In this document: positions 1 to 64,000 of the stretch, one piece after another | Position numbering within the stretch: the first letter of the stretch is position 1 | Layout of the letters: every line of letters starts with the position of its first letter | Virus record (IMG/VR): IMGVR_UViG_3300042541_003876 | Span: 1 to 64,000 of that record | Direction: 5' to 3' (one strand) | Origin: a virus | DNA length: 64,000 nucleotides | Notes under the pieces: model-generated | Told to the model about the DNA's origin: nothing | The model's database searches: none | The model's input: the letters and a program-made list of their open reading frames with translations, nothing else | Position numbers and translations under genes: made by a program

Positions 1-783
1 TCCGGAACGGAAAGAAGGTTCCGTTGCTTTAAATGACATTGAGATATTTTCAAAGAGTCCAGCTTCCTCAAAGATTGAGATTTTATTATTGTTGATTCCT
101 TCAAATGCTCCAGAATCAGCGAACATCGTTTTAAACCTGGCCTTGGTATTTATTCCGGAAGGAATCTTTTGTTTGTTGATTGTATCATTGTAAAATATTT
201 CCATCAACTTGTCATTGTTGGTTTCCATATAATTACGATAAGCAGGGTGAGTATTGTTTAACGAAGAATAAAGTTTTTGTTTAAATTCTTGAACCTTATC
301 ATCTTTACCAGCAGCAATTGCAGCTTCTGCTAAGAAATGAAAATTCAATGTGTAATTAACATTTACTACACCAAGTTCCGATAAACCTACCTGTCTTGGT
401 TTTGCGAGAATAAGACCATAACCGTTAATAATTGCTGATTCTATTTCAAGAAAAATCCAATGGTCCAAATCACGGTAATTTGGATTTGCTAAAATTTTAT
501 CTTTTTTCCCTTTCGGAAGTAGTTTGATGGAAGTGAAATTGAGATAATAAAAATGCCTTCCGGTAATCCGCGGCATTCCTTTAGGTGCAAAACCATTGTA
601 ACAATAGTAATCCATTTCTTCCCAGAAATCATCATATTCTAAAGTTCCTGGTTTAAGATTTTCTGATTTTTTCTTAACGGTTTCATTGAATACCATCGGT
701 GAATACAACTTTGTATCCCACGACGAAGATTTAGATAATTTGATGAAATCAGGTATTTGTAACTCTGGAAATTTTCTTTTCAT
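1..783 (-). CDS. terL: Terminase large subunit, N-terminal part (runs off the window start; not in the ORF track)
   Basis: Manual translation from ATG at 783: MKRKFPELQIPDF...YDDFWEEMDYYCYNGFAPKGMPRITGRHFYYLNFTSIK...NYRDLDHWIFLEIESAIINGYGLILAKPRQVGLSELG. The ITGxHxxYLNF segment and the K-x-R-Q-x-G-x-S Walker A are typical of crAss-like terminases. Confidence 0.9.
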   Translation of the reverse strand, partial: MKRKFPELQIPDFIKLSKSSSWDTKLYSPMVFNETVKKKSENLKPGTLEYDDFWEEMDYYCYNGFAPKGMPRITGRHFYYLNFTSIKLLPKGKKDKILANPNYRDLDHWIFLEIESAIINGYGLILAKPRQVGLSELGVVNVNYTLNFHFLAEAAIAAGKDDKVQEFKQKLYSSLNNTHPAYRNYMETNNDKLMEIFYNDTINKQKIPSGINTKARFKTMFADSGAFEGINNNKISIFEEAGLFENISMSFKATEPSFRSG

Positions 784-788
784 AATAA

Positions 789-820
789 AAAAGTCTGCTT
801 ACAAAAATAAGCAGACTTTT
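789..820. terminator. Intrinsic terminator-like hairpin immediately upstream of terL
   Basis: aaaagtctgctta-caaaaa-taagcagactttt, perfect 13-bp stem with A/T tails. Confidence 0.7.
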
Positions 821-838
821 AAAGTTTTCTGATTTGAA

Positions 839-1171
839 TTACTTTACAAGAGAAGCAAAGGCTTCTAATTGTTTGGAGATTTGTGCTTTGAACTGTTTTA
901 GATTCTGATCAGAAGTTCTACGTTTTACAATTTCCGCAGCCATCAGTTCATCTTTGTTTCCAAGAGAATCTAAATACTGTTCTTTAGCAGCAGCTTTTTC
1001 TTCTTCTGTTGGTTCTACAATAGGTCTTTCAGAAATTCCAATTAAATGATCTAATTGATCCGTTGTAAGGTTATCCCATTTTTCTCCTTTTTTAATTGTG
1101 CCGGTTTTTTCAAGTACATCAATTAAATCTTTTTTACTTGGTGCTGGTGGATTTCGTGTGTTGTTTTCCAT
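839..1171 (-). CDS. Hypothetical protein
   Basis: 110-aa ORF, co-oriented and tightly packed with its neighbours. Confidence 0.7.
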   Translation of the reverse strand: MENNTRNPPAPSKKDLIDVLEKTGTIKKGEKWDNLTTDQLDHLIGISERPIVEPTEEEKAAAKEQYLDSLGNKDELMAAEIVKRRTSDQNLKQFKAQISKQLEAFASLVK

Positions 1172-1175
1172 AATA

Positions 1176-1778
1176 CTACGTTTTTGAATTAAGTCCTAAT
1201 TTATCTGGGTTAATGACGCCATCGCCGTGTTGTTTGAATTTACTGTTTTTTCGGGATTTAATATCATTTTCAATTCTGCTAAGTTCATAACCATTAGTTG
1301 TTACCGCTCTTCCTATTGCTTCTTTTTTGTCAAAATTTTTATTGAAAGATTGAATACTTTCTTCATGGTTAGCAAGCGATTTACGGTATTTTTCTACCTT
1401 ACTGTCATCGTCATCATTGTTAGCATCTGTAAGCTGTCCTAACAATCTTGTTTTGATTTCCCGATTTACTTTTTCCATTTCTAAATCAGGATCTATCTGT
1501 AATTCAAGATAAGTGGCTATTGCTGTTTTCATCAATTCACTATCAAAATTTATGCTATTTCTTCTACCAAAAACTTCCTCACATGCACGATAAGGTCTAT
1601 CTTTTGTGCTATAGTGCTTTAATGGAGAAAAATAGTCACACGCGAGTGCGACTACTGTAAAGCCTTTGATTCCTTTTTTCTTGTAAACTTCATTAAAAGC
1701 TTTGATAGCTTTCCATCCGGAATTAAATTCTTTCTCTGACACAAACCCTGTCTCTTCATCTATTTCAACTAAAAACAT
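1176..1778 (-). CDS. Hypothetical protein, helical; near terL (small terminase subunit not excluded)
   Basis: 200-aa ORF in the operon. The functional guess rests on position only. Confidence 0.65.
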   Translation of the reverse strand: MFLVEIDEETGFVSEKEFNSGWKAIKAFNEVYKKKGIKGFTVVALACDYFSPLKHYSTKDRPYRACEEVFGRRNSINFDSELMKTAIATYLELQIDPDLEMEKVNREIKTRLLGQLTDANNDDDDSKVEKYRKSLANHEESIQSFNKNFDKKEAIGRAVTTNGYELSRIENDIKSRKNSKFKQHGDGVINPDKLGLNSKT

Positions 1779-1780
1779 AA

Positions 1781-2146
1781 TTATTTGAATAAAAAATTTC
1801 GTTGTAAAATATATTTTTTTCGATCTTTACTGTAGTCATTAATTATTGTGTAAAATTGTCGATAAGTAATCCAACAATGAAATTTTTTATCAATGATTTC
1901 ATGCGCTTCACTTTTAGTTTTTTGAGGATAAATCAATAAAATCAAATCATAAAGAAAACCTACTTTATAGTTTTTTTTGAATTTCTTTTCATCGATATGA
2001 TAAGTATTTTCCAGATCATCAGGAATAAGAAATAACATAAGACCTTTATCTAAATTATCATAAATGTAATTTCTCGTAACCGCCGGCAAACATTTTACAT
2101 CTACAGGATTTTTTATCGTTACGTCTTGTATTGGTAAATAAATCAT
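1781..2146 (-). CDS. Hypothetical protein
   Basis: 121-aa ORF, start overlaps the upstream stop. Confidence 0.65.
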   Translation of the reverse strand: MIYLPIQDVTIKNPVDVKCLPAVTRNYIYDNLDKGLMLFLIPDDLENTYHIDEKKFKKNYKVGFLYDLILLIYPQKTKSEAHEIIDKKFHCWITYRQFYTIINDYSKDRKKYILQRNFLFK

Positions 2147-2505
2147 TATGCTTTAGAATTATTGTTTTTAAAATCTTGATTTTGCAATTGCTTGAATTCT
2201 TGGTAAGCTTCCTGAAAATCTATAAGCAAATCTGACATTGGTTTGATATTCATTTCAATATCCAAAGCTGCTTTAATTCTCAAATCAAGTTCTGCATTTA
2301 TTTCCATCATTTTGTCTTTAATTTTTGTCATTTCCGGTTCAAGTTTTCCCAGTAATGCTTCAAAGTTATATTTGAAAGAATCCCCATCTCGAGATTTTAC
2401 CATAACAACTCCTTCTCTCTGTTTTTGCAATTCAGCATAATAATGATGTAGAACTTGACTTAATGTTTGAAGTTCCGGAATTGTAAGATATGTTAGATCA
2501 CTCAT
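2146..2505 (-). CDS. Hypothetical coiled-coil protein
   Basis: 119-aa ORF directly downstream of the promoter motif at 2519-2542. Confidence 0.7.
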   Translation of the reverse strand: MSDLTYLTIPELQTLSQVLHHYYAELQKQREGVVMVKSRDGDSFKYNFEALLGKLEPEMTKIKDKMMEINAELDLRIKAALDIEMNIKPMSDLLIDFQEAYQEFKQLQNQDFKNNNSKA

Positions 2506-2518
2506 GATATTTTTTTTA

Positions 2519-2542
2519 CAAATATAATGGAAATTATTTCAA
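2519..2542 (-). promoter_or_regulatory. Repeated phage promoter (TTGAAATAATTTC box plus Bacteroidota -7 TAnnTTTG), copy 1
   Basis: Minus strand TTGAAATAATTTCC-AT-TATATTTG; same spacing in five copies. Confidence 0.75.
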
Positions 2543-2579
2543 ATAAAAATCCCCTGCTATTATCAAGGGATTATATTTG

Positions 2580-2840
2580 TTATTCTGACTTATCTTCATC
2601 ATTGACTTTTTCATAATGAATTGATGGATTTTTTTTGATTTCCAAATTAAACCAAGTTCCCTTGGATTCTTCTTGAAAAACTTCCGAAAACTTTTCTTTT
2701 GAAACAGGAAAGTAATCATATTGAATTTTGTTTCTAAATTCTGCTCTCAAAACTCCTTGTTTTGTCTCATTGTCATATTCCCAACCTAATCGATTAAGGT
2801 TTCCAGAATATACAGCATACATTTTACCTGTAAATTTCAT
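2580..2840 (-). CDS. KTSC-domain protein
   Basis: SGNLNRLGWEYD...LRAEFRNKIQYDYFPV...ESKGTWFNLEIK matches the KTSC pattern SSxIxxxGYD...LEVEF...YxYxxV...SKGxYFNxxIK. Confidence 0.75.
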   Translation of the reverse strand: MKFTGKMYAVYSGNLNRLGWEYDNETKQGVLRAEFRNKIQYDYFPVSKEKFSEVFQEESKGTWFNLEIKKNPSIHYEKVNDEDKSE

Positions 2841-2843
2841 AAT

Positions 2844-4022
2844 TTAAACTTTATATTTTTCGTAAGCGACTGCAAAATCTAAACTAGACAAAGATTCTAA
2901 ATCTTTGTTAATTTTAGCTTTCATGATATTGGGTATTAAATAGTTAATTTCATCTTTTACATAATGAGAATATCCTTTTTTTGTATATTCAGGTTTTATT
3001 ATAGCATCTTTATTTTCTGCTGAAGCATTTAGAATATAGCTTTTTTTAAGTGTTATTTCTGATCCATTAAATTCTATCAATGATGAATCTATAGAGAACC
3101 CACAGGCTTTTGCATGTCCACCACCGCCAAATTTTGTTGCAACAGAAAGTAAATCAACATCATCTTTTGTAGTGTATAAAGAAAACACCCAAACACCTTT
3201 TGGTCCATCAAAAACAAATGGCATCATTGCATCATGTATGTCTGGATGATATAATCCTTCAAATGTATTAGAATTAAAGAAATGAGTGTTTAAAGCAATT
3301 ACATTTAGTCCTTCAAACTCAAATTCAAAATATTTTTTAGCCTGGCTTTCATTAATATTATTTTGATATTTAAAAATAGATTTTCCTTGTGTAATGATAT
3401 CTTTTAATTCAAAATCATCACGATATGAATCAACTAATTTTAAAACTTCATAAACTTCAACTGGACTTTTACAGGTTCTCATAAAATATTGAACCGGCAT
3501 TACAACTTCGTTCCAATTTTTATCATAAGCAAACTTTTTTTCTTCAACATCTCTCCATGTATCATATTGTCCAAGAATTGTAATTACTTCTCTAGAATTT
3601 TTGGTCAAATTTTTAGCACAGAGTGTAGAAGCTATTTCACATCCTGATAATCTTGAAGAATAAAAATATATCAAATTCATTTCTTTAACTTCAATTCTTG
3701 TAATTAAAGAATTATATTCAATCTCAGTTACAGTATAATTTTTTTCTAAACAATATTTTTTCAATTTATTATAAGCAGAAAGATGATGGTCAAGCCAAAG
3801 AAATTCCATTGCATTTACTGATAACATTTCCATTCTATCCATTTCCATAGAAACATCAATCATAATTGTTGATTTGCCTTTAAATCGCCTTGTGTCTAAT
3901 TTTTCGCCAAAATCATAAGGAACAAGTATGCAATCCTCACCATACGCTTTTTGATGTGAATAAATTACGGCTCCAGAAGTAAGTCCGTCTAAATCTTTTG
4001 AATGGTAAATACAATACTCCAT
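2844..4022 (-). CDS. DHH/DHHA1 phosphoesterase (NrnA/NrnB-like nanoRNase)
   Basis: Motifs YHSKDLDG, MIDVS, WLDHH, YDTW and the C-terminal GGGGHAKACGF. Confidence 0.9.
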   Translation of the reverse strand: MEYCIYHSKDLDGLTSGAVIYSHQKAYGEDCILVPYDFGEKLDTRRFKGKSTIMIDVSMEMDRMEMLSVNAMEFLWLDHHLSAYNKLKKYCLEKNYTVTEIEYNSLITRIEVKEMNLIYFYSSRLSGCEIASTLCAKNLTKNSREVITILGQYDTWRDVEEKKFAYDKNWNEVVMPVQYFMRTCKSPVEVYEVLKLVDSYRDDFELKDIITQGKSIFKYQNNINESQAKKYFEFEFEGLNVIALNTHFFNSNTFEGLYHPDIHDAMMPFVFDGPKGVWVFSLYTTKDDVDLLSVATKFGGGGHAKACGFSIDSSLIEFNGSEITLKKSYILNASAENKDAIIKPEYTKKGYSHYVKDEINYLIPNIMKAKINKDLESLSSLDFAVAYEKYKV

Positions 4023-4045
4023 TGTTGTTAATTTTTAAATTTAAA

Positions 4046-4069
4046 CAAATATATATGAAATTATTTCAA
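4046..4069 (-). promoter_or_regulatory. Repeated phage promoter, copy 2
   Basis: Minus strand TTGAAATAATTTCA-TA-TATATTTG, upstream of the DHH gene. Confidence 0.75.
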
Positions 4070-4133
4070 TAAAAAAATAAATAAAAAAAGTGTTGATTAA
4101 AAACCAACACTTCCAAATAAAAATAATAAAATA

Positions 4134-4313
4134 CTAAGCTTCTTTATTTCTTGTCTCTGTAACATTATTTCTAATTTCTTGAGAAATAGTTTTAATGGTT
4201 TGAGCAGATTTACGCAATCTTGTTCCGGAAGCTTTGATTCCTTTGTTGTAAAATTTCTCGCCTTCTGCGCGTAACACTTTTACTTCTTCTTCTAATTTTT
4301 CGATTAAATCCAT
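4134..4313 (-). CDS. Histone H1-like (Hc1-family) small basic protein, 59 aa (not in the ORF track)
   Basis: MDLIEKLEEEVKVLRAEGEKFYNKGIKASGTRLRKSAQTIKTISQEIRNNVTETRNKEA matches the EKFYxKGNKAAGTRxRK...ExR signature of Bacteroidota Hc1-like proteins. Confidence 0.8.
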   Translation of the reverse strand: MDLIEKLEEEVKVLRAEGEKFYNKGIKASGTRLRKSAQTIKTISQEIRNNVTETRNKEA

Positions 4314-4330
4314 GTTATAAAATATTTAAA

Positions 4331-4681
4331 TTAAACGTTAGTTTCTGATTCTTTCTCAAATCTTTCGATTGCTGAGAATTGGTATTGTTGAACTACTACA
4401 AGATTTTCTCCGTTAAAAGAAAAAACAGCCCCGGAATGAATGCCGTGATGAACGATATCTCCAACTTTTACATTTTCTACCCCTGGACCAACTGCAAGTA
4501 CTTTTCCTTTGTACTCATAACCCGAAGTAATTTCTTTTTTGTCTTTGATAAGCCCGGGAGTTTTTTCCAATTCTTTTTTTGGTTCATCCAATAACTTGTC
4601 AATTGGTTCATAAGAATTATCATCTATTTGTGATAAAATCACTGAATCCTTTGGTGCAAATAATTTTCCTCTTTTTGTCAT
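4331..4681 (-). CDS. groES: Co-chaperonin GroES-like protein
   Basis: KTPGLI mobile-loop-like segment, GKVLAVGPG, VKVGDIV; adjacent to groEL. Confidence 0.8.
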   Translation of the reverse strand: MTKRGKLFAPKDSVILSQIDDNSYEPIDKLLDEPKKELEKTPGLIKDKKEITSGYEYKGKVLAVGPGVENVKVGDIVHHGIHSGAVFSFNGENLVVVQQYQFSAIERFEKESETNV

Positions 4682-4705
4682 AATGTTGTTTTTAAATTAT
4701 AAGAA

Positions 4706-4729
4706 CAAATATATATGAAATAATTGCAA
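4706..4729 (-). promoter_or_regulatory. Repeated phage promoter, copy 3
   Basis: Minus strand TTGCAATTATTTCA-TA-TATATTTG, upstream of groES. Confidence 0.7.
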
Positions 4730-4780
4730 TAAAAAAGCCATATTTAAAAATATGGCTAAAAAAAATAAAAATGGATTAAA

Positions 4781-6394
4781 TTATTCGGTCATGTAATTTG
4801 AATTAACAATCGCATATTGTGTTGTTAAAAACAGTGCTGCAACTGATACAGCGTTTCTTAAAGCTGTTTTAACAACCTTTGCAGAATCTACGATATTTGA
4901 TTCAATCATATTTTCGCAGTATTTTTCAGTAAGCATATTTACTCCAGAACCGGGAGTTCTATTTACCATATTTAAAAGTTCTTTAATGTTTGGTTGACTT
5001 GCTCCGGAATTAACCATCATTGTCATTAATGGTGCTGCTAAAGATTCGGCTAATACATAACCTCCTTTTTTTATATCCCCTGCATTTAAATACCTTCTAG
5101 CAACTAATAACATACTTCCTCCTCCGGGAACAACACCTTCCTCAATCGCTGACTTCAAAGCATTTTTAGCATCTTCCAATCTGTCAATTTTTTCAAAGAT
5201 TTCAAGTGGTGTAGAACCTCCGGCATATATTACTCCAATCCCCCCTGACATTCTCGCTATCCGTTCTTTCACTTTATCTTTCAAAAACCCTTCATCCATT
5301 TTTTCATATTGGAAAGTAACATCTTCAATGTGTTTTTTTAATGTTTCTGAATCTTTTCCACCATGACCCATTAATGTAGTTTGGTCCTTATCAATTTCAA
5401 CATCCATTGCAAAGCCATATACCTCAGATGTAGCTTCTTTAAAATCTAAACCATACTCTTTACCAATAATTTGTGCGTTGGTCATTTTAGCGATATCCAA
5501 AAGCAAGTCTCGACGATCAAAATTAATTCCAGGACCTTTGACAATTGCAATATTCAAATTTCCTTTAAGTTTATTGTAAATTAAAAGTTGAGAAACTTTT
5601 TCGTCAATATCTTCACAAATTAAAAGATATGGTTTTTTTAAATCTTCATTTAAAACATTAGCTTTTGTTCTTTCTAAAAATTCAAAAAAATCATCGATTG
5701 ATGTAAGTTTATCACCAACTACAACTATAATAACATTCTCTAATTCTGCCTTTTTATTTTTAGTATTGGTAATAAATGAAGGAGAAGTAAATCCACGATT
5801 GAAACGATATCCATCGATCAATTCGAAATTTGTTTCGAAATTTTTTCCTTCTACAATACTGATTTCGCCTTCAGAACCTACAGATTGAAAAGCATGAGAT
5901 AAAAGGTTTCCCAGTTCAGGATCATTATTGGCAGAAATTGTTGCAACAGCTTTGAGCATATCGGTATTTGATAAATCCAAAGGAATCGATGTTTCGTCAA
6001 TTAAAACATAAACTTGTTCTGCAGAAGCTTCAATTTCTCTTTTGAAAACAGTCTGATTAATTTCTGGATTTTGTTTTAAAACTTCTAATCCCAATTTAAT
6101 GATGGCGTTCGCCAAAACCAAAGCCGTTGTAGTTCCATCACCGGCAATTTCATTTGTTTTCTCACAAATTTCTCGTACAACAGTTGCCCCAAGATTTTCA
6201 ATATCATCTTCAAGGATAATATTTTTAGCTACAGTAACACCATCTTTTGTGCTTTTTACCATTCCATAATCATCTTGAATTAAAACTGTTCTTCCTTTTG
6301 GTCCAAGAGTACTACCGACAGCTTGAGCCATTTTGTCGATACCATTTGCAATTTTATGGAGGTCCGTGCCTGATATTAATTTCTTTCGTTGCAT
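4781..6394 (-). CDS. groEL: Chaperonin GroEL (probable start MQRKK at 6394)
   Basis: TLGPKGRTV, TKDGVTVAK, AGDGTTTA, VATISANND, EEGVVPGGG, D-S-AKVVKTAL; lacks the GGM tail. Confidence 0.95.
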   Translation of the reverse strand: MQRKKLISGTDLHKIANGIDKMAQAVGSTLGPKGRTVLIQDDYGMVKSTKDGVTVAKNIILEDDIENLGATVVREICEKTNEIAGDGTTTALVLANAIIKLGLEVLKQNPEINQTVFKREIEASAEQVYVLIDETSIPLDLSNTDMLKAVATISANNDPELGNLLSHAFQSVGSEGEISIVEGKNFETNFELIDGYRFNRGFTSPSFITNTKNKKAELENVIIVVVGDKLTSIDDFFEFLERTKANVLNEDLKKPYLLICEDIDEKVSQLLIYNKLKGNLNIAIVKGPGINFDRRDLLLDIAKMTNAQIIGKEYGLDFKEATSEVYGFAMDVEIDKDQTTLMGHGGKDSETLKKHIEDVTFQYEKMDEGFLKDKVKERIARMSGGIGVIYAGGSTPLEIFEKIDRLEDAKNALKSAIEEGVVPGGGSMLLVARRYLNAGDIKKGGYVLAESLAAPLMTMMVNSGASQPNIKELLNMVNRTPGSGVNMLTEKYCENMIESNIVDSAKVVKTALRNAVSVAALFLTTQYAIVNSNYMTE

Positions 6395-6395
6395 A

Positions 6396-6650
6396 TTATT
6401 TTGTTTTAAAAATTTCTGAGTAAAGTTCTGCAGAATAAACACCAATGTTATTTTCTGCTCCGATTTCCTGAGTAACAACATCACCAACTACAATTTGGCA
6501 TGCTTGGTTATTGTCGATAAAAAGCCCAGGAGTTCCCATGTGACTTTCCCGGATATCCGCTTTGAATTCTTCTTTTATTAATTTAAGATTGGAGCCATCA
6601 TATTTGATTACTCTGAATTCCGGCTGTTGTTTAAATTGAACAATTTCCAT
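6396..6650 (-). CDS. Hypothetical protein
   Basis: 84-aa ORF between the promoter at 6678 and groEL. Confidence 0.65.
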   Translation of the reverse strand: MEIVQFKQQPEFRVIKYDGSNLKLIKEEFKADIRESHMGTPGLFIDNNQACQIVVGDVVTQEIGAENNIGVYSAELYSEIFKTK

Positions 6651-6677
6651 TTTTTATTTATTTGCTTGTTAATATGG

Positions 6678-6701
6678 CAAATTTATATGAAATTATTTCA
6701 A
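6678..6701 (-). promoter_or_regulatory. Repeated phage promoter, copy 4
   Basis: Minus strand TTGAAATAATTTCA-TA-TAAATTTG. Confidence 0.75.
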
Positions 6702-6712
6702 TACACAAATAA

Positions 6713-6742
6713 AAAACCGAACTACAAATGTAATTCGGTTTT
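6713..6742. terminator. Terminator-like hairpin
   Basis: aaaaccgaactaca-aa-tgtaattcggtttt. Confidence 0.6.
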
Positions 6743-6843
6743 CTGAATCAGTCCATTTTGATTCAGTCTGCTTTTGCAATTTGATTAATTCTTGTGCTGT
6801 TTTTAACTTTTCCATTTTAATTAATATTTGTGAAGAAAAACGG

Positions 6844-6976
6844 CTTATAACAGCACATTGCAAAAAGTGGCGGTTTAGTGCTAATATCAACTGTTGCGAT
6901 TCGGTTTAACTTTCGTTTTTATATCAAGTTTAGTACTTCGATTTCGCCACCTTCGGCAATCTGCAAACCGTTAGCG
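6844..6976 (+). mobile_element. attC-like integron cassette recombination site (Bacteroidota type)
   Basis: Begins ctTATAAC and ends GTTAGCG. Imperfect arms gcacattgcaaaaagtggcgg / tcgccaccttcggcaatctgc. Lies a few nt past the stop of the minus-strand gene at 6983. Confidence 0.7.
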
Positions 6977-6982
6977 GTAACC

Positions 6983-7384
6983 TTACGACAACTCTCCAGT
7001 TTCAACGAACTTTTGAAGGATTGGCAATAATTCTTTGACATGCTCACGTGTTAAGTGCATTCTTGTACTCAATAAAACTTCTTTTGGAATTTCAAACTTT
7101 ACCCAACCATTGTCATTTTCATCAAATGTTCTTTGTCTTAATCCCATACGAATCGCATCGATTGACATTATTTGTGGGTTAACATCATCAATACCTAACC
7201 AAATGCAATCTTCGGTTGCATTGCTTGATTTTTGAATAGAACACTCGTAACCACATCTATCTATGAATTTACCAGTATATGTATCTATGAATTTACCAGT
7301 TTCAAAATTTCTTCCGTTGGTTTTAATTTTTAATTCTGCTATTTTAGCTTCGTATTTTTCTATTTTTTCTTGTGGTGTTTTCAT
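6983..7384 (-). CDS. Conserved phage hypothetical protein (cassette-derived body)
   Basis: DRCGYECSIQKSSNATEDCIWLG...RMHLTREHVKELLPILQKFVETGEL resembles a widespread uncharacterised phage protein; internal 19-bp direct repeat at 7258/7282. Confidence 0.75.
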   Translation of the reverse strand: MKTPQEKIEKYEAKIAELKIKTNGRNFETGKFIDTYTGKFIDRCGYECSIQKSSNATEDCIWLGIDDVNPQIMSIDAIRMGLRQRTFDENDNGWVKFEIPKEVLLSTRMHLTREHVKELLPILQKFVETGELS

Positions 7385-7464
7385 TTTATCAAATTTGTTA
7401 AGATTGGTGATTGTGGGTTTTGACTTTGTAAATCCATAATAAATATGTTTTGATTATTTAAAAG

Positions 7465-7488
7465 CAAATATAGTGGAAATAATTTCAA
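7465..7488 (-). promoter_or_regulatory. Repeated phage promoter, copy 5
   Basis: Minus strand TTGAAATTATTTCC-AC-TATATTTG. Confidence 0.7.
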
Positions 7489-7630
7489 CTACAAATTTTT
7501 TTTATCATAAAACTACCTCACCATATAATTTCCCCGAAAAGTTCTATATAATTTAACACCAATTGTTGTACACCGATAATTAATTACTCAGTAAATATAG
7601 AAGTCATTTCCACAATACACAACAACAGTC

Positions 7631-7900
7631 CTTTTAAATCACTTATCGGAAGTAACTACAACCATGAAAAAAAATAAAAAATATTTCTTGGGGGAGATTA
7701 CTACAAACCATTCTTTTAAAATTACTTCTTGAAGTTACTTCTACCATGAAAAAAAATTTTTTTAGAAAAGAAAGGGAGGTTCTTGTTTTAAGTTACTTGA
7801 AGTCACTGCAATACTAAAAAATTTTTTAAAATATTTCTTGGGGGAGGGTATCTGAGGAACACTCCCCCTCGGAAACTTTGTTTTCCCTAAGGGGGGGGGT
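7631..7900. repeat. Three imperfect ~65-80-bp direct repeats followed by a C5...G9 hairpin
   Basis: aaaatatttcttgggggag is exact at 7678-7696 and 7828-7846; units contain gaagt(a/t/c)act followed by an A-tract; ccccctcggaaac-tttg-ttttccctaaggggggggg at 7864-7899. Confidence 0.7.
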
Positions 7901-7962
7901 CTGGAACGAAGAACAAAAAGAGAGTCTTATTACCTAACTAACCCTAAGGCTTCTCAATTATT

Positions 7963-8181
7963 ATGAAAACTTTCATGATCAAAGCAGCTACGACTGCGCT
8001 ACAAACAACTTTCACTTTAGGCGAAACAGTATCAGTACTTAGTGTTAACGGCATGACGAAACTTCGTCCTAACAAAGATCCTGAACGTATTGAGATATCA
8101 ATGAGGTCTGCGTCTATCATGGCAAGAGCTAAGATTGGTGTCCTATCTTCAAACGAGGCTAAATCTATTCATAACTTATAA
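7963..8181 (+). CDS. Hypothetical protein (putative early gene)
   Basis: 72-aa ORF with attattATG leader; first gene of the higher-GC block. Confidence 0.65.
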   Translation: MKTFMIKAATTALQTTFTLGETVSVLSVNGMTKLRPNKDPERIEISMRSASIMARAKIGVLSSNEAKSIHNL

Positions 8182-8192
8182 AATAACTTATC

Positions 8193-8537
8193 ATGAAACA
8201 ACCTATTATCTTCGCCGGCACTATGTTGCTTGGCTGTATCCTTGGTGGTCACTTAGCTGGCCACATCTTCTTCGGTGTCATCCTATTGGGAGGACTTATC
8301 GCATTAGTTGAAAATATCCCAGCCATTAAATGGTTGGTGTACAAAGGCAATAACATCATGGATATCATGTTGTGGGTACTCAGCGCACTTGCAATAGTAA
8401 CTCTTGGAGTATCCGTAGCAGCGGCGTTAGCGGTTGCGAGCCTTGGTTACACGATGGCTTATGCTCCTTATGTCCGTAGGAGATTATCTGAGCAACAGGC
8501 TTCGAAGAACAAAAACAAACACTCAATCAAATTCTAA
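8193..8537 (+). CDS. Hypothetical multi-pass membrane protein
   Basis: Three to four hydrophobic segments and a basic C-terminal tail. Confidence 0.75.
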   Translation: MKQPIIFAGTMLLGCILGGHLAGHIFFGVILLGGLIALVENIPAIKWLVYKGNNIMDIMLWVLSALAIVTLGVSVAAALAVASLGYTMAYAPYVRRRLSEQQASKNKNKHSIKF

Positions 8538-8555
8538 TCAATTACTTATATTATT

Positions 8556-8909
8556 ATGAAAGCAATTACAATCGTAGCTACAGCTACTAAGACCGCAGCT
8601 TACAAGACTGCAAAAGGATTATTATCAGCCACACACTTCGTGGGTTATATCACCTGTCAAGGTTCATTACAATTAGAAATGAAATTAGATAAGGACGTTG
8701 ATCCCCAACAGATTGCCGCTGAACGCACCGACAAATCTCACGATCGTATGCAGTCTATCATCAGGACTGCTACCAATATTGTCAACAGACAAAAGGACAT
8801 TGCTTCGCAGGTTCATGCTGAAACATCCGTTGAGATTGCAATGATTGAATCATCAATCAGCAACCCTCCGGTGTACAAACCATTCTCAATTGTTAACGCA
8901 ACATTATAA
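8556..8909 (+). CDS. Hypothetical protein
   Basis: 117-aa ORF with attattATG leader. Confidence 0.7.
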   Translation: MKAITIVATATKTAAYKTAKGLLSATHFVGYITCQGSLQLEMKLDKDVDPQQIAAERTDKSHDRMQSIIRTATNIVNRQKDIASQVHAETSVEIAMIESSISNPPVYKPFSIVNATL

Positions 8910-8911
8910 TC

Positions 8912-9061
8912 ATGAAAGATTTCATTCAAACAATGATGGTATTAGGATATTTCATCTTGTTCATTCCATTTGTATGCATCAGCATTATCAAAAAGATTAT
9001 CGATTATATCTACATCAAAGTAGAACGTGTAACTTATAAATGTGCACAGTCAGTTGACTAA
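8912..9061 (+). CDS. Small membrane protein, 49 aa (not in the ORF track)
   Basis: MKDFIQTMMVLGYFILFIPFVCISIIKKIIDYIYIKVERVTYKCAQSVD; starts 2 nt after the previous stop. Confidence 0.55.
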   Translation: MKDFIQTMMVLGYFILFIPFVCISIIKKIIDYIYIKVERVTYKCAQSVD

Positions 9062-9149
9062 CATTTATTACTCAAATCAATTTAATTTAATAAACAATTC
9101 AGTCCTTACAGGTTCTACAAAAGGACATTAAATATTTTCCTGATTTATT

Positions 9150-9794
9150 ATGAACGCAAATACAGCTTCAAACTTCGTAACAGTGAACACATTCACAACT
9201 CCTAATGCTATCGTAATGATGAGCAATTTAAAAATCAATCAAAAGGACTTCACTTTCACAGTGGATCTTTCACTTTGTCATTCAGACATGTGTACTGTTC
9301 CCCAAAAGATTACGGGCAAGGTTACCGTTGAGGTAATGAACTGGATCACTCTCGTTCAAGATGAGAAGATTCAAGTCAAAGCCGATAACCCTAAAGGTTT
9401 CGAATGGATCAAGACAGGAAAACGTATAACAAGATTCCAACAGTATCTCAACAAAATTGGATTCACTACATTGTCTGACTCCCACGACACTCTCTCTGAA
9501 TTAGTGTTCGAGTGTCACAACAATTCAGAAAATTATCTGGAAAATCCATTCAGATTAATAACAAGACTCGATGGTACAGCAAGTATCAATATGGTTAATA
9601 TTCCTTCTAAACGTAGAGTAGAGACTATAAACGAGGAAACTGGCGAACACACTATTCGTTACTCAACCAAGTATGGTACAATGGCAGACGGTAAAGTCGT
9701 TAAAGCTTTCATACATCCCACCAAGTACAGAAGATTCATTTTCCAGGAGACTGTTCAGCGTGAAGTATATGTTACTCCAGAGGCTGCCGAGTAG
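9150..9794 (+). CDS. Hypothetical protein
   Basis: 214-aa ORF with the same codon style as the 7963-9061 block. Confidence 0.75.
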   Translation: MNANTASNFVTVNTFTTPNAIVMMSNLKINQKDFTFTVDLSLCHSDMCTVPQKITGKVTVEVMNWITLVQDEKIQVKADNPKGFEWIKTGKRITRFQQYLNKIGFTTLSDSHDTLSELVFECHNNSENYLENPFRLITRLDGTASINMVNIPSKRRVETINEETGEHTIRYSTKYGTMADGKVVKAFIHPTKYRRFIFQETVQREVYVTPEAAE

Positions 9795-10227
9795 GAACGT
9801 TGCTGATATCAATTACATTCATCCGAGAGTATGAACTGCTATGGAATAATGAGCGTTGACTCAAAGTCATCACACAGATATATTCCATCGATACAATATA
9901 TACTTTCGGATTTAATTTGTACAGTATCCCAAACTCAACCAGTGTATTAACCGATTTGTAAAACAGATTCTTATTACTCGTGATAAGTTTCCTACAAATC
10001 TCATCATCAAAATCTAATCTTACAGTTATGGTTTTAATCAGATCACCATCGTCTTTCTTTATCAGAAAGAAACAACAGTTCAATGCTCTAACCACGTTGT
10101 CAGGCTGATTCAATGCAAGTTCCATAAATAATTTCCTGTTAATTTTATCAGCAAATCTTATGCGCTTACCATTTTTTACGTATATTTGTCGAAACCAATC
10201 GAGTGGGATCTTATACATCTCATTCAT
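9772..10227 (-). CDS. RepL-like winged-helix DNA-binding / replication initiator protein (paralog 1)
   Basis: KTITVRLDFDDEICRKLITSNKNLFYKSVNTLVEFGILYKLNPKVYIV is an HTH plus wing pattern; paralog of 10285-10659. Confidence 0.55.
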   Translation of the reverse strand: MNEMYKIPLDWFRQIYVKNGKRIRFADKINRKLFMELALNQPDNVVRALNCCFFLIKKDDGDLIKTITVRLDFDDEICRKLITSNKNLFYKSVNTLVEFGILYKLNPKVYIVSMEYICVMTLSQRSLFHSSSYSRMNVIDISNVPTRQPLE

Positions 10228-10256
10228 GCATGAGTTAATATTTAAAGTTAATATTT

Positions 10257-10285
10257 AAAGTCCTTCCCCTCAAGAAGGACTTTTT
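10257..10285. terminator. Terminator-like hairpin
   Basis: aaagtccttc-ccctcaa-gaaggactttt. Confidence 0.55.
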
Positions 10286-10659
10286 TATTTGTTGAAATAC
10301 TCAACCAGTTCCAAAGGTAGAATATAATTGTATTCACCATTTCTAAAAGATTTCTTTTGAGTATCTGTCATCATACAGATGTAATCCATTCTTACAATAA
10401 AAGTTTTTGGCTTTATTTTAATAAGAATACCTTCAGATACTAATTCTTTTATCTGTTTATAAAATGTTGATTTATTAGTACTTACCATTCTACGACAATC
10501 TTCATTTTCAAAATCAATTTTTACTGTAATTGTTTTTAAAATATCAGAAGAACAAGTTTTAAGATTACAAAGAGAATACAGTAAAACCCTGTTCCTCTCT
10601 TGTCTTTCAAAAATTTCTTTGAGTTTAATTCTGTCATAAATAGTGCAAAAGTTTTTCAT
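10285..10659 (-). CDS. RepL-like winged-helix protein (paralog 2)
   Basis: KTITVKIDFENEDCRRMVSTNKSTFYKQIKELVSEGILIKIKPKTFIVRMDYICMMT aligns residue for residue with paralog 1. Confidence 0.55.
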   Translation of the reverse strand: MKNFCTIYDRIKLKEIFERQERNRVLLYSLCNLKTCSSDILKTITVKIDFENEDCRRMVSTNKSTFYKQIKELVSEGILIKIKPKTFIVRMDYICMMTDTQKKSFRNGEYNYILPLELVEYFNK

Positions 10660-10722
10660 TTGTTTTGATTTATTTTAGATTACAAATGTAATAAAAAAGT
10701 TTTAATTAAATACCATTATTAG

Positions 10723-10786
10723 TGGTATCACCTATGATACCAAATCCGATTCCGTCGTTTAAATGATGGTATCATAGGTGATACCA
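10723..10786. repeat. Perfect 20-bp inverted repeat made of two palindromic operators
   Basis: tggtatcacctatgatacca (10723-10742) and tggtatcataggtgatacca (10767-10786); each is TGGTATCA-N4-TGATACCA. Confidence 0.9.
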
Positions 10787-10890
10787 AATTGATTTTGTTA
10801 TATTTAACTGTATATCAGTACTTTACAAGACTATTTTAACAAAACTTTAACAAAAATCTGTTCTATATACCTACATCATATATATTATAG

Positions 10891-10958
10891 CAAGAACTTT
10901 TTGCCATTAAAACGACAAAAGAACCAAGAACTTTTTGTCATTAAAACGACAAAAGAAC
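10891..10958. repeat. 34-bp tandem direct repeat x2 (iteron-like)
   Basis: caagaactttttg(c/t)cattaaaacgacaaaagaac twice with one mismatch; followed by aaagaaataa x2 and a very AT-rich tract. Confidence 0.85.
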
Positions 10959-11256
10959 TACAACTTCGTTAAAGAAATAAAAAGAAATAAAAAGAGACAC
11001 CCTCTCCTCGTTACTTCTCTTAGCTCTTATTGTATTAATATTATTGTAATAACTGTATACTTATAAATAAATGTTATATTTATATAATTGCAATAAGCTT
11101 GAAATAAAGAAATTAGTTTTATGTTTAATAAAAGTTATTTTTGATAAAAATTAAAAAATGGAGTTTTATAGTTGAAAAACGTGTTATTAAGTTGATTTTA
11201 AGATAGATAATAAGAATAATTATCTTTGTATGAATTAACAAATTAAATTTTAGAAA

Positions 11257-11808
11257 ATGGAAAGAAAGAGTTATGATCCGAGGATTACAGATGTTAATGA
11301 CCCAATGTATACTGCATTAAATGCATTTGGAGGTAGGGTTGATATGACTATGTTGTTAACAGATGATGCTTACTTTATGGGTGGCTTTGTTTTGTATGAT
11401 TTGGTAAAGAGGATTGAAGAGGTAAATGTAGAATCTGGGGATCAGGTTGTATTAGGACAGAGGTTTGGTATTGTAAAGGATGTTTATCGTGATGGATTAG
11501 TATTGTTAGGAATACGAGTTCAGGAGTATTTGCCTTATGTACCTGTTTCATGGAGGAATAATGTAGAAGATTATTATGGAGAAGGAGGAACTATCAGAGG
11601 AAGGGATGTTGTTTATCTTTTTAGAGATCCAGATGGGGAAGATGTAGGAGGGAGTGAGTTGTTGACTAATTTACAGAGTGGAGGGTTACCGATAGAGAGT
11701 ATTTATCGTGGAACGTTAAAGGTTTTGCATAAGCAGACAGCAGATACGAATACTTGGAATGACATTATGCAGAGTGTATCTAAGTATCAGAGTAAATTTG
11801 ATGAATAA
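11257..11808 (+). CDS. Hypothetical protein
   Basis: 183-aa ORF preceded by TATCTTTG (-7 element) at 11221; coding strand very G-rich and C-poor. Confidence 0.75.
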   Translation: MERKSYDPRITDVNDPMYTALNAFGGRVDMTMLLTDDAYFMGGFVLYDLVKRIEEVNVESGDQVVLGQRFGIVKDVYRDGLVLLGIRVQEYLPYVPVSWRNNVEDYYGEGGTIRGRDVVYLFRDPDGEDVGGSELLTNLQSGGLPIESIYRGTLKVLHKQTADTNTWNDIMQSVSKYQSKFDE

Positions 11809-11835
11809 TATTATTAACAATTAAAAGGAAATATA

Positions 11836-11869
11836 AAAAATGCACCACTTTTGAGAGTGGTGCATTTTA
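11836..11869 (+). terminator. Intrinsic terminator
   Basis: aaaatgcaccact-tttgag-agtggtgcatttt. Confidence 0.75.
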
Positions 11870-11952
11870 TTTTATTGTGCGAAGAACAAAAAGAGTAATG
11901 TGTAAAGTACATATTTCTATAACTATCAAAATTAAATCTAAAATAGACTTGT

Positions 11953-12234
11953 ATGCTAGCTAAAAATACTAAACTGAAATATGTTGTAAAACACAAAGAG
12001 CCGGGAATAGAATATGCGATCGAAGAGAAGCATTTCCGCGGAGAGATTATGTATTACACTTGGTTGTTAGTTTCTAAGAATGGAATTAATTATCAAGGAA
12101 TGATGGATAGGAAATCGAGAGGGTTTAAAACCGTTGAAGTGTCAAAGGCTCAATTACGGACACTTTTATCTCAAAAACTATCAAATACCTGTCTTGAAAA
12201 AGATGTGGCAAATTTGCCTATTTTCTGTAAATAG
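11953..12234 (+). CDS. Hypothetical protein
   Basis: 93-aa ORF. Confidence 0.55.
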   Translation: MLAKNTKLKYVVKHKEPGIEYAIEEKHFRGEIMYYTWLLVSKNGINYQGMMDRKSRGFKTVEVSKAQLRTLLSQKLSNTCLEKDVANLPIFCK

Positions 12235-12367
12235 TTTCAAACCTCAATTAAATTTTAAAAAAATGAAAAGATTCGAAAGCTAAGCACAAATGCTCAACCC
12301 TTGATAAAGCCGATTAAAGGAATAAAAGCTAAATTTACCACGTCTGCCCAGCTTTTGGTAAGCCGAT

Positions 12368-13044
12368 GTTACAGGCAGGTGTGGGTTAATTTAAAACGAA
12401 TATCAAAATGATACAAATTACAAACGCTGTTGAAAGATACGGCAAACTTATTATTAACGAACTAAAAGAAGCTAATATTAATTGTTGGATTGCTGGCGGT
12501 GCTTTGCGTGATTATTTCGCTGGGGTAAAAGTAAACACAGACTATGATTTATTTTTTCCTAATGAAATTGAATACGAAAAAGCAAAAGTATATTTCAAAG
12601 CAAAAGAATGTACGGTTAAATGGGAAAGTGATAATGGAATGAAAATAGTTTACAATGGCAAAACATTTGACTTGGTAAAAAAGTTTTTTGCAACTCCAAA
12701 AGAAACTATTGATGCCTTTGATTTTACTGTATCAATGTTTGCAGTAGATACTGAAAATGTTTATTATGGTGAAACTACATTTATGGACTTGGCTAAAAGG
12801 CAATTAATGATAAACAAGATTACTTACCCTGCTTCAACTATGAGCCGAGCTTTTCGTTATTACAAAAAAGGATTTTCAATGTGTTTAGGCGAAATGAAAA
12901 AACTTGTTGAAGCTATACAAGATATGCAAAAACCTGAACCAAAAAACGAAGAACAAAGTCAAAATGAAGAAGAAAAGTCAAGTGGTGATGATTTAGCGTT
13001 TTTTGTCGGCATTGATTAGCAGGGTGCTAACACTTGCCTGTAAC
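12368..13044 (+). mobile_element. Integron-like gene cassette A (nucleotidyltransferase)
   Basis: Left end GTTacaggcaggtgt (12368-12382) is the reverse complement (14/15) of right end acacttgcctgtAAC (13030-13044). A partial attC arm lies to the left (12284-12367). Confidence 0.75.
12408..13019 (+). CDS. Nucleotidyltransferase, CCA-adding/poly(A) polymerase head-domain type
   Basis: WIAGGALRDY...TDYDLFF (GGxxRD...DxD) and FDFTVS. Confidence 0.85.
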   Translation: MIQITNAVERYGKLIINELKEANINCWIAGGALRDYFAGVKVNTDYDLFFPNEIEYEKAKVYFKAKECTVKWESDNGMKIVYNGKTFDLVKKFFATPKETIDAFDFTVSMFAVDTENVYYGETTFMDLAKRQLMINKITYPASTMSRAFRYYKKGFSMCLGEMKKLVEAIQDMQKPEPKNEEQSQNEEEKSSGDDLAFFVGID

Positions 13045-13085
13045 TCGTGCATTTGCGCAACTTTAATAAAAAAATAAAAATATGA
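13041..13085. repeat. 45-bp repeat (attI-like site plus translation leader), copy 1
   Basis: taactcgtgcatttgcgcaactttaataaaaaaataaaaatATGa; also at 13472, 14143 and, partially, 15374. Confidence 0.9.
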
Positions 13086-13462
13086 ATAAAATTAAAAATT
13101 TCAATACAATGCGAAAAATAGAAGTAAAAATCAGACAAATTATTTGGGCTTTCAAACAATCATTAAAGCCTACAACTTATGACCTTGTTATTTATCAAGG
13201 CAAACAGTATTTTATTAAATCAAGTCTTACTAGGGAAAATGTTTGGAATCTTTTTGAAAAAGGAGAAAAAGAGCCAACGCACAGATACATTAAAGGTAAA
13301 GAATTGAAAGTTTTTCAATCAGTAAAACGATTTATTAATGTTTTCAAAAATCATTTAAGATTCCAAAAGAAAAGCTGGGACTTGATTGATTGTGGCAATC
13401 CAATTGGCACAAGGCTGTCTTACAATAATTCAGAGGATATCTATTTTGGGAGGTGGTTCTAA
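13082..13462 (+). CDS. Hypothetical protein (cassette B, left end lost)
   Basis: 126-aa ORF followed by attgccactAAC and repeat copy 2; first 7 codons identical to the ORF at 14184. Confidence 0.7.
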   Translation: MNKIKNFNTMRKIEVKIRQIIWAFKQSLKPTTYDLVIYQGKQYFIKSSLTRENVWNLFEKGEKEPTHRYIKGKELKVFQSVKRFINVFKNHLRFQKKSWDLIDCGNPIGTRLSYNNSEDIYFGRWF

Positions 13463-13471
13463 CATTGCCAC

Positions 13472-13516
13472 TAACTCGTGCATTTGCGTAACTTTAATAA
13501 AAAAATAAAAATATGA
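13472..13516. repeat. 45-bp repeat, copy 2
   Basis: One mismatch relative to copy 1. Confidence 0.9.
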
Positions 13517-13569
13517 GCATATTTAACCAAGACTTTTACCCAACTCCAGAAAATATAATTGCACAAATG
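13513..13569 (+). pseudogene. Truncated 5' end of a probable N6-adenine methyltransferase-like gene
   Basis: MSIFNQDFYPTPENIIAQM (the DFYPTP motif is typical of N6-MTase/DUF4942-like N-termini), then runs into attC-like sequence. Confidence 0.5.
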
Positions 13570-13628
13570 CCGATTAGGATTACAAAAGTTGAGGGTTATT
13601 ACCTCCGCCCCAATTTAACAAATACCTT

Positions 13629-14146
13629 GTTATCTGCATCTGCGGTTTTCAAGGCAGGAAGTTTCAAATTATTCACTAATAAATTAAAATAAAATGTCAG
13701 AAATTAAAGAACAAACAATGTTTGAAGAAATGAGAAAAAAAGGAAGTAGTATTCCTGATAAAGTAGAATATCTACAAGCCAATGGTTGGCAATGCTATAA
13801 TCATCACGACAACTGGGTTAAATCTACTTGGTCGGACACGGAAAAAGACGGTTCATTATTAGATTTAAACAAAGCATTTGAGCAATGCGTAAAAGAGCAA
13901 ATTGTTTTACAAGAAGCAATTAAAACACTATGCAATGCGTTGAAAGAAGATAAAGGGTTATATATCGCTTACCAAGCTAATATTGCTATGGCTTTCCAAG
14001 ATGAGTTTAATATACAGTCAGAAAAGCACGAAATGTTTACAAAGTGGTTAATGTTGGAAGGTGGATTGTACACAATAGCTAATAATGCAAGTCATAATTT
14101 CCTAAAACTTTTAATGCCGTAGGGTGGTAGCAGTTGCGCAGATAAC
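13629..14146 (+). mobile_element. Integron-like gene cassette C
   Basis: Left GTTatctgc (13629) is complementary to right gcagatAAC (14138-14146); partial attC arm at 13561-13628. Confidence 0.7.
13694..14122 (+). CDS. Hypothetical protein
   Basis: 142-aa ORF filling cassette C. Confidence 0.75.
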   Translation: MSEIKEQTMFEEMRKKGSSIPDKVEYLQANGWQCYNHHDNWVKSTWSDTEKDGSLLDLNKAFEQCVKEQIVLQEAIKTLCNALKEDKGLYIAYQANIAMAFQDEFNIQSEKHEMFTKWLMLEGGLYTIANNASHNFLKLLMP

Positions 14147-14183
14147 TCGTTTATTTGCGCAACTTTAATAAAAAAATAAAAAT

Positions 14184-14187
<4 letters not shown>
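14143..14187. repeat. 45-bp repeat, copy 3
   Basis: Two mismatches relative to copy 1. Confidence 0.9.
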
Positions 14188-14854
<667 letters not shown>

Positions 14855-15023
14855 CCGATACTGTTAAATCTTTCATATTTTCAAATTTTGTTGAAAAGTA
14901 TTTATGTTTCCCTCATAAATAAGGGAAACAATCTGCAACTTAATGTATATCAATAACTTTAGTGGTCTTAAAACAGGCTGCAAACATATAGAATTAGAAA
15001 GTGCTAACGTCTGTTAAGATTGT

Positions 15024-15120
15024 CACTAACTGTTCTAGGCTTGGCGTTAGTGCTACCTTGCACGAACTTTGAATTTAGCACTAAACTATCTGGTGGCATT
15101 ACGCCAAACCCGTGTTATAG
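15024..15120 (-). mobile_element. Complete attC-like site
   Basis: cactAAC...ggcttggcgttagtgctacc / ggtggcattacgccaaacc...GTTatag; the arms pair with one bulged base; shares ttagcactaaac with the site at 6844. Confidence 0.75.
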
Positions 15121-15377
15121 GATAGTTTTATTTTTGTGGGTTGGCAATAAATAAATTTCAATTATGAGTAAATGGTTAGACAAAGAGGTTAAACAGCTAA
15201 TGATGTATGTAGAAGCATCAGATGATAAAACAATGGAAGAGCTTTATGAATATGTTCACCACATGATGTATAAAGAAGGTAATCATCCAGATTTTCCAGT
15301 TAGAACATTGTCGGCTGTAACTGCTAAAATTCGTAAATTTTGTCGGGAGCTTGGAAAAAAATAAAATTTCCTACAAC
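15114..15377 (+). mobile_element. Integron-like gene cassette D
   Basis: Left GTTataggatagttttatttt versus right aaaataaaatttcctacAAC (reverse complement gttgtaggaaattttatttt); followed by repeat copy 4. Confidence 0.7.
15164..15364 (+). CDS. Small hypothetical protein (Myb/SANT-like helical pattern possible)
   Basis: KWLDKEVKQL...RTLSAVTAKI; fills cassette D. Confidence 0.65.
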   Translation: MSKWLDKEVKQLMMYVEASDDKTMEELYEYVHHMMYKEGNHPDFPVRTLSAVTAKIRKFCRELGKK

Positions 15378-15460
15378 TCGTGCATTGGCGCGACTTTAAA
15401 TGTAATTAACTGATTATAAGCGCATATAAATTGCGTATTTTAAATATTAAAAAAAATAAA

Positions 15461-16276
15461 ATGGATACACCACAAGAAAAAATAGAAAAGTACAAATCTA
15501 AAATAGCAGAGTACGAAGATAAAATAGCAGAACTAAAAAAAGAAATATTAGAAATATTAGAAAGATTACATAAAGACAATCGTGATATTCTATTTAATGC
15601 TAATTCAAAAAACGAATTTTTTGATTTATTTAAATCGAATTTTATTATTTTTTGCAGGTATAAAATAATAGATGCCGATTTAATTAAAAAGTATGAATAT
15701 ATTTTTAATTCAGAAAAGATATATTTGAATATTGATATTAGTGATGGTTTTTTATTCGCTTCTGATAATTCAAAAGTAAACACTCATGGAAATTCAGTAG
15801 TATTCGCTTCTGAAAATTCAGTAGTAATCTCTTATGATAATTCAGAAGTATTCGCTTATCAAAATTCAAAAGTATTCGCTTATCAAAATTCAAAAGTAAA
15901 CGCTTATGACAATTCAGAAGTAAACGCTTATGACAATTCAGAAGTAAACGCTTATGATAATTCAAAAGTAAAAGCTCTTGATAATTCAAAAGTATTCGCT
16001 TTTGAAAATTCAACAGTAACCGCTTATGATAATTCAGAAGTAAACGCTTATGATAATTCAGAAGTAAAAGCTTTTGATAATTCAAAAGTAATCTCTTCTG
16101 ATAATTCAGAAGTAAACGCTACTGGAAATTCAGAAGTATTCGCTTATCAAAATTCAAAAGTATTCGCTTATCAAAATTCAAAAGTAAACGCTTATGACAA
16201 TTCAGAAGTAAACGCTTATGATAATTCAAAAGTAATCTCTTCTGATAATTCAAAAGTAAATGATTTAAGAAAATAA
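15461..16276 (+). CDS. Octapeptide-repeat (xAYDNSxV) beta-solenoid-like protein; probable start MDTPQEK
   Basis: 21 tandem 8-aa units encoded at 15755-16258. Confidence 0.8.
   Translation: MDTPQEKIEKYKSKIAEYEDKIAELKKEILEILERLHKDNRDILFNANSKNEFFDLFKSNFIIFCRYKIIDADLIKKYEYIFNSEKIYLNIDISDGFLFASDNSKVNTHGNSVVFASENSVVISYDNSEVFAYQNSKVFAYQNSKVNAYDNSEVNAYDNSEVNAYDNSKVKALDNSKVFAFENSTVTAYDNSEVNAYDNSEVKAFDNSKVISSDNSEVNATGNSEVFAYQNSKVFAYQNSKVNAYDNSEVNAYDNSKVISSDNSKVNDLRK
15755..16258 (+). repeat. 24-bp coding tandem repeat x21
   Basis: Consensus aacgcttatgataattcagaagta. Confidence 0.9.
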
Positions 16277-16535
16277 AAATGATTACAAAAAAAACAGAAA
16301 TTAAATATTGCCGTAATTACGGTGCTTTAACTCAGATTACATTTTATTTTTTAGGGTTAAAATTTTGGACTGAAAATCACTTAAAATATGAAAATTAAAA
16401 TGGAAATAATAAATATCGGTGGGATTTGGAATGCAATTATAAACAATTCTATCCCACAAAGATATAGTGAGCTAAGAGATAAAACAAAATGTGATGATAA
16501 ATTTAAAATCTTTAATAAAATAAATCCTTTTCAAA

Positions 16536-16832
16536 ATGAGAAATAAGCAACACATGACATTTATTGCATTAGAAACATTAGTTGGAAAAACCATTAAATG
16601 GAGCGCTCCTTCAGCTAAAGAAAACAGACCGTATTCTGGAATTGATAAAATAATATCAATCGATTTAAAAGATCGAACACCTTTAAAAACAGAAGTTATT
16701 GAAGGTGATGATTTATCATTTGCTTTTGTAGATGATATGATGAAAAATGAATTTTTATCTTATTCAGATAGCTGTCGTGTAGTATCTTTTGAAATCATTG
16801 AACCAAGTAATAAAGTAAAATTCATGTCGTAA
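16536..16832 (+). CDS. Hypothetical protein
   Basis: 98-aa ORF. Confidence 0.65.
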   Translation: MRNKQHMTFIALETLVGKTIKWSAPSAKENRPYSGIDKIISIDLKDRTPLKTEVIEGDDLSFAFVDDMMKNEFLSYSDSCRVVSFEIIEPSNKVKFMS

Positions 16833-17150
16833 GAATGAGACGTCCAAAAAACAAAGTATGCAGTTGATGATTCAATTGCATTAAAACTTACCCATCTAGA
16901 TGATGGACCGATTGCTACAGATACAGTTTAGCTGGAACAGTTTCCGATTTCAGAACTGCATAAAAAAGACCATTGCTGGATTAAAACATGGTCTGAAAAC
17001 GAGGGAATCCTTGAAGCTTTAATCGAAGCTAAGATTATAGAAAAAGTAAACTTTCCAGCTGTTGATGTTAATGATTGGGGGAAGAATGGCCGTTTTAGTA
17101 AAACTAATGAATTCACAAATAACCAATACCGAGTTTATAGACTTGGTTGA
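16812..17150 (+). pseudogene. Decayed gene (DUF4313-like) with three in-frame stops
   Basis: KVKFMS*E*DVQKTKYAVDDSIALKL...GPIATDTV*LEQ...CWIKTWSENEGILEALIEAKII; stops TAA 16830, TGA 16836, TAG 16929. Confidence 0.6.
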
Positions 17151-17165
17151 TACAATAGATTAATT

Positions 17166-17618
17166 ATGATAGCACAAGTTAGAATCACTGTAGGAAAAGA
17201 TTCTTTAGAGAAAAGAGTCACAGAGTTAAATCTTTTAAAATTGTATTTTGAAAGAGATAAAAATAATTTACCTTTCTGTATTGAAATTTTAAATGAATTT
17301 GAAGCCGAAGATGATATCGGAGAAATCAATTATTTTCTAAAAAAAAGATTACCTAAAATGAATCAACACCAAATCGAAAACAATTCAGAAGCTCTTCAGA
17401 AAATTGAAGATTTGCAATTAAAAAAGAAGTTTATTCTGGAGTCAATGGAACGCGTTCACCAAATTAAAATGGAGAATGTAAATGCAAAACTTGATGATGG
17501 AAATAGTGCTTTTGTAATTATGGAAATTCCAAAGATGCAGCTTATTGAAAATCTCCGAATGCAGCTTATTGAAATCGAAAAAGAGATTAAAGAATTGCAG
17601 GGAAAAATCATCATCTAA
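17166..17618 (+). CDS. Hypothetical coiled-coil protein
   Basis: 150-aa ORF followed by a terminator. Confidence 0.65.
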   Translation: MIAQVRITVGKDSLEKRVTELNLLKLYFERDKNNLPFCIEILNEFEAEDDIGEINYFLKKRLPKMNQHQIENNSEALQKIEDLQLKKKFILESMERVHQIKMENVNAKLDDGNSAFVIMEIPKMQLIENLRMQLIEIEKEIKELQGKIII

Positions 17619-17636
17619 TATTAACCTACGAAGAAC

Positions 17637-17669
17637 AAAAACCGGTACAAACACTTGTGCCGGTTTTTT
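17637..17669 (+). terminator. Intrinsic terminator
   Basis: aaaaaccggtacaa-acac-ttgtgccggttttt. Confidence 0.7.
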
Positions 17670-17680
17670 ATTTTATTACT

Positions 17681-17968
17681 ATGGCGAAAATGACATTTGC
17701 AATTAGTTGCAAGAAAATCGGTTTATCACATTCTACTTCTTACTTTACTTTAGAGAAAGATTTTAATAATGAGGATCATTGTAAAAATTGGATTGCTAAG
17801 TATGGAGACACCAATTATAGAAAGGTAATAAGTTACGATAGAGTTTATTCTATTAAAAAAGAACATTCTGTTGAAGAAATGAGATCAGCTTATGAAGCTG
17901 CAGAATCAAAAAAGTTTTCGAAATTTGAGGAATGGTATAAATTTAATTTTAAAAAAAATCCTGAATGA
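17681..17968 (+). CDS. Hypothetical protein (probable start MAKMTF)
   Basis: ORF overlapping the start of the helicase gene (ATGA). Confidence 0.65.
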   Translation: MAKMTFAISCKKIGLSHSTSYFTLEKDFNNEDHCKNWIAKYGDTNYRKVISYDRVYSIKKEHSVEEMRSAYEAAESKKFSKFEEWYKFNFKKNPE

Positions 17969-20583
17969 AAAAAACAAAACAAAGCGTTTCAAGTTTAAAG
18001 CAGCTTTCATTTGATGATATGTTTGATAGTTTTTATGAAGATGAAATAGTTGAGACAATAATTGATGAAGTTATAATTGAAGGTCCAAAACATTTAGACC
18101 TTCCTTTTATTTTAATGGATATTGAAAACATACGAGCAACGGTTCCTCAACTTCTTCCAGAGCAGCATGATAATGTTTTAATGGCTGAGCTAAGATTTTT
18201 TCAACAAAAAGGAAAAGGCATGTTGTTTACTGACTCAACTGGTTCTGGAAAGACTTTTACAGGATTGGGAATCATTAAAAGATTTTTACTTCAAGAAAAA
18301 AAGAATGTTCTTATTGTAGTTCCTACAGATAAAAAATGTAAAGATTGGATTGATGATGGAGAAATTTTAGATATTCATGTTGAGCAACTTAAAGGAATCA
18401 GTGATTGTTATCTAGGAGTAAATGTTACTACCTATGCGAATTTTTATCAGAATGATAAAATTATTGAACAGCACTGGGATTTAATTGTTTATGATGAATC
18501 ACATTATCTCCAGCAGAATGGTCAAGGCGATAAAACTATTTATCAAAAGGCTCATGCAATTTTAGCAAAGCTTCCATCTACTATCAAAAGTATTTTGAAT
18601 AGTGAAGAAAATCGAGAAGCTACTTATAAGATGCCTGAAGAAAAATTGAAACAGATTATTTCTGATTATGTTCAGTCTACAAAAGTTGTAATGCTTTCAG
18701 CAACTCCATTTGCCTATGTAAAATCTATAATGTATGCAGATGGTTGTTTATGGGATATTAACGAAACAGAAGAACTTTATTCACCAATACCATCAACTAC
18801 ATATAATTCTCCAAGTAAAGAACAAGCTTTCTTTATTGAGAATTTTGGATACAGAATGAGGTACAATAAACTGACAATTCCGGATACAGGTGTTGACTTA
18901 AATCTTATGGAAAGACAATTCCATGAAAAGTTTAAAGCACTTGGTGTAATCTCCGGAAGACAGCTTGACATTGATAAGGATTATTCCCGCGACTTTGTGA
19001 TTTTAGATTCAACTATTGGCGACAAGATTGATAAAGGAAGAAAGGTTTTTTATACCGAATATTTTAAAAATAATTATAAAATACTTAATGAGTATTGGAA
19101 TAAAAAATACAAAGGTCTTTATAATCGCCAATTGCTTGAAGCAATCAAAGTAAGGTTGGTAATGCCAAGAATTATAAAGCATATTCAGAATGGCCGTAAG
19201 GTTGTTTTGTTTCATGATTTTAACACAGCAATTCCTACTCACCCATTCCGATTTACTTTGGAAGAATTAATGGGTAAAAATCACCATGATGTTAATGTTT
19301 GTAGACGTCTTAAACAAGACATCGATAATTTTCATGAAGAATACAGAGATCTGTACAATCTGGATTTATCGGAACTTACCAATGCTTTATCTGAATATTC
19401 TACTCATTTTGAAAAGAAAATTGCTTTATTTAATGGAACTGTTTCCAAATTAAAAAGAAGTAAAGTTTTTATAGAATTTATGACTGACTATTCAGAAATA
19501 GATTTATTGGTTGTTCAACGTAAAGCAGGTAAAGAAGGTATTTCCGCTCATGACATGACTGGAGTACAAGAACGTGTTTTAATCGATTTAGGACTTCCTA
19601 CTTCACCAACGGATGCTATTCAATGTGAAGGTAGGATTTATCGCTATGGTGTACAATCAAATGCCAGATTTGAGTATCCTGTAATTATGACTAACTTTGA
19701 AAGAGAGACTTTTGCTCAAACAATTGCAGAGCGTTCTCGAACTGCAGAAAATTTAGCCCTTGGAAACTTAGCCAGAAATATGGAAATTGTTTTTAAAGAA
19801 GGTTACTCTGGAGCAGATTATATCGATCCTTTGGAAACCACCGGAATCGGCGGTAAAAATACTGATAGATTCATTATGGAAATTTCAGAGTTTGAAAGGT
19901 CTAAAACTTATTATTGGGCGAATCAAAAGAAAACTGCTAAAAATAAAGCAGCTGAAGGTAAAGATTACTACGCAACTCCAGAACCTTTAGGTTTTAAGAT
20001 GGTTGAGTGGCTGAATTTACTTTCGAACCAAAAAGTTTTAGAACCATCATGTGGTCACGGTGCAATATCTAGATTCTTTCCTGCGTTTACAAATAATGTA
20101 ATGATAGAACCAAGCTATGATCTTTCGACAAAAGCAATGATTAATTCTACAGGTGATGTTTACAACATTACTTTAGAAGATTATTCTATAGTCAATAGTT
20201 TTGATAAAATTGCAATGAATCCTCCATTTGGTAGAGGTGGTGCTTTGGCCGCCGAACATATTAAAAAATGTTTGAGATATCATTTAAGAAGAATATACGA
20301 TAAAAGTTCAATGCTAATTGCTATTGTTCCGGACAGTCCGATTTATGATAAAAAAATAGCAGAAGTAATGGAGATGATAGAAATTCGACGTTACTTTAAA
20401 CTGACCAGAGAAATTATTCTTCCATTGTGTACTTTTGAAAGAGCCGGAACAAATGTAAAATGTAAGATTCAGTTCTTTGAAACATTTGATCCTTACAATG
20501 AAAAGCCTTTGCATAATATAGATTTGTCTTATGCAAAAGATATAAAAGAATTCTTTTCTTCAATCGAAAATTTAAATTTCTAA
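17965..20583 (+). CDS. SF2 helicase fused to a C-terminal N6-adenine DNA methyltransferase domain
   Basis: Helicase motifs: Walker A DSTGSGKT, YDESH, LSATPF, QCEGRIYRYG. Methyltransferase motifs: DYYATPEP, VLEPSCGHG, MNPPFG. Confidence 0.88.
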   Translation: MKKTKQSVSSLKQLSFDDMFDSFYEDEIVETIIDEVIIEGPKHLDLPFILMDIENIRATVPQLLPEQHDNVLMAELRFFQQKGKGMLFTDSTGSGKTFTGLGIIKRFLLQEKKNVLIVVPTDKKCKDWIDDGEILDIHVEQLKGISDCYLGVNVTTYANFYQNDKIIEQHWDLIVYDESHYLQQNGQGDKTIYQKAHAILAKLPSTIKSILNSEENREATYKMPEEKLKQIISDYVQSTKVVMLSATPFAYVKSIMYADGCLWDINETEELYSPIPSTTYNSPSKEQAFFIENFGYRMRYNKLTIPDTGVDLNLMERQFHEKFKALGVISGRQLDIDKDYSRDFVILDSTIGDKIDKGRKVFYTEYFKNNYKILNEYWNKKYKGLYNRQLLEAIKVRLVMPRIIKHIQNGRKVVLFHDFNTAIPTHPFRFTLEELMGKNHHDVNVCRRLKQDIDNFHEEYRDLYNLDLSELTNALSEYSTHFEKKIALFNGTVSKLKRSKVFIEFMTDYSEIDLLVVQRKAGKEGISAHDMTGVQERVLIDLGLPTSPTDAIQCEGRIYRYGVQSNARFEYPVIMTNFERETFAQTIAERSRTAENLALGNLARNMEIVFKEGYSGADYIDPLETTGIGGKNTDRFIMEISEFERSKTYYWANQKKTAKNKAAEGKDYYATPEPLGFKMVEWLNLLSNQKVLEPSCGHGAISRFFPAFTNNVMIEPSYDLSTKAMINSTGDVYNITLEDYSIVNSFDKIAMNPPFGRGGALAAEHIKKCLRYHLRRIYDKSSMLIAIVPDSPIYDKKIAEVMEMIEIRRYFKLTREIILPLCTFERAGTNVKCKIQFFETFDPYNEKPLHNIDLSYAKDIKEFFSSIENLNF

Positions 20584-20585
20584 AT

Positions 20586-20834
20586 ATGACAAAAGTTTTA
20601 AGTAAAAACTATACTGTAGATTTTAAACAGTATGGTAAAATCACAGTTCCTAAAGGAACAAGGACAACTCATCAAACTGCAATGGGTATTGATAGAAGCT
20701 ACAATTTTGTAGATGAATATGATTGGATTGATAAAGATTATCCGGCTTATTCAAACATCTTAAAAATAGATGTAGAGTATTACGGAATTAATGTTCCCGA
20801 GGAATATCTTGAAGAAATTAACAAAAAAGTATAA
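20586..20834 (+). CDS. Hypothetical protein
   Basis: 82-aa ORF in the operon. Confidence 0.65.
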   Translation: MTKVLSKNYTVDFKQYGKITVPKGTRTTHQTAMGIDRSYNFVDEYDWIDKDYPAYSNILKIDVEYYGINVPEEYLEEINKKV

Positions 20835-20844
20835 CCATTAAATT

Positions 20845-22329
20845 ATGGTCAATTATGACATACATGCACGAGACTTAATTGAACAGCAGATTCTTTCTTC
20901 CATCATCAATCTTTCAGCGTACAATACTATTGAAAAGGTTAAAAATTTATTTATAAATATTCATGGCCTTGACAATCCTGAATACTTTGGTTCTTCAATG
21001 AACAAAAGTGTTTTTATTGCAATTTTAAGATGTTGGGAAAATGAAGTTCAAGCAGATATAAGTATGGTTTGTACTTTCAAACCAAGAGATGTTATTGCAG
21101 GAAATAATCACTTACATTTTGAAGGTAAAAAAAAGAATGATGACGGTTCAAATAGCCTTTATGATTTAGATAATGATTGTAAGTATTTTGATAATTACAT
21201 TATCGATATTTCAATGAAATGGTTAAGTGAAACAAATCTTGAAAAAACAATTTTTATTCACAAGCAATTTATATTGATTGATTATTGGAATAATAAAGCT
21301 AAAGATATTCTGTATAACGAATGGGAGCAACGTGATATTCTTGTTGTTACCAAAAATATTATAGATGGTCACAATCTTTTATTTGATAAAATCACCAAGA
21401 CTTTTCAAAAGAACACCGAAGTTTTAACTCCAAAAGAAAGAATGAGATTAGAGCGCCAGCGTGTAAAAAATGGAGAAGTTATTTGGGTTCCTTCCGGAAT
21501 ACCACCGGTTGATATTAAATGGAAAGGCTATTGGAATGGAGAGGTTACTATCATTGCAGGAAGACCTTCAATGGGTAAAACAGCATTAATGATTGCTTCA
21601 GCAGTTCATTCAGCTTTTAACTTTAATAAAAAAGTAGCTTTCTTTTCCTTGGAAATGGATAAGACAAGATTAATGAATCATATTATTTCTGCAAAAACAG
21701 GGATCAGTTATAAGGCAATGAAAGAACATTCTACAACTGATCAGGAATTTGAAGTAATAGAGCAATGGTACGACTGGTTTGAAATAGAATCAAATTTGAA
21801 AATTTATGACATTCACGAGTGCCAGACTTTAGATGAAATTTTATATTTTATTCCAGGAAACGAAATTGTATTTATTGATTATCTTCAACTTGTGAAACTT
21901 GTAAAAACTACCAAGAAAAAGGATTTTGTCCGGGAACAAGATGTTGCCGAAATATCCCGAAGTTTTAAACTTGCTGCTTTACAACATCAAATACCTTTGG
22001 TTATTGGTGCTCAGTTAAACAGAGATGTTGACAAAAGACCAGGACATATTCCGGTTCTTGGTGATTTGCGGGAATCAGGTAGTATCGAACAAGATGCAGA
22101 CAATGTTTACTTTCCGGTAAGACCATCATATTATGATGAGATTGCAAATCCAGATGCGGTTATTCCGTATTGGCAAAAAGGAAACTTTACAATGCGTGGT
22201 GCAAAAGGTAGAGATACAGGAACTGATAATCTAAAATTCCACATGGATATGTTAACTTATAAATTTACAGACGGCCATTTACACACAGCGCCAGAACCCG
22301 AATTCAATGTCGGTAATATGAAAATCTAA
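20845..22329 (+). CDS. dnaB: DnaB-like replicative helicase
   Basis: IIAGRPSMGKT, FFSLEM, FIDYLQL, AQLNR, DLRESGSIEQDAD, KGRD. Confidence 0.95.
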   Translation: MVNYDIHARDLIEQQILSSIINLSAYNTIEKVKNLFINIHGLDNPEYFGSSMNKSVFIAILRCWENEVQADISMVCTFKPRDVIAGNNHLHFEGKKKNDDGSNSLYDLDNDCKYFDNYIIDISMKWLSETNLEKTIFIHKQFILIDYWNNKAKDILYNEWEQRDILVVTKNIIDGHNLLFDKITKTFQKNTEVLTPKERMRLERQRVKNGEVIWVPSGIPPVDIKWKGYWNGEVTIIAGRPSMGKTALMIASAVHSAFNFNKKVAFFSLEMDKTRLMNHIISAKTGISYKAMKEHSTTDQEFEVIEQWYDWFEIESNLKIYDIHECQTLDEILYFIPGNEIVFIDYLQLVKLVKTTKKKDFVREQDVAEISRSFKLAALQHQIPLVIGAQLNRDVDKRPGHIPVLGDLRESGSIEQDADNVYFPVRPSYYDEIANPDAVIPYWQKGNFTMRGAKGRDTGTDNLKFHMDMLTYKFTDGHLHTAPEPEFNVGNMKI

Positions 22330-22427
22330 AAAAAACAATTTAAGAATAAAAATACTTGAAGTTATTTCATATATGATGGAAAATGTTTATTTTCGCCTTA
22401 TACAAAATAGTATTCAAGTATTTTTTT

Positions 22428-22703
22428 ATGAAAAGAAAACCAGATTTAGTTAAAGACGTACATCGTGATTTGAAGAGTGAAGGATTAGTAACTCATGCAG
22501 ATCAAACAAAAAAGATTGTTGATATTGTAATCAACAATATTCGAAATTATATTGTTCAAGGAATTACTCTCGAATTAGTCAATTTTGGTAAGTTCTATAC
22601 CAAATTTGTAAAAAGAAGTAATTTCGGAAAAGAACAAACGAAAAGATGGGAAGCTTTATTTTCAGCTTCGCCATTATTAAAATCAGATTTAAATGAAGAT
22701 TGA
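22428..22703 (+). CDS. HU/IHF-like DNA-binding protein (probable start MKRKPDL)
   Basis: MxxxDLVK...IVDIVINNI...GITLELVNFGKF pattern. Confidence 0.75.
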   Translation: MKRKPDLVKDVHRDLKSEGLVTHADQTKKIVDIVINNIRNYIVQGITLELVNFGKFYTKFVKRSNFGKEQTKRWEALFSASPLLKSDLNED

Positions 22704-23130
22704 GCACGATTTGAATATCTCGCATTCACCTCGATTTCTACCGAAAATAGATAATTTCTTCTATTACAAAAAACTTAAATATTCTAAAGAAGATAAAGAA
22801 TTGATTTTTCAAAAAGAAGTCATTGAGAATGTAGATTTTCAAAGACACATTTCAGAAACAGCATTAAAGCTGAATATTCCTGAATATATTGTGCACACTG
22901 TTGTAACTCATTATTTTTTTACTAACCTTTTAAAACTTAAATATCTAAAGCAAAGAATAAGAATCGTTATTTATCAATTTTTTTATATCGAGCAAATTAA
23001 CCCTCTCGAAAATGAATATTCAAATTACTATAAACATAAACTTAAAAATTTAAAAAATGTCAAATACAAACGTCAACTACGTCGCGCCAATGGGAGCAAT
23101 GACAACACCAATGATTGCTCCGGAGAGTAG
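22693..23130 (+). CDS. Hypothetical protein
   Basis: 145-aa ORF overlapping its neighbours. Confidence 0.6.
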   Translation: MKIEHDLNISHSPRFLPKIDNFFYYKKLKYSKEDKELIFQKEVIENVDFQRHISETALKLNIPEYIVHTVVTHYFFTNLLKLKYLKQRIRIVIYQFFYIEQINPLENEYSNYYKHKLKNLKNVKYKRQLRRANGSNDNTNDCSGE

Positions 23131-24133
23131 CTCAGGATTTACAAAAAGAGACGATATTCAATTACTTCCAAATGGTTTGCATCCAGGAGTAATTTATGCA
23201 GTCTGCGGAATAGGAACTCATATGGAGTCTTTCAATGGTCAACCACCAAGAGAAATGAATAAAATCCATATTGGTATTGAGTTTCCTCAGATAAAACAAA
23301 TGTTTTATATGGAAGATACTGTACCACGCTCTACCGTTGGTTCATTGGAAGGTGCTTTTGCAATGACAGCTAAATCCAAACTTAAAGCACTTGTAGAAGC
23401 TGTTAGAGGTGTAGCGTTTAATACAGAACAAGAAGCAAGCAATTATGATATAAGTCAGTTACTTGGTTGTAAAGTACTTTGTAATATGACTACCATTGCC
23501 AGACAAAACGGAAAAGGAAATTATAATAAGATTCTGAATTTTGCTCCATTAGGTACTTATCCATTACCTCCGAATTTCAATCCTGAAAATGAATATAATT
23601 TATTTGTAGTAGATGCTGCCGGAGAAAATTTCAAAACAACCAATTATGCAAATCTTCCAAATTGGTTAAAAAAGACAATTATGGAAAGTGTCGAAGCAAA
23701 AAAATATGCTTCAAAAGGTGGTGCATTTGCTAAAAAACCAGATGCACAACAAAATGGTAAATCTCAACAACCAGTTCAACAACAATTGCAACATCAAGCG
23801 GGACAACCGGTTCCTCAACAACAGCAAGTTCCCCAACAACAAATTCCACCGGTAACTCAGAAAACATTTGTTCTTACAAATCCTGATTATACAATGGAAC
23901 AATGGAGACATGCCGGATGGAATGAAGAAGCTTTGGTTGCTGCGGGTCATGCAAGATGGGATATGCCACTTGCGCCAGCAAGCGCACCACAACCACAAGC
24001 CCCTCCAGCCTTACCTCCACAACAGACTTCACAACCTCCGGTTCAACAGATGCCACAACAAGCACAACCACAAGGACCACCACAAATACCAGATTCTCAA
24101 TTTGTTGATGAAGATGATGATTTACCCTATTAA
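23057..24133 (+). CDS. Putative single-stranded DNA-binding protein
   Basis: Phage OB-fold-like N-terminus (DISQLLGCKVLCN), P/Q-rich linker and acidic tail DEDDDLPY. Confidence 0.7.
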   Translation: MSNTNVNYVAPMGAMTTPMIAPESSSGFTKRDDIQLLPNGLHPGVIYAVCGIGTHMESFNGQPPREMNKIHIGIEFPQIKQMFYMEDTVPRSTVGSLEGAFAMTAKSKLKALVEAVRGVAFNTEQEASNYDISQLLGCKVLCNMTTIARQNGKGNYNKILNFAPLGTYPLPPNFNPENEYNLFVVDAAGENFKTTNYANLPNWLKKTIMESVEAKKYASKGGAFAKKPDAQQNGKSQQPVQQQLQHQAGQPVPQQQQVPQQQIPPVTQKTFVLTNPDYTMEQWRHAGWNEEALVAAGHARWDMPLAPASAPQPQAPPALPPQQTSQPPVQQMPQQAQPQGPPQIPDSQFVDEDDDLPY

Positions 24134-24178
24134 ATTAGAGTTTGGTAGAAAGAAATATATCTTACCACCACCAAGTAG

Positions 24179-24571
24179 ATGAAATCATTCACAATGAAAG
24201 TAGAAGGAGATAAAATCAAATTCTTAGACAAAGAAGATAAAGCCGCTTTTCAGCGGCTTCTTTTTCAATTTGAAAAGAAAGGACATAAAACCTACATATT
24301 GACTGTTGATGTTTCAACAGATTCAATTAGCGAAAAACAAGAAAAATTGTTTGAAGTTTTAGTTAACAAGGTAGCGGATGCTTCCGGTCAAGATAAAAGT
24401 GATATTGAAGAAACATTAATTAAGAATTATGGTAACGGGAAAAACATTAAAGATTTTTCCAAAGAAGAATTTCAGAATTTCATAGAACTTACTTCTGCTT
24501 TTTCAATAGACTTTTTCGGGTTCTCAATTAATTTTGACAGTAAAGGGCACGTTCAAATAAATAAAATCTAA
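24179..24571 (+). CDS. Hypothetical protein (NinB/Orf-like possible)
   Basis: SEKQEKLF...VADASG...IEETL...KDFSKEEFQNFIE loosely resembles NinB-type proteins. Confidence 0.55.
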   Translation: MKSFTMKVEGDKIKFLDKEDKAAFQRLLFQFEKKGHKTYILTVDVSTDSISEKQEKLFEVLVNKVADASGQDKSDIEETLIKNYGNGKNIKDFSKEEFQNFIELTSAFSIDFFGFSINFDSKGHVQINKI

Positions 24572-24728
24572 ATGTATGTTTACACCGTAATAATCACAAT
24601 CTGTAAAGTAGGTGCAATTTGGGCGCGTACTATTGTTTTTAGAAAAACATTCCAATCGATATCAACCGTAGTTTTTATGGTCATGATAATTCACATTAAC
24701 CAAATAAAATCAAAATCCACATTAATTT

Positions 24729-26201
24729 ATGAAGAAAAACGAAGAAAGAATAACGAAGTTTTCTCCAGATCAAATTCTGGCTCTTGAGAGAATTGAGGAA
24801 TTCAGAAAACAACCCATAGTCAAGAATGACGTTAATTCAAGAGTAATGGTTATTATCGGCGCCGCTGGCGTCGGTAAAACCACTCTTATTAAATATGGTT
24901 TGGAGGACTTAATTGCAAAAGATACAGAAAAAGAGTATGATGATGAACAAGTAGATGGTGGTTTATTTTCTTCTACACCAGAAGTTATAGGAGTATGTTT
25001 AGCACATCAAGCAAAAAAGAATCTTAGAAAATCACTTCCACATACAAAAACTTTTGCTTCATTTTTCGGCATGAAAGAAACTCATGGCGATGAAGGACAA
25101 AAAAAATTTGAAGTTGATGAATATGCGCTTAGGTTTGCATTATGTAAAGCAGATTTATCATTTGTTGTACACGACGAAGTCTCTATGTATGATATTGATA
25201 TGATCAATATTATTTTGAAAGAAACTAATCCAAGAACTAAAATCATTTTAATGGGTGATGCATGTCAATTACCCCCAATTAATACAGTTGGTGATGATGA
25301 TAGTCCTGCTTTCGAAATGTTTACTAATGTAGTCGAATTAACTAAACGTCATCGTCAAGAAGAAGAAAATCCACTTCTTGAATTATCAGATATTTTAAGA
25401 GAAGAAATTCGTGGAAAACAAAATGTGAAACGAGTTTTAGAAGCGATGAAAAATAATAACATTGTTAATGGAAAAGGTTTTAGAAATGTTTTTTATAGAG
25501 ATTTTCTGAAAGATTATAAGTCGATTACTTCCAATTATAAAGAAGCAAAATTAATTGCTTACCGTCGTGCAACAGTTCAAGATTATAATATCAAAATTCG
25601 TAATTATCTTTATCCTACCGCTGATCAAATTTATATTCCAGGAGAAATAATTTACATGAATGATACTTTTAGGCAAGAAAAAAGTGAGCCGATAAATCCT
25701 GATGACCATTTGGATGAAATCATTAAAAAGAAACAGGCTCCTGCAGAATATTACTGTTACAATTCCGATGAATATGTCATCAATACAGTTGAAACAGGTT
25801 TTGTTGAAGGAGTAAAGATTTATAAAATCTATTTTGATAAGTCGGATCGTCCGGATATCGCCGTAGAAAAACCTTATTTTCCAATGCTTCATCCATCAGG
25901 AGTAACTAAGTACAATGAAACTTTTTATTATCGTCGTGGAAAAGCTTTAAATGAGTTTGACAGAAAAAAGAAAAAAGGTTATTGGAAATGGTTTTATATT
26001 TTCAAGAATCAGTTTGGTGATTGTTCTTATGCTTATGCATTAACAGGTCACAAAGCTCAAGGAAGCGGATATAAATACGTTTATGTTGATGTAAGCGATA
26101 TACTTACCGTTGGTCCAATTTCGGACAAAAGAAAGCTCCAAGCAATCTATACAGGAATGACAAGAGCAACAGATATCGTATTATTTTTAAAATCAAAATA
26201 A
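24729..26201 (+). CDS. SF1 helicase, Dda/RecD-like
   Basis: GAAGVGKT, HDEVSM, MGDACQLPP, RQ, YALTGHKAQGS, YTGMTRA. Confidence 0.92.
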   Translation: MKKNEERITKFSPDQILALERIEEFRKQPIVKNDVNSRVMVIIGAAGVGKTTLIKYGLEDLIAKDTEKEYDDEQVDGGLFSSTPEVIGVCLAHQAKKNLRKSLPHTKTFASFFGMKETHGDEGQKKFEVDEYALRFALCKADLSFVVHDEVSMYDIDMINIILKETNPRTKIILMGDACQLPPINTVGDDDSPAFEMFTNVVELTKRHRQEEENPLLELSDILREEIRGKQNVKRVLEAMKNNNIVNGKGFRNVFYRDFLKDYKSITSNYKEAKLIAYRRATVQDYNIKIRNYLYPTADQIYIPGEIIYMNDTFRQEKSEPINPDDHLDEIIKKKQAPAEYYCYNSDEYVINTVETGFVEGVKIYKIYFDKSDRPDIAVEKPYFPMLHPSGVTKYNETFYYRRGKALNEFDRKKKKGYWKWFYIFKNQFGDCSYAYALTGHKAQGSGYKYVYVDVSDILTVGPISDKRKLQAIYTGMTRATDIVLFLKSK

Positions 26202-26488
26202 TGAATAAAAAAAGTCAAGAAGAAATTTTTCAGGAAACCTGGGATAATTCAGAATTTAATGTTTTTAAGTATAAAAAAAAAGGTGGTAAAATAACCACAA
26301 AAAACGAAAGTTTTTTTCTTACCCCACTTCTTAAGAAAAACAAATTGTATACTTGGGAAAAGATTAATCGCGAAGCAACTTTGATTGTTGATGGGAAATC
26401 AGAACTTTCCTCAAAAGCGAGAGGTGTTATTGATCATGTTCACACTCATGTTCTTATTATGTATCAAAAACAATTCAATGGAGAATAG
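26201..26488 (+). CDS. Hypothetical protein
   Basis: 95-aa ORF coupled to its neighbours. Confidence 0.6.
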   Translation: MNKKSQEEIFQETWDNSEFNVFKYKKKGGKITTKNESFFLTPLLKKNKLYTWEKINREATLIVDGKSELSSKARGVIDHVHTHVLIMYQKQFNGE

Positions 26489-27362
26489 TGAGTTTATTCA
26501 ATTTGAAATAAAAGCTTCGTCTCATACGAATGCTATTTTAGATACTGGAAAGATTGCCTTATTCGATGCAGATTTTTTCAAATATCACGCTACATATAAA
26601 AGATTCAAAGAAATTGAATCAGATAAGCAAGCAGGAAGATTTCCGATATTTGAAAAAGAATTGCCAATCCTGAGAATAGTTAAAAGTATGCTTGCAACAT
26701 ATTTGCTGAAAATTAAGGATCCTATTATTTTTTGTTTTTCTGGAAGTTCCAAAAATACTTTTCGTGCGCATTGTGCTGTTGAAAAAGAATACAAAGGAAA
26801 CCGTAACAAAACTGAGGATAAGTATGATTACGATGGAAAGATGAATGATATTTTTACTTTAATGAAATTCATTAAGGAAAATTATATGTCATTGCTTTTC
26901 GAAGATTTAGAAGCAGATGATATTGTTGCGGTACTGCAGGATGAAAATACCTATATTATTTCTCAGGATAAAGATTTAAAACAAGTTCCTGGATTTCATT
27001 ATAATTTTGGAAACAATACCATTGAGGAAGTCACAAAAGATCAGTCAATGTACAATCTGATGTTCCAGATGATTAAAGGAGATACCACGGATAATATCGC
27101 AGGTATTCCGGGCGCCGGAGAAAAAAAAGCAATTACTGTACTTTCAGAAGTAAGACCACCTAAATATATTAGTAGGGTTTTATTTGAATACCAGTCTAAA
27201 TTTGGATTAATGGAAGGAACAGACCGATTTGTTGAATCGTGGAATTTGATAAAAATGAGAATGAATAGAGGTGTTCATTTTCGTTCCAAATACCATCGAA
27301 TGTTTGACCTCAAAGAATTACTCATTAATCAATTAAAACAAGAAAAAAAGATAAAGAGTTGA
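26478..27362 (+). CDS. 5'-3' exonuclease (T7 gp6/FEN-like; probable start MENSEF)
   Basis: LFDAD, FR...YKGNR, LEADD, SQDKDLKQVPG, GDTTDNIAGIPGAGEKKA. Confidence 0.92.
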   Translation: MENSEFIQFEIKASSHTNAILDTGKIALFDADFFKYHATYKRFKEIESDKQAGRFPIFEKELPILRIVKSMLATYLLKIKDPIIFCFSGSSKNTFRAHCAVEKEYKGNRNKTEDKYDYDGKMNDIFTLMKFIKENYMSLLFEDLEADDIVAVLQDENTYIISQDKDLKQVPGFHYNFGNNTIEEVTKDQSMYNLMFQMIKGDTTDNIAGIPGAGEKKAITVLSEVRPPKYISRVLFEYQSKFGLMEGTDRFVESWNLIKMRMNRGVHFRSKYHRMFDLKELLINQLKQEKKIKS

Positions 27363-27388
27363 AGTTATTTCAACTCTTTATCTTTTTT
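27344..27388 (+). terminator. 20-bp perfect hairpin terminator followed by a -7 promoter element
   Basis: aaaaaagataaagagttgaa-gttat-ttcaactctttatctttttt; TAAATTTG at 27391. Confidence 0.75.
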
Positions 27389-27423
27389 ATTAAATTTGTC
27401 TAATAATTAAAAATCAAAAAATT

Positions 27424-28653
27424 ATGTCAGAAACTAAAAACGCCTTGGAAGTAGAAGTAATCATTCCAAAGGAAGTTCTTGAAAATAACGAAGGACTAAA
27501 AAAAATGTACGATGAAAAGAAAAAATCTTTATCATATGTCATGGGAGCAGAAACTACAAAACAACTTAAAGATTACATTTCAGATGTAGTAAAAAGTTCT
27601 ACTTCTGAAGAACTTGCTTTGTTCAATCCAGTATTTAGCGCTATCAGTTTTATTCAAAATTTCCGTTCCCTTAAATGGAATCCGGAAAAGAAAAATGAAA
27701 AAGAATATACTCAAGCAAAAACAATACTGGGTAAATTCAATACTGCAATTAAAACAACTGCGTCAGAAATTAAGAAACCGAGAAATGAATACAATAAAAA
27801 AGTTATTCAGCTTGAGAAACTTCTTAATGAAGAAAGCGCAAATGTTCGGGCAGCTTTGGATAAAAACTTTGATGAACTGCTTAAAGAAAAGTTAGCAAAA
27901 GTAGAAGCTGCTAATGCTAAAAAAGATGCGGTGAAAGACGGTCAGATTGCGGAACTTTCTGCTGAAAACACAAAGAATACTGAATTACTTACTAATCAGA
28001 AAATAACTACAAGAAAATTAGAAATTGATAATATTATTGCAAAAGTTGTTATCGATGTTACGGGTAAATTAGATTCTTTAAATGAAGAGGGATTAGATAA
28101 ATTACGAGTAGAAGTTTTGGATAAAAAATTAGGAGACACTGATACTCCGGATGTAACTTTTTCAGTCGAAGAAAAAACAAAGTACAGGAAAGATTTTGCA
28201 ACTCAGGTTTTAGCTGCTATCAAATTAATTGATGATAAAAAGCAAAACCTTTCTCTTACATCAACTAATGCAAACCTGGAGACTGAAAATAAAGTTTTGA
28301 AAGCAAATACACCATCGGCTTTTGTAGACGATGAAGATGATATGCCTTTCGAAATTACTACAGCAACACCAATTACTCCACAGCCAATTGCGCAACCGGT
28401 TCTGGTTACAGATGCTGATAAACTTTCATTAGTTGCTCAACTGATTGATGAAACTAATACTGCACTTATCAATGCTGTTTCTACTATCAATAATTTAGAA
28501 TTTGAAGATCCATCACTTCAATCTATTCAAAGAAAATTGGTAGATGTATCTATGAAAAACATTCTTGACTGGACGGATAAAACAAATATTTGGACGGCCA
28601 AAAAGAAAGAAGCATATATTAATCACATTAATTCTTTACAAAATGAACTTTAA
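27424..28653 (+). CDS. Coiled-coil protein (DUF1351-like N-terminus possible)
   Basis: AKTILGKFNTAIKTTASEIKKPRNEYNKKV pattern; internal DDEDDMPF. Confidence 0.7.
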   Translation: MSETKNALEVEVIIPKEVLENNEGLKKMYDEKKKSLSYVMGAETTKQLKDYISDVVKSSTSEELALFNPVFSAISFIQNFRSLKWNPEKKNEKEYTQAKTILGKFNTAIKTTASEIKKPRNEYNKKVIQLEKLLNEESANVRAALDKNFDELLKEKLAKVEAANAKKDAVKDGQIAELSAENTKNTELLTNQKITTRKLEIDNIIAKVVIDVTGKLDSLNEEGLDKLRVEVLDKKLGDTDTPDVTFSVEEKTKYRKDFATQVLAAIKLIDDKKQNLSLTSTNANLETENKVLKANTPSAFVDDEDDMPFEITTATPITPQPIAQPVLVTDADKLSLVAQLIDETNTALINAVSTINNLEFEDPSLQSIQRKLVDVSMKNILDWTDKTNIWTAKKKEAYINHINSLQNEL

Positions 28654-29296
28654 GCTACCAAAACTTCAAGTATTTTTAAATGGAGACAAAAAAACCGATG
28701 AAACTGATGCTACAAAAAACATTCATGTTATCGGTGGTCATGCTATTGTAAGCAATGACATTATTGCAATTGTTAATCTTCGTGAATATGTCAAACGAGA
28801 ATTAAAAATCAATGACGATAATGATTTGCAAGAGTTGTCCCAAATTATTGATTGGATGAATTATAAGTCATTCACAAAAGAATTTTGGAGCGAACTTACT
28901 TCCGAAAAAATTGTTTCATTATTAGATGATGGTTTGGAAATTACTCACCAGAGTTATACTAAACATCTGAATTATCTTGATAATGATGCAGATCCTGAAA
29001 GAGCTTATCAACTTACAAAAGATAATATCAATCGCAATGAAATTGAAATGTCAAGATTTGCATTATCAGGAGAGCATCTGAGTTTAATATCAAAAGGCTT
29101 TGCTTCTGAAATGAAAGGAGATAATCTCATTTTTAAATTGTCAGGAACAGGAAACGCGATCATGTTTTCTCTTCAGAGAAGAGATTATATATTTGGTGTT
29201 ATTCCTGAACATTTCGATTCATCAATGGACCTTGCCGCTTTCATTACTTCGGAAGGTTTGTTTGAGTTGCTTCGAGCAAAAGAATTTAATCAATAA
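28643..29296 (+). CDS. Hypothetical protein (probable start MNFKLP)
   Basis: ORF coupled to the previous gene; followed by a terminator. Confidence 0.7.
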   Translation: MNFKLPKLQVFLNGDKKTDETDATKNIHVIGGHAIVSNDIIAIVNLREYVKRELKINDDNDLQELSQIIDWMNYKSFTKEFWSELTSEKIVSLLDDGLEITHQSYTKHLNYLDNDADPERAYQLTKDNINRNEIEMSRFALSGEHLSLISKGFASEMKGDNLIFKLSGTGNAIMFSLQRRDYIFGVIPEHFDSSMDLAAFITSEGLFELLRAKEFNQ

Positions 29297-29302
29297 CTTT
29301 TA

Positions 29303-29331
29303 AAGGCGGTCTTAGTGCCGCCATTTTTTTT
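29303..29331 (+). terminator. Intrinsic terminator
   Basis: ggcggtc-ttag-tgccgcc followed by a T run. Confidence 0.6.
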
Positions 29332-29334
29332 ATT

Positions 29335-29994
29335 ATGGCAACTGAAATAAACATGACCGAAGTCTATTTTGAATGGTGGTTAAAAGAACTTCAAGCAAAA
29401 GGGTTGGTATTATATTATGAAAGAGAACCTCAAAGTTTTGTGTTGACGAATCCGGTTCAAATCTTTTACAATCAATTCAAAGCAACTAAAGAGATTATAA
29501 AATCTTTTGAATTATATTCACCATTAACATACACTCCTGATTATAAAGTAGTGATTTCCGAAAAACTAAAAAATAGATTATTCGGTGTTGTTTCAAAGGA
29601 ACAGCAGATTTTAGAAGATGAGGATTTTAACGAAATAGGTTCTGCTTATCAAAATACTATTTTCTATACTGAGTCGCTTCAAAAATCTAAAGATTATCCA
29701 GGTTGCTATGAAATATGGTTTGATGTAAAAGCACCGAATGCTGCATCAAATGTTAATCCTCGTTTAACATCTACCAGAGATTTTAAATACGTCTCTCGTT
29801 TGATGTTTGACACTCATGGAATAGTCGTTAATAAAGTCGTTCCTATTGGAATGAAAACGTGTTTATTTGGTAAAACATTTATGCCAAAAAGATATAGGTA
29901 CACGGATATTTCCGGACAGCTTAGAAAATTAAAAGATTATGAATCTGGCTTTCGTAATCTTGAACAGTATTTAGAAATCAAAAAAGTAATTTAA
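29335..29994 (+). CDS. PD-(D/E)xK nuclease / resolvase-like protein
   Basis: E...YYEREP..F.L, TYTPDYKV, WFDVK. Confidence 0.7.
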   Translation: MATEINMTEVYFEWWLKELQAKGLVLYYEREPQSFVLTNPVQIFYNQFKATKEIIKSFELYSPLTYTPDYKVVISEKLKNRLFGVVSKEQQILEDEDFNEIGSAYQNTIFYTESLQKSKDYPGCYEIWFDVKAPNAASNVNPRLTSTRDFKYVSRLMFDTHGIVVNKVVPIGMKTCLFGKTFMPKRYRYTDISGQLRKLKDYESGFRNLEQYLEIKKVI

Positions 29995-30012
29995 TTTTAA
30001 AAATCAAAAAAA

Positions 30013-30648
30013 ATGCAATTATCAAAAGTATTATTATTAGGACTTTCACACTTTTCAATTGATGTGAAACAAACAGAAACCAAAGTTACTGTGGTCTTTT
30101 CTCCAAAAACAACTGTTACCGATCCTGCGGTAAAAGATTTAAAACCATTAATTATTAACTTTGATTCTCCGGAAGAAATGGATGAGAAATTTGTGGAAAT
30201 GATTACTGGGCCAGTTCAAAAAACAGTTCAGTTGTTTACGGGTATCGAAGATTACGAAAAACAATTAGCAGCAACCGCCAAGAAAACCAAAGAAGCTGAT
30301 GCTGAGAAAAAAGCAAACAGTACCGCGGCGGCGAGTAAAAAAGCAGCAGATGCAAAGAAAAAAGAAGAGGTTGCAAAAGCAACTCCTACTTTAGAATTTA
30401 CTGAAGAAACTCCAGTGGAAAAACCTGCAGAAGTAGAAACTAAAAAAACAGCACCGGAATTAATCAAGGAAATATCTGATAAAAATAAAGCTGAAGTTCC
30501 GGTTGTTGAGGAAGCAAAAGTCGAAGAGGAAATCATTCAGACTCATTCTTACGACAATGAAGATGTTGTTGATGCAACAGACCAAGAGCAGGAAGAGGAA
30601 GAAAATCAAGAAGATTTATTTTCATCAGTTCCGGATTTATTTTCTTAA
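30013..30648 (+). CDS. PRTRC system protein E
   Basis: VTVVFSP...DPAVKDLKPLII..SPEEMDEKFVEMITGPV, followed by a K/A/E low-complexity tail. Confidence 0.8.
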   Translation: MQLSKVLLLGLSHFSIDVKQTETKVTVVFSPKTTVTDPAVKDLKPLIINFDSPEEMDEKFVEMITGPVQKTVQLFTGIEDYEKQLAATAKKTKEADAEKKANSTAAASKKAADAKKKEEVAKATPTLEFTEETPVEKPAEVETKKTAPELIKEISDKNKAEVPVVEEAKVEEEIIQTHSYDNEDVVDATDQEQEEEENQEDLFSSVPDLFS

Positions 30649-30666
30649 TCATTAAATATTTATAAA

Positions 30667-30888
30667 ATGGCTACAGTACAAGCAATTACCAGAAAGTTCT
30701 CATTAAAAGTAAATGGAAACACTATAGAGTTAGATGATCCAAATCCGGAATTATCTACAGACGAAGTAAAAGATATTTTGTCTAATCATTACCCTCAATT
30801 ATTAAATTCAACTATTAGTGACAAAGGTCTTTCAGATAACGGAGACCACACTTTTGAATTTATTACTGTTGCAGGAACAAAAGGATAA
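30667..30888 (+). CDS. PRTRC system protein C (prokaryotic ubiquitin-like protein)
   Basis: TRKF...LDDPNPELSTDEVKDILSNHYPQL...FEFITVAGTKG; C-terminal GTKG. Confidence 0.92.
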   Translation: MATVQAITRKFSLKVNGNTIELDDPNPELSTDEVKDILSNHYPQLLNSTISDKGLSDNGDHTFEFITVAGTKG

Positions 30889-30891
30889 AAT

Positions 30892-31095
30892 ATGAATGCA
30901 AAACAGTTTTTAAAATTCTGTAAAGAAAGAGGGGTCGGTAACGATCCCTCTTTTTCTATTGGAAAAGTAAAAAAAGAGAATTCCAATATTATAAACTTAA
31001 TGTCTTCAATATGCAAAACTCAAAAAAATCAATCGGAACACAACACATTCCAGGAGAAATTATACCAAGCAAAAACAAAAACTTTTTTGAGTTAA
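30892..31095 (+). CDS. Small hypothetical protein in the PRTRC operon
   Basis: 67-aa ORF between protein C and the next gene, a position seen in Bacteroidota PRTRC loci. Confidence 0.5.
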   Translation: MNAKQFLKFCKERGVGNDPSFSIGKVKKENSNIINLMSSICKTQKNQSEHNTFQEKLYQAKTKTFLS

Positions 31096-32084
31096 CATCT
31101 TTGTTACCTCGAATTATTGTTCAAAATCAAAATGAAAAGAGTTTTGAATGGTATGTTTCTTATTGCGAATTACTTATTAAGATTTTAGAAAACTATAATC
31201 TTTTAGACCAAGTTGATTTTGAATTTGTAGAATATGATTCTATAATAACATTAACAATAGAACTTGAACGAGTAGTACAACTTATTGAAGGCTGGACTGA
31301 TGATACATCTCGTCATGATTATTCAGATGAACTTGCTGTTTCGATATACACTGAAGATTTCAAAAACAAAAAATTAAAAAACGTAACATTAGGATTTCCG
31401 GATTTAAACCCAGATTACATTTATGTTTATTATATAACACAATTCCGAAAATTTAAAAGCCGAAAAATGAGAATCGGTTTTTGTCATTTTCTTCATCATT
31501 TTAAATACCTCACTCCATTACCATTATCTGATGATGCACTTTCCTATTACACTACTTTAGAAATGGAGTTAGATAATTATGAAGACTTTGATCCGGAAGA
31601 AATGCAAGATGACACTTTTGTTTCTGGTCTTTTTGATATGAAATCTTTACTTGAAACCAGAGAACCTATTTTGAAAAAAATATTTTCTGAGTTCAATGAA
31701 TATTCTATTTCTTATTATTCAGAGTTCCTAAGTTACAATCCTCGGGATCCAGAATTAAAAAAAGTCAAAGAATCAATAATTTTCTGTGTAGATAACTTAA
31801 AAGGTTTTCATGAAAAATACGGATGTTCTTTTTATGGTGCCGATGAAGGTGGGATTCACTTTGAAGAAATGTTTAGGATTTTTCCTGAAAAAAATGGAAT
31901 AGATGACTATGAAGTTGACAGTATTCAAATTAATGCTCAAAATGGAGTCTTACCATTAGAGTCTTTTTTAACATTTAACAAAACAACTATAAATTTCGAA
32001 AAAAGAGAAAAATCAAAAAAGATTTTTAATGAATTATTACATCACTTAATTGTAATTTCTGAATATTTTAATAAAGATGAATAA
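31011..32084 (+). CDS. PRTRC-associated acidic protein (protein F position)
   Basis: 357-aa acidic ORF between proteins C and B; assigned by synteny only. Confidence 0.55.
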   Translation: MQNSKKSIGTQHIPGEIIPSKNKNFFELTSLLPRIIVQNQNEKSFEWYVSYCELLIKILENYNLLDQVDFEFVEYDSIITLTIELERVVQLIEGWTDDTSRHDYSDELAVSIYTEDFKNKKLKNVTLGFPDLNPDYIYVYYITQFRKFKSRKMRIGFCHFLHHFKYLTPLPLSDDALSYYTTLEMELDNYEDFDPEEMQDDTFVSGLFDMKSLLETREPILKKIFSEFNEYSISYYSEFLSYNPRDPELKKVKESIIFCVDNLKGFHEKYGCSFYGADEGGIHFEEMFRIFPEKNGIDDYEVDSIQINAQNGVLPLESFLTFNKTTINFEKREKSKKIFNELLHHLIVISEYFNKDE

Positions 32085-32739
32085 GAAAAAAAAAGAAGAA
32101 AAAACAGACCTTATTGGGGTAATATCTGTTTACGAGAATTTAGTTTTATACCATTCAAATAAAAATGGAGAGCTGTCTGCCGGTAAACTTTTAGATAAAG
32201 AATCAATGAAAAAGATTTTTAAATTTTTACAGACAGGTTCAGATTTGGTTTCATACAAATTTGAAGGAATGGTTCCGGAAAATGTTTTAAAATACAATTC
32301 CGATAACGGTGATCTTTTGTTTTACACAAAACCTCAACGTCGCACAATGATATTCAAAAAAGACCTTCCTGTGCAAACTGCAGAATATAATTTGCCTTAT
32401 ATCTTATGGCAATATACAAATGGAAGTCTTAAAGTTTTTTCCTTAAAATCAAAACCTAAAAACGAAAAAGATATTTTATACAATGCCCCTTTCTTTAACA
32501 CTAATTCAAGCGGCCTTGTATGTATGGGAAATGTTAATTATAAAAACAATACTGGCAAATTCAATGGCTTTATGGACCAGCTTCAAGAATTGTTTTTTAA
32601 TTCAATTTTTAATGCAAGTCATAACAACAAAATGGCTACAGAAAACATCATTGATGTTTATGAAAAAGCAAAATCAAAAGATTTTAACTGGAATGAATAT
32701 TTGGTTAAATCATCATATACTTTAAAAAACGTATTATGA
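32077..32739 (+). CDS. PRTRC system protein B (prokaryotic E2 family D)
   Basis: GMVPENVL, LFYTKPQRR, LYNAPFFNTNSSGLVCMG, FFNSIF. Confidence 0.88.
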   Translation: MNKKKKEEKTDLIGVISVYENLVLYHSNKNGELSAGKLLDKESMKKIFKFLQTGSDLVSYKFEGMVPENVLKYNSDNGDLLFYTKPQRRTMIFKKDLPVQTAEYNLPYILWQYTNGSLKVFSLKSKPKNEKDILYNAPFFNTNSSGLVCMGNVNYKNNTGKFNGFMDQLQELFFNSIFNASHNNKMATENIIDVYEKAKSKDFNWNEYLVKSSYTLKNVL

Positions 32740-33464
32740 GTTACAAAATAAATGGATATTTACAAAATCCAAACCATGCAATTACTGTTGATGTAGTTGG
32801 TTGTGGCGGTACCGGTTCTTTTGTTCTTTCAAGATTAGCAAGATTAAACTATGCTCTTAAAGCAATGAATCATCCCGGACTCCATGTGAAAGCTTACGAT
32901 GATGATAAAGTAGAATCTCATAATGTTGGTAGGCAAAATTTCTACGAAACGGATGTTAACGATTACAAATCAACAAATATTATTGAGAAATGTAATATGG
33001 CTTACGGAACAACTTGGGAAGCTTTTAGAAAAAAACACGATGCAAAAATAAATTCAAATATTTTGTTTTGTTGCGTTGATAATGTTCAATTCAGAAAAGA
33101 AATCTATGATCGTGGTAAAATAAAAATTACTAATCATACAATGTATAATCAAGGATTGTATTTGTTTGATTGTGGAAATGGAAAAGATTTTGGCCAAGTC
33201 ATAGTTTCGGAACTATTTGATTCTAATTTAAAAGACACCATTGATTTCTTTCCGGAAATGATGTCTCAAGACAATGAAAAAACTCAGGGAACTAAAGGTT
33301 GCAGTTATGCAGAAAAACTTCAAGAACAGAGTTTATTTATTAATGATTTTATTTCTGCAGAAGCTTGCAATTTATTTTTTGTGATGCTTACGTCAAAAAC
33401 AATTGATTACCAAGGCGTGATTATCAATCAGAACAATTTTAAAAAACAACCGTTAAAAATTTAA
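32736..33464 (+). CDS. PRTRC system ThiF family protein (E1-like adenylyltransferase)
   Basis: VVGCGGTGS, YDDDKVESHNVGRQ, CCVDN, DCGN..FGQV, GCSYAEKLQEQSLFIN. Confidence 0.92.
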   Translation: MSYKINGYLQNPNHAITVDVVGCGGTGSFVLSRLARLNYALKAMNHPGLHVKAYDDDKVESHNVGRQNFYETDVNDYKSTNIIEKCNMAYGTTWEAFRKKHDAKINSNILFCCVDNVQFRKEIYDRGKIKITNHTMYNQGLYLFDCGNGKDFGQVIVSELFDSNLKDTIDFFPEMMSQDNEKTQGTKGCSYAEKLQEQSLFINDFISAEACNLFFVMLTSKTIDYQGVIINQNNFKKQPLKI

Positions 33465-33466
33465 TC

Positions 33467-33688
33467 ATGAGTACATATGAAATTTTCTTTTGGTTAATGC
33501 TTTTCTTTTATTGGATACAACAATTTATTAATTCAAAAAATCGAAAGAAACAACAGAAACTTAATGCAGAAATATTGTCTTACAAAGACAGAACGATTGC
33601 TTCGTTGATTAGACAAAATCAATTGCAAGCTGCAAAAATTGATTTCCTTGAAAAGATCAGGAGATACCCTAACGCTAATTACAATTAA
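33467..33688 (+). CDS. Small membrane-anchored coiled-coil protein
   Basis: N-terminal hydrophobic segment. Confidence 0.6.
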   Translation: MSTYEIFFWLMLFFYWIQQFINSKNRKKQQKLNAEILSYKDRTIASLIRQNQLQAAKIDFLEKIRRYPNANYN

Positions 33689-33689
33689 A

Positions 33690-33860
33690 ATGTTTATCGT
33701 AATATTTAATATCGGAAGCCGTGACGTCACATTGATGACAAATAACCATGGATTTATTGAAGAGTTTTATGACTATGAAACCGCTGTACAACATGCTAAA
33801 GAATGGTTAGACGAAGACCAGTTCAGAAAATTTGAAGTATTTGAAAAATCAAAAAATTAA
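33690..33860 (+). CDS. Small hypothetical protein (probable start MFIVIF)
   Basis: Starts 1 nt after the previous stop. Confidence 0.55.
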   Translation: MFIVIFNIGSRDVTLMTNNHGFIEEFYDYETAVQHAKEWLDEDQFRKFEVFEKSKN

Positions 33861-33864
33861 AAAT

Positions 33865-34320
33865 ATGTTACTAATCGAAGACAAAAGAGAGCGATACGTC
33901 GTTGATAAAAAGAATTTCAAGGGAAATGTTCAATCAATCCTTTACGGTCAAAAATGCCCATACAGCGGAAAGACTGAACGGGAATATTTATCACAAGGAT
34001 TTGTGATTTATGATTCGTGGGATTTGTTTTACGATGAAATGGTAAATCCTTATTTACTTTCCTTACAAGGTGAGTGGGTTGAAATTTCAGAAGAGCGATA
34101 CGATGATATGCTAAATTGCTTACCACCGATGCGCTGGAGAAACATTGCTTCCGGAATAAATTGTTTTGCAATGTGTGAAGGATTAACCTATGATTTGCAT
34201 TCATTTTATTTACAAGTTACCGACGGAAAATCTGTAAAGTATTACACCGCTGTTCGCAGGATTCGTGAAAAAGATTCAGTGATTGCAGCAGATATTATTA
34301 ATCAATTGAAACTAGGGTAA
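33865..34320 (+). CDS. DUF1419-like protein
   Basis: WVEISEERYDDMLNCLPP...FAMCE motif. Confidence 0.65.
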   Translation: MLLIEDKRERYVVDKKNFKGNVQSILYGQKCPYSGKTEREYLSQGFVIYDSWDLFYDEMVNPYLLSLQGEWVEISEERYDDMLNCLPPMRWRNIASGINCFAMCEGLTYDLHSFYLQVTDGKSVKYYTAVRRIREKDSVIAADIINQLKLG

Positions 34321-34559
34321 TGAGAGCAATTGATATTAATAATGACGATTTATATGAATACAAAAAAGATCGTCAAAGAACAAAACAACGACTTCAACAG
34401 CTTATTGATTTAGGTTGTGAAGAAATTGGCGTTTTTTCTTTTGGAATTAAAGATGTTTTTTCCGGATTGTATATCGAAAAAGTTTGGAGTTATTCTGAAA
34501 AAGACTGGAATGATTATATGGATTTTACTAATAAACTAATTAAAAACAGCAAAAAATAA
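34320..34559 (+). CDS. Hypothetical protein
   Basis: Coupled ORF (TAATG). Confidence 0.65.
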   Translation: MRAIDINNDDLYEYKKDRQRTKQRLQQLIDLGCEEIGVFSFGIKDVFSGLYIEKVWSYSEKDWNDYMDFTNKLIKNSKK

Positions 34560-35083
34560 TGGAATTTACAATAGAGCAATTTAAAGCAATGAATAAAGGA
34601 AACGAAAATCTTGGCGCTTACTTCGGTGAGTGGACTCCTGAACTTGGATTTCCCTTTTCTTTTAACGAAAAAAAAGTTCAGGAAAATTTTGAACTTTTTA
34701 AAGAAATGCAGAAGTCAAGATTTGTTATAAATCCTTCACCTATTCATCCGCGTAATGGCGATGTTATTCATTTGCCAAATAACAAAATGGTTTATATCTG
34801 TCATGTTTGGGATACCAATGTACAGACTACACAAGGTGGTTCATTTTCGCTTCATTCAGCGGGTGGGATGTCTTACTCAGGTGGATTAGATTCAGGTCTT
34901 AAAATAGAAGATTTGGTAGAATCAGATGAGCAGGATTTTTGTATCTGCTGGTTTCCGGAAGGTGGAAGACTGCGAGCTCATTCTGCGCTTTTTGCGAAAA
35001 TCAAAGTTCGTGTTTGGAAAGTAAAAGAAGATGCCGACCTTTCCGGTGTTTGGAAAAGTAAAGAACGTAAAACAGAAAATTAA
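34559..35083 (+). CDS. DUF4121-like protein
   Basis: PRNGDVI...GGSFSL..GGMSYSGGLD...CWF....RAH. Confidence 0.6.
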   Translation: MEFTIEQFKAMNKGNENLGAYFGEWTPELGFPFSFNEKKVQENFELFKEMQKSRFVINPSPIHPRNGDVIHLPNNKMVYICHVWDTNVQTTQGGSFSLHSAGGMSYSGGLDSGLKIEDLVESDEQDFCICWFPEGGRLRAHSALFAKIKVRVWKVKEDADLSGVWKSKERKTEN

Positions 35084-35097
35084 ATAAATTTTAAATT

Positions 35098-35334
35098 ATG
35101 GATGCAAAAACAGCAAGACAAATAGCCGAAAAAACAAAATCAAGTGCTATTAACAAAAGCTTTGATGAAATAATGACTAATATTTTACGTGACAGTAAAC
35201 AAGGTCATTTTGAAAGTCATTACTACAAATCAATACCTTTTGAGACTACCGTTAAATTGGAAGAATTAGGCTATAAAGTTTCTAAACCTTTACAATCCGG
35301 GCCAAATGAAATGTGCGTAACTATTAAATGGTAA
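35098..35334 (+). CDS. Hypothetical protein
   Basis: 78-aa ORF with the common phage pattern LEELGYKV...IKW. Confidence 0.7.
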   Translation: MDAKTARQIAEKTKSSAINKSFDEIMTNILRDSKQGHFESHYYKSIPFETTVKLEELGYKVSKPLQSGPNEMCVTIKW

Positions 35335-35337
35335 ATT

Positions 35338-35766
35338 ATGAAAAAGCAATTAACAAAAGATAACAATCATCTTTACTTCTGGGTTAATAATGAAGAATTG
35401 TTTGAAACCTATCAAACTATCAGAGGTCGAAGATGGAGATTAATTATGCCTGTTTTGGGTATGAAAAATATTGAGAAATGTTCTGAAGAGGATATCGAAA
35501 TGATTGAAATGATTTATGTCAATATTTACAATCTTGAAGGTAGATTTCAATTTTATCTGCAAATGGTAAAATTGGATAAAGACAAAATTTCAGTGCATCA
35601 GTACGAAGAAACCCGAAGAGCATTTTTCGGAGCATGCGGGATTATTATGGATATTTTCAAAAATAGAATTCCTGAAGAAACAGATGAAAATGCATTTAAT
35701 ATAATGACCAATTTAGAAAATCAAATAAAGAATTTTTTTATTGACCAGGATAACAATTTTAATTAA
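35338..35766 (+). CDS. Hypothetical protein
   Basis: QYEETRRAFFGAC motif, seen in small phage proteins. Confidence 0.7.
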   Translation: MKKQLTKDNNHLYFWVNNEELFETYQTIRGRRWRLIMPVLGMKNIEKCSEEDIEMIEMIYVNIYNLEGRFQFYLQMVKLDKDKISVHQYEETRRAFFGACGIIMDIFKNRIPEETDENAFNIMTNLENQIKNFFIDQDNNFN

Positions 35767-35771
35767 TAATT

Positions 35772-36038
35772 ATGAATACAAAATATAATACTAAAAAAAA
35801 ACTAAAGAAATTAAAAAAACAAATTGTAGAAAATTCTGCAATTTTTGTAGGTTATGATTGTTCAATACTGGAAAATTTACCAAGTTATTCTTTATTACAA
35901 GCTATAAAAGAAATTTCTATACATCGATTTATTAAAGAAAAAACTGATGAATCAGAAAGCATGAATATAGTAGTAACAGAATCTGTAAAAGCAATGAGTT
36001 ATCAGGACTTTAAAAAAGTTTCAGATTTTTTTATTTAA
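35772..36038 (+). CDS. Hypothetical protein
   Basis: Last plus-strand ORF before the convergence point. Confidence 0.55.
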   Translation: MNTKYNTKKKLKKLKKQIVENSAIFVGYDCSILENLPSYSLLQAIKEISIHRFIKEKTDESESMNIVVTESVKAMSYQDFKKVSDFFI

Positions 36039-36292
36039 TCATCTACACCATAACCGTGTTGAGAAAGCAATTCAATCTCAATCTCACCGATGCTTTCTTT
36101 AGCATTGAGATTGAGATTTTTTTTAAAAGTTTCTTTTTTACGTCGGATCATATCAGGAATAGAATAACCTTTTATTATTACATCATTGATTTTTCTTTTA
36201 CGAGAAACAGTGGTTACACGACCTGTTTTCTCTTTAATTTCTAAAGTGATATTGGCTATATAAATAGGTACATTAAATTTTTGCATAGACAA
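36035..36292 (-). CDS. Small basic hypothetical protein (start uncertain)
   Basis: 85-aa ORF; TATATTTG -7 element at about 36290-36297. Confidence 0.6.
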   Translation of the reverse strand: MSMQKFNVPIYIANITLEIKEKTGRVTTVSRKRKINDVIIKGYSIPDMIRRKKETFKKNLNLNAKESIGEIEIELLSQHGYGVDD

Positions 36293-36298
36293 ATATAT

Positions 36299-36338
36299 AA
36301 AAAACCACTTTTATTGTGAAATAAAAGTGGTTTTTTTT
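36299..36338. terminator. Terminator downstream of the virion RNAP gene
   Basis: aaaaaaccacttttatt-gtga-aataaaagtggtttttttt. Confidence 0.8.
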
Positions 36339-36376
36339 AAAATCAAAAATGATACTAATTATATGGCTGGTCAAAT

Positions 36377-39300
36377 TTAAAACATATTATTCAAAGCTGC
36401 AACCGGTGCCGGAACAAGTTTTCCTGCAAGCCTGTCTGAATTCAATATCAAATGACTATCCGAAATTAATTTATCAATAGCAGGATTGTCTGTAAATGTA
36501 TTTACTGCTGCCAAAGAAGAAACTAATCCCATTGTCACCAATGCTGAATTTAATTTTTTTCTTTCATTAGAGTCAAGGTTTTTGTAATAATTTACAAAAG
36601 TTTTAGGAGTCCATTCACCACGATATCCTTTCTGAATTGTTTCAAGCAAAGCAGTATAAGTTCCTATGGTAACATTTCCATAACGGTCAATGTCTTTTTT
36701 GCCAAATAAAGTATTGAACATTGTTGGAATGTACCTATTAAACTGCATCATTGCTCTTCCCCATGAATACATTTGAATCATTCTTTGATCAGTTGGTTGA
36801 TAACCTCTGCCATGAACTGCTTTAATTTGATCTTCATAAAGAGTCAATTTATTTGAATTAATTGGATTTCCATTTTTTAAAGTTTCCCATTCTTCATCTT
36901 GAAGTTTACCTAAAAAATGTACACCTTGAATCCATTTCTCACTCCATGTCATTGGAAACAAAGCAATATTCATTAGATTTTTTTCTACTGAATTTTTGTT
37001 ATCCATATTGACATCATCGTAGATATTAATATCCATGAATCCAGCAGTTTTCAATACCGCCATGGATTCCCGAATTCCCTTAAAAGGATCGGTGATATCA
37101 AACTTCCCACTTTTTCCCATCCAAAATCTTTTTTCTCCTTTTAGCCAATCGGTACCACCAGCTTCTACAACATTGTTGAATTTACCAATCAGCACATTTC
37201 CCACTGCATAAACTCCGGCACCCATTGCTAAACCCTTCCATCCAAGCCAATAAACTAAACTTCCTTTGGTGATATAATCAACGACTTTATCCGATGTAAT
37301 TCCCATTGCTTCCAATGCAGGAATATTAGGAATTGAACTTTGTTTTTGACCGCCAATAAAATATTGTTTCCAAACTTTGTTTACATAATCTGATACATTT
37401 TTATCTCCATTAGCATCTGCTTGTGCAAGAATTCCGTCAATAACTGGAACCATTTTTTTAAAGCCTTGAAAATTTTCATTTCCATGCTGGAATAATGTAG
37501 CATGAGCATAATCAACAAAAGATTTGTTTAAATCCAGCGAAGGAAAGTCTGCGGACTTCACACTCCTTCCACTTGCAAACCTATCCATAAACACATCACC
37601 TAAAGCCCCGCCGATTTCGATAGGGCTTTGGAATATTGGTGAACCGTCTTGGTTGATTCCTTTTTTATTTAAAACAATTGCTTTTCGTTTTAACTTTATA
37701 TAATCTAAAGCGTGCCGGTTACTCCGGTTTGGGCCTGCCGATAATCCATTGTAGATGTCAGTGATTTCTTTGAATGAAACTCCTTTCATTAACATGGCGT
37801 TGACAGGATTTATGATATCCATTTTAACATCGTTGATTTTTTCATCAACTGTTTTGGCATTTACCATCAATCCAAGCAATCCCCTTCTTGATAATATTTC
37901 CCAGTTTGCAGGAGCAACGTGCGGTATATAATCTTTCCTTCCTGATTTCCCTTCTGGCAAAGCAAATCCTTTTAAAGCATCAGTCGTTGCACGTGAAATA
38001 TTGTAGAAATTATATTGAGCATCGGAAATACTTCCGGCTTTATGTTCTCTCTCTACAACCTCTCTTGGTTTATACCTCATTTCATTGTAAGAATTCCCTT
38101 CATTATCTTTTTCAATAATAATCATCAAAGGCCCATAAAGTTTTTGGTAAATTTCCTGTTTGTTTCCAAACAAATTTGTCTCAACATTTTTGATGTAATT
38201 TTTAATATTACCTGAAATTCCTTTACCGCCGTAAGGCTCATAACCTAACTGTTCTTTGTATAAAGCATTGGTAGCATCATTAATTTTACCGACAATTTTA
38301 CTTCTTTCATTCAAAAAGTTTTTATACTCTCCTTCCATTCGGCGAACTAAGTTTTGTACAGCTGGGTGATTACTGGGAACATTTCCGGTCATGAAATATT
38401 TCTGCAAAATAGAAATATCATTTCCGTCATATTCGCGACCCGTTAACATTGTTTGGTCAGTGGCTGCTCTCGTAGCTAATTCTTTTATGATTGGTGCCAC
38501 AATTTCAGCATAAGCAAATTTATTCCGGTTTCCAAAACCAACTCCATTTCCATATTTATTTCCGATATCATCACGAGAATCATAAAGCTTCAGTAATTCA
38601 TCATTACTCATTGTTTTTACTGAATCAGTATTAATGATCGATTTTAATTTATCGGCTTCCATTTTATTACTGACATATGCCTGATGCATGGAAATTTTAC
38701 GGTTTTCAGAAAACTCTTTAGAATACTCCATAACCTGATCATATTCGTCTTTGTTCATCAGGCGAGCAAAATTCCAGTAATCTCCCCGCATTTCACGTCC
38801 ATCTGACAGTTTACTCATATCCAATGGTCTTGCAGTAGATTCATTAAAAATACGGTCATTTATGCCTGTTTCCAGCGTTGCAGGATTTTTAATGGTGATG
38901 TAATCCAAATTAGGATTTGCATTGTATTTACCAGCGTAACTTTTTGAAATCAACCTATGAATTGTCGGCAATAATGTATTGCTGTAATATTCTTTAGTGC
39001 TTGAACTTTCTTTATCCAGTTTCAGCTGAGCTCTCGTGTCTTTATCAATCCCTTGGAATTTTTGAATTAAGTCTTTTCCAGATTTGTCTTTTGTTCGGAA
39101 AATAAACGGGTCACCTTTCATAAATGAAGCCATTAAACTTTCATTGTTTACAGACAATTCGGGATTCAAATTTCTTTCACCATTTCTGCCGTAGGAAAAT
39201 ACATTGTCATAGCTTCTGAATAAATCAGGGTTATTAAAAATGGCTTTGTTTTTTAATTGCTGCAACTGAACATCTGTAGCTTTATTTTCTTTTGACATTA

Positions 39301-42300
39301 CAGATACTGTCTGTTTGATCCCACTCTCAAATAATGGAAACAACGAGTTTGGTCCTGACCATCCATTTTTCATCAAATCATAAAGAATCAAATCATTCTT
39401 AAGTTCCGACGGAAGCGCCGCAAATTCCTGAATCATTTTGCTTCTCAAAGTATCATCAGCAGAATTATTGAAAAAATCACTGTTCAAAGAAATATATTTA
39501 TTGCTTGATTTTAGAGATAAGTTTAAGCCTTGAGTAAGCAATAAATTGCTTTCAAAATTGGTAACACTGGCATTAGGGTTTTTGCTGTCATAAAAAGCAA
39601 AATCTTTTTTGTACTCAGTAATCTGTTGAGCTAAATTGTTGAATATGTTTTTTGGTCCAGGAACCTGGCGTTTTGTTGCTGGATCAATTTCATATTTTGT
39701 TAAAGCTTCATAAACTTCGCGATCCACATTATTCAATCCTAAAGCCTGAGCAGTATGGAAAATATCCAAAGCATTATACAAAGCTTTGTGATTATCAGCA
39801 CTCATTTCTTTTGTAGACAAACTGGTAATTTCATTGTAAACTGCTTCGGTATTTCCGGAATAAACAGGATCCAGCTTTTTCTGTGCATCTTGATTTTTAA
39901 TCAAAACATTTTTGTAATTCTGAACGATAGGACTGTTTTTAAAATCATCATTGGTAATCAAATGACGGTTATTATCCGGATTCATTCTGTTGTCAAAGTT
40001 TTTGATAACGTCATTAATCTCAAATGGATTTACGGTCATTGTATTGTGAATTGACAGTACAGCACTAATGTCAGAAAGTTCAGTTTCCATTTGATTGATG
40101 GTATTAATCAAATTGTACAATTCAATTTCTTGTGACTCAATTTTTTTCGTATCGATGTTTATTTCTGAAAATTTACTTCTTTTTAAACCAAATTCAGTAC
40201 GAAGTTTTTCCATCACATTATACTTCTCATCTTTATTGAAAGCACTGGTATTATTATTTTTTAACGCTGAATATCTTTTGATCATCGGTGAATTTAGAAT
40301 AACTGCAACCTGGTCCAAATCAAATCCAAGATTAGTAAGTACCATTGCAATAGGAATGGTATTAGTGTCAATTCCCAATTTATTAGCAAAAGCATTTTTG
40401 GAATTATCCAGAATAATGTTGAAGTTTTTCGCTGAATTAATGGATATTGATTTGTCTGCAGCATCCATAAATTGGTCAGCATAATTACCATCGATATTAA
40501 TCGGAACTTTAATTCCAATACCGTAATTTCTAAACATTCCTAAAGTCGTATGAAGATTGGCTGCCAATCCCACATTTGCTTTTGCAATCAAAGTATCTTC
40601 GAAAGCTTTTTGTCTACCTCTGGAAGAAAATGGTAACGTAAAATCAGTTTCGGTTTTTCCCCAAACTTTTTCAGCTGCTTCCACTGCATTTTGCGCATCT
40701 TCTTTAAAGTCGATATCCAATCGGATTTCGTCCTGCATCTGAGGGTTCAGATAATGTTTTTCAATTTTACCCAAAATTCTATTCCAGTCACCGGTCCTGC
40801 TTCCTTTGTGCTGAACAAATATCGGATCACCATCATTATCAGAACCGATGGTTTTTTTAAACTCATTTGGCAATTGGATATTATTTCCTTTTTCTCCGGT
40901 AGTCCCTACTACTTCAAAAACTCCTGTAGACTGAATACCATGTGAAGGAATACGCGTTGCCAAAACGGTGTCTCCGGCGGCGTAAAATCCTATATGTTGA
41001 CCACTTGCATTGAATACTTTTCCAACTTCAGTTCCGCGGTTATTTGCTTCTGATTTAGCTAATTTCATTTGCTCTTCCAACGATGACTGTTCCGTATAAG
41101 TTCCAACAAAATATTTTCTGACTTTCAGTTTATTTCTTTTGTTGGAATCAGAACCATCTACCATTCCTTCCGGAATAACAACCTCACCTTTTGAAACGGT
41201 ACCATTGGAATTTGTTTGGTAGAAATTTAAACCAACGTTTCCGGATTCAGCATTTAAGTCTGAACTTGTTGCATATTCTTTTTCAAATAATGATGGTTTT
41301 TCCCGGAGGATTCCCCCGGGGGTTTTTATTTTCAAACCATTCTGTTTGATGTAATTGGCGATTGTATTTTTTACAATTGATTTTACTGCAGGAGTTTGAA
41401 GTGATACATTTTCATTGAATAACAAAAAGTTTTGAGTCTGGTCAATTAAATTCGGATCAATCAAATCTTTGATAAAAGTTCTGATTTCTGAATCGGTACC
41501 ACTTATTAATGTTTCCATTCCGACAGTCAGCTGTTGTTCAGAAAGATTCCTAATGTCATTTAAAATATCATTGACAAAATCTTCATTTTCATTTAAAGCT
41601 ATATTGCTTGTAAGCGATTTGATGAACTGAACAGAAGTGTTGGCAAAATCTTTATCAATATCCATTACCTGTTGAATACCAAAGTTAGAACCGTCTGCAC
41701 CGATAAAGTCATCACCTTCGTAATACATTTTATCCAGCTGATTTAATGCTTCCTGAAACTGTTCCGGATTGCTTTCAAAAGCATCGGTAATATTTTGGAA
41801 ATTCATTAAAGCCGGATTTTCATCGGTAGTTCTATGATTGTAATAATCAGGAAGATTGTTTGATTTATTTGCCGAAATAGGCACAATCATAGGAATATAG
41901 TTTCCGGTACCATCCAACAAATTCATTGAAGGTTTACCATATTTAGATTCGTATTTTGCTTTTCTTGCTTTCAACAATTCATAAGCGCCTTTTAAAGCAG
42001 GGTTTTTAATGACAACCTCATCATTAAGAACGGTAGCAAATCCTTTGTTGTAAATATTCTGGCCAAGCATTCCCGGAGCATTTCTCTCAATACCGGTATG
42101 AATCAGTTTGAATGAATTACCTAAAAGCATCATGTTACCACCAGCTGATCTAAATCTTTCTGCGTCATCTTCCAAAATATAAAATCCGGAATCGGTTGCT
42201 TCAAAATCATCCAATTCATTGATTTTAATATCTTCCAAATAAATCGGTTCCACGCGGGTATTTGGAAAAGTAAACATCGGCGATGATGCAGATTTTGCTC

Positions 42301-45300
42301 TTTTCACCAACTCATTGTCTCCATTTGCTTTTTTCATCTGGAACGACGGAAAGAAAATCTCAGTAAAATTGGTACCATTGATAATTTGATTCATTTCAAA
42401 TTCTGCAATTTTCATTTGGCCGTCACGGTTTAATTTACCTGTAGCTGGATCAGTAATTTTTTGGAATTTCTTATCATATTTAAATGAAGTTAAATTGTCG
42501 TTAACAAAATTAATTTGATCTTTTACAGAATCCAACAGCAAGCCTTTAAATTCATCAAAAGTTCCGTTGTAACCCAAAGCCTTGTGAGTATTATAAATAT
42601 TGTCTAAAAACGCTCTGTTGGTAAAATCAATGCCGTCTTTCCCGATTTTCATAATATCAGCAATATCTGTTTTAGGCATTTCGGTATAGAATGCTCGTGT
42701 ACTGTCTGAGAATCTTCCCAAGTCCATCAAATAAGTTCCTGCTTTGTCAGTATTCAAAAAAGTAACAAATTGGCTTAATCTTTCAGTAACAGGATCACTT
42801 GTTTTTAAAGTGGTTCGTTTATCATTGTTATAAGCATTTTGAATTCCACCGTATTCCAATAAATCGATATCTCCACCATTGGAAATTCTATCATAAATAA
42901 ATCCTGCAAATTTGTTGGATAATGCTCCTTTTCCTTCAGTATTTTTCAAAGAATGTTTAGCGATAAACTCATTTTTTGAATTTCTTAAAACATCTTCTTT
43001 TAAATATTTAAAATTACGTGAGAGGTAATTATCGACAATTCTTGCTTGGTGCATATTGTTGTCTGCATGCATTACGGTATAATCAGCGCGGTACTTACGG
43101 TTTTCATTGATAAGACCCTGTACTACCATTCTGATTCCCGGCTTCATAATAGAAGCGTTATTTGAATCTAATTTATAAACTCCAGAAGTGAATTTATTAC
43201 CAACTTTTTTAATGAACTGTTTGGTCTTGGTATTACGAGCTCCTTCTACATTTCTAATTTCACCAATAAAACCATTTCCACTTTGATCTGTAGCTAGAGA
43301 AACAATAATTTGGTCAAGCGGATAAGCTTTACCATTAATATTAATTCTGTTTGCTGCAATCAAAGATTTTGAGTCAATACCAAATTCATTACGAACTAAA
43401 AATCTAGTAATAACATTAATGTCATTACGTGTGTAATCGTTGTTTTGAATATTATTCAAAGATTGATTTAGAGTAATATATTCTTCCTGTAAATCAGAAT
43501 TGTTTTTACGGTTGTTTCCAAAGAAAGGCTCTTTGATACTTTCCATAATATTTTCATATTGAGTCTTTTCTTTGTTGCTTAAATTTAATTCTACTTGGGA
43601 TTCTCCGGAAGGATTTACATAATTTTTAAATGAAGAAATATTACTGGTGTTATTCTCGTGCCAGTAAAACATTTGCATTACCATATTTTTGTCACCACGG
43701 TTTATTTTATCTAAATGTTTTAAAAATTCCTCAACTTCATAATACGGTGATTCTTCCATTCTTCGGATAAAATCAGAACCGGACCACGCAACTTTTGCCA
43801 ATCCACTCATTTGATAACGAAGCTGGTCAGCTTTCACATAAGGAATGTTTTTCCAGTTGGCTTTTTTTCCATTGATACTATTGATATAGGAAATTCCTTT
43901 ATTCATTTTCCGAGTAAATGCTGTAATCAATGGTGTAATTTTGTTTACATACGAAAACCGGTTATCATCATCAAAAAAATTATTGAAATCAATATCATCA
44001 ATTAAGTTTTCTAAATCTCCGGAAGCTAATCTTTGCGGTAAAGTTTCATTATTGATAAAAGCTTGGCGCTCTGCTTCAATGGAATTTTCAATTGCTTGTA
44101 GACGATTTGAAATCTGGTCATTGTTTTCCATTTCTAAAGATGCGCGACCATCTGCAGAAATAAGTTTGCCGCTAATTTCATTTTGAAACTGATCTAAAAT
44201 AGAATTTAAATTATCAGAATATTCAATTTGATCATCCTCACTTAAAGTTTTGAAAAACACTTCTCTTTCAGATTTATTACCAAGGTTTTTTCCTTGCTCT
44301 TTGATTTTTCCCCACCATTTTTTTGCAAGAAATTTTCGGCGAGGTTCATCTTCAATTGAAGGATTACTGTCTTTGAAATATTTGTTATACTTGTCAGATA
44401 ATGGACCTTGTAATGTTGCCGCGAAAACTTCATCAGCGATTACCTCCTGTTCTATCAAAGGAATATTTGTAATGAATCCTTTTTTGATTAATTCTTCAAT
44501 TTTAGAATCTCTTTCTTCCTGGGATAAGTCTCCAAAATTTTGGAACAATTGTTCCCGAAAAAGAATTTCACCATCTTTTTTACGGTACTGAATTTTATCT
44601 TCGTAACGATCAAGAATATTATTAACCAAAGTTTTGTTTCTAAAACCATTTCTCAGCATTCTTTGAGTTTCCTCGGTATCTTTAGTCAAAGCATAGTAAA
44701 TGTGCGAAGCTTCATGCATGAAAACATCATTCTGGTACCACTTTGATTCGTCAATATAGATTTGTCCGGCCAAGGCAAAGCCCATAGCTTTTACGCCTAC
44801 AGTTTCCTGCATGTTGCGAACAGAATAAACATTAATGTTCATATCTGGAAATACTCTTTTCATTGCATTGGAAACTCCAATCGATTGTGATAAGAATTCA
44901 AAATCAGCGGTACCGAAATCACTTTCAAAAAAATTAACTGCTTTTCCTTTTTTGTTTCGAAGATTGTTTAAACCATTGGAAACAATATCCAAAGCTGAAC
45001 TGACAATCTTTTCTTTATTGAAAAATTTATTTTCTTCCTGTCTTGCATCACGACGATCATTGAACATATCAGGATTTGCAGGTTTAACAGTAATTTTTTC
45101 TTCTGAATTTTCTTCAGCTGCTGGTGATGCTTCATTAATGGATTTTTTACCACTAATGTTTTTCATCATTTCTTTAACCTCAATTTTTTCTTCGTCGGAT
45201 AAAGTTTCATCGTTATCCACAAATTTTGAAGGGTTATCCACGATTTCATCAACTTCGGTTTTGAAAGCTTCATAAACCTCAGCTTGTTTTTTAGTCAATT

Positions 45301-48268
45301 CCTTACCATCCAGAATTTGTAACGCCAAAGCATCTACAGCATGAGAACCGACAGTTCCCTTGCTTTTATACTCTTCATAATCTTTAGTTGCAAAATTGGG
45401 CTCCTGATCAGTTTGCTTAATAGTGGTTTTTGGTTCTGCAGGTTTTGTTTTGTATTCTTTTGCTTTTTTTAAATCTTCAGATTTTTTCTGTAATTCTGAT
45501 ATTTGTTCCTGATTATTATTAGAGGAATTTTCCGGTTGATTACGAACAGCTTCTATTTGTTGATTATAATTTTCAGTAATTTCAGATTTCTTTTCCTGTG
45601 TTTCTTGTTTAGCTTGTTCTTGTAATTTTTTATTTTCTTCTGGATCTAAAGAAATACTTTCAGGCAAAACATTAGTATTTGCGACTTCGCGATCACGCTT
45701 GATTTCTAATTCTAAAATTTTCTCATCATTAGACTGAACATTACTATTTCCTAATTCAGCAATAGCAATCTCTACATTAGATATTTCAGCATCGATATCT
45801 TCTGGAGTAGAAAATGAATTTGCTAATTCTTCAATAGCGCCATTAACCTGAGCTTCGATTCCGGTGGTTTTTTCTTCCAGAGAAGGATTATTTTTTTCTT
45901 CTAAAGATTGTTGTTCGGCAGCGGCTTCTTTGCCAAAATAACTTTTCGCTTTATTCCACCATCCTTTGACTGTTCCAACCATTGTTCCTTCTTCTGCTTG
46001 TAATTCCTCGATGATTCGTTGTTGTGCCGTTTCCCGTTCTGTTTGTGTAAGTCCTGTTTCATTGATAACTTCGGTATAAATGGGATCGATGAATTCTCCA
46101 GTAACCGGATCCTGTTTGAATTCTACTTTATATTCAACAGGTTTTGCATCTTTCCCTAAAATTAAATTTTTTTGGTTTTTCTTTGACGCAGCAATCATGT
46201 TCACCAAAGGAATAATTTTTTGCTGATGTTCTTTATCTAATTCTGCTTTTTGCTTTTCAAAATTCTGAGTGTCGCGTACACCATTTTCATCAACATAAGT
46301 ATCGTAAGCATTGGATAATGTTGCTAAAGCTTCTTTATAATTATCATTAATTTCATTCAAGTCATCATTAAATCTGATCTCTTCAGCAACATTCAACATG
46401 AAAGCTTTCTGGCCTTTCATTTTTAAATCTTTGATTTTTCCATGATTCGAAGCAATTTGATCATAAGTCTGAGCAAATCTTTTATAATCATTTTCATCGA
46501 TTTTATCCTCTTCATAAAGAGTATCAATAAATTCAGTAAACAAACCTCCTTTGTTTTCCATCACTGCTTCTGCCATTTGCCGGTAAATATCTCGGCGTTG
46601 CGTGTCTTTTCCTTCCGGAGTATTATGAAGTTTGTTAATGTTATTCCATCGGTCTTCTAATTTAAAAGCATTGTCAGCTTGTTTATTGAAAACTTCTCCA
46701 ACATTAAAAGCGCCGCCAGCCATTGCTCCCATCGCTGCGGAAATAACTCTGATCGATTCTGAATCTTTTGATTTGTAATAATCCCAAAATCCGGAAGAGA
46801 ATGGGCCCCAACCTTTCATATTATAATTTTGAGAAACCTTACCTTGGTAATTATCTAAAGAACCATGAATATCAGCATAAGCTTTCATTTTAGACCATTC
46901 TTCGTAACTTTCTTGAATAGTTTCTTCAGCACCTTCAGCAATCATTTTACCACCAATCTTTGCAAGATTTTGATACAATGGTTTCACAGACTTAGAGATT
47001 AACTCGCTTGCTGTTTTTTTAGCGATTTCTGGAGTCATTGATTTTACAGCACCTTTCACTGCGCCAAGACCTTTTCCGTATACCAATCCCCATGATAAAA
47101 TATCAGCAGCCATATATTGAGAATTAGTAATAAAAGTATCTCGTGACATTTGACCTAATTCTTCTTTGGTAAATAATGGAATTGGTTGACCCTGATTATC
47201 TCTTGAAATGTTTCCTTCTTCATCTAATTGATATGCGTTTTTGTAGGTGTTGTAAATTTCCCCGGCATTTCGAAGACTAACGGAAAGATTAGTAAATGCT
47301 CCGGCACCGGTTGCCTGTAATGTTGCAGCAAAACCTTTAGTTAAATTTCCTTTATCAGTAACGGTAGCACCTAAAATTCCTGAACCTTTTTTTAAAGTAT
47401 TCTCGACACCTGCTTTTCCCGCACCGGCTGTAAATGCATCGGTAGTAGTAACTTTTGGAGCACCGATGACTTTTTTTAACAAACCTTTTTTTACAGACTC
47501 TTCGGCAACTTCCTCAGCAATTTCAATTCCTGCTTTTTTTCCTGCTATTTTTAATAAGCCTCCGGTAGCTGCTTTACCAGCAGTTTTAGCTACGGCACCC
47601 GCACCATAAGAAGCAGCAATTTCTGCAAGTTGTGGAATAAACTCTCCACCATAAGTAGACCAAAATTCAGGATTTAAAAATGTATCAAATGAAAATGTAG
47701 GATTTTTTAAATCTTCAGTTTGAAAACTTTCATTTTCTTTAGCAAGTTTTTTTCCAGCTTCTTGCATCATAAACGATAATTCGTTGTTTGATTCCATCAA
47801 CTCATTAAACGTTTTATTGAAATTAGCTGGATTCATAGCACCTCCTGCAGCCGCATTTACAACTTGAATAACAGAACCCCAACCATCAATAAAAGTTCCT
47901 GTACCACGTTTCAATGAAGTCAATCCATTATCAAGAAAAGATTCAGCCATAGCAGTTTTGGAAACAGTGTCATTTCCTTGCTGATCATATTCAGTTCCAG
48001 AATAACCAATGCGATTTTCCATAAATGGAGCTTCGTTGTCAGTAATTCTTTTTTCATACTCATCATTTAAACCCTGTTCGGTTCCTCCGGTAGCAGCTAT
48101 AGATGTGTCAACACCTCTTTGTTGATAAAGAGGTGCGGATTGTTGTTTTATATTGTTTACACGATTCTGTTTGATTCGTTGTAAAGGAGTAAGATTTTGT
48201 GTATTGAGTTTCTGTTGTGATTGTCTGTTTACAATATCTTCTTTTAATCTATCGAAAAAATCAGGCAT
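36377..48268 (-). CDS. Giant virion-associated (ejected) RNA polymerase with a zincin-like domain
   Basis: ATRIPSHGIQS followed by IGSDNDGDPIF (DxDGD double-psi beta-barrel catalytic loop, nt 40826-40840); ELVKRAKS in the beta-like part; FMHEASHIY HExxH at nt 44702-44716; size and position match crAss-like vRNAPs. Confidence 0.85.
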   Translation of the reverse strand: MPDFFDRLKEDIVNRQSQQKLNTQNLTPLQRIKQNRVNNIKQQSAPLYQQRGVDTSIAATGGTEQGLNDEYEKRITDNEAPFMENRIGYSGTEYDQQGNDTVSKTAMAESFLDNGLTSLKRGTGTFIDGWGSVIQVVNAAAGGAMNPANFNKTFNELMESNNELSFMMQEAGKKLAKENESFQTEDLKNPTFSFDTFLNPEFWSTYGGEFIPQLAEIAASYGAGAVAKTAGKAATGGLLKIAGKKAGIEIAEEVAEESVKKGLLKKVIGAPKVTTTDAFTAGAGKAGVENTLKKGSGILGATVTDKGNLTKGFAATLQATGAGAFTNLSVSLRNAGEIYNTYKNAYQLDEEGNISRDNQGQPIPLFTKEELGQMSRDTFITNSQYMAADILSWGLVYGKGLGAVKGAVKSMTPEIAKKTASELISKSVKPLYQNLAKIGGKMIAEGAEETIQESYEEWSKMKAYADIHGSLDNYQGKVSQNYNMKGWGPFSSGFWDYYKSKDSESIRVISAAMGAMAGGAFNVGEVFNKQADNAFKLEDRWNNINKLHNTPEGKDTQRRDIYRQMAEAVMENKGGLFTEFIDTLYEEDKIDENDYKRFAQTYDQIASNHGKIKDLKMKGQKAFMLNVAEEIRFNDDLNEINDNYKEALATLSNAYDTYVDENGVRDTQNFEKQKAELDKEHQQKIIPLVNMIAASKKNQKNLILGKDAKPVEYKVEFKQDPVTGEFIDPIYTEVINETGLTQTERETAQQRIIEELQAEEGTMVGTVKGWWNKAKSYFGKEAAAEQQSLEEKNNPSLEEKTTGIEAQVNGAIEELANSFSTPEDIDAEISNVEIAIAELGNSNVQSNDEKILELEIKRDREVANTNVLPESISLDPEENKKLQEQAKQETQEKKSEITENYNQQIEAVRNQPENSSNNNQEQISELQKKSEDLKKAKEYKTKPAEPKTTIKQTDQEPNFATKDYEEYKSKGTVGSHAVDALALQILDGKELTKKQAEVYEAFKTEVDEIVDNPSKFVDNDETLSDEEKIEVKEMMKNISGKKSINEASPAAEENSEEKITVKPANPDMFNDRRDARQEENKFFNKEKIVSSALDIVSNGLNNLRNKKGKAVNFFESDFGTADFEFLSQSIGVSNAMKRVFPDMNINVYSVRNMQETVGVKAMGFALAGQIYIDESKWYQNDVFMHEASHIYYALTKDTEETQRMLRNGFRNKTLVNNILDRYEDKIQYRKKDGEILFREQLFQNFGDLSQEERDSKIEELIKKGFITNIPLIEQEVIADEVFAATLQGPLSDKYNKYFKDSNPSIEDEPRRKFLAKKWWGKIKEQGKNLGNKSEREVFFKTLSEDDQIEYSDNLNSILDQFQNEISGKLISADGRASLEMENNDQISNRLQAIENSIEAERQAFINNETLPQRLASGDLENLIDDIDFNNFFDDDNRFSYVNKITPLITAFTRKMNKGISYINSINGKKANWKNIPYVKADQLRYQMSGLAKVAWSGSDFIRRMEESPYYEVEEFLKHLDKINRGDKNMVMQMFYWHENNTSNISSFKNYVNPSGESQVELNLSNKEKTQYENIMESIKEPFFGNNRKNNSDLQEEYITLNQSLNNIQNNDYTRNDINVITRFLVRNEFGIDSKSLIAANRININGKAYPLDQIIVSLATDQSGNGFIGEIRNVEGARNTKTKQFIKKVGNKFTSGVYKLDSNNASIMKPGIRMVVQGLINENRKYRADYTVMHADNNMHQARIVDNYLSRNFKYLKEDVLRNSKNEFIAKHSLKNTEGKGALSNKFAGFIYDRISNGGDIDLLEYGGIQNAYNNDKRTTLKTSDPVTERLSQFVTFLNTDKAGTYLMDLGRFSDSTRAFYTEMPKTDIADIMKIGKDGIDFTNRAFLDNIYNTHKALGYNGTFDEFKGLLLDSVKDQINFVNDNLTSFKYDKKFQKITDPATGKLNRDGQMKIAEFEMNQIINGTNFTEIFFPSFQMKKANGDNELVKRAKSASSPMFTFPNTRVEPIYLEDIKINELDDFEATDSGFYILEDDAERFRSAGGNMMLLGNSFKLIHTGIERNAPGMLGQNIYNKGFATVLNDEVVIKNPALKGAYELLKARKAKYESKYGKPSMNLLDGTGNYIPMIVPISANKSNNLPDYYNHRTTDENPALMNFQNITDAFESNPEQFQEALNQLDKMYYEGDDFIGADGSNFGIQQVMDIDKDFANTSVQFIKSLTSNIALNENEDFVNDILNDIRNLSEQQLTVGMETLISGTDSEIRTFIKDLIDPNLIDQTQNFLLFNENVSLQTPAVKSIVKNTIANYIKQNGLKIKTPGGILREKPSLFEKEYATSSDLNAESGNVGLNFYQTNSNGTVSKGEVVIPEGMVDGSDSNKRNKLKVRKYFVGTYTEQSSLEEQMKLAKSEANNRGTEVGKVFNASGQHIGFYAAGDTVLATRIPSHGIQSTGVFEVVGTTGEKGNNIQLPNEFKKTIGSDNDGDPIFVQHKGSRTGDWNRILGKIEKHYLNPQMQDEIRLDIDFKEDAQNAVEAAEKVWGKTETDFTLPFSSRGRQKAFEDTLIAKANVGLAANLHTTLGMFRNYGIGIKVPINIDGNYADQFMDAADKSISINSAKNFNIILDNSKNAFANKLGIDTNTIPIAMVLTNLGFDLDQVAVILNSPMIKRYSALKNNNTSAFNKDEKYNVMEKLRTEFGLKRSKFSEINIDTKKIESQEIELYNLINTINQMETELSDISAVLSIHNTMTVNPFEINDVIKNFDNRMNPDNNRHLITNDDFKNSPIVQNYKNVLIKNQDAQKKLDPVYSGNTEAVYNEITSLSTKEMSADNHKALYNALDIFHTAQALGLNNVDREVYEALTKYEIDPATKRQVPGPKNIFNNLAQQITEYKKDFAFYDSKNPNASVTNFESNLLLTQGLNLSLKSSNKYISLNSDFFNNSADDTLRSKMIQEFAALPSELKNDLILYDLMKNGWSGPNSLFPLFESGIKQTVSVMSKENKATDVQLQQLKNKAIFNNPDLFRSYDNVFSYGRNGERNLNPELSVNNESLMASFMKGDPFIFRTKDKSGKDLIQKFQGIDKDTRAQLKLDKESSSTKEYYSNTLLPTIHRLISKSYAGKYNANPNLDYITIKNPATLETGINDRIFNESTARPLDMSKLSDGREMRGDYWNFARLMNKDEYDQVMEYSKEFSENRKISMHQAYVSNKMEADKLKSIINTDSVKTMSNDELLKLYDSRDDIGNKYGNGVGFGNRNKFAYAEIVAPIIKELATRAATDQTMLTGREYDGNDISILQKYFMTGNVPSNHPAVQNLVRRMEGEYKNFLNERSKIVGKINDATNALYKEQLGYEPYGGKGISGNIKNYIKNVETNLFGNKQEIYQKLYGPLMIIIEKDNEGNSYNEMRYKPREVVEREHKAGSISDAQYNFYNISRATTDALKGFALPEGKSGRKDYIPHVAPANWEILSRRGLLGLMVNAKTVDEKINDVKMDIINPVNAMLMKGVSFKEITDIYNGLSAGPNRSNRHALDYIKLKRKAIVLNKKGINQDGSPIFQSPIEIGGALGDVFMDRFASGRSVKSADFPSLDLNKSFVDYAHATLFQHGNENFQGFKKMVPVIDGILAQADANGDKNVSDYVNKVWKQYFIGGQKQSSIPNIPALEAMGITSDKVVDYITKGSLVYWLGWKGLAMGAGVYAVGNVLIGKFNNVVEAGGTDWLKGEKRFWMGKSGKFDITDPFKGIRESMAVLKTAGFMDINIYDDVNMDNKNSVEKNLMNIALFPMTWSEKWIQGVHFLGKLQDEEWETLKNGNPINSNKLTLYEDQIKAVHGRGYQPTDQRMIQMYSWGRAMMQFNRYIPTMFNTLFGKKDIDRYGNVTIGTYTALLETIQKGYRGEWTPKTFVNYYKNLDSNERKKLNSALVTMGLVSSLAAVNTFTDNPAIDKLISDSHLILNSDRLAGKLVPAPVAALNNMF

Positions 48269-48272
48269 ATTA

Positions 48273-50429
48273 TTAATTTTTAGTTTTAATGTAATTTAAA
48301 GTTTGTTCCCAACTATTGGCGTTTTCAGCAGAAACATAACCTTTGTCTTTAAAAAACTGGATCATCCTTCTGTCTGTAGTAGAACCATCCTGCACCAAAG
48401 TTCGCAATTCTTTTTGATGTTGAGGATTAGCATTGATTTCTTGAATTAATTTAAGGAAAGCTCCACTTTGCACCATATCATCATTACTTGTTTTACCACC
48501 TGATAATGAATTTGCGATAACATAGAATGAAGTTGAAAGTGCTCCATATTTATTTCCGGTATTATTTGCTCCCGGAATTTGCTGAGCATGCTGGATCATT
48601 TTTGAAGCAACATTTTTATTTAATTGCTGATAAATAGTTGCAACATTTTGTTGATCTTTTTTCATTTTAGCAATAGTTCCTTGTGCGCTCTTATTAGCTT
48701 GAACTCTAGCTTGATGAACTTTGTTTCCATCAGCACCAACCCATTTAGATAATTCAGTTAATCTGGCTGTTCCGGTAATTGGCACATAAGTTCTTTCTCC
48801 ATATTCTGATTCCATTGCCATCATTAAACGAGGAACAGGCTTTTCGTTGGTTTTAATACGTTTGTTGTATTCAGTGGTTTTTTTCTCATCTTTTGTTCCT
48901 CGACCTTTACCGCCGCGAACATCCATGATGATAGTTTCCTGACCGTTCTGATCTTTTCCGACAAATGTTCCTACAACTCCTAATGGTTTCCAAGTTCTGT
49001 TTTCTACATCTTCACCATAAGTTGAAGCAATTATGCCTTTTTCACTGATATCAGTTTTAAGATTTTCAATTTTAATTCCTTCAGCGGTATATGCGTCACG
49101 CATTTGTTTAAGGTCCATTTTGAATCCACCTTTTTCATTATCATATTTGAATCCACTCATCACTTTTGCAGCTGACTCAGCTTCGGCGCCATTAAATAAC
49201 ATTTTACTTCCTCTTGGAGCAAAAGCATTCAACATTACATTTTTAATACCTTTTCCAATTTTACTATCAGTATCCCAGAAGTTTCCTCCGGAACCGTTTT
49301 CTTCGTAGTTTTTGGCAAAAATCTCAAATCGATCAAATGAATCTTTACCAAAAACTTGTTTTCCGTATTTCTCCCAAACCTGATCATTGATATTATCTAC
49401 AGTCGGAACTTCACTTTCTACAGCTTCATTCATATTTTCAATTTGATAAGCAATAGTGCCTTGATTATCTTCCAATTCTTTTAATTGTTCTTTAGTCATT
49501 CCGGAAGTATCAACAACATTTGATTTAGCTCCGTATTCTGACTGAACACCAAGTTCATATTTGTTTTGTTCATTTTGATCATAAGCTAATTCTTGATTAA
49601 ACTCTTGACCAGATTTTCTAAGAAGATAATCTAAATTCCATTGTTTATCATTTTGGTCTAAAGTAGCTTTTCTGTATTGTTGATCGTTGGTTTCTTTTTG
49701 ATAAGATAAATCACGTTGCCAGTTTCCACCTTTAATGTTTCCATGAGATAATGCTACAAATGATTTTAATTCTTCTTCGGAAGGTGGATATGTTGCTTGT
49801 GGGTAAGTTAATTTATAATTACCTAAGAATTTTACATAATTTTGTGCATTATTTAAAATGTATTCAACAGGAATTGTTTTGTCATAATCGAAATTATTCA
49901 AGTCCGGCATTTCAATTTGATTTAACATTCCAGAAAAAGTAATTTTACCTTCTCCATTTTTCTGATAATGCTCCAGATTATTCATATCAGTAGCTGTTAA
50001 TAAATGACCAAAACCTTTTGATTGCATATCTAAGATTCTTTCCATGTTTTTTTTGTTCTCAATATAAGTTCCAGATTCTTCCGAATTGACAACAGAATTT
50101 TTATATTCAGACATAATTTTGTGTCCGCCATTCGCCCAGAATTTTCCCATATCATTTCCATTAGCTTTGATATGTTCACGAACCATAGCAGATAATACTC
50201 CAGATTTTTGATTAATTCGATTTCTATCTGGAGCCAATAATGTATCAGCAAATTTGCTTATTTGTTCTTGATAAGCTGCTTGTTTTAAATCATCAGTTTC
50301 TTTCTGAGCTCGGTCAGCTTTCATTTGTTGATCCAGCATTTGAAGCGTACCTAATTCTTCTTTTGCTTGCTGATTACGATTTACTCCTTGATATAGACCA
50401 GAGTAGCCTTTTCCTATTCCCCAATCCAT
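48273..50429 (-). CDS. Virion cargo/ejection protein
   Basis: 718-aa helical protein immediately upstream of vRNAP; assigned by synteny with crAss-like cargo genes. Confidence 0.6.
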   Translation of the reverse strand: MDWGIGKGYSGLYQGVNRNQQAKEELGTLQMLDQQMKADRAQKETDDLKQAAYQEQISKFADTLLAPDRNRINQKSGVLSAMVREHIKANGNDMGKFWANGGHKIMSEYKNSVVNSEESGTYIENKKNMERILDMQSKGFGHLLTATDMNNLEHYQKNGEGKITFSGMLNQIEMPDLNNFDYDKTIPVEYILNNAQNYVKFLGNYKLTYPQATYPPSEEELKSFVALSHGNIKGGNWQRDLSYQKETNDQQYRKATLDQNDKQWNLDYLLRKSGQEFNQELAYDQNEQNKYELGVQSEYGAKSNVVDTSGMTKEQLKELEDNQGTIAYQIENMNEAVESEVPTVDNINDQVWEKYGKQVFGKDSFDRFEIFAKNYEENGSGGNFWDTDSKIGKGIKNVMLNAFAPRGSKMLFNGAEAESAAKVMSGFKYDNEKGGFKMDLKQMRDAYTAEGIKIENLKTDISEKGIIASTYGEDVENRTWKPLGVVGTFVGKDQNGQETIIMDVRGGKGRGTKDEKKTTEYNKRIKTNEKPVPRLMMAMESEYGERTYVPITGTARLTELSKWVGADGNKVHQARVQANKSAQGTIAKMKKDQQNVATIYQQLNKNVASKMIQHAQQIPGANNTGNKYGALSTSFYVIANSLSGGKTSNDDMVQSGAFLKLIQEINANPQHQKELRTLVQDGSTTDRRMIQFFKDKGYVSAENANSWEQTLNYIKTKN

Positions 50430-50431
50430 AG

Positions 50432-53236
50432 TTATTGATTTAATAATTCTCTAAATTTTTTATTTTGTTCTTCTATTGTTAACCGATCATTCATTACTGT
50501 ATTAACTGTTTCTGATTGATTTTGTAAAAAAGAATTAATCTCAGTTTTCATATTTTGATTTTGCTGTGCTTGTTTTTCAATATTACTAAATAAATCACTT
50601 CCAATGTTATTTTCAGTTTTAGGCATTAAATCATAATTAGGTAAAGATAATTCAGGAAATTTTATTTCAGTATTTGGAATTGGAGAAGATGGATTAAATT
50701 TTACTTCAGCAATTTTAGCTTTTGGTAATGGCGCCATTTCTTCTGTAGACACAGGAAACATTTTATCAGGTGACTTTTGCTCTTGATTTAATATTTCCGG
50801 AGCTTTAACATTATTTTCTGATTGCTGAAATAATGAAGCCCAATTTCCAGATTTTTTTGCTTCATTATATTTACCTAAATCAGCCTGATTACCAACATCA
50901 TTTTTAGCTAAAAAATCTAATAAACCTTTTGATTCATTACCATAACCTTTTTGCATAGCAATACGATTAAATTCGATTTGTTTTTCTGGAGAAAGATTTC
51001 CATATTTTTCACCCATTTCTTTATTTTGGGTATAACGAACTAAATTTTCTTTATCAATTTTATCTTTGTATGATTTAGTTCCGGGAACAGTTCCTGAACC
51101 ATCATCTTTTTTATTAGGATCAAAATCAAACATTTGTTGCATCATGTAAGATTTATAAGCATGATTTGCAGAACCTGGTTTGTTTTGTTCGTAATAATTG
51201 ATATTATCCATTAAAGATTTCCATCCCGCCGACATTAATTCACCACCAGCTTGTTTATTTAACATTGCATTTTGATATTGTCTATCACTATTAGCAATAT
51301 CTTTATTTGCATCAAATTCTGAGACATATTTCATTGCTTCACCATACTTGTAAAAACTTTCGTTTTTGGCATTAGCATCTGCTAAAGCAATTTCAAGTAA
51401 TCCTCTTTGTTTTTGATAATCCAATCTTCCAAGATTCCCTAAGACTAAATTTCTATTACCGCCAGAAGCGTGAACAATTTGTTCTACGCCAGAAGAGTAA
51501 GATTCAGAAAGCATTCTTTTTGCATAAGCTTCATCTTCGGGACGAAGTCCTATTTCTGACAATCTTTGTAATTCTCCAGCATAAGACATATAAGCAGCAG
51601 AAACCTGTTCATTTCTTTGTGGAAGTTCATTGTCTGCCATATCCATTCCTGTCATAATACCAAACATAGAACTTGCTATTTCAGCATAAGGAACGCTTTG
51701 TTTATAAGCGCTTGGATCATAATTATATTGCGTAGGCATTTCAGAATTAGCAAAAGTTTCCATCATTTTACCGATACCCGCATTGCTTTCTTGCTGTTGT
51801 GATAATCTATCAAACTCTTCTTTTTCAGCAGCAGTCCATTTTGATTTATCTTTTTGGCCGAGCTCAGCAAGTCTTTTGTTTTCGGCGGAACCATCAGACA
51901 AAGCATTATATGATAAATTTGGATTGTAATTATTTTCTGTGTAATTAGAAGCTGAACTGTCAATGTATGGATCAGCTGTAGCAGCAGCATCATTTGCAAC
52001 TTCTGTTACTGTAGAATCATCAATTTCCCAATTTTGTCCAGGAACAATATAATTTAGTTTTTTATAATTTGAATTTTTTGGATCGTATTTAAATTCCTTA
52101 GGATTATAACTATTTGAAATTTTTAATCCCATTATTCCATTTCCTTGATTTCCTTGAGAAAAATCTGGAATATAAACTTGTGATGGAGAAAAAGTTTGTT
52201 TAGTTTTATCACTTCCTTCGGAATTTTCAAAAGCCAAATCTTTTCCTCTTGAATTATCTTTACTATTAATTAATTGTACATTTTGTCCATGATCTTTTAA
52301 TTTTGATTGAAGTTTTGTTAATAAATTAATAGTTGAAACAGAAGTTTTGTCATCTATTTTTTTACCTAAAACAACCTCTAAATCTTTTTTTTGATCGGCA
52401 TTTAAACTTAAAGTTGGAACATTTGATTCTTTTGAGATATAATTTTTACCGTTTTTATCGATATAATTTAAACTATAAGAACGTCCTCCAGTTTTATCAA
52501 TTTTAGTTCCTAATAAATTACTTAAATTATTCGCCACCCTAAAAGTAGCTTCTGCATCAGTTTTATTATCACGCCACTTGTTTTTGTTAATCTGCATAAT
52601 GAGATTATTGAAAGGACCTGTAGCTTCGCCATTTGCATCTGAACCAATAAAACCCTTATCAGTGTATTTTTTAACCAATTTGTTTTCTTGCTTATCTCTG
52701 TCAGAACCAGTATAATTTTTTCTTACGGTAGCAAGCTCATTATTGTAATTTCTCCATTCGTTTAAAAGTTCTTCATTCATTGGTTTAGAATTAGAGGATT
52801 GATTGTTAGGAATTTTTTTAGAGTATTGTCCTGCATGATTTAAACGACGAACACTTGATGGTGATGTGTGAGAATCAAATCCCGCATATCTTTCATATTT
52901 GCCAAAAGCAAGAGTAGAATCTTTTACAGTTTTAGCATTTTTCAAAGAATTATAAGCGTCTTTTTCATGATTTTTTAATTCATAATCAATAAACTCTAAT
53001 TGCATTGCTACTGGAGCACCTTCTAAACTTCTACCAAATTTTTTTGAAAATTTAGCTTGTCTATCAGGATGCCATTGTGCTAAACCGACAGCTTTTCCAG
53101 AATCACCTTTTACTTTTCCAGAAACTACATTAGGATTAAAGCCTCCAGTTTCTTCTCTAAGATTAGCTATAATACCAATTACTTGGTGATGAGTATAACC
53201 TTTATTTTTGAAGAAATTATATATTTCTTTTTCCAT
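50432..53236 (-). CDS. Cargo/ejection protein with N-terminal phage tail lysozyme (Phage_lysozyme2-like) domain
   Basis: IYNFFKNKGYT...GIIANLREETGGFNP...GDSGKAVGLAQWHPDR...QLEFIDYEL...YER. Confidence 0.8.
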   Translation of the reverse strand: MEKEIYNFFKNKGYTHHQVIGIIANLREETGGFNPNVVSGKVKGDSGKAVGLAQWHPDRQAKFSKKFGRSLEGAPVAMQLEFIDYELKNHEKDAYNSLKNAKTVKDSTLAFGKYERYAGFDSHTSPSSVRRLNHAGQYSKKIPNNQSSNSKPMNEELLNEWRNYNNELATVRKNYTGSDRDKQENKLVKKYTDKGFIGSDANGEATGPFNNLIMQINKNKWRDNKTDAEATFRVANNLSNLLGTKIDKTGGRSYSLNYIDKNGKNYISKESNVPTLSLNADQKKDLEVVLGKKIDDKTSVSTINLLTKLQSKLKDHGQNVQLINSKDNSRGKDLAFENSEGSDKTKQTFSPSQVYIPDFSQGNQGNGIMGLKISNSYNPKEFKYDPKNSNYKKLNYIVPGQNWEIDDSTVTEVANDAAATADPYIDSSASNYTENNYNPNLSYNALSDGSAENKRLAELGQKDKSKWTAAEKEEFDRLSQQQESNAGIGKMMETFANSEMPTQYNYDPSAYKQSVPYAEIASSMFGIMTGMDMADNELPQRNEQVSAAYMSYAGELQRLSEIGLRPEDEAYAKRMLSESYSSGVEQIVHASGGNRNLVLGNLGRLDYQKQRGLLEIALADANAKNESFYKYGEAMKYVSEFDANKDIANSDRQYQNAMLNKQAGGELMSAGWKSLMDNINYYEQNKPGSANHAYKSYMMQQMFDFDPNKKDDGSGTVPGTKSYKDKIDKENLVRYTQNKEMGEKYGNLSPEKQIEFNRIAMQKGYGNESKGLLDFLAKNDVGNQADLGKYNEAKKSGNWASLFQQSENNVKAPEILNQEQKSPDKMFPVSTEEMAPLPKAKIAEVKFNPSSPIPNTEIKFPELSLPNYDLMPKTENNIGSDLFSNIEKQAQQNQNMKTEINSFLQNQSETVNTVMNDRLTIEEQNKKFRELLNQ

Positions 53237-53871
53237 TAGTAATCTAAATTAATGTAGTTTAACTGATTTTTACGAAGAGCAGTCAAAGCCTTAATTCTTT
53301 TTTCATCTTCCTGTATAGAACCGTCAAGTTCGCGTTTGGTAAACATTGCTTCATTTTTCAAATCAGTTTGTTTTCTTGTTTCAGTATTTCGTTTGGTGAT
53401 ATCACCAAACGCATCAACTACTCCGGCAATTGTTCCTACTCCCGCACCAATTGCAGCGCCTACAGGACCACCAACCTGCATTCCTAAAGCACCGCCTTTT
53501 AATCCCCAAGTTCCTGCCTGAGCCCATCCTTCTTTTTCACTACCGGAAGTTGTAGAAAATCCTTTACCGATTTCTAAAGCGAGTCCAGCGCCTTTAATTG
53601 CAGTTTCACTTGTCAAACCATCACCCTTAAAACCTTCTTTTCCTGAGTCTAAATTTTCCAGCATTTTAGAATCTTCGTCATTTCTTCCGCGTTGAACAGT
53701 TTTTGGCGCAGAATTACCAATCTCGTAATTATCAATAGAATATCCGTCACCAATTAAACCACCGGATTCGTTCATTTTTTGAGTAAGATTATCTCTGTTT
53801 TTATAAAGTTCATTGAAGTTTTTATAGCTGGTTTTAGCGGATTCTAAATCCTGTGTAAATTCGTACGTCAT
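53236..53871 (-). CDS. Cargo protein with a glycine-zipper hydrophobic segment
   Basis: GGALGMQVGGPVGAAIGAGVGTIAG. Confidence 0.65.
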   Translation of the reverse strand: MTYEFTQDLESAKTSYKNFNELYKNRDNLTQKMNESGGLIGDGYSIDNYEIGNSAPKTVQRGRNDEDSKMLENLDSGKEGFKGDGLTSETAIKGAGLALEIGKGFSTTSGSEKEGWAQAGTWGLKGGALGMQVGGPVGAAIGAGVGTIAGVVDAFGDITKRNTETRKQTDLKNEAMFTKRELDGSIQEDEKRIKALTALRKNQLNYINLDY

Positions 53872-53882
53872 GATTTTTGATT

Positions 53883-56800
53883 TTAAAGATTTGAATGTCT
53901 GACAAAATTAAGGAAAGAAAAGATGTTTATATTTTTGTTGTTCTTAGACTCTACTTCAATTTCCAATGAAGCCCATTCTCCACGCAAATCCGCGTAATCC
54001 ATTCTGTTTTTTAAAGGAACATTATGAACGCCTTCATGAATCTGGTACCGGTGATGCTCTCCAAGAATTACTCTTTGTTGTCCTAAACTCGTTTTAGCAA
54101 TGATTTTTTTAATCGGATAATCAATATTTATTGTAGCAGCCCACGCTTTGAAAACTTTTACTGTTTGAGGATTATCATTCATGGTAATTTCAATTTTCAA
54201 AGTTTTTTGTTCACCAAAAATATTCATGTTAATTCCTTTATTGAATTCGTGGATTCTCATTTTATCAGTAATAATTTTTGGAGCAAATACTGAATTTTTC
54301 CACATAATAAAAATATTGGAATCAATCTGCATCCATCCATTAAATACATCAAATAATTCATTAAAAGAAAGCATAAAACTGTTTCCTGATTTAGTAGTCA
54401 TTCGGATATTTGTTTCTTTGTATTCATCATCATAATAACCTTCTGTGTCTACAATAGGATCATTTTCAAAAATCTCTCTAAATTTTAATTGCAATGATTT
54501 CTGTGTAAGCTTGGGAATAGTATTTTTAACCCACTCAAATCGCTTTTCATCGATGAATGTAAATCCACCTAATTTCTGATCATTAGATATTGCTTCGACA
54601 ATTGCTCTACGGATTGAAGTACCAAAATCAGAAACCGGCGTATGTCCTGATATCTGGTTTCCGGTTCCCTGCTTCATGGAAATTTCTCCGTTAGTTGTAG
54701 GAATTGCAACGTTTTCATTAATTATTAACTCCGATGTTTGATTTTCTTGAATAACGAAAATTTTATCAAGAAATTTAGAAAGATTATAAGCTACACCTTT
54801 ATTTTTTTCAACTTCATAAAAATTGTTTGTTCGAAATGATGACCAACTATCAATATAATCTCCATTTAATTTTGGGTCTGATACAGCTAAAATATTTGAA
54901 AGATTTGGATCATCTTTAAAATTGTAAGGTTTTGGAATGTAAGTTTTCAGATTATTTTTTTGTAAATAAGCTTCGTTAATAACACCGCGTTCCCGTGACG
55001 AAAAATTTATTTTATCTTTTCCGTCTTTATAAAATAAATCATCATGAGTCCATCTTGGTTCTATAGAAGTTTCAATTACTACAGCGTACAAAGCACCTCC
55101 TTTTCTTGTATATTCTTCTTCTTCATACTTTGGTCTACATGACGAATGATTTTCCATTTTTACTTGATAAACATCATTGTCGTTGAAGTAAGACTTCATT
55201 CTTAAAAATAAAGTACAATAAGTATCTCCAAAAACTTTTATTTTTTGAATATTATTGGAATAAATCAAAACAGGAATAGTTTCAGATAATGGTGCGTATA
55301 CATTTTTACTATATGATAATTCTGAACGTCCTCCATAAATAGAATCTTTATTGTTAATAATAATATTTACTAAAGCATGAGTATCATAGACAGGCATTAT
55401 TCCATAATAATCTAACTTAGGATCAATGTAACTATGAGCATCTAATTTAACTGGACTTTGATTAATAAAGCTATTAGTAAATAAATTTTCTTTTGTTTTA
55501 ATAAAAACAGTATCATTTCCTACAGCGTGATTTGCAGACATAAACAATTCATAATGCAAAGCTGTTCCTGCATTACTTGTATTATTGCATTTTTCATCTG
55601 CTCTAGTAGTATCTAAATAATACCACGCTGGTCTTCCAAGTGTCATTGCATTATTTGACATCTGCTGTTGCATTCCTAATGATGATGAGCTTTTAATTTC
55701 TCCAGCTGCAAACCTTTCTGATTTATCAATATTTAAAGAAGTAAAAATTTCATTAGATTGACTTTCTAAAAACATTGAAAAATGAGTCATTAAAGGTCTT
55801 TCATTTTCACTTCCTTCGATATTATCCATTTGAATTCTTCGGCTGAATGCAGGATAATTTTCTGGAATATATACAGAATATAAAGAATCCCGACGTTTAT
55901 CATGATTTAATCTTGCAACAGGTTTTACTTTTCCATTTTGAATTTTATCAGAACTTATTAAATTGAAAATAATATCTGGAGCATCAAAATAAAATAAATT
56001 TCTTGCAGTTACAACTCTTTTATATGGTTCTGATCTATCAGATTCATTAATATTATTATCTCCAGTCAAAAGTCCATGATAATCATAAGTTGGTCCACCA
56101 AAATAAGGAATATTCCATTTGTTATTTACAGGATCTGGAAGATTTACATATTCTGTATGATAAAAATTATTTGTTCTTTCTAATGGCGCCGAAATTCCTT
56201 GACAAAGAATACTTCTATTATCTTCTGTGCGTTCAACATAAACAATTTGATACATTGAGATTCTATCTTGAAGTTCACAAGATAATCGAACATCAATTTC
56301 CAAATAAATACCAATTGACTTTAATAATTCGCCTTCAGTAATACTATTTTTATAAGTTTCTGAAGTAATTACAGGGTTTCCGTTTTCATCAATATAACTG
56401 ATCTGTTCATTTAAATCCGGAATCTTAATGTCACCTAATGGAACTACAAATGGAGTACTGCCATCTTTTAACCAGACTTGTAATCCAAGTCGGTATATTT
56501 CACCTTTCATGAAATATCTTTTTTGATTTGGCTTTACTAAGTCTACCAAAGGTTTTGTAGTTAGAAATCCTCCCGTAGATTTTCTTGCTAAATCTGCTTG
56601 TTCAGTTTTAAAAGTAACGCGAATCCCATTACCTTGGTTAAACCCTAAACTTTGATAACCTCTTATTTTTGTTCCTGGAGAATTTAAGTTTTGAAATTTA
56701 ATTTCATCCTGATAATCTTCGATGATCTGAATAGTACTATACTTAAATTCTAAATTTGAAAAATCAAAATCAACCAATAGGTTTATTTTTGAAAACAGAA

Positions 56801-58466
56801 TTTTGTTTTGAATAAATTCAACTTTTACATTTAGAAATTTTGAAAGAAATTCCGGAGTGTTTTTTATACTATTTAGCCAGCTCCAAACTTCATCGATATA
56901 TTCTTCATAATTCATCTGAACTTTCTCTTCGATAAAAGTTTCCATAGATTCTCCCGAAGATTTATTAACAAGCGCAATGGTAAAGCTTTGGAAAACCTGA
57001 ATTGAATTGTATAGTTTTTTATCAGAATAAAACATTTTGTTTTGATTCAGCGGATCAATCCAAGCATATTCTGTCGGATCAGGATTCATATAAGATTCGT
57101 GACTTTCTCCGGTTTTTCTCCAGCCGTGTAATGCAAAGAAATGAGTAACATTATTAAAGTATGCCGGAATAGGCTCATTTCTCAATCCTGAAGCAATTAA
57201 TAAATTTTTCTTACTGGATATATCAGAACAGTATTTCCATGAGTTTTTTCGTACTAAAATATCACTCAAAGTTAAATCAGTGCTAAATTCACTTTCGTTT
57301 CCATAATGATTAAAATAAACAACTGGTGCAGCTGCTTTAATTCCCAATGTACGAATAGAAGTCGGTGAACCGTTTGCTTCATATTCAATAGCAATACATT
57401 CAATTTCTTTAAAATTTTTGTAGTTTAAAATATTACATTTTATTACAACATTTTTTGAAGTAGTTTCAGAGACATCACCGCCGGCAAAGCCTAAATCAGT
57501 ATCATTTTTTAAAATCTTAACATCATCTGAAATAGGAGAAAACTCACTTGTTTGTCCGTTTGCTGTAATCAATCGATAAACATACAATGATGTTCCGGCT
57601 TTAATTTGTCCGTTATTTTCTACACTGTCAATAAGTGGTCGTAACATCGGAACATTTTGAAACGTAGAAAATTCTAAAGCTTTTCTGTTTGCAAGATTAG
57701 AATCTTTGATATTGATTACTTTGAAGTAATTCACATAATCGGTAAAATAAACGCGTTTGTAAAAAGTATTTTCATTGACTCCAAGTGTTACTACTTTGGC
57801 ATTTAAAGGAAGATTTAAATTCCCAGACCATAATAATTTGTCTCTTATTTCTCCAGTATCTTTGTCAATAGTCAGTGACATAATAAAATCTACATAATCA
57901 ACATTGTTTTCTGGAATCTGATTTGTAATTATTTCACATAATTGATAGTTAGCATCATCGGTGAGAATTTCTTCAAAATAAAAACTCAAATCAATTTCTT
58001 CATTACTATTTTCTGTTTCGGAAAATGGAACATCAATGATTAAAGATTCATTCCCTTCCGTCGGAACAATTTCTTGTATAGTAATGGATTTTACAAAAAG
58101 ATCAAAATTGATTGTTTTTGAAAAATCGGAATAAGGAATATTAATATTTATGTAAGAAGCTCGTAATTGTTCTTTAGTGATAGTTTCGAAATCATCATCA
58201 ATTGGATCATCCGAAGTTCTATTAACTTTTCCAATTAAAATCAGTTCATCATCAAAAGCACAATATCCATTATAAACTACTACAGAAGGATTACTGTAAA
58301 CTTCTTTTGTTCCTTTTATAGAACTAAAAGCAATCGTTCCATTGTGAGAATGTAATCTACCGTTTACTCCGTTTTGATATGATTTTGATGACTCTGCATG
58401 TTGGTCGAAATCTGTCTTTAAACCGTCAATAAATACATTTAGAGACTCGTAATTGATGCTATTCAT
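53883..58466 (-). CDS. Tail muzzle / stabilization (nozzle) protein
   Basis: 1527 aa; GLKTDFD...Y..GVNGR N-terminus, YFMKGEIYRLGL, GDTY, DSWSSFR, RGEW C-terminus as in crAss-like muzzle proteins; upstream of the cargo genes. Confidence 0.78.
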   Translation of the reverse strand: MNSINYESLNVFIDGLKTDFDQHAESSKSYQNGVNGRLHSHNGTIAFSSIKGTKEVYSNPSVVVYNGYCAFDDELILIGKVNRTSDDPIDDDFETITKEQLRASYININIPYSDFSKTINFDLFVKSITIQEIVPTEGNESLIIDVPFSETENSNEEIDLSFYFEEILTDDANYQLCEIITNQIPENNVDYVDFIMSLTIDKDTGEIRDKLLWSGNLNLPLNAKVVTLGVNENTFYKRVYFTDYVNYFKVINIKDSNLANRKALEFSTFQNVPMLRPLIDSVENNGQIKAGTSLYVYRLITANGQTSEFSPISDDVKILKNDTDLGFAGGDVSETTSKNVVIKCNILNYKNFKEIECIAIEYEANGSPTSIRTLGIKAAAPVVYFNHYGNESEFSTDLTLSDILVRKNSWKYCSDISSKKNLLIASGLRNEPIPAYFNNVTHFFALHGWRKTGESHESYMNPDPTEYAWIDPLNQNKMFYSDKKLYNSIQVFQSFTIALVNKSSGESMETFIEEKVQMNYEEYIDEVWSWLNSIKNTPEFLSKFLNVKVEFIQNKILFSKINLLVDFDFSNLEFKYSTIQIIEDYQDEIKFQNLNSPGTKIRGYQSLGFNQGNGIRVTFKTEQADLARKSTGGFLTTKPLVDLVKPNQKRYFMKGEIYRLGLQVWLKDGSTPFVVPLGDIKIPDLNEQISYIDENGNPVITSETYKNSITEGELLKSIGIYLEIDVRLSCELQDRISMYQIVYVERTEDNRSILCQGISAPLERTNNFYHTEYVNLPDPVNNKWNIPYFGGPTYDYHGLLTGDNNINESDRSEPYKRVVTARNLFYFDAPDIIFNLISSDKIQNGKVKPVARLNHDKRRDSLYSVYIPENYPAFSRRIQMDNIEGSENERPLMTHFSMFLESQSNEIFTSLNIDKSERFAAGEIKSSSSLGMQQQMSNNAMTLGRPAWYYLDTTRADEKCNNTSNAGTALHYELFMSANHAVGNDTVFIKTKENLFTNSFINQSPVKLDAHSYIDPKLDYYGIMPVYDTHALVNIIINNKDSIYGGRSELSYSKNVYAPLSETIPVLIYSNNIQKIKVFGDTYCTLFLRMKSYFNDNDVYQVKMENHSSCRPKYEEEEYTRKGGALYAVVIETSIEPRWTHDDLFYKDGKDKINFSSRERGVINEAYLQKNNLKTYIPKPYNFKDDPNLSNILAVSDPKLNGDYIDSWSSFRTNNFYEVEKNKGVAYNLSKFLDKIFVIQENQTSELIINENVAIPTTNGEISMKQGTGNQISGHTPVSDFGTSIRRAIVEAISNDQKLGGFTFIDEKRFEWVKNTIPKLTQKSLQLKFREIFENDPIVDTEGYYDDEYKETNIRMTTKSGNSFMLSFNELFDVFNGWMQIDSNIFIMWKNSVFAPKIITDKMRIHEFNKGINMNIFGEQKTLKIEITMNDNPQTVKVFKAWAATINIDYPIKKIIAKTSLGQQRVILGEHHRYQIHEGVHNVPLKNRMDYADLRGEWASLEIEVESKNNKNINIFSFLNFVRHSNL

Positions 58467-58539
58467 TGTAAGAATTATTTACATCAAAAATACATATAAA
58501 AAAAAACTCCGAAGATTTCAGAGGTTTTACAATTTGGCA

Positions 58540-58585
58540 TTGACAACTCCCCCGTCTAAAGACCCAAGTGTAGGGGACTTTCTTG
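58540..58585 (-). mobile_element. Possible IS200/IS605-family right-end remnant
   Basis: Minus strand gaaagtcccctacacttgggtctttagacgggggagttgtcaa resembles the CCCC..TTTAG..GGGG..GTCAA ends of tnpB elements; GC-rich island in an AT-rich spacer. Confidence 0.35.
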
Positions 58586-58688
58586 AAAAAATGGCGTAAA
58601 AGCTTTTCCTAGACTTTAATTAATAAAAAAAATGGTAACGATTCTCATTACCAATTAAATAAACATCTCATTTTTTTTTAATTAATAA

Positions 58689-59228
58689 TTATTTTAGAGC
58701 ATCATATTTTAATAAAATTAAAGCTATTTCTTTGTTAAGTTTTTCCGTGTATAATGTGTATTTATCCATGTCTAAAACAGAAGAAATAAAACAAATTTCC
58801 CACAAAACAGAAATTCCTGCTTTTAAATTTAAAATACCAATTCTTGGATGTTGAGAACTTGCTTCTGATTTTACACCTCTGTTTTTTATTCCTAAAATTG
58901 TAGAAGTTACTTTACATATTTCCGCAGACATTTTGTAAGACAATGAGTCTTTATTTGAAAAATCTGCTTTATTTACATAACATTCCGTTCCTGTAGCTGT
59001 AGGTGTTCCGGAATTAAAATGAATATCAAAAACTACTGAACCATTTCCTGGTTTAATTCTACTTTGATACTGACTATTATTTTCAAAATCTTTATCTTTT
59101 ATAACTTGATTTTGAAATAAATGAAATCCAATAAGCTCTCTTGATTGTTTTGTTAAATTTCTTTCAATGTATTTTCCAGAAACTGCTCCTGGATCTTTAT
59201 CGTGATGACCTGCTGATAAGTATATCAT
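58689..59228 (-). CDS. Endolysin, N-acetylmuramoyl-L-alanine amidase (Amidase_3)
   Basis: YLSAGH..DPGAV...E, DIHFNS, GTECYV, NRGVK, LWEICFIS. Confidence 0.92.
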   Translation of the reverse strand: MIYLSAGHHDKDPGAVSGKYIERNLTKQSRELIGFHLFQNQVIKDKDFENNSQYQSRIKPGNGSVVFDIHFNSGTPTATGTECYVNKADFSNKDSLSYKMSAEICKVTSTILGIKNRGVKSEASSQHPRIGILNLKAGISVLWEICFISSVLDMDKYTLYTEKLNKEIALILLKYDALK

Positions 59229-59326
59229 TTTAATTTAGTTATTTAAGGTTTATTAAATAAGCAATCTTGAAAAAAATTTAAACTCATGTCTGGATTATTA
59301 TTTAACGATTGCAAGATTGCTTATGA

Positions 59327-59584
59327 TTATTTAAAATTTTTAAGTTGTAAATCTTTTTGTTTAATTATATTTTTCAAACTATCAATTTTATATGCTTTAG
59401 AAATAATATTAATCCTCAAACTATCGTCAATTTTGCTTTCGTATTCAATCGAAAAATCAATTAATGAATCTAGTTCTTTCTCTTTCTTGTCAGTTTTATA
59501 TGGCTCTTTTGTTGGCTCTTTTAACGTTAAATTTACTGCTGTCGCAATTAAAACAACAAAAGCGCTATACATTATTGTTTTCAT
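59327..59584 (-). CDS. Membrane-anchored coiled-coil lysis protein (spanin-like)
   Basis: N-terminal TM/signal plus coiled coil, next to the endolysin. Confidence 0.5.
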   Translation of the reverse strand: MKTIMYSAFVVLIATAVNLTLKEPTKEPYKTDKKEKELDSLIDFSIEYESKIDDSLRINIISKAYKIDSLKNIIKQKDLQLKNFK

Positions 59585-59829
59585 TTTATACTATCTTTTA
59601 AAGATTGTTTTTGAACAATTACAATTATTTTTTCGTGCAAAAGTTCAATTTTATTTTCTAAAACTTTTGAATGCTGCATACATTCTTTAAGGTTGTTTTG
59701 GTCTGTAATAGACTGCTTTTCCTCGCTTCTTCGCCAAAAACCAAATATTGTTATTAATGCGATAATTGTTGCAAAAGCGTAATATGTACTTTGATTTCTG
59801 CTAAAATCTTGGAAGCTTGGCATTTTCAT
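59581..59829 (-). CDS. Single-TM coiled-coil protein (holin/spanin-like)
   Basis: YAFATIIALITIFGFW followed by a coiled coil. Confidence 0.55.
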   Translation of the reverse strand: MKMPSFQDFSRNQSTYYAFATIIALITIFGFWRRSEEKQSITDQNNLKECMQHSKVLENKIELLHEKIIVIVQKQSLKDSIK

Positions 59830-59874
59830 TTCTTTTTGTATTTTTTGATTATTAAAACTATCCAGACAATGCTC

Positions 59875-60222
59875 TCAAATAAAAGAATTAAAATATTCTC
59901 GTAAATTTCTTTTATAATGCTTTGCATATTCAATTATGATTATTGTTGGAATTAAAATAAAGTCTGAATAGCTATAATGTTTTTCTTCAAAAAAATATAG
60001 ACTTATAATATTGCTTAAAATTATTGACAAAAATATACTTTCTAATAAGCCAAATAAACCTACTTTATAAGCATTATATTTGATCGCCAAAATAATTATA
60101 ATTGAGTATATCGAAACCTTTAAATCCCAAAACTTAACTACATCATAAGGGTGTAAGAAATTACATATTTGAAAATTCAGGAAGTAAAGAGCAATAATTA
60201 TAAAACCTAATAATTTATTCAT
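59875..60222 (-). CDS. Four-TM membrane protein
   Basis: Four hydrophobic segments. Confidence 0.65.
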   Translation of the reverse strand: MNKLLGFIIIALYFLNFQICNFLHPYDVVKFWDLKVSIYSIIIILAIKYNAYKVGLFGLLESIFLSIILSNIISLYFFEEKHYSYSDFILIPTIIIIEYAKHYKRNLREYFNSFI

Positions 60223-60227
60223 TTTTT

Positions 60228-60464
60228 TTACTTTCTTGGCGGATAATTAGGGTTTTGCGGGTCTGTATTGTCAGATATTTCAGAATCTTCCATCGAAGAA
60301 GATTTAATAATTGTTGATGCAGAATCTTTTGAAAATAATCCAATAATAAAGCCTACTGCTCCTAAAAGATATACACTTTGTGTTTGGTCAATTTTATTTG
60401 TGTAAAGCAATCCTGCTACGGTTGCGGATAAAATACCGCCTAATGTTGTTTTCCAGTTCTTCAT
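60228..60464 (-). CDS. Putative holin
   Basis: MKNWKTTLGG, two TM segments ending in GLFSKD, polar tail. Confidence 0.6.
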   Translation of the reverse strand: MKNWKTTLGGILSATVAGLLYTNKIDQTQSVYLLGAVGFIIGLFSKDSASTIIKSSSMEDSEISDNTDPQNPNYPPRK

Positions 60465-60480
60465 TTTGTTGTTAAATTAA

Positions 60481-62403
60481 TTATGTTAATAGTCTTATAG
60501 ACTGTATATTAGTTGTATCCAAAGTCATTATAGTATTTCCATTAACCCGAGATATTTTAATTCTAAAACCTCCAGCTGTTGCTCCTACTGGCAATTGAAA
60601 GTTGTCATTTCCACCACTTTGAACATACGAGTTTATAACGCTAACTTGCTTGCTTGTAAATGTTTCTGTGGTCAATTCCGAATTATATAAGAAACTCCTA
60701 AAAATAGCATCATTTGGTCTATGAAGCGTTACCAAGAAAGTATCTCCAGAACCGCCACTTGTAATAGTACCACTCAACAATAAAATAATATTTATCGAAA
60801 AATACTTTTGTGTCAAATTACTACATCTTATCAAATTATTTGCACTATCATAATAAAATGGTGAACCCTCATTTAAAGGCGTAACTCCACCACATATTAA
60901 AGCGGTCAAATCTACTGGTGTAGCAGAATTAATTACTTGTGTAGTTGCCAGCGTTTTGTTGAAAATTATACCTTGGTCTAGTTGCTCTAATCCAATATTA
61001 GAAGCAATTTTATTTCTAACACCACCTGAAACAAAGTGCAAATTAGCACCATCAAACTCTAACATACCATTTGTTGGAGTTACATCTAAAGGTGTGTTTT
61101 TTAGAATAACTTTTTTAGCTTTTAATTTATCCCCGACTTCAAACTCACCACTTTCTCTTGTAAATGAATAAGCAAGACCAGCATAGTCACCATTATTGTC
61201 ATAATAATATGTAAACAAATTACCTCCCGAAATTGCTCCCGTTTCAGAACCTGTCCATTCGGTCGCATATCTAAGCTTATTGCCTACAAGCATATTATTA
61301 TTAATAGTCTCTAACCCATCTGTTTTTCTTTGATTAAAATTTCCTTTATTTTCAATTCCGGAAACTTTTAATGAGCCATTAATATCTAGCATGAAGTCAT
61401 TTTCAGCAATTCCAGAATCAAACTCATAACCTATCCTAGTTTTGCCTGCTAAATAATTTATGTCAGATAATCCCTCCTGCATTATCCCATATGCATTATT
61501 AATTCCAACTCTTTTTAAAGGCTTAATAACTAATCCATAAGCTCTATTAATAGTAGTGCCGTGCATTTCGTTAATATAAGACTTAAAAGAGGTAAATGAT
61601 TCAACGTAAGTAGTATTTGCCCCGTAGCCTGTTAAAGCTCCCTCGACAGATGTAATTGAATTTACAGAGCCGCTTGCTCCTGTTCTAATTCGGTTAATTA
61701 TCTCGGCACCAGTAATACTATCAATAGTACCCATATTTCCTTCCATAACCATTACACCACCAAGATAACCTATTTGAGCACCCGATGCAAACACTCCTAA
61801 ATCGGTGCTTATATTAGTATAAGCCTCGTTACTTACTACTGTTGAATAATCTGAAGCGGTTTGATGCAAGTACAAATCTGAATATATTCCAATCATTCCA
61901 GGATTTCCAGTTGGCACAACCCAGCTCATATCCTCATGCCAAGTATAAAATTTTGCACCTGCTGAATTGACGGTATCACCTACAATGACTGATTTTAATT
62001 CGTCATCTAAAATTTTTATTCTATTAAAAACATTGAATAATTGTGAATTTGGCATATCATAGCCTACCCATAATTTTCCATCAACTTTTCCCCCAGTTTT
62101 ATCATATTTATTATTTAATGAAACATCTACTTCATCAATTGTATATGCGCCAACGTTTGCGGCGCTAGTCCCATGAGGGTTGCCATTCGTCTGTGAATGT
62201 TGATAAGCTATTTCAGTTCTTTGGCTATATAGTACTGATATATTTGACGAATTATCAGTCACATACCTATCATGCGTACCTGCTCCGTTTTTCAAAAGAT
62301 AAGCGTTATCAGGCTCAAATGGCTTAGTCACTCCATTTTTATCAATAAAAGTATTATTGACAAAATCTATTGATTGAACAATTTGTTCTTTGATTCTACT
62401 CAT
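60481..62403 (-). CDS. Tail fibre/spike protein
   Basis: NPHGTSAANVGAY repeat, KYDKTGG, beta-helix-like G/S/T-rich middle, LDINGS, GMLEFDG. Confidence 0.75.
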   Translation of the reverse strand: MSRIKEQIVQSIDFVNNTFIDKNGVTKPFEPDNAYLLKNGAGTHDRYVTDNSSNISVLYSQRTEIAYQHSQTNGNPHGTSAANVGAYTIDEVDVSLNNKYDKTGGKVDGKLWVGYDMPNSQLFNVFNRIKILDDELKSVIVGDTVNSAGAKFYTWHEDMSWVVPTGNPGMIGIYSDLYLHQTASDYSTVVSNEAYTNISTDLGVFASGAQIGYLGGVMVMEGNMGTIDSITGAEIINRIRTGASGSVNSITSVEGALTGYGANTTYVESFTSFKSYINEMHGTTINRAYGLVIKPLKRVGINNAYGIMQEGLSDINYLAGKTRIGYEFDSGIAENDFMLDINGSLKVSGIENKGNFNQRKTDGLETINNNMLVGNKLRYATEWTGSETGAISGGNLFTYYYDNNGDYAGLAYSFTRESGEFEVGDKLKAKKVILKNTPLDVTPTNGMLEFDGANLHFVSGGVRNKIASNIGLEQLDQGIIFNKTLATTQVINSATPVDLTALICGGVTPLNEGSPFYYDSANNLIRCSNLTQKYFSINIILLLSGTITSGGSGDTFLVTLHRPNDAIFRSFLYNSELTTETFTSKQVSVINSYVQSGGNDNFQLPVGATAGGFRIKISRVNGNTIMTLDTTNIQSIRLLT

Positions 62404-62405
62404 TA

Positions 62406-63314
62406 TTAAACGTATTCTATAATTATTTCAAATAAACGTGTCGTGAAATCATCTGCGTTAACTTGCCCAAGATTAATATTTTGGTATATTTGACCAGCTA
62501 TCAATGTGATTTCTGAAATTGTAGTATCTGACTCGGCATGATAAAGTTTTAACATAATGTTTTGAGATTCAGATGTCATGTCTATCGAAGTTGACAAAAC
62601 TGAAACATAATTGTAATTAATAAAAGGAGTTAAAATTGCCGAAGAAGAGTTGTTTGAACTTAAAGATTCAGTCTTATAACCTGATGATAAGAATAAATCT
62701 TTTGAAAATGACGTTACATTACTCACGGTAAAGTTAATTGGTGTTCCATTTATTAAGTCATCTCCTCCTCCAATGTCTAGTATATTAGCACTTATAGAAA
62801 AGGATTTGTTTATTGTCCCAAAATCTTCTCCTAATGGTAATGTCTTAAAAGCCTTGCTTAATGGTACTACTTCATCTAAAATATAATTAATAACTAAATA
62901 CTTCCCATTGGGTAAATTAAAATCTTTCTCCTCCTCACTCGTAAATGTTATTGGAAAATCTTCCGAAATAAAATTAAAACTTGCAACATTACTACTATCA
63001 ATTATTTTAAATCCTAAATTCCCATTAGCTAATATTTTAATATAATTTCCATTAAGATTAGCAGCTGATTTTGTGATTCTAAATCCGCTTAAATCATTTA
63101 TATAATTAGATATTTGCTTTGCCTGTTCATCTGTAAGGTTATTAAAGATATTATCAATAATATCTTTAGTTTCTAAAATAGATCCCTTTACGGTGTTAAA
63201 GTCCACGAAACTATGATACTTATTCTCTTCTCCTGCTGGTATATCTTGACCCATTGTAGGGTGCTTTTCTTTGTCTTGAATTAACGCTAATGCGTCTAAA
63301 TTTGGTGTTGTCAT
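62406..63314 (-). CDS. Tail-associated structural protein
   Basis: 302-aa beta-rich ORF in the tail gene cluster. Confidence 0.55.
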   Translation of the reverse strand: MTTPNLDALALIQDKEKHPTMGQDIPAGEENKYHSFVDFNTVKGSILETKDIIDNIFNNLTDEQAKQISNYINDLSGFRITKSAANLNGNYIKILANGNLGFKIIDSSNVASFNFISEDFPITFTSEEEKDFNLPNGKYLVINYILDEVVPLSKAFKTLPLGEDFGTINKSFSISANILDIGGGDDLINGTPINFTVSNVTSFSKDLFLSSGYKTESLSSNNSSSAILTPFINYNYVSVLSTSIDMTSESQNIMLKLYHAESDTTISEITLIAGQIYQNINLGQVNADDFTTRLFEIIIEYV

Positions 63315-63317
63315 TTT

Positions 63318-63794
63318 TTAAAATATTTGATTAAATGTGTAATTAAACCCTAATGTTTGCGGTGTATCATCCCAAAGTCCTATGCCTGTATCATTAAACA
63401 TCTCTACAATGTAATTATATTTAAGTTCGTCCAAATGAAAATTTTGACCAATTGAACCCCCTTGTATTCCAGTTAATTCATTATGTACTGATGTTCCCCC
63501 ACCGCCGGAACCCCCACCTTTTTTAAAAAGTATCGGTGTTAATACTTCTGATAACTCTTCGTAAGTATCATAAGTTATTCCATCTACTTCAATTTCTTGA
63601 ACAGTTATACCTTGAAAAAGAAAATCTCCTGTATGTACGTTTCTAGCAATTACAGGGATTTTAGCCGGATCCTTTTTCAAAGCACCATATCTTTCAAGCT
63701 GATAGATTTTAGGTCTTGATTCGAAAAAATTAATGGATTGATCTTTAAATTTAAAAGCATCATCTCCGGACTCAATTTGAATTTTTATTGGCAT
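63318..63794 (-). CDS. Tail fibre-associated protein
   Basis: FKKGGGSGGGG linker and HNELTGIQGG...HL motif, seen in fibre proteins. Confidence 0.6.
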   Translation of the reverse strand: MPIKIQIESGDDAFKFKDQSINFFESRPKIYQLERYGALKKDPAKIPVIARNVHTGDFLFQGITVQEIEVDGITYDTYEELSEVLTPILFKKGGGSGGGGTSVHNELTGIQGGSIGQNFHLDELKYNYIVEMFNDTGIGLWDDTPQTLGFNYTFNQIF

Positions 63795-63812
63795 TTTATA
63801 TTTTTTTTATTA

Positions 63813-64000
63813 TTAAATTACTTGTGATATCGCATTTTCGGTTGTATTGAAATAAGACATTCCTATAATATAATTCGCTGATACTGCCTCTGCGTTATTC
63901 GCAAAACTTGCTAATCCTGTATTTATTGGTATTGATTTTATAGAACTCCAAGCACCTTCAGTTAAGATATTCAAAATAGGTACATTCTTTTTTACCTTAT
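63813..64000 (-). CDS. 3' end of a tail fibre-like gene (partial)
   Basis: ...SFANNAEAVSANYIIGMSYFNTTENAISQVI*, open to the window end. Confidence 0.55.
   Translation of the reverse strand, partial: KVKKNVPILNILTEGAWSSIKSIPINTGLASFANNAEAVSANYIIGMSYFNTTENAISQVI

Follow-up and report, generated by a model that had tools for sequence, protein, structure and literature searches.

What might a phage do with a ubiquitin-like (Ubl) protein conjugation cassette placed among its replication genes? PRTRC cassettes have been catalogued since 2006, on plasmids, in ICEs and in a few prophages, and we know of no function proposed for them beyond a guess at partitioning. The cassette analysed here occupies positions 30013–33464 of a 64,000-nucleotide stretch (the window) of the 77.7-kb (77,741-bp) genome of a crAss-like phage from lake water. 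It consists of six ORFs on the + strand, encoding in order PRTRC-E (30013..30648), a 73-aa PRTRC-C/Prok_Ub Ubl (30667..30888), the small, 67-aa ORF x (30892..31095), a 357-aa protein designated the mid protein (31011..32084), the PRTRC-B/Prok-E2_D E2-like enzyme (32077..32739) and a PRTRC ThiF-family E1 (32736..33464). The ORFs are tightly coupled, with gaps of 18, 18 and 3 nt and overlaps of 85, 8 and 4 nt at the last three junctions, and the GC content of the cassette (0.29–0.31) matches that of the rest of the window. The initial annotation had described a closely coupled operon of this type with phage-like base composition, and the positions of all six ORFs bear this out.

The proteins were searched with the PRTRC TIGRFAMs and the Prok_Ub, Prok-E2_D and ThiF profiles, as had been proposed at the outset, and PRTRC models matched E, C, B and ThiF. 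The E1 and the Ubl scored above the TIGRFAM cut-offs (TIGR03736, 189.7 bits against 144.75; TIGR03738, 55.7 bits against 45.95, with an alignment reaching the end of the model), and the Ubl also matched Prok_Ub (PF14454, 1.4e-16, 60.5 bits against 25). E and B were recognized through Pfam (PF19556, 1.7e-13, 51.1 bits against 26; PF14460, 1e-21, 77.9 bits against 25), their TIGRFAM scores being just under the cut-off for E (TIGR03741, 34 bits against 37.95) and under the equivalog cut-off for B (TIGR03737, 77 bits against 131). PHROGs held no family for E, the mid protein or B and gave a weak match for ThiF.

The quoted motifs are all present, and the catalytic residues proved to be conserved, as the annotation had required. 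In the E1, the GxGGxG motif (GCGGTG, 32799–32816; G22, G24, G25 and G27), R66, Q67, D115 and C189 (33300–33302) are invariant among 27 homologs, and its closest solved relatives are the adenylation domains of UBA6, UBA1 and NAE (6.5e-8). In the E2, none of the 83 sequences compared departs from C149 (32521–32523), G151, N141 or P107; the usual downstream His occurs in 68 of them, the window protein having A180 instead and a His at 182. Sequence comparison gave no meaningful solved relative for the E2 or for PRTRC-E, and no solved structure of the PRTRC family was found. Taken at the level of sequence, these results support the view that the cassette is an intact, native PRTRC-type set of Ubl, E2 and E1 with conserved catalytic residues.

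Since ICEs and plasmids are the best-known carriers of PRTRC, and the contig is a metagenome assembly without terminal repeats, the cassette might be an ICE fragment joined to phage sequence by misassembly, or functionless cargo in decay. We consider this extremely improbable. Contigs from four other lake metagenomes (2020, 2024) independently span both borders of the cassette at an identity of at least 99%, so that the misassembly allowed for in the annotation can be rejected at the contig level. The same cassette with its neighbours is found in the loci L005 (a genome of 78.4 kb that is complete and has terminal repeats), L084 and L087, where the synteny of the flanking phage genes is kept at 30–57% protein identity. 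Uniform base composition and the intact catalytic residues likewise argue against this explanation.

PRTRC, the ParB-related, ThiF-related cassette (TIGR03734–03742), was described by Iyer, Burroughs and Aravind in 2006 (PMC1779556) as their operon type 6d. As in type 6d, the gene order in the window runs from E through C (Prok_Ub) and B (Prok-E2_D) to ThiF, C and B are separated by a gene for a protein of roughly 350 aa, and the cassette travels on mobile DNA. It differs in lacking ParB, protein A (DUF2016 plus Prok-JAB) and protein D, in holding at the F position a protein without detectable similarity to PRTRC_F/alpha-hel2, and in having a tail-less Ubl, the extra ORF x and an adjoining phage replisome module with a clamp gene. 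Over the whole 77.7-kb genome, ParB (TIGR03734) gave no match at E<=1 in six frames, and there was no match to protein A (TIGR03735), Prok-JAB (PF14464), PRTRC-D (TIGR03739) or PRTRC-F; in the controls for the JAB search, TIGR03735 was positive nowhere and PF14464 in 11 of 14 genomes.

The absence of ParB and JAB from the window, pointed out in the annotation, thus holds genome-wide, but it is not peculiar to this phage. Surveying phage genomes for the operon, as had also been suggested, we found the JAB-less form (E, C, mid, B, ThiF) in at least 80 of 381 candidate IMG/VR contigs, together with 13 Bacteroidota chromosomal loci from a family search of 401 Bacteroidota genomes; a scan of IMG/VR with single proteins gave no matches, and an alignment query was needed. 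The JAB-less form is the standard Bacteroidota-type cassette in phages, proviruses and chromosomal elements, and the host of the window phage is probably a member of the Bacteroidota.

Phage-borne PRTRC as such is not new. It is annotated in RefSeq for Ralstonia phage Dina (NC_055026), and PRTRC in prophages is mentioned in PMC13366799 and bioRxiv 10.64898/2026.10.01.756045. Like the window, Dina, Burkholderia phage BgVeeders33 and prophage AB2 (PMC13366799) carry the cassette on phage DNA, in their case in the order E-C-F-B-...-ThiF, and in BgVeeders33, too, a small ORF follows C, ahead of F. They differ in having the proteobacterial full form with a JAB protein A and a tailed Ubl of 129 aa (AB2 also with ParB), in their Pseudomonadota hosts and 33–39 kb genomes, and in a ThiF with 28–30% identity to that of the window. 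The Ubl is where the two forms part: in JAB-carrying cassettes it is 129 aa long, with a tail of about 65 aa past the Gly, whereas in JAB-less cassettes it terminates at the Gly in 72 of 77 homologs, 53 of the 77 ending in GTKG (30874–30885 in the window). Loss of JAB accompanies a Ubl ending at Gly, an association reported here as new, and the proposal that the window Ubl needs no processing stands.

The two remaining proteins had no family match in HMM searches. The mid protein found just 8 matches among 1.84 billion representatives, yet aligned with 68 proteins from the same position with a probability of 97.8% (hhalign, E 1e-12); it is fast-evolving. Its AF2 model (pLDDT 86.8) had no PDB match by Foldseek (best E 0.34) or in a wide VIA-align search (best Z 3.5). 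No relation to PRTRC-F was detectable in sequence comparisons: neither the PRTRC_F (TIGR03742) nor the alpha-hel2 (PF14456) HMM matched, and hhalign of the mid family against F of the Dina type gave a probability below 1%, position and size alone agreeing. By tblastn, L086 (44% identity, E 4e-11) and L084/L085 (34%, E 9e-5) have ORF x in the corresponding place, with weaker matches in L087 and L005; its 85-nt overlap with the mid gene recurs in L084.

The genes upstream of the cassette encode an SNF2/ResIII helicase, a DnaB-like helicase, a Dda-like helicase and a 5'-3' exonuclease, in agreement with the replication-cluster setting originally described. Neither DNA_pol_A nor DNA_pol_B was found in the phage genome (77,741 bp). 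Two genes upstream of PRTRC-E, an ORF of 217 aa (28643..29296, + strand) gave an AF2 model (pLDDT 86) that is predicted to have the two-domain fold of a sliding clamp (DnaN/PCNA/gp45). In a wide VIA-align search the top 39 matches were all sliding clamps, led by the beta clamp 7evp_B (Z 10.6, 160 aa, 3.0 A) and including PCNA (8.3) and T4 gp45 (6.6), before the following match fell to Z 3.0. The top Foldseek matches were likewise all clamps, with weak E-values, and the ESM Atlas gave the same lead. The start at 28643 agrees with 17 homologs of 215–292 aa, mostly 215–241.

Between the clamp gene and PRTRC-E lie a terminator-like hairpin (29305..29322, + strand; a 6-bp stem with 5 GC pairs and a T-run, by consensus match only) and, directly upstream of E, a 219-aa DUF1064-like protein (29335..29994, + strand). 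The latter assignment is a lead only, from an ESM Atlas feature and structure search that pointed to viral clusters and DUF1064; the gene is kept beside the cassette in five other loci (L005, L068, L071, L073 and L079). By consensus matching, the next terminator-like site on the + strand lies only at 36299–36336, and it is possible that the hairpin marks the start of the transcription unit containing the cassette. Promoter patterns of the sigma-70 and Bacteroidota types were both no more frequent than expected by chance.

The neighbourhood of a clamp gene is not confined to the window. In about 20 of 73 IMG/VR loci dnaN lies 0–109 nt upstream of E; in L098 and L100 it separates E from C, in L088 it follows ThiF immediately, and L084 and L087 have a two-domain clamp ahead of E. 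Altogether, 25 of the 28 dnaN genes found in the loci are within 1 kb of the cassette, beside or inside it. The association spans at least six well-supported branches of the ThiF tree, a quick IQ-TREE run in which L132 and L068 sit on suspect long branches. DnaB is directly downstream of the cassette in many loci, and in the chromosomal (ICE-like) copies DUF932 precedes E instead of the clamp. The cassette is thus repeatedly located beside or around a sliding-clamp gene in replisome clusters, which we report as a new observation. Clamp adjacency may in part reflect plain membership of a replication module, and related loci are not independent; the clamp gene is likely to be a partner or context gene of the cassette.

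PRTRC-E itself provides a possible link to the clamp. Its first 95 or so residues form a folded domain, for which an SSB-like fold was considered, and are followed by a Lys/Ala/Glu-rich linker and an acidic tail; at its C-terminus are two clamp-binding-like motifs, QEDLF (residues 199–203) and PDLF (207–210), encoded at 30607..30642 (+ strand). The pattern [STDGNA][LMI]F occurs in the E tail of 41 of 57 clusters, compared with 7.6 expected from shuffles, and occupies one alignment column, with Q at -4 in 14 clusters. The clamp-binding consensus is Q-phi-x-[L/M]-[F/L] (PMC11139829); position 2 of QEDLF is Glu, where the consensus wants an aliphatic residue. On sequence grounds E appears to carry a conserved clamp-binding-like motif, described here for the first time. 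The motif is short and the Gln often absent, so that it could serve another partner.

Overall, we favour the interpretation, at a rough probability of 0.5, that the phage carries a native, intact, reduced PRTRC cassette for Ubl conjugation directed to the replisome, with E as the clamp adaptor. From the chemistry of the families, the ThiF E1 would adenylate the 73-aa Ubl at its exposed C-terminal Gly, after which the Ubl would form a thioester on Cys189 of the E1 and be handed to Cys149 of the Prok-E2_D enzyme and on to a target lysine; a JAB peptidase would be dispensable because the Ubl is made mature. The genomic context suggests that this conjugation machine may act at the replisome. PRTRC-E would be the adaptor, its disordered tail docking through QEDLF/PDLF on a sliding clamp, either the two-domain clamp of the phage or the beta clamp of the host, and thereby delivering the E2 in its charged state to the clamp or clamp-riding proteins. 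Target specificity may be set by the fast-evolving mid protein and ORF x. Since the phage encodes helicases, a clamp and an exonuclease with no recognizable DNA polymerase, tagging may help it to seize or retune the polymerase machinery of the host. Counting against this interpretation are the DUF932 gene that takes the place of a clamp ahead of E in the chromosomal copies and the loss of the accessory His from its usual column in the window E2.

In eukaryotes, PCNA is ubiquitinated and SUMOylated by Rad6-Rad18 and Ubc9-Siz1. The arrangement proposed for the cassette would resemble this in recruiting a Ubl cascade to a sliding clamp via a short clamp-binding motif, and would differ in having no adaptor homology and no RING E3, modification of the clamp here being purely hypothetical. 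A tentative and rather doubtful extension is that PRTRC is the mobile-element counterpart of PCNA ubiquitination, in which E would dock via Qxx[LM]F, the Ubl would be put on the clamp or clamp-bound replisome proteins, and phages and ICEs would thereby seize or re-programme host replication. Searches of the literature for Prok-E2, crAss-like phages with ThiF, and Ubl with sliding clamps found no study of PRTRC function.

The annotation had named host defence proteins and replication proteins as possible targets and competition with host Ubl pathways as a possible role; context favours replication proteins, and nothing we found supports the other two. A counter-defence or host takeover role, with the Ubl tagging host defence proteins or hindering Bil or CBASS Cap2 immunity, is unlikely in our estimation, even though other bacterial E1/E2/Ubl systems are reported to act in phage–host conflict (PMC10557695, PMC10097602). 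The very fast evolution of the mid protein and the preprint report (bioRxiv) of a PRTRC-B mutational hotspot in a Phocaeicola prophage would fit an arms race. Bil, CBASS Cap2 and Bub (PMC10557695, PMC10097602, PMC11601596) follow the same logic as the cassette, with E1 adenylation, an E2 Cys and a C-terminal Gly on a Ubl or target, but are host-encoded, defensive and usually accompanied by a deconjugating peptidase. The cassette is encoded by a phage and no such peptidase was detected, although a deconjugase is what one would sooner expect of a device against Bil. They belong to other protein families, with weak matches in the E1 nucleotide-binding region only. In PADLOC (version 2023, from which Bil models may be absent) only the E1 matched, to E1-E2 fusion models (E 1.5e-4 to 7e-3), the other five proteins giving nothing, and the E1 scored 17.9 bits against a cut-off of 320 with the NCBIfam 6A-MBL model cap2_3; defence-model matches are thus limited to weak, generic E1 ones (E 1e-4). 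Moreover, the cassette lies among replisome genes in many lineages rather than in anti-defence islands, and chromosomal elements carry the same cassette.

The Ubl could instead be a sulfur carrier like ThiS or MoaD, with which it shares the Gly end (PMC1779556), and its ThiF-made thiocarboxylate could be used to modify nucleotides, DNA bases or cofactors. In favour of this, the E1 is a ThiF-family protein that weakly matches ThiF of the thiazole pathway, and six loci have an amidoligase/DAM-like/GNAT fusion about 3 kb downstream, typical of DNA hypermodification. Such a role is quite improbable: an E2-fold protein with an invariant Cys is always present, the cassette showed no sign of a rhodanese, a cysteine desulfurase or an enzyme accepting sulfur, and the best solved relatives of the E1 profile are protein-conjugating E1s. 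It is very improbable that the cassette maintains or partitions an episome, helping the phage genome to persist or segregate in a carrier state. Canonical PRTRC accompanies ParB on plasmids and ICEs, the name PRTRC and some papers point the same way, PMC13366799 among them in labelling it a partitioning cassette, and among 50 IMG/VR records examined 19 carry the provirus label; against this, neither ParB nor PRTRC-D is detectable in the genome, the region showed no evident partition ATPase and the window no evident integrase, and in the mapped JAB-less loci no ParB adjoins the cassette.

Phages of Bacteroidota-type hosts, including some whose genomes are complete, commonly carry the reduced form, which lacks JAB and ParB and has a Ubl that is already mature when made. 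Together with the clamp linkage and the E motif, this finding turns an orphan cassette into a concrete hypothesis that can be tested in the laboratory, and extends bacterial Ubl biology from defence to phage replication. If the clamp-targeting interpretation is true, a bacterial replisome would for the first time be seen to undergo Ubl modification, and the question of PRTRC function that has stood since 2006 would be answered.

A search of the cassette (30013-33464, plus strand) with the PRTRC family HMMs confirmed four PRTRC proteins: PRTRC-E (PF19556, 1.7e-13), the ubiquitin-like protein PRTRC-C, with a Prok_Ub domain (TIGR03738, score over the cut-off), PRTRC-B of the Prok-E2_D type (PF14460, 1e-21) and the ThiF-type E1 (TIGR03736, 190 bits versus a cut-off of 145). 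The cassette junctions comprise gaps of 18, 18 and 3 nt and overlaps of 85, 8 and 4 nt, and no terminator-like site was found on the plus strand between 29322 and 36299. Catalytic residues are kept in both enzymes. In the E1, the GxGGxG loop, R66-Q67, D115 and C189 are invariant across 27 homologs, and in the E2 the same holds for C149, G151, N141 and P107 across 83 homologs. The accessory histidine of Prok-E2_D described by Iyer et al. (2006; PMC1779556) occurs in 68 of the 83 homologs; the window E2 has Ala in its place (A180; residues 180-182, 32614-32622) with a His two residues on, and the E2 of L068, another cassette-bearing locus, has no such His at all.

The initial annotation had reported that no ParB or JAB peptidase was recognisable and that the Ubl already ends in Gly, and both statements are borne out. 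ParB and proteins A (the JAB protein), D and F gave no match in a six-frame HMM search of the whole genome, so that four of the eight PRTRC family features are present, and the alignment of the window Ubl reaches the very end of the model with the C-terminus GTKG. Among Ubls on viral contigs, 72 of 77 end in Gly and 53 of 77 in GTKG. The window cassette is related to PRTRC and corresponds to operon type 6d in Iyer et al. (2006; PMC1779556). By comparison, Ralstonia phage Dina has the full form, named in RefSeq in the order E-C-F-B-A-ThiF, as does Burkholderia phage BgVeeders33. Protein A of these two phages combines DUF2016 with Prok-JAB, whereas the window has no protein A, and the full-form Ubl is 129 aa long, with Prok_Ub at residues 2-64 ending in RKG and followed by a tail of ~65 aa.

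In the best 80 of 381 candidate IMG/VR loci, the commonest arrangement, which lacks JAB, runs from E through C (66-75 aa), a protein of 340-420 aa and B to ThiF; the reduced cassette of the window type is therefore a common PRTRC variant. JAB, F and a tailed Ubl occur together in only four of these 80 loci, all of proteobacterial type. Loss of the peptidase thus goes with a Ubl that is made mature. Thirteen loci on Bacteroidota chromosomes share this arrangement without JAB, and their Ubls end in GTKG; TIGR03736 is present in 10 of 401 sampled Bacteroidota genomes. The chromosomal copies (L128-L140) are probably ICE-borne; a DUF932 protein of ~357 aa lies directly 5' of E or a few small genes further up, and UvrD-like helicase, AAA_21 and NOV_C/sacsin-like proteins are among the neighbours. 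L069 (IMGVR_UViG_3300044712_002452), a phage genome of 139 kb that has direct terminal repeats, also carries a JAB-less cassette, and the cassette therefore spans very different phage sizes. About 3 kb 3' of ThiF, six IMG/VR loci (L060:3971-6046 and five others) encode a 691-aa protein in which Amidoligase_2, DAM-like-phage2 and GNAT-phage-like domains are fused, a set typical of DNA hypermodification.

The cassette is native to the phage. Misassembly of an ICE fragment into the contig, the alternative raised with the initial annotation, is rejected: both borders are bridged by Logan contigs that match at ≥99% and come from four further lake-water metagenomes, of different studies from 2020 and 2024 (X2 records, for example, cover 29677-31413 and 33315-34158), cassette GC is in line with the uniform GC of the window, and the relatives are syntenic. 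Cassette and neighbours are kept at 30-57% protein identity in L005, L068, L071 and the metagenome contigs L084 and L087, with which the window forms a supported clade in the ThiF tree (SH-aLRT 97); L005 (78,454 bp, direct terminal repeats) is 100% complete. More widely, among 50 IMG/VR records examined, 26 are ≥90% complete, 19 are classed as provirus and two carry terminal repeats; one terminase family is matched by 15 of them. At the DNA level, the Cellulophaga phages phi13:2 and phi19:3 match the cassette region over no more than 61 nt.

The record containing the window, which covers its first 64 kb, has 77,741 bp, a GC content of ~31% and a CheckV completeness of 98%. The genome is crAss-like or Cellulophaga-phage-like, with a giant virion-RNAP-type gene (3,963 aa) on the minus strand. 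Its plus-strand replication block encodes a SNF2/ResIII helicase fusion (17965-20583), a DnaB-like helicase (20845-22329), a Dda-like helicase (24729-26201) and a 5'-3' exonuclease (26385-27362), and three genes without annotation separate the exonuclease from the cassette. Despite three helicases, an exonuclease and a clamp of its own, the genome gave no match to DNA_pol_A or DNA_pol_B (Pfam) in six frames, including the 13.7 kb beyond the window; the phage probably relies on the host polymerase. Perfect hairpins with 17-20 bp stems and T-runs on both strands, at 27344-27388 and 36299-36336, bracket the block from 27.4 to 36.3 kb and are likely bidirectional terminators. Within it, a Lys/Glu-rich, probably coiled-coil protein of 409 aa (27424-28653), whose gene overlaps the clamp gene by 11 nt at its 3' side, has no family match and is common only to L068 and L071. 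Three genes 3' of ThiF lies a 162-aa DUF1419 protein (33832-34320; PF07215, 1.7e-7), for which BLAST found no homolog in the IMG/VR loci.

The ORF at 28643-29296 (plus strand), two genes 5' of E, is predicted to adopt a two-domain clamp fold (pLDDT 86). In the structural search, clamps fill the first 39 places (Z up to 10.6), and the next match falls to 3.0. L084 and L087 likewise have a two-domain clamp gene ahead of E. A full three-domain DnaN is encoded directly 5' of E in the largest flank cluster, and dnaN lies 0-109 nt 5' of E in ~20 of 73 loci. Two metagenome contigs, L098 (1127-3034) and L100 (3298-5120), have a full dnaN (438 and 411 aa) between E and C, placing the clamp gene inside the cassette, and in a third (L088) dnaN is directly 3' of ThiF. 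When all loci are counted, 25 of the 28 dnaN genes present are inside the cassette or ≤1 kb from it. On the ThiF tree, loci with this association stand in scattered places, and supported branches force at least six changes. DnaB is often found 3' of ThiF.

In PRTRC-E itself, a linker rich in Lys, Ala and Glu joins a folded N-domain to an acidic tail. A short motif of E, [STDGNA][LMI]F, occupies a single alignment column; 41 of 57 E clusters have it, where shuffled sequences would give 7.6, and 14 clusters have Gln at -4. The C-terminus of the window E carries QEDLF and PDLF, to be compared with Q-phi-x-[L/M]-[F/L], the motif published for beta-clamp binding (PMC11139829).

The mid protein (357 aa) has only eight relatives among 1.84 billion representatives, and a profile built from them aligns with the proteins that take this position in other loci (hhalign probability 97.8%, E 1e-12), which together indicate a fast-evolving, cassette-specific family. 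HMM and profile comparisons gave no link to PRTRC_F or alpha-hel2, and its AF2 model, although confident (pLDDT 86.8), matched no solved structure (best Foldseek E 0.34; best VIA-align Z 3.5). ORF x (67 aa) is a real gene. Its position and sequence are conserved in L086 (44%, E 4e-11) and L084/L085, and more weakly in L087 and L005; its 85-nt overlap with the mid gene recurs in L084.

The mechanism we propose starts from what was directly observed: which genes are present, which residues are conserved, where the cassette lies and how far the motif is enriched. By family chemistry, the Ubl would be adenylated, passed through E1 and E2 thioesters and conjugated to lysine without prior processing. 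The genomic context suggests that E may tether the machinery to a clamp, in which case the targets would be that clamp, of host or phage, or replisome proteins bound to it, and that mid and ORF x may supply specificity. The invariant E2 cysteine and the lack of sulfur-transfer enzymes in the cassette speak against a sulfur-carrier role, and the absence of ParB against a role in partition. The modification of host defence proteins suggested in the initial annotation would fit the fast evolution of mid and a reported mutational hotspot in a prophage PRTRC-B, but such a counter-defence role received no direct support from a defence-model search.

Phage-borne PRTRC is mentioned in two recent papers (PMC13366799; bioRxiv 10.64898/2026.10.01.756045) and is already annotated in RefSeq, in Dina; papers naming PRTRC, including PMC13366799, call its function unknown. 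What is new is a functional lead, in which loss of JAB paired with a mature Ubl, linkage to the clamp and a putative clamp-binding-type motif on E may point to the role of the cassette.
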